Origin: Pavona decussata
Lineage: Eukaryota
NCBI GenBank assembly: GCA_977016875.1
Contig: CDRNST010000010.1
Location: forward strand, 2,666,001 to 2,730,000
Reading direction: 5' to 3'
Length of the DNA stretch: 64,000 nt
Part shown: piece by piece, positions 1-64,000 of the stretch
Position numbering within the stretch: the first letter of the stretch is position 1
Layout: every line of letters starts with the position of its first letter
Notes under the pieces: generated by a model
Seen by the model: only the letters and a program-made list of their open reading frames with translations
Databases searched by the model: none
What the model was told of the DNA's origin: nothing
Translations under genes and position numbers: made by a program

Positions 1-38930: not shown

Positions 38931-41900
38931 GTGAGTAAGTAAATGAACTAAACAACAGTCATAACTGAATCTTTACTTCGTAGGCGATTCTTGGGATTTT
39001 ACAGCTCCGTTATTGGCCGACAGCACTTTTTGTGGTGAATTATCCAACAGGCACGTGCGTTTGGATTGAATGTACGCTTCTTTAAGGCCCTCAACCCAAC
39101 AAGAGAAAATTTACTTTTCTTGTTAATATTTATAAAACATTTTGTATTGAGTCGCGAGATATAAGTGCAGATAAAATTTTTAGAAGTGCATCAGCAGTTC
39201 GAAAATCAATAAGACAATTAAGATTTCATCCTTACAAAAACGTTCCGCTGCTAAAATATTCAGAAGAGGGATAAAAAAATACTAGCTGGTCTTACCAACG
39301 GGTTACAGTACCAACATTTCAGCAACAACTGAACAAATAGTCCAGTTTTCGTCTCAATCTATTCCAAATATCTTAGGTGATTATATTCCGAACGAACTAA
39401 TAAACTGGAATTTTTAACAAGAAGCTTTTCATGATCAAATTCTAATCGATCAGCTTGCCATTTTTGTCAGTTTCATATTTTAAGTCGAGAAACACGATTG
39501 TGTTCACAATTTAAGTTACTTGTCTTTTCGTTAACGTGATTTATTCCACTGCTATCACCGCTGTTTCACGACTTTGTGAAGATTCTTTCTAACTAAAGCC
39601 GCTATTCGCGGCAACAAAGGACTTAACACTGACTGGATTATGATGGTAGTTGTCGCCCTCGGCGAATAAATAAGGGAGCGGCCGGGCCGAGACGAATTGC
39701 AAAAATCGGAACAAATCAGCCCCCCTCGGAAACTTGTAACAATTAGATTGTTTCATGGAATCCGTTAACTTCACCAAGGCTATTCAGCGAGCCATAACGA
39801 AGAGGATGGCTTTGCAAAATGATGACAAGATAAATTCCTGTTCCCTGTTTATTGCCGGCTGGGTGTTTATCGGGCGCCAATCGTAGTTTATAGTGGCGAT
39901 CAACATTATATCAGCCTGTTGTACGTTTCCCCGCTAAACAGCTTTTTGTAAGTGGTTCCACTCCATAGCGAATTTAAAGTCTCGTTTCTTAAGAAGAACT
40001 GGATCAAATGATCATAGGTTTCGAGAAGGTGTGAAAATAATACGATTGGAAACATCCAAAGTTTTGACATGTGGATATAAAACATTAAACAGTCAAGGCG
40101 CAACAAAGTTGAAAGTACCCACATTTCTACAAAGAAAAGATCACTTTTTGTCTCAATCGATCAAATCCAGATATCTGAGGCGATTTCATTAATTTCTTCC
40201 GAACAAACTAATAAACCATAATTTAACAGGAATAAAATCATGAAACTTCGGAAATTCTAATCGATCAGCTTAGCATTTATGTAAATTTCAATAACGTAAA
40301 GAAACACGTTTGTATTTGCAAGTTTTGTCTTTTCGTTAACGTCATTTATTTCATTAGTGCTATCACTGTTGTTTCACAAATGTTGTTACATGACTTTGTG
40401 AAGTTCAGTTTCTGTCGAAGGATCTTATCATACGCAAAGTGAACACCCAAAAATTTTTACTGCTTTTTCTTAACTTAAGTTCCTCTAATTACATCTTTGT
40501 GTACAATTGTGGGGGTTGACTTTAACCTAAATAAGTATTTTCGTCTTTTCACAGTTGATACGTAAGACCACAGCATGCTCCAAATTCATCGGTGATATCG
40601 GTGAATTCGCTTGAATTGGTTACTCGTTTAGAGTTGGTAAAAGCGAAGCTTACTTTTGAATCCAGTCCATTGAGTATATCAGTTCAGTCAGCACAGCCGA
40701 GCGTGCTAATCTATATCCTAGTCACGTTTGCGTGAAGGGAGGGAACTAGTCAGAAACTTTCAAGTAAGTGTTTATTTATAATATTGTTATAGTTTTTTAA
40801 TATAAGTGTGTGTGTTTGATGTGGCCATCATTGTACAGGCACAATTAAAGGATCCAGAATGTGACGCAAACTAATAACGAAATATGCACAATTTTGATGA
40901 AAGTTTGCGATCATAAATATCATCTTCCTGAATCATTTAGTGACATTATATATATAAAAAATTACAATTTTTTCTTCATTGTTCTCTAACTAATCAGTTT
41001 ATTCGAGGAAGGCCGGACTACAAAAACAAAAGCAGCTCCTGTAGTGTCCTTTGCCCACAAGGGTTGCGGTCGGGCTGTGAAGGCCTTTATTTCTCAGGCG
41101 TTAGAAAGAAAGCATAGAACGTTTATTCGAAGTCATCAGTGACACTGGATAATCAGTTGACCTCGGTCATTTCAGTACTCTGCTAGTAACTAACAATTGC
41201 TTACTGAGAAATTTGAAATTGATGTTGTTTTTGAAAGGTATTAAATTTTGTGTTCTACTGAAGCGAATCCGAATCGACTGCTGCGTTTGGCACTACCAAC
41301 TGCTGTTTAAACGGTACACCAGGGGGCCTAACTTGCATTTGCCCGCTGGATGACTGCTAAAGAAAACTGGCCGTTAAATTATTTATTTCCCTAAGGTTAA
41401 ACTCTTTTTTTCTGAAACGATTCGTTAGACCATAAAGAAAGGAGTGGAGACCTTTTGATAATTTGCAAGAAGCGGAAACTAATTTTAAAAAAATATATGC
41501 ACCTAATTGCTACAGCGGCGTCACAGAAAACTGATAACCGAAAAAAAGCCTGAAATACGCATTATAGCTTGCAGTTCTAAATGGCGTCACGCGTAATAAA
41601 GATAAAATGAAACTGGTTAACCCGTATTTTGAAGTGTTTCGTGTTGTTCGTTACAGTAGGAAACGCCACTCTCCTTTTCAGAAAGCGCTATCAGAGCAAG
41701 GACCACTAGTTAAAAACATCATTCTTGAAGGACAGCTGGTTACCGTCTCCAAATCAATACTCAACTGTTTGAACACTGTGCGGCTAGGCAAGTAAAACGT
41801 GTACCTTACATAAATTATTAGTCTCTTAACTTTTTGTTTCGTGACTTTTCAAGTTTAAGTATTGTTATCTAACCTCGAATGTTACTTAGATCGTTTGTGC

Positions 41901-43403
41901 CCATAGCGTCACAAAAAGACCTCTTATACTATCTTCGTATGTTTATAATATGCCAGTTATACTGTAAACGCCATTTTTCATGAACAGTTTGCACGCTAAT
42001 TATTTATTTTGCTAATTACAAGTTCTCATCAGTAGAGAAGCGATCAAAGTTGAATATTTCTATATTCGCCCGTCGTAAATTTTCATAGTATGTTTTAATA
42101 GGCATAAAGGATTTAGAACCTGCAAGGAATACTATTCTGGTCACTGAGAGATCGACTCTTTTAAAGTTAGGATCATGTGCAGATATTGGCATCTTGATAA
42201 ATTATGGGTTTCTTGATATGCATGTAAGCTAAAGCTGTGATGACATTATCCTGCATCTTTTCTAAAGACTTCTTCCTTGTGTTTGTTTCTTCCTTTTTTC
42301 ACATCTGTGCTTATTGTTAAACCGTCAATCAGACTGTAAAACGAGCTCCACTAATATCTGACCTGCTGACGCCACAACTGTATGAACTAAGATTATCATC
42401 CCTACTAACTGAGTTGTAGCGCTACAAAAATACACTCGGCTCGTCTTCTTTCAATTCAAACATTGATGTCAGCTTGTTTTTCGACGTCTACACTTGATGA
42501 ATAAAAATTTCATTTTTTTTGTGGCTAGATACTGCTACTTGCTGAACAGTAGCCAACTTTGAAGGGCCGACAAATTCGATGAGATCGATAAACATCCCAC
42601 AGTTTTCAACCAACTTCTCAAAACAACAGTTCGAGAAATCGATAAACAACCAGCAAGTTTCAGGCCAAAATTTAAACCTTTATTTCTGACGGGCTGTTTA
42701 TATGAAAGCAATCAATGTTTATAGCGGCGATCAATATTATATTCGTTTGTCGCTCTTTTGGGCTCTTACTTTTTTGTTAGTGGTTTTATTAAGCCCAGTT
42801 CACACTTGTGAAATAACGACATAAGGGCGAAGTCACGCAAATGCGAAATAACAATTTGTGCATCAAGTTAAACAACATATCGTAATGACACAGCAACATA
42901 ATGACATGAGCATAACAGCATAAAGAAAAAACTGATCTTTTCTTTATTTCGACAGTGTGAACCAAGCTTACATAGCGAATTTAAACTTCCTTGTTTCTTC
43001 AAGAACTGGATCAAATGATCATTTGAATCGAAAAGGTGTGAAATTTTTCGATTCCAAACATCCAAAGTTTAAACATGTGGATTATAGGCATTAAACAGCA
43101 AAGGCGCAACATGTAAAATATCACCAGGATAGAACCACCTAACCTTGTCTCTCTTCGAGATGTGCCTGACATAAGAATTTTTGCATCAAAGGATTTCACT
43201 TTTTAGTTTATTTCCACAAGTATTTGCAGTAGACACATGTGCGTGTTGCGTACCTATTTTTAAAACATGCGGTAAATGTCCATGTGTACCAAGCAGACCA
43301 AAGTCTTTAAAATTCAGTTCGTTTAATTGTTTTGTTTTTCTTTCATGCAGTTTTTCCGTATGGGCACGGAAGACTCGACGATTAAGGAGTAACGAAGACA
43401 ACT

Positions 43404-46400
43404 ATGAACAGTGGGTGGATAGTAATATTCACGGTGAGTAAGTAAATGAACTAAACAACAGTCATAATTGAATCCCTACCTTATAGTTGATCCTTGGGAT
43501 TTTACAGCTCCGTTATTGGCCGACAGCACTTTTTGGGGTGACTCATTCAACAGGCACATGCGTTTGGATTAAATGTGCGCTTCTTTAAGGTCCTCACGCC
43601 AACAAGAAAAAAATTACTTTTCTTATTAATATTGATAACACATTTTGTCTTGAGTCGTGACATATTAGCGCAGATGGAATTTTTAGAAGTGCATCAGCAG
43701 TTCAAAAATCAATGAGACAAGATTCCATCCTTACAAAAATGTTCAGCTGCTAAAATATTCAGAAGAGGAATACGAAAATACTAGCTGGTTTTACCAACGG
43801 TTTAAAGTGCCCACGTTTCAACAACAAAATATCCAGTTTTCGTCTCAACCTTAAATAAATATCTGAGGTGATAATATTCATACGATCTAATAAACTGGAA
43901 TTTTATCGAGAATAATCTCATAAAGCTATTTATCATCAAATTCTAATTGATCAGCTTGGCATTTTTATCAGTTCATTTTAAGTAGAAAAACATGTTTGCA
44001 ATTTCAATTCAAGTAACTTGTTTTTCTTTAACGTAATTTCTTTCAGTGCTATCTGCACTGTTGATTCAAGAGTGCTGTTTCATGACTTTGTGATTCCTAA
44101 CTAATGCCGCTATTCGTGGCCATGAAGGGTTTGAAACTGTCATTATATTGATCATTATGATTGTTGCTGCCCTCGGCGAGAAATTTAGGGAGCGGACTTG
44201 GAAGAATTGCGATAATCGAAAAACTTGTAACGATTAGATTGTTCCATGGACTCAATAAACTTCAAAAAGGCTATTGAACGAGCCATAACGTTGGGTGGAT
44301 GGGATGAAAATGGATGCCAAGAAAAACTTTCTGTTACCTTTAACCTTTCCATTTTCTATTGACAGACCTGTACCAGTCTAATGGTCATGCTCTCTGGTAA
44401 GTCAATGCTATTTACTTATTTACTGGTCTGCAAGGTTTGGAGATAGCTGGTTACGTTGGGGCAGGGAGGGATCCAGCTAGAAATTTCAGTGTTCATGAAT
44501 TTCGCTAGTACTGGGCGTATAATCTGTCGTGAAACAAGATGACATCATAACTTCTTCGTGTTCNNNNNNNNNNNNNNNNNNNNNNNNNNNNNNNNNNNNN
44601 NNNNNNNNNNNNNNNNNNNNNNNNNNNNNNNNNNNNNNNNNNNNNNNNNNNNNNNNNNNNNNNNNNNNNNNNNNNNNNNNNNNNNNNNNNNNNNNNNNNN
44701 NNNNNNNNNNNNNNNNNNNNNTGTCTCCTTCTTTACAAATTCGTTTGATGAATTCAATAGGAGGAACACTTCAAAGCTCTATAACCAACAAACAATTAAA
44801 CATTCAAAGTTCCAAGTGCTACCTTTGACTGGACACTTTGTCCGCTGATCCTAGAGTATACGTTTCTATTTAGATCCGGGGTATGACAGGAAATATGGAT
44901 ACACTTCACATGAATGTGACCTTATCAGATTTATGGGAAGATGAAATAAAACTTCCTAGATTTGTGGGCGGATACAGTATGTCATGAGCGAGTCCTGGGA
45001 CTGTCAAAGTGATATATACTAATTAATCCCAAACAAGAAGTTTAAACCTGGGCCCAGCAATATTATTTTGTTGGCGTATGGTGGAGGATCAGATGAAACA
45101 GTGGCAGATATGGAGCCGTTTTGTCATTTATGAAGTTAAAAGAAGATAAAACCGGGGAAAAATCTTTGCAAAATGTTACACAGTTTGATCTCCTTACGCG
45201 AAAGGTATTCAATCAAAACTTAATGGGGGTGGGGTGGGGGCAATTGTTTTAAAATGGATCTCGATCCACTTCAATTTTGTTCATAACTTCTAAATAACAA
45301 ATACAACAAATCTCATTTACCAAGTTGAATTGACTATTTTTTGCCTTTTTGTCTGCAATTACTTTTGATCTTGCAGCGGGTAATTATTTGAAACTAGCTA
45401 ATGGAAACTTCAAAGGAGAAGGAAGAGTGGAAATTTTCTACAATGGCACCTGGGGAACTATTTGTGACGACAACTGGGATATGAAAGACGCGCATGTCGT
45501 TTGTTATGAACTTGGGTTCAGTAAGGCCCTTAGTGCTCCAACAAACGCCCGGTTTGGTGCAGGAAGTGGCCCCATATGGCTGGATGACGTGCAGTGCATG
45601 GGCGCTGAAAGTTCCTTGATGAATTGCCGGCACAATGGATGGAAAGTTCACAATTGTGGCCACCATGAAGATGCATCAGTGATCTGCTTAAGGAATTTAA
45701 GTATGGCAGTTATATTTTTGTACCCAAAAGAAAATTGTTTTGAAATAATTACATGCAAGAGAGTAATGTTTTGTTATTGTAATATCTGATCAAGGAAAAA
45801 GAATTGGATGAAATGCTGATCACATTCTAGAATCATATCTAATCCTTTAATTTAGTAAAAAGTGCGGGAAGTGAACGAAATGAATTGCCTACTGGCGTTG
45901 AACAGAAATGCGTGGACTGAAATCACATATGCAATTTAAGATAGCAGTGTAACCGCTTATGAACACAAGGTCGACAATCATAGTAACTGAATAGTTAGCA
46001 AGCGGTTTGACCAGTTAACCAGGGCAAATACCATGCAATAACAAGTTAAATTAATTACACTAGAATCCATGCTCCATCAAAGAACTTTGGTTCAAAATAG
46101 CTAAAACGGGAACTTAATATGCGTATCTTTCCAATGAAAGAAGGAAAAAATAATTCGAAGCAGTAGGATTGCTGAAAAATAAATTGAAAAGACACGTTTA
46201 CATATTTACTATTTAAGTTCCTTTTTCGAAAAAAATGATGAAAATTTCCATAGATTCGTAGAGTTAAACGGCGGGAGTTTACACATTAACAGGAATCCTG
46301 CACAAGATTGACTGTTTAAGAGGGTGTCCGCGTTGGAACGGATAAGGCAAATTTCGGCTTTTCACCGATTTCGCTGATTTTTTCTATGAACATCAATCTT

Positions 46401-49400
46401 TATATCCCATAAACCAATATCACATTTACTGAGCTCAATACGATTTTTTTCGTTGTTGGCGAGACGGTTTACAAGGTGACCTCAAAACCACCCAATTTAC
46501 TTTTTGGGAATCTACAATTTAGCTATACATTGTTGGTGCTGTCAAAACGCCATTCCTTGCTCAAAAACCTTGAATATTTTACACATTGACTGGAGTTCCA
46601 TTTATCAATAAGAATATAAATGTTTAACTTTTGGTTTCTGTGAAATTTTGACTGAGTTACAGTTTTTTCAAAATACCTCCTCCTAAACTTCAGAATACAT
46701 TAAACATGACATACATGTAGTTAAAGCCTATATGCACAAAAGTGGAACCTGACTTAGGGTCAAGTCTATTTTAACTCAAAAGCACTAACACCAATCTACT
46801 AATGTATGGAATAAAATTTGTGGGCACTCTTCGCTGCGTGCCGTACAGAGCTCCGCGATTTCCCTAATATTCACGGATTTCAATCGAAACTAAACATAAA
46901 GCCGTCAGACCGATAGAAATCGAACTCTTTGTAACCCGTCTCGCCAACAACGAAAAAAATCGTATTGGGCTCATTAACTGTGATATTTGCTTATAGGATA
47001 TAATGATTGAGGTTCATAAAAGAAATCAGGAAAATCGGTGAAAAGCCGAAATTTGCCTTATCCGTTCTCACGCAGACAGCCTCTTAACACTTGCAATTTT
47101 TGCAATTCCTGTTCCTGTTGCAGTTTTTTCCTTGGATTCTTATAACTGGCCATAATCTTGCTTGGTACTTCCTTGAAGTAATGTCATTGTAATCTTGTGT
47201 TTTAGAGGACAAAGTCCTTGGCCACTGGTTCTTGGATGGGCGAGACCAGAACATAAGGTTGGTCATGTAATTTGTCGATTTTTATAAGGGTGTTTCATAT
47301 CAAAGCTCTTAGGAATTGTATTCAACCGGTATTGTTGGGTTGGTTGTCCGCCATTAACATTTCCTTGGAAGGCAGCTGACTGTTTCTCAGTGTGCACGTT
47401 CGGTAAACCAGGTACGCCAATGAATGTCACAAGCGAGGGCTTGGTGGGGGAAGGGGGGGGGGGGGGGTGTTGGTGGTGGTGATTTGGTATAGAGTAACTA
47501 AATATATGTTCGTTTTCAAAAATTGGCAGTTAAATCCAGTTTAATGTGCTGTATTATTGTTAGATATCTTACGAAAAAAATCCCAATTCCTGATCAGCAG
47601 TTCAAGTTCAAACCATTTAAAGGTTGTCGGTTGACCCAGGGGGAGATATTGGGGACAATGAAAAACTCGAAACGGACGGGAAAAAAAGTTGGGAGGAAAA
47701 GTAAGAACGCCTGGGGACAGATTTTTTATAAACAAATTCCAATAGGCCGAGCAAATACTGGCTCTTGATTGGGCGGAAAAACTTTTGTATTTTTCTGCCA
47801 AATTGGCGAGCAACAAAAGGCCAAAGACCAGCACAAAGAACAACAAGAAAGCTAGTTTGCTTGCCATGTTTGCTATGCCCGTTCAACGAGAATTAAACTG
47901 AAGGGGAAAATCTCCGTCTCAAAGGCCAATATGTCAGAAAAATTATTCGCAATGGCTGAAGAAAAAGCGATGGAAAATACTGTGGAATTTTTAAAAACGT
48001 GTTCTAACAGTAGCGTTTTTTGAGAGGTTCCGAGTTTCCTGATTCGCCGATCAACAATCAAGGGATGCCGGAAAAAAATGTCAGCACTTTAAATCTTGCA
48101 AATGTTTTTTGATGGAAACTTTCCAAGACGGAGACGGGGAATTTCCCTTCAGTTCAATTCTCGTCGAACGGCGAGCAAACTCGCCATCTTGTTGTTCTTC
48201 GTGTTACAGCACACCAAATTGGTTTGTAGCCTTTGCTGCTTCGATTGGGCAGAAAGCTGAAAACAAAACTATTTTAGTCATCCCATGTATTTGATAGATA
48301 GATGAGAAAAATTGGATAACTGTGGGTTGAAACTAAAATCTCGATATTTGGTTGGGCTTTATATCTACAAATTTACATGAAAAGCTATCACTATAATTAA
48401 CTATGTAATGAATTATGGCTCTGTGTTTTCTCGTTACATACAAAGACAAGTATTAACAATTTTTTCCTTGCTTTTTTTAGTTTCAGTGGGTTGCCGCAGT
48501 TTATCGAAGGAAGGTGTCCTGGCAGTAAAGCTCCCATTTTCAACCAATCAAATTTCTTCGCCTCTGCCCCTAAAGTGAATTTCAATGGTTCCAGTTTCAC
48601 GATCTCCTGCTGGATAAAACAAACGAAATACAGACAGATGGGGGTGATTTATGGAGACTGGCATTACCCTCGCGGGCAGTTTCTGCTTAGCGCTGCCAAT
48701 CAAAGTATTGTATTCTATCGTCACAGCATCGTAAACAACGACTGGTGGTCGTTGCAAAGTACCAACCTTTCTTTGATTGACTGGACACATGTTGTGGTCA
48801 CGTGGCATCACGTCACTCGGAATGTGGCAATCTATGCTAACGGTAAAGAAGTAGGCAGGAGGATGTATTCTCCAAAGGAAACATTCTACGGACCCACGGG
48901 GAAGCCTTTCATGATTGGTAATGACGGCCTTACACTTGACCACCAGTTCTACGGATCAGTGATGGATCTTTACGTATTTCACGAGGCGTTATTGTTGGAT
49001 GAAATCAACGTGATAAGAGGTGTGAGGTTTATGGCATTTCCTAGTGATAAATACTGAACATTTTCAAATTTAAAAGAAAAATGTTAACTTGCAGGGCTGT
49101 TTCATTAAAAAAATTCCTTTTCTGCATGGAAAGACAGTATTAGACATTTCAAATCCACGCTTATGAATGGTCTGGCGACGCGGTGAATCTCCTTTCATTT
49201 CATACTTTTGCCCCATTTACGGAATAATAAAACTTTTGAAGACTTAATACAACACTTCCTTTTGGTATGAGTGGAATTGGCTGAATTTTCTTTAATACCA
49301 CCTAAATTATTAGTTTTGATTGATTGATAGCTTTGGATTCTTGTAATAAAGCTATAAGCGCTATAATCTTTTGGTACCGTGTGACTGTCATACCTAATCG

Positions 49401-52400
49401 TACCTTTTTGGCTCGCCGTGGGTATTTTGGCTTGACGGAGGGCGATAAGCTATTTACAGTACCCAAATCCAGACCAAATCCTGGTGATATTTTTAGAGTT
49501 TACATTAATAAAATCTGCCAGGCGACCTTCGTGTGGCCCACAAAGAGAATAATACGGCGGAGTCAACAAACGACGCAAAAAGTGATGAATGTAGCATCCT
49601 ACATTGACAACAATGATAAAATTGCGATTTAACAAACGAATAAAGACGATTGAACAAATATCCTTGAATGGATCTTTTTTAGGTGTTCCAGTGATCGATA
49701 GCCAAGGTAATGTCAATGAAGTTGAAGGAGGAGCCATTGCAGTGAAATGGCAGCCTCTCTTGGAAGACGTCTGTCAAGTCGAGCAGCACAAAGTCTACTA
49801 CAGAGAAATCTTTTCACAGGCAAACAAAGGCAAATGGAGCTCGGTTACTGTTAATAGAAATGCGACAAGCTACATCCTGCACCTTCACTGTTGGAAAGAA
49901 TATGAAATAGCGGTTACGTCTCTAAATTCAAATGGAGAGAGTTCGATCAATGACAGAGAGGTGTGGAAATTCAGAACACTAGGAGGTAATTTATGATGGT
50001 TCTTTTAACATCAGTTCCTGTCAAATTAAAGGTTCCCTTGAAATGAAAGAAAATAATACTGTCTAACAATGATGTCAGTTCAGTCAAGGTAACTGAAGTT
50101 CATGTAACAAGCAGTGCGGAAATTAACTTAAAAGGCATTAGATAATAGTTAGACTCAATAGTTCTCTGGTCACCATATACTAGCCTAAAATACAGACTTA
50201 CTTTTGGCGGGAGAACTGGTATATTCTATTCTCCAGCTAGCATCTTGACTTGGAGAAATCATGTGAATTGATTCGAGTTTACCAAAGGAACACCATCTGC
50301 CATTAAATAAGCTCATTTCCGATAGACTTATCTGAGAGGGCACACAAGTCCGCTAAAAGCTATTCGTTGATACAAACCAAGAATAACTCTTCGGCTTATT
50401 GTGAAGTAGAACTATACTACTAGACGCATTTAGCAACAGCTGATATTTTTGGTTCCAGGAGATAACTGCTGTGTTGAAGCTAATTTTCAAAGTCAATCAG
50501 GATGGGTAAATTGCTCCCTGGGAAGATACCTGAATGGAGTCTGGAAAAACTTGTCTGGAAAAAGTGATGGCATGGACCATGTCACAAAAGGGAGATGCTG
50601 CACACCTCCACAGGAATACCAAGATGAAACACTTGTTTGTCAAACAGCAGACTGGAAAACTCCTCTAAGCAGGTCAGTAAAGTTAGTGACTTTAAATTGG
50701 TCTTAAGTATTGAAGAAAGTTCTGCTTCTTGCGAGGCTCAATTTGCAAGAACGCCTATGTTGTCGTTAAGGCAGCAAATTATCCCCGAGATAATTTGATT
50801 TTCGAATACTCTTCTCTTGATCTAGCTTTATTGATGCAATGGATCTGTGACGTGGGCTGTTGATTAGAACATCAATGTAATTATTTTCCGTTTTTATCGG
50901 GGTCCGAGTATTTTCTTTGAACTGAACGGTTAAGTTTCTTTGGAAATCAAATTAAAAATCAAGCAACTAACCGCATTTTAAATAGAAGAAAGACCCTCGC
51001 AGTTATTTACGCAACTAACGAGTTGCGAAAAGAAAGCCTGAAAAAATTTAGGTTTGAACTGGTTTCGCACCCATGACCTCTGCGATGCAGATATAGCCGG
51101 CTCTACCAACTAAACTATCAAGCAAACTGGGAGCTGGTCATATTGTGAGTTCGTAATGTAGGCGTGAAGGATGAATGAATGGACATTTATATAGGAAACT
51201 ATTATTTTAACTGCGGGTGAAAGATCAAATTTAGGTTTCATATGTTCATATTCATTTAACCACATTTTGCGCGACTATATTTTTTCTTTCCAAACCTAGC
51301 AACCACATCTGGGCTGTCTGTCCTCACGGATATTTTCTTCAAGGATTTTACCGCTCTGATGATACTGGGACTGGGCTGCATAACATCAAGCAAGCAACAT
51401 GCTGCAGGCCTAGAAACTTCAAAACCGTTCCCCTGGACTGCTATGATCACAATGTGACGGTTTTAGTTGCTAAAACAGGCTGGAGTAAATGTCAAGACTG
51501 GTCCTATCTAGCCGGTGTATATAAGGGAGTCTGTGACAAGTTTCACTGTATTGAAACTTTCAGATGCTGTAGGATGCCTCCCTCAGGTATCTGTGCACTG
51601 TATACACTGTTGTGCCAATTTACAAACATGAATCCACGCTCTATCTTAAATTTCTCTAAGTTCCTATTTCAATAAGATTGCGTATAAATAATCTGAATTA
51701 TACATATAAACTCCAAAGTGTACGGATCATAAAGTCTTGCTATTTTGGGCAGAATTTCTTTGATCCAGCGTTTCTAGACTGGATCAGAAGTTGAGACAAG
51801 GGATCAGGAGCCCCCCTTTAATGAGTGTAGGACATTTTTAGATGCACCTAAGCTAAAGCCAAGATTAACTCACTATAGTACAAACATTACGCAAGGACAC
51901 ATGATAATGACCCCAACTAACGTTTTTGTACCTGTTGCTGCATTTTTAGAGATGATTGTCCTTGGCCACTGGAAGCTAGATGGCAGCGATCAGGACATAA
52001 GGTTGGTCAATTACTATATATTTGAGCGACCAGTAAAACCTTATAGTTTTTTGTAGGAAAAAAGTTCGTTGAAATTGAACTATATATGTTTCGAACAACA
52101 TAATCCTGTTCAAGGTTGACATGTAAGTCATTTTAGCTAAATTAAGAATAAAAAAAATCGCCAACCGTTGTTTGTCACCATAACTGACTGTTCATACGTC
52201 TCTGAAATACGGATAAAATGGTACTTGGCATCGGATTGGGTTTTGATCATCAACGTTAATAACTGCGAATAGAAAAATACTAATCAATTTCCTGAAGGGA
52301 TTTTTGAAAGAAGGTTACACTTTTTAAATGGAGTACTTTTTTTAAGGTTGTACAGTTACACGTTTATAAGCTTTTTTTTTCCTATGTCAGTTTCAGTGGT

Positions 52401-63278: not shown

Positions 63279-64000
63279 GTAAGTGTTGTGACATGTATCT
63301 TAATTAGCCATGTAGAAACTGTTACCCAGTAACAAGCATTAAGAGTTCTATATATTTTGCACAATAGGAAATGTTTGTGCATCAGCTAAGATACGTCTAC
63401 CTCTACGAGCAAGCAAGATCAAGCAAAATGCTGGGGTGTGATTGTGCGTTAGTTCGGCAGTCCATGAGAAATGTATTTTGTACTATTTTCTATTTTTTTT
63501 CGGGCAAGGCGCGCACCGACGTTGAAAGCACTAGTGTATGACCTTTTTTCATATTTGTTCAATGAAACTTGTATTTTTTGTATGAAGGAGCCTCTGCGGA
63601 GGAGAGAGTTGCAATAGTACCCTCGCAGTTATAGAGAGGGGTGGGCTATATCCGTCTAATATGGATCACAAAACATGGCCAGTCTAGATTACATTGCGTT
63701 ATTAGTAGAAATCTGGAAGGAAATGCGGGTGGAGATTTCGTCAACACACTCAACAATGCAGGCGCAATGATCGACTTCTAAAACTCTAACTCTGGATTCT
63801 TTTGTAATTTTCAAAAAAATATCTCTGTGTAGGTCGTCAGCCATGTTGGGCCGGGGGTTATCTTTCTTCATGTACAGTAATGATGTGTTTTTCTTTTCTG
63901 GACAGTTTTTCCTTTATGTTGTTAGTTTTAATTCTTCTTTAATTTGTATGCCATTTCACGAAAGTCTAGCCTAGAACACGAAGATTATTCATGGACATTT

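Follow-up and report, generated by a model that had tools for sequence, protein, structure and literature searches.

The receptor tyrosine kinases (RTKs) of the FGFR/PDGFR/VEGFR group (KIT, PDGFRA, FLT3, CSF1R, FGFR3) are type I single-pass proteins with ectodomains of immunoglobulin repeats, a kinase insert between the hinge region and helix E, and tyrosines in the activation loop. In the Tie, Eph, Axl, insulin receptor, and Ros families, membrane-proximal FN3 domains stand between the binding modules and the membrane. Choanoflagellates, sponges, amphioxus, and Hydra have domain-shuffled, lineage-specific RTKs, among them Sweet Tooth of Hydra with its C-type lectin domains. The SRCR scavenger receptors (SR-A and SR-I classes, DMBT1) expose their SRCR domains on membrane proteins with short cytoplasmic tails that contain no enzyme, and pentraxins such as PTX3 and Limulus SAP-like proteins are soluble oligomers, not receptor domains. 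The L-type lectin receptor kinases (LecRK) of plants have a ConA-like lectin fold outside, one membrane span, and a kinase inside, and their clustered, fast-evolving copies are used for pattern recognition. The combination of a conserved tyrosine kinase with taxon-specific ectodomains is a theme of PMC8662651. A survey of cnidarian SRCR proteins, PMC5119243, describes SRCR together with CUB, trypsin, Ig, and other domains; a keyword search of its text and figure legend found no tyrosine kinase named with them. How corals discriminate symbionts, pathogens, and neighbors is an open question, and few signaling-competent surface receptors are known.

The DNA analyzed here, referred to as the window, is a stretch of 64,000 nt from the stony coral Pavona decussata. 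Its main gene encodes, in order, a signal peptide, SRCR, Laminin_G_3, FN3, a Cys-rich module, Laminin_G_3, two FN3 domains, a membrane span, and a split tyrosine kinase. A first-pass annotation of the window had called such an architecture unusual, and this agrees with a literature search in which no paper describing an SRCR-LamG-FN3 RTK was found. In our preferred reading, to which we give a probability of about 0.6, this is an intact type I RTK gene belonging to a family of some two dozen loci, with a lectin-like ectodomain that likely binds a glycan-bearing, possibly non-self, ligand and signals via the kinase. The features are as follows (phases are given at exon start and end).

1910-21957, + strand: upstream copy A, from FN3 a through the last kinase exon, ~81% DNA identity.
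43404-43433, + strand: exon 1, start codon and first 10 signal-peptide codons, phase 0 to 0; RNA joint 43433>44366, GT..AG, run X5.
44366-44396, + strand: exon 2, remaining signal peptide, 31 nt, phase 0 to 1; RNA joints at both ends in one 144-nt contig.
44564-44721, no strand: assembly gap (N run) within intron 2 (44397-45376).
45377-45700, + strand: exon 3, a single SRCR domain containing six cysteines, phase 1 to 1; Pfam SRCR 9.6e-36; RNA joints 44396>45377 and 45700>47206 (X5 and X7).
47206-47257, + strand: exon 4, 52-nt mini-exon that supplies the initial strand of LamG domain 1, phase 1 to 2; RNA joints at both ends (X5 and X7).
48481-49019, + strand: exon 5, bulk of Laminin_G_3 domain 1, phase 2 to 1; Pfam 2.6e-18; RNA joint 47257>48481.
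49683-49985, + strand: exon 6, FN3 a, phase 1 to 1; placed by splice sites and phase.
50459-50672, + strand: exon 7, repeat one of the beta-prism-like, Cys-rich module, phase 1 to 2; no Pfam match, homologous exons in paralogs and other assemblies.
51300-51586, + strand: exon 8, repeats two and three of this Cys-rich module, phase 2 to 1.
51950-52001, + strand: exon 9, 52-nt mini-exon that supplies the initial strand of LamG domain 2, phase 1 to 2; intact in the C51 and C58 copies.
52397-52941, + strand: exon 10, bulk of Laminin_G_3 domain 2, phase 2 to 1; Pfam 1.2e-21.
53376-53675, + strand: exon 11, FN3 b, phase 1 to 1; Pfam fn3 5.7e-08.
54513-54815, + strand: exon 12, FN3 c, with a GC-AG intron after it, phase 1 to 1; Pfam fn3 4.4e-07.
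56031-56181, + strand: exon 13, membrane-spanning segment plus basic juxtamembrane stretch, phase 1 to 2.
56394-56599, + strand: exon 14, N-lobe of the kinase, including GRGAFG and VAVK, phase 2 to 1.
59905-60089, + strand: exon 15, kinase from helix C to the hinge, phase 1 to 0; Pfam PK_Tyr_Ser-Thr 4.2e-08.
60986-61444, + strand: exon 16, putative kinase-insert exon a, phase 0 to 0.
62303-62767, + strand: exon 17, kinase-insert exon b and start of helix E, phase 0 to 0.
63067-63278, + strand: exon 18, catalytic loop, activation loop with two tyrosines, and APE, phase 0 to 2; Pfam PK_Tyr_Ser-Thr 9.7e-27.
Contig C10 2730019-2730059, 2731034-2731130, and 2731916-2732102: three kinase exons past the window, read from the downstream sequence.

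Rebuilt from open frames and splice sites, the whole frame comprises 4983 nt, or 1660 codons, and its sole stop is the terminal one. Domain and structure searches were run exon by exon; the exons were joined into one frame for checking phases and stops. The 18 phase-compatible exons of the first-pass annotation were recovered with exactly its first and last coordinates, 43404 and 63278; these exons are real, but they are not the whole gene, which the window end cuts and which has 21 exons in total. The phase is kept at all 20 junctions, an outcome that unrelated pieces would produce with a chance of ~(1/3)^20. Nineteen introns are GT-AG, and the one after exon 12 is GC-AG, with the same GC donor in three paralogs (copy A, C51, and C58). 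A candidate donor of exon 12 at 54770 was dropped in favor of the GC donor at 54816, since the latter retains the last FN3 strand and is conserved in these three paralogs. Homologs of exon 1 lie upstream of the SRCR exons of paralogs, and exon 2 is conserved at 18 genome places, likewise upstream of SRCR exons. A search for RNA families gave no Rfam match across positions 43000-64000.

The 5′ part of the model is covered by spliced contigs. In the single 144-nt contig from X5, exon 2 is complete (31 nt) and is flanked by 21 nt of exon 1 and 92 nt of exon 3; the exon 3 part shows zero mismatches, and both joints are GT..AG. Since it joins 44396 to 45377, the mRNA spans the assembly gap in frame, from phase 1 into phase 1. 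The SRCR domain is joined to the first LamG domain by spliced contigs from two studies (X5 and X7), and all RNA joints, which were tested across exons 1-5, turned out to be GT..AG at the predicted bases. For exon 5, the acceptor taken in the RNA is that at 48481, which amends the first-pass annotation. X5 and X7 were labeled as RNA by guess, and their cDNA nature is indicated by these very joints. At least the 5′ part of the gene is transcribed.

The RNA joints are shown for exons 1-5 only, which would also agree with two genes whose single frame is accidental: an upstream gene whose SRCR/LamG product is secreted, and a distinct kinase gene downstream of it. This arrangement is extremely improbable: no exon is interrupted by a stop, exons 13 and 14 start in phases 1 and 2, respectively, and neither has its own start codon and signal peptide. 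Moreover, in the C51 paralog, exons 3-21 (19 exons) are colinear and open with the same splice sites and with the same lengths as in the window gene, except for exon 16, which is 9 nt shorter and in frame. A divergent relative in another assembly also keeps Cys-rich, LamG, FN3, FN3, and kinase exons in this order. A single RTK gene with the domain order proposed in the first-pass annotation is the reading favored by the Pfam matches, the phases, and the C51 paralog, and the link between ectodomain and kinase, as judged from sequence, rests on the phases, the intact C51 exons, and loci that are colinear in this genome and in two further assemblies.

The locus had also been described as part of a tandem family. 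This is true of the genome, where the family is multi-copy and largely clustered: the kinase exon is present at 24 places, mostly in clusters, and SRCR, Cys-rich, and kinase exons are colinear at 14 loci. The window itself holds only one intact gene and a 5′-truncated, broken copy. The latter, copy A, is without signal-peptide, SRCR, and LamG 1 exons, none of which lies within 20 kb upstream; its FN3 a has an 11-nt deletion, stops interrupt the exons of LamG 2 and FN3 c, and the kinase exons are intact. The absent 5′ exons, the frameshift, and the stops rule it out as a second functional gene. The closest copy, C58, was considered as a haplotype duplicate; this was ruled out because the identity of its SRCR exon is just 80% and the copy carries frameshifts of its own, so that it represents a separate broken locus. 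With copy A and C58 both broken, the window copy might be decaying or non-translated like these neighbors. We regard this as very improbable, given 0 stops or frameshifts in 4983 nt, the intact state of every splice site, and the spliced RNA contig that represents the window copy without a mismatch.

The extracellular part starts with a putative signal peptide, a hydrophobic N-terminus of 20 residues encoded by exons 1-2, and contains 15 NxS/T sites; each of its modules is a phase 1-1 unit. Both Laminin_G_3 domains (PF13385) score above the cut-off of 27.6 bits, with 67.1 and 77.9 bits, and both are preceded by the same 52-nt exon. The model of LamG domain 2 is a beta sandwich (pLDDT 88.7). 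The pentraxin/LamG label of the first-pass annotation is correct as to fold, the best solved structural match of LamG_3 being the pentraxin domain of PTX3 (TM 0.73; 0.64-0.73 and ~20% identity across the pentraxins), but not as to family, since the Pfam Pentaxin scores (14.5 and 18.1 bits) are under the cut-off of 25 and the pentraxin signature HxCxS/TWxS is absent from the sequence. FN3 b and c exceed the Pfam fn3 cut-off of 25 bits, which FN3 a narrowly misses (1.4e-4, 22.5 bits); FN3 a is homologous to both and ~50% identical to FN3 b-type exons of a paralog and of another assembly. No exon gives an Ig-family Pfam match.

The Cys-rich part, also named in the first-pass annotation, is present, yet it proved to be a distinct module of ~165 residues in three repeats that belongs to no Pfam family (E up to 10). 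For exon 8, an alignment of 22 genomic copies shows invariant cysteines, and the model has a pLDDT of 76.8. Compared with predicted structures, the module resembles the N-terminal part, or small lobe, of mollusc aerolysin-like proteins (TM 0.66 over 93 residues) and, to a smaller extent, DERM-bearing clusters (TM ~0.5), to which its language-model features are nearest (similarity 0.96). Foldseek against the PDB found nothing below E 1.9, and a wide structural search gave Z ≤ 2.6. Assignment to dermatopontin (DERM, PF14704) was rejected and stays a resemblance, because there is neither a Pfam match at E 10 nor a match among solved structures. The small lobe (domain I) of biomphalysins and other mollusc aerolysin-like proteins is described as a disulfide-rich, lectin-like beta-prism of three 4-strand motifs (PMC12186885). 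The repeats of the coral module are alike to it and to dermatopontin; mollusc aerolysin-like proteins, however, have a pore-forming domain, and the coral gene is without one.

Exon 13 encodes one hydrophobic stretch of 24 residues followed by a basic stretch, after which the kinase exons continue in frame. The cytoplasmic part is a tyrosine kinase of >600 residues, in which the kinase motifs and APE are all present. The nearest solved chains are FLT3, CSF1R, KIT, and FGFR3 for exon 15 and KIT and PDGFRA for exon 18. By this measure, the kinase core comes closest to the FGFR/PDGFR/VEGFR group, with which the coral gene also shares the type I single-pass topology, the position of the kinase insert, and activation-loop tyrosines, two in number in the coral protein (IYGDIY). 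The differences lie in the ectodomain, where SRCR, LamG_3, beta-prism-like, and FN3 modules take the place of immunoglobulin repeats, and in the long acidic insert encoded by exons 16-17, which, if both exons are used, would reach up to ~300 residues, far longer than in this group. The membrane-proximal FN3 domains recall the Tie, Eph, Axl, insulin receptor, and Ros families, although the coral kinase is closer to the split-kinase group than to theirs; to our knowledge, none of these families has SRCR, Laminin_G_3, or the Cys-rich module. Unlike the SRCR scavenger receptors, with which it shares an extracellular SRCR domain on a membrane protein, the coral gene carries a tyrosine kinase.

The C-terminal tail is almost unchanged in four copies, and YYNVM is invariant in all four. 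This sequence fits both the Grb2-type pYxN and the PI3K-type pYxxM specificities of SH2 domains, which makes it a candidate docking motif. In the comparison of the window gene with the C51 copy, the kinase core has a dN/dS of 0.15 and is under purifying selection. With complete catalytic motifs and a kinase constrained in this way, signaling directly by tyrosine phosphorylation, as the first-pass annotation had it, is a sound expectation. In the same comparison, the ectodomain has a dN/dS of 0.66 (about 0.5-0.7) and the insert one of 0.86. The ectodomain value points to relaxed constraint and is not proof of diversifying selection, and the values >1 of single exons have few substitutions behind each of them.

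The exon content of the copies varies outside the kinase. The number of SRCR exons ranges from 1 to 6, a relative in another assembly (L005) has two FN3 a exons, and the C151 paralog has six FN3 b exons, with SRCR, LamG 1, and Cys-rich exons absent in the part read. As read from these gene copies, the family is shown to diversify via duplication and loss of ectodomain exons, the kinase staying fixed; receptor diversification by exon shuffling is here caught midway in one genome. The domain-shuffled RTKs of other lineages share a conserved kinase and taxon-specific, partly lectin-like ectodomains with the coral gene; in the literature searched, the coral domain combination is not among them, and they differ from the coral family in that here the shuffling is still visible among the paralogs of one genome. 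A search for full-length relatives with the LamG 2 exon against protein representatives yielded only exon-sized coral frames and long bacterial LamG_3 proteins; with this exon-sized query and unspliced frames, a tyrosine-kinase catalytic loop was found in 0 of the 150 best matches.

Binding-type outer modules and about two dozen related copies make this a candidate sensor family. The lectin-like modules would bind an extracellular ligand, likeliest a glycan-bearing one and possibly non-self, such as a microbe, an algal symbiont, or a neighboring colony. Ligand binding would bring two receptors together, and the paired kinases would then phosphorylate each other on the two activation-loop tyrosines. 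The phosphotyrosines could recruit SH2 adaptors, for which YYNVM in the tail is a candidate site. An immune, allorecognition, or symbiont-sensing role, which the first-pass annotation had suggested, is plausible; the circumstantial points for it are the ectodomain dN/dS, the gain and loss of copies, the varying module numbers, and the binding-type folds.

It is also possible, if doubtful, that the gene encodes a genuine RTK with an endogenous ligand, a matrix component or a secreted coral factor, and serves growth, adhesion, or the organization of calcifying tissue rather than the sensing of non-self. The kinase resembles those of growth-factor receptors, FN3, LamG, and SRCR are also common in matrix and adhesion proteins, and the overall ectodomain dN/dS is <1. 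Developmental receptors, however, are mostly single-copy, and a large number of clustered copies, some of them broken, with module numbers that vary, is unusual for them. If the ligands are endogenous, the gene would still represent a new RTK architecture, of use in tracing how the split-kinase group evolved.

To return to a receptor for a glycan-bearing ligand, a broader proposal can be put forward tentatively. The coral may possess an expanded, germline-encoded family of surface receptors in which SRCR, pentraxin-like, and beta-prism recognition is wired directly to a tyrosine kinase, without adaptor receptors, so as to signal the presence of microbes, symbionts, or neighbors, with diversity arising by duplication and loss of phase 1-1 exons. 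Such a family would be an animal counterpart of the plant lectin receptor kinases, by analogy of layout and clustered copies; the latter are Ser/Thr kinases of an unrelated lineage, with no common descent with the coral RTK. The family offers concrete candidates with binding-type folds, a conserved, active-looking kinase, and the candidate docking motif, and these properties make tests of binding, phosphorylation, and expression straightforward.

As to the kinase insert, exon 16 ends in a degenerate copy of the sequence that ends exon 17. Exon 16 is open with AG/GT sites in the window gene, copy A, and C51, and the last 17 residues of exon 17 are identical in the window gene and C51, with one residue differing in copy A.

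The gene that starts at 43404 on the forward strand encodes a complete receptor tyrosine kinase with the ectodomain proposed in the first-pass annotation, and it is transcribed at least in its 5′ part. Exon borders were set by splice consensus and phase, from open frames of this strand. On rebuilding, the 18 exons claimed earlier kept the same end points, the ATG at 43404 and the donor that follows 63278, and the open frames display the claimed order: signal peptide, SRCR, LamG, FN3, Cys-rich module, LamG, FN3, FN3, membrane span and kinase. The phases fail to match unless two mini-exons are included, and three further kinase exons lie past the window end (L004).

Mini-exons and terminal kinase exons
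47206-47257, + strand: mini-exon of 52 nt, first strand of LamG 1
51950-52001, + strand: mini-exon of 52 nt, first strand of LamG 2
G000:C10:2730019-2730059, + strand: kinase exon past the window end (L004)
G000:C10:2731034-2731130, + strand: kinase exon past the window end (L004)
G000:C10:2731916-2732102, + strand: last kinase exon, with the stop at its end (L004)

Together the 21 exons comprise 4983 nt (1660 codons), and the sole stop is terminal. Nineteen introns are GT-AG and one, after exon 12, is GC-AG; its GC donor (54816-54817), which follows the third FN3 exon, is kept in the upstream broken family copy of the window (copy A) and in the paralogues on contigs C51 and C58. The window corresponds to G000:C10:2666001-2730000 in an assembly of 602 Mb, and RNA runs containing parts of it carry a coral label. 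The G+C content of the window (35-42%) and the division of the coding sequence into short exons mark this as a eukaryotic gene, and the closest named relatives of its domains are from Montipora, Oculina, Porites and Nematostella.

Four points, all taken from genomic sequence, support the assignment of kinase and ectodomain to the same gene. No exon is interrupted by a stop. Exons 13 and 14 open in phases 1 and 2, respectively, and have no starts of their own. In the intact C51 paralogue, exons 3-21 are colinear and open with identical splice sites, including the GC donor, and with identical lengths save for a 9-nt shortening of exon 16 that preserves the frame. Finally, among loci of other assemblies, the divergent L034 (45-75% identical) preserves the exon order Cys-rich, LamG, FN3, FN3 and the full set of kinase exons, and L005 preserves it from SRCR through LamG 2.

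RNA joints were examined over 43350-49100 (exons 1-5), a region with one assembly gap.

Assembly gap
44564-44721: N run inside intron 2

A single 144-nt contig of run X5 has the GT..AG joints 43433>44366 and 44396>45377, with zero mismatches across 92 nt of the SRCR exon; since it spans both joints, the exons flanking the gap are joined in frame in RNA. At paralogous loci, too, homologues of exons 1 and 2 precede the SRCR exons. The joints 45700>47206 and 47257>48481 occur in X5 and X7, runs of two different studies. The proposed SRCR-LamG 1 splicing is confirmed by them, and the latter joint fixes the exon 5 acceptor at 48481. One X7 contig at the SRCR exon (45377-45700) links the end of an SRCR exon back to an SRCR exon start with 12 other letters between, as expected of transcripts from paralogues with tandem SRCR exons. 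Intron 3 contains (46315-46920) a dispersed repeat of ~600 nt with inverted ends of ~160-185 nt and >80 matches genome-wide at ~90% identity. The repeat resembles a non-autonomous DNA transposon and accounts for RNA contig depths in the thousands (X1, X2). The exon 1 region recurs at 38874-38957, 4.5 kb ahead of the gene, with 90% identity. This duplicate retains an ATG, a run of ten open codons and a GTGAGT donor; it may serve as an alternative first exon or be what remains of a lost copy.

Pfam matches of the encoded protein
SRCR: 9.6e-36
Laminin_G_3: 2.6e-18 and 1.2e-21
Pentaxin: below threshold only
fn3: 5.7e-08 and 4.4e-07; the third, at 22.5 bits, slightly under the 25-bit cut-off
PK_Tyr_Ser-Thr: 9.7e-27 on exon 18; other kinase exons weaker

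The N-terminus is hydrophobic, and a basic stretch comes after the single membrane span. For LamG 2, a model based on 21 relatives (pLDDT 88.7) has the PTX3 pentraxin domain as its best structural match (TM 0.73, 20% identity), followed by other concanavalin-A-like jelly rolls. The kinase motifs are present (21 residues together with APE), and the activation loop has two tyrosines. For two kinase exons the closest solved chains are KIT, PDGFRA, FLT3, CSF1R and FGFR3, the split-kinase group named FPVR/FGFR in PMC8662651.

The Cys-rich module, encoded by exons 7 and 8, repeats a single Cys-rich motif three times; Pfam finds nothing in it at thresholds up to E 10. The cysteines of exon 8 are invariant across an alignment of 22 genomic copies. 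Structure searches with the model of this module (pLDDT 76.8) found no matching solved structure. The model resembles aerolysin-like proteins of molluscs in their N-terminal part (TM 0.66 over 93 residues), a cnidarian EGF protein (TM 0.65) and dermatopontin-bearing clusters (TM ~0.5), the last being nearest by language-model features. The small lobe of biomphalysin is a lectin-like, disulfide-rich beta-prism of three 4-strand motifs (PMC12186885). A profile search identified stand-alone unnamed proteins of 130-230 residues bearing the module in Oculina, Porites and the snail Lymnaea. Among them are P0171, P0188, P0191, P0196 and P0199, of about 190-230 residues, from Oculina patagonica, Porites lobata, Porites lutea and Lymnaea stagnalis; in all five the module lacks a Pfam family.

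The kinase is under constraint: compared with the intact C51 copy, the kinase core has a dN/dS of 0.15, and the values in the ectodomain and the insert exons are 0.66 and 0.86, respectively. The C-terminal tail has almost no change among four copies, with YYNVM invariant. The two predicted kinase-insert exons (60986-61444 and 62303-62767) are mutual duplicates with 65% DNA identity, both of phase 0-0; the divergent L034 has one exon of this type only. Of the pair, just the second retains a nearly unchanged helix E start, at the end of exon 17, which is identical in the main gene and C51 and differs by one residue in copy A; the corresponding terminal stretch of exon 16 is both degenerate and variable.

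The family is clustered, modular, and both gains and loses copies. The kinase exon 18 region occurs at 24 genomic places at ≥81% DNA identity, among them eight on C151, five on C382, three on C58 and two on C10, and at 14 loci SRCR, Cys-rich and kinase exons agree in order and strand. Tandem SRCR exons number from 1 to 6 per copy, and the FN3 a exon is present twice in L005. One C151 paralogue (G000:C151:114020-138452) has the same signal-peptide and kinase exons as the main gene, but its ectodomain consists of LamG, six FN3 b-type exons in tandem (spacing ~1070 nt) and FN3 c; SRCR, LamG 1 and Cys-rich exons are absent from the part examined, which starts ~1.7 kb past exon 2 of this paralogue. 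All modules of the ectodomain are phase 1-1 units, so their numbers can vary without breaking the frame. As to decay, the C58 copy has one stop and two frameshifts; copy A (1910-21957) has an 11-nt deletion and stops, and no 5′ exons were found within 20 kb upstream of it.

The folds and the family dynamics make this receptor a candidate for non-self recognition, which is a reasonable guess; the ligand may instead be endogenous. In signalling, a ligand would drive dimerisation, the activation loop would be phosphorylated, and SH2 proteins would dock on the C-terminal tail. No description of an SRCR-LamG-FN3 tyrosine kinase was found in the available portions of the literature searched, a set of incomplete coverage that includes PMC5119243, PMC8662651, PMC5094078 and PMC9897584.

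Mobile-element debris occurs in intron 14 (57058-57933), as a weak reverse-transcriptase fragment, and between the two copies of the window (22000-32000), where the minus strand has long open frames of 655, 256 and 551 aa.

Follow-up and report, generated by a model that had tools for sequence, protein, structure and literature searches.

A predicted beta-prism cassette of the toxin domain-I family in the gene for a coral receptor tyrosine kinase

The stretch of DNA analysed here, which we call the window, is 64,000 nucleotides of Pavona decussata (GCA_977016875.1, contig CDRNST010000010.1, positions 2,666,001 to 2,730,000), and all coordinates below count from its first letter. It holds a gene with the order SRCR, LamG_3, FN3, a domain of the type known as the small lobe of animal aerolysin-like toxins, LamG_3, FN3, FN3, a transmembrane segment and a tyrosine kinase. 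The small-lobe-type domain is encoded by two exons, which together we call the cassette. The features are as follows.

45349 to 45720, + strand: SRCR exon (Pfam PF00530, E 6e-36)
48491 to 49057, + strand: first LamG_3 exon, concanavalin A-like (Pfam PF13385, E 2.6e-18)
49604 to 49985, + strand: FN3 exon adjoining the cassette upstream, with a phase-1 end in frame with the cassette; the start is the limit of the open frame
50459 to 50672, + strand: cassette exon 1, 214 nt, repeat 1 and the first half of repeat 2
50673 to 51299, + strand: phase-2 intron within repeat 2
51300 to 51586, + strand: cassette exon 2, 287 nt, the second half of repeat 2 and repeat 3
51950 to 52001, + strand: mini-exon of 52 nt (16 protein letters), first strand of the second LamG_3
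52397 to 53009, + strand: second LamG_3 exon (Pfam PF13385, E 1.2e-21); acceptor read, donor end approximate
53447 to 53680, + strand: FN3-like exon, which resembles the other FN3 exons and alone has no Pfam match
54557 to 54820, + strand: FN3 exon (Pfam PF00041 / PF25059)
56045 to 56110, + strand: single transmembrane segment from a hydropathy scan, a hydrophobic 21-mer followed by the basic stop-transfer KKVVKKK
59955 to 60098, + strand: tyrosine kinase exon, N-lobe part (Pfam PF07714, E 4e-8)
63073 to 63282, + strand: tyrosine kinase exon with the catalytic loop HRDLAARN (Pfam PF07714, E 1e-26)

A first-pass annotation made from the letters of the window had called this gene a receptor tyrosine kinase, and at the level of exons that identity holds, with two PF07714 exons, the HRDLAARN loop and the single transmembrane segment, which has a counterpart near 12449 in an upstream paralogue. 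We located no signal peptide for the gene. The splice phases are compatible on both sides of the cassette, with the FN3 exon upstream and with the mini-exon leading into LamG_3 downstream. The mini-exon goes from phase 1 to phase 2, which brings the LamG exon back into frame with the cassette. From the splice phases and the conserved order of the exons we infer that the cassette and the kinase lie on one mRNA.

The borders of the cassette were read from the sequence. Exon 1 has an AG acceptor at 50457-50458 and a GT donor at 50673-50674, starting in phase 1 and ending in phase 2. Exon 2, which ends in phase 1, is likewise bordered by an AG acceptor and a GT donor. The two exons add up to 501 nt, or 167 codons, and are free of stops in translation. 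The cassette is phase 1-1 symmetric with phase-1 introns on both flanks, a symmetry that would let splicing skip it without a frameshift. The translations contain 15 cysteines and three occurrences of the pattern C..(A/D)W....(G)W..C..GY..G.Y......L..I....CC. The intron falls after a conserved DW followed by five residues and two nucleotides. All searches were made with single exons, and the stretch of 46 protein letters that crosses the exon junction was found in an exon-by-exon reading. Pfam assigned no family to either exon or to the full domains of homologues. By eye, one part of the cassette intron resembles tRNA-derived sequence; ARAGORN found no tRNA gene in the intron.

The window also holds an upstream tandem paralogue with its own copy of the cassette.

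2975 to 3188, + strand: cassette exon 1 of the upstream paralogue, protein 80% identical to that of 50461-50670
3795 to 4075, + strand: cassette exon 2 of the upstream paralogue, protein 75% identical, open

This second cassette is 495 nt long and stop-free, so the description in the first-pass annotation of about 165 amino acids from two exons, made of three Cys-rich repeats and open in both paralogues, agrees with what we found. Two TAA codons interrupt the reading frame of the LamG exon in the upstream paralogue, and from its sequence this copy may be a pseudogene.

The genome as a whole has 38 or more exon-2 copies, and at least 15 of them have a kinase exon (at least 81% identity) on the same strand 6-28 kb downstream. 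In all 11 paralogues that we examined, the cassette has AG/GT at its four borders and a length divisible by three. The intactness of the cassette across copies is far beyond chance. Its dN/dS is approximately 0.25-0.8 (near 0.4), against 0.14 for the kinase exon, and judged from these sequence comparisons the cassette is under purifying selection. A contig from another species, with nucleotide identity of 73% at most, reads domain, mini-exon, LamG, FN3, domain, mini-exon, LamG, FN3, FN3 and transmembrane segment; the domain is present twice, between FN3 and LamG exons that are less than 1 kb away. The gene is one member of a receptor tyrosine kinase family that is expanded in corals.

To search for relatives we built a profile from 15 exon-2 translations of the Pavona decussata genome, with E values set for a database of 1.84e9 proteins (Z). 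The profile matched residues 93-187 of Biomphalysin 1 with an E value of 1.2e-17, and it also matched other biomphalysins (B10 5e-25, B2 5.5e-16, B3 1.8e-17 and B22 4.6e-15), physalysin (3e-28) and a Nematostella aerolysin (1e-37). All of these toxin matches are confined to the N-terminal lobe. An exon-1 profile matched the same Nematostella protein co-linearly at residues 22-92 (E 2.4e-8 at the same Z). By BLASTP, exon 2 is 32% identical to Biomphalysin 1 (E 6e-15) and 45% identical to the Nematostella aerolysin. At E <= 1e-3 the exon-2 profile collected 667 representatives, some of which combine an N-terminal match with a C-terminal Pfam Aerolysin domain, and one protein with this combination bears the name physalysin. 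None of the three prokaryotic aerolysin-family proteins that we tested matched the exon-2 profile, and a search of PDB sequences with it gave zero matches. Across 73 domains, four cysteine columns are invariant and three more are nearly so.

For the fold we used a proxy, the Stylophora homologue P0016:59-226, which is contiguous and 41%/52% identical to the window domain. Its model (pLDDT 93.6) contains 12 strands, arranged 3 x 4. It superposes on a cluster of mollusc aerolysin-like proteins with a TM score of 0.95 (rmsd 1.3 Å over 168 residues) and on cnidarian EGF proteins with a TM score of 0.90. By way of this proxy, the window domain is predicted to be a disulfide-rich three-fold beta-prism of three four-stranded repeats, which is the fold that the first-pass annotation had expected. 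The AlphaFold2 model of biomphalysin domain I, residues 1-165, is likewise a beta-prism with pseudo-3-fold symmetry and six disulfides (PMC12186885). Foldseek against the PDB gave zero matches at E <= 0.001. The PDB fold matches were all weak, to the C-terminal domain of PCSK9 (E 3.5e-3), Vip3A (Z 5.4) and jacalin-like lectins (Z 2.0-2.4), and from the PDB fold searches we could name no solved homologue. With the profile, BLASTP and predicted fold pointing the same way, the likeness to the small lobe of biomphalysin that the first-pass annotation had put forward is borne out, and on these sequence and model comparisons the two-exon domain is homologous to domain I of animal aerolysin-like toxins.

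The resemblance to domain I of biomphalysins, physalysin and cnidarian aerolysins (E 1e-15 to 1e-37) extends to a size of approximately 165-170 residues, the three-repeat beta-prism (PMC12186885), and largely conserved cysteines and CC pairs. However, repeat 1 is more degenerate in the receptor, and the receptor domain has 15 cysteines compared to 12 in domain I of Biomphalysin 1. The biomphalysin genes have no introns (PMC8047071), unlike the two-exon cassette of the receptor. The setting is also different from that of the toxins, as the receptor domain is internal, between FN3 and LamG_3 in a kinase receptor, and is not joined to a pore-forming domain. The first-pass annotation had noted the absence of an aerolysin pore-forming domain, and in our scans the only PF01117 matches in the genome are on another contig (C305). 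Since PF01117 is absent from the window, the gene is not a toxin and shares only the toxin lobe.

The C305 matches belong to two aerolysin-like genes that have the small lobe. In both, an intron interrupts the lobe at the same position and in the same phase, phase 2, as in the receptor cassette, so in this respect the receptor is like cnidarian toxin genes. The phase-2 intron inside repeat 2 is also present, at an equal position, in another species.

The domain is not restricted to toxins and kinases. Its family occurs in corals, octocorals, snails and one dinoflagellate transcriptome, in at least 667 representative clusters, with partners that include EGF arrays, TSP1, GAIN/7TM (adhesion GPCR), VWD, MACPF, PAN and WSC. 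On this sequence record we regard the domain as a widespread extracellular module without a Pfam model and not as a part specific to toxins. We found no annotated full-length receptor tyrosine kinase with the domain among the best 150 of the 667 representatives, 30 of which were scanned with Pfam, including every protein longer than 600 residues. A search of long proteins with an Oculina domain as query returned zero receptor tyrosine kinases, although this search needs shared exact words and can miss some. The closest annotated homologue, Stylophora XP_022781842.1 (P0016), is a 230-aa protein that ends just past the domain and has no annotation as a receptor tyrosine kinase. Our searches of the open-access literature on aerolysin together with dermatopontin, on SWT domains and on coral receptor tyrosine kinase ectodomains turned up no receptor tyrosine kinase with a small-lobe-type domain; the first-pass annotation knew of none either.

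Among known receptors the nearest likeness, by description only, is to Sweet Tooth of Hydra, also a receptor tyrosine kinase family that is expanded in cnidarians and has a lectin-like beta-sandwich ectodomain. Its SWT domains have a predicted resemblance to legume lectins and pentraxin (PMC3531485), and the two LamG_3/pentraxin-like modules of the coral gene can be compared to them. Unlike Sweet Tooth, the coral gene adds SRCR and the beta-prism cassette, and the descriptions of Sweet Tooth that we consulted mention no domain of the small-lobe type. Beta-prism I lectins (the jacalin-like ZG16, WGA16 and SALT) and the Vip3 beta-prism share with the cassette domain three four-stranded sheets around a pseudo-three-fold axis, a comparison that the authors of the biomphalysin study also make for domain I (PMC12186885). 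However, the structural matches to these proteins are weak, there is no sequence similarity and the disulfide stapling is different.

We think it quite probable that the cassette is an exon-shuffled, phase 1-1 beta-prism unit of the toxin domain-I family that sits in the ectodomain of a coral receptor tyrosine kinase, and that the domain is a promiscuous module from a common pool. Most likely the toxins and the receptors each drew it from that pool and neither took it from the other. The first-pass annotation had instead proposed that the lobe of an aerolysin-type toxin was copied into a kinase gene, wiring a toxin's targeting module to the kinase as a sensor with the toxin's specificity. The homology and the receptor tyrosine kinase in that proposal stand, and toxin genes in the same genome do share the lobe with its intron position and phase; exon shuffling also needs an exon-delimited phase 1-1 unit, which the cassette is. 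The toxin origin that it implies lacks support. In a tree of exon 2, the receptor copies and Stylophora P0016 form a clade of their own (99/96) that is not nested in the toxins; the lobes of the toxins do not group as one clade, and the tree does not resolve its deep nodes. The non-toxin architectures are numerous and diverse. The lobe is missing from the three prokaryotic aerolysin-family proteins, and therefore the animal toxin must have acquired it itself. We consider a toxin origin unlikely.

It is somewhat less plausible still that the cassette exons lie outside the kinase transcript, either as a nested gene for a small secreted protein or as unused relic exons. The Stylophora model XP_022781842.1 would fit a separate gene because it stops a few residues past the domain, and its ending looks like read-through into a homologous intron. 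However, exon 1 opens at a splice acceptor, in a frame compatible with FN3, and has neither an ATG nor a signal peptide of its own, a conserved mini-exon links exon 2 in frame to LamG_3, and the order is shared by 15 or more paralogues and by a second species. Relic exons would not be expected to keep a dN/dS near 0.4 and intact splice sites. The domain might also be a divergent dermatopontin (DERM, PF14704), which would make it an adhesion module like those of matrix proteins on the receptor. DERM occurs in 16-23% of the members of ESM Atlas feature matches, DERM proteins superpose with TM scores of 0.69-0.70, and there is a common type of motif, (F/Y)D..(G)W..C...GY(I/L).G. Dermatopontin and the hemagglutinin-amebocyte aggregation factor are also small, disulfide-rich, extracellular and built of internal repeats. 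However, there is no significant sequence or profile relation: the Pfam DERM model has no match to the domain (at E <= 1 to 10), profile-profile comparison with hhalign gives a probability of 8%, and the matches to DERM across the genome, which are its true DERM genes, are at other loci only. The TM scores are 0.95 to the toxin lobes compared to 0.7 to DERM. Kinship with dermatopontin finds no support at the sequence level, and we give the reading as a whole very little chance.

In our reading, exon shuffling placed this phase 1-1 symmetric cassette of 167 codons, and the domain would bind a ligand outside the cell, most likely a glycan or something else displayed on a surface. By analogy with other receptor tyrosine kinases, occupancy by the ligand would be relayed to the kinase through clustering of the receptors. 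We infer lectin-like binding, this class of ligand and signalling for the receptor domain. A more speculative idea, which we regard as doubtful, is that the coral puts one recognition module both on a secreted pore-forming effector, encoded by the two aerolysin-like genes on C305, and on an expanded family of receptor kinases. Sensor and effector would then be a matched pair, reading one ligand on the surface of microbes, symbionts, prey or colonies nearby. In its wider form, the same idea would make the small lobe an ancient family of beta-prisms that bind glycans in marine eukaryotes, captured by a horizontally acquired aerolysin in which it replaced the bacterial APT domain.

The small lobe of biomphalysin is thought to set the targets of these immune toxins. 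A mobile small lobe that is found in receptor tyrosine kinases, an adhesion GPCR and EGF/matrix-type proteins would define a new extracellular domain family, and the question would shift from toxin targeting to a general recognition module. Soluble, non-toxic members of the family may serve as material for measuring binding specificity. For coral biology, the cassette is a candidate ligand-binding part for a large, lineage-expanded family of receptor kinases, and these expanded kinases could sense microbes, symbionts or neighbours.

The receptor tyrosine kinase (RTK) gene predicted in the window carries a previously undescribed ectodomain module, which also defines an unnamed domain family. 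The module is encoded by a cassette of two exons, which we list here with the rest of the gene and with the cassette of a tandem paralogue.

Features of the receptor gene and of the tandem paralogue cassette (window positions)
2975-3188 and 3795-4075, plus strand: cassette exons of the tandem paralogue, 495 nt
45349-45720, plus strand: SRCR, open frame
48491-49057, plus strand: first LamG_3, open frame
49604-49985, plus strand: FN3, open frame directly before the cassette
50459-50672, plus strand: cassette exon 1, 214 nt, AG acceptor at 50457-58 and GT donor at 50673-74
51300-51586, plus strand: cassette exon 2, 287 nt, AG acceptor and GT donor
51950-52001, plus strand: mini-exon, 52 nt, [16 protein letters not shown], first strand of a LamG_3 domain
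from 52397, plus strand: second LamG_3, open frame
53447-53680 and 54557-54820, plus strand: FN3-like and FN3, open frames
about 56045-56110, plus strand: single transmembrane segment with a basic stop-transfer stretch
59955-60098, plus strand: tyrosine kinase exon
63073-63282, plus strand: tyrosine kinase exon with HRDLAARN

The first-pass annotation had described two exons between 50459 and 51586 with three Cys-rich repeats, intact in both paralogues, and we confirmed this. The cassette totals 501 nt (167 stop-free codons), the cassette products contain 15 Cys, and the three repeats follow the pattern C..(A/D)W....(G)W..C..GY..G.Y......L..I....CC. The paralogue cassette is also open, with protein identities to the window cassette of 80% for exon 1 and 75% for exon 2. 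Within the cassette intron, the stretch at 50960-51140 looks by eye like a tRNA-derived repeat, and the paralogue intron has a comparable stretch (3520-3620); ARAGORN called no tRNA gene at 50960-51140.

At 49985 the FN3 exon stops after the first base of a codon (phase 1), which cassette exon 1 completes. Exon 2 also ends in phase 1, whereas the large LamG exon begins in phase 2; the 52-nt mini-exon turns one phase into the other and bridges the two. With phase 1 at both ends, the cassette is a symmetric 1-1 unit of the kind classically seen in shuffled extracellular modules, and its skipping would leave the frame intact. Each LamG_3 domain appears to open with a mini-exon of its own, about 52 nt long (..LGHWKLDG.., the first strand), with a counterpart expected upstream of 48487; such mini-exons are easily missed in gene models, and omitting one would break the frame. 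In the upstream paralogue, two in-frame TAA codons separate ORFs 5543-5743 and 5861-6160 of the second LamG_3 exon (5543-6160). This copy may be a pseudogene or follow another splicing pattern, although its Cys-rich cassette is open. Between the two paralogues, long open frames of a retroelement-like insertion lie on the minus strand (23046-26073), including a 655-aa ORF with reverse-transcriptase-like motifs.

We searched the cassette exons one by one. Neither exon matched a Pfam family, nor did the full-length homologue domains, and a profile search of PDB sequences gave zero matches. Run against 1.84 billion representative proteins, profile A1, built from 15 exon-2 translations of the Pavona decussata assembly, gave 667 matches at E <= 1e-3, of which 402 reached E <= 1e-10. 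Several of these matches, 515-658 residues long, have the matched region at about residues 90-190 and a Pfam Aerolysin domain at the C-terminus; they include physalysin of Physella acuta and three proteins from Lymnaea stagnalis. When we scored named biomphalysins with A1 at full database size, the E values were 1.2e-17 for Biomphalysin 1 (residues 93-187), 5e-25 for Biomphalysin 10, 1.8e-17 for Biomphalysin 3, 5.5e-16 for Biomphalysin 2 and 4.6e-15 for Biomphalysin 22, and the Nematostella and Dendronephthya aerolysins gave 1e-34 to 1e-38. A1 did not match three prokaryotic aerolysin-family proteins (one of them named, from Sphingomonas). With BLASTP, exon 2 is 32% identical to Biomphalysin 1 (E 6e-15) and 45% identical to the Nematostella aerolysin (E 4e-28). 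An exon-1 profile, made from receptor copies only, matched residues 22-92 of the Nematostella protein in co-linear order (E 2.4e-8) and the snail toxins weakly. The likeness to the biomphalysin small lobe (the toxin's N-terminal domain I), which the first-pass annotation had pointed out, is thus real, and homology of the two domains is confirmed.

The fold was obtained from a homologue that stands in for the window domain. The closest contiguous database protein, XP_022781842.1 of Stylophora pistillata, shares 41% identity with exon 1 and 52% with exon 2; the two parts join at the same point as in the cassette, and the protein model is short and terminates just past the domain. Residues 59-226, folded with a 73-sequence alignment, gave a model (pLDDT 93.6, pTM 0.88) with twelve strands in three sets of four, as the three-fold beta-prism anticipated by the first-pass annotation would have. 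The AlphaFold2 fold published for biomphalysin domain I, likewise a beta-prism of pseudo-three-fold symmetry and containing six disulfides (PMC12186885), agrees with this. In the ESM Atlas, the model matched the N-terminal lobe in a mollusc cluster of 74 aerolysin-like members over all 168 residues (TM 0.95, rmsd 1.3 A) and cnidarian EGF proteins at TM 0.90. Dermatopontin-family proteins matched at about TM 0.7, as did bacterial proteins, some of them joined to GH5 or BACON modules. Sequence does not support a link to dermatopontin: the DERM model matches this genome at other loci only, and the profile-profile probability is 8%. Solved structures in the PDB copy searched gave weak matches at best, with no experimental structure of the family.

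The same genome has toxin genes with this lobe. PF01117 matched two divergently oriented aerolysin-like genes of contig C305: L024 (286000-294000, minus strand) and L025 (297000-304500, plus strand). In both, the small lobe is encoded by two exons that precede the aerolysin part. In L024, a signal-peptide-like N-terminus and repeat 1 run from 6943 down to about 6652, followed by the remainder of the lobe (about 5752-5434) and the aerolysin ORF (3756-2263); one TGA, which may lie in an intron, falls inside the six-frame match. The repeat-2 intron is in phase 2, five residues and 2 nt past the conserved DW, and its position and phase are common to both toxin genes, the receptor and, in another species, a gene of receptor type. 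The module thus has not only its fold but also its exon structure in common between receptor and toxin genes.

The 602-Mb assembly contains at least 38 exon-2 matches, about 23 kinase exons at least 81% identical to the window's, and 44 LamG exon matches. By coordinate comparison, a kinase exon of the subfamily follows at least 15 exon-2 copies on the same strand, 6-28 kb downstream; these copies lie on contigs C10 (two copies), C58, C51, C151, C382, C175, C2, C380, C54 and C37. Several family kinase genes have a LamG exon near them without a cassette match, so cassette presence appears to vary among paralogues. All 11 paralogues examined have AG/GT at the four splice boundaries and a cassette of 495-507 nt that is divisible by three. 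For the cassette exons, most pairwise dN/dS values fall within 0.25-0.8 (median about 0.4), against 0.14 for the kinase exon. Selection thus maintains the cassette, more loosely than it does the kinase; at whole-exon level there was no signal of positive selection. Divergent copies of the domain (43-51% identical) form dense arrays at C60:3479051-3538236, C239:300188-303024 and C2:2886194-2922814, which do not adjoin kinase exons of the receptor family. At locus L019, a single exon spans the end of one domain and the beginning of the one after it, a hint at secreted proteins with several domains.

A 10.3-kb contig of another species (assembly GCA_044670265.1), at most 73% identical to this genome in nucleotides and in exons only, reads domain, mini-exon, LamG, FN3, domain, mini-exon, LamG, FN3, FN3 and transmembrane segment, and terminates short of where a kinase could appear. 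The domain-bearing receptor-type ectodomain is thus not private to one genome. Among the best 150 of the 667 A1 representatives and in a long-protein search dependent on exact word matches, we found no annotated full-length RTK with the domain. When the exon-2 region (45 rows) was analysed by maximum likelihood, the receptor copies and the Stylophora protein fell into one clade (support 99/96); the toxin lobes were not monophyletic and deeper branches lacked resolution, and a tree of 92 columns cannot show a donor.

The domain occurs with EGF arrays in Xenia, Oculina, Acropora, Montipora, Pocillopora and Porites, with a GAIN/GPS/7TM adhesion GPCR in Pocillopora, and with TSP1, VWD, WSC and PAN. 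Public records name its bearers uromodulin-like, Notch-like, fibropellin-like or roundabout-like and leave the domain itself unannotated. A 1142-residue transcript product of Gymnodinium smaydae (EukProt) has it at residues 58-215, with a weak MACPF match further downstream; this is a dinoflagellate transcriptome and the sequence may be a contaminant, but if true, a second pore-forming family would be joined to such a module.

The first-pass annotation had proposed a toxin module wired to a kinase. The lobe homology stands, and the wiring of a toxin module to a kinase is supported in part. In our reading, given the breadth of domain partners, the kinase did not borrow from a toxin; the receptor kinases and the aerolysin, itself horizontally acquired, would each have taken up the module on their own account. 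The beta-prism shape, the role proposed for the toxin small lobe (PMC8047071, PMC12186885) and the carbohydrate-enzyme context of the bacterial look-alikes together suggest a lectin-like function. Since it is joined to so many varied partners, we read the domain as a general extracellular recognition module.
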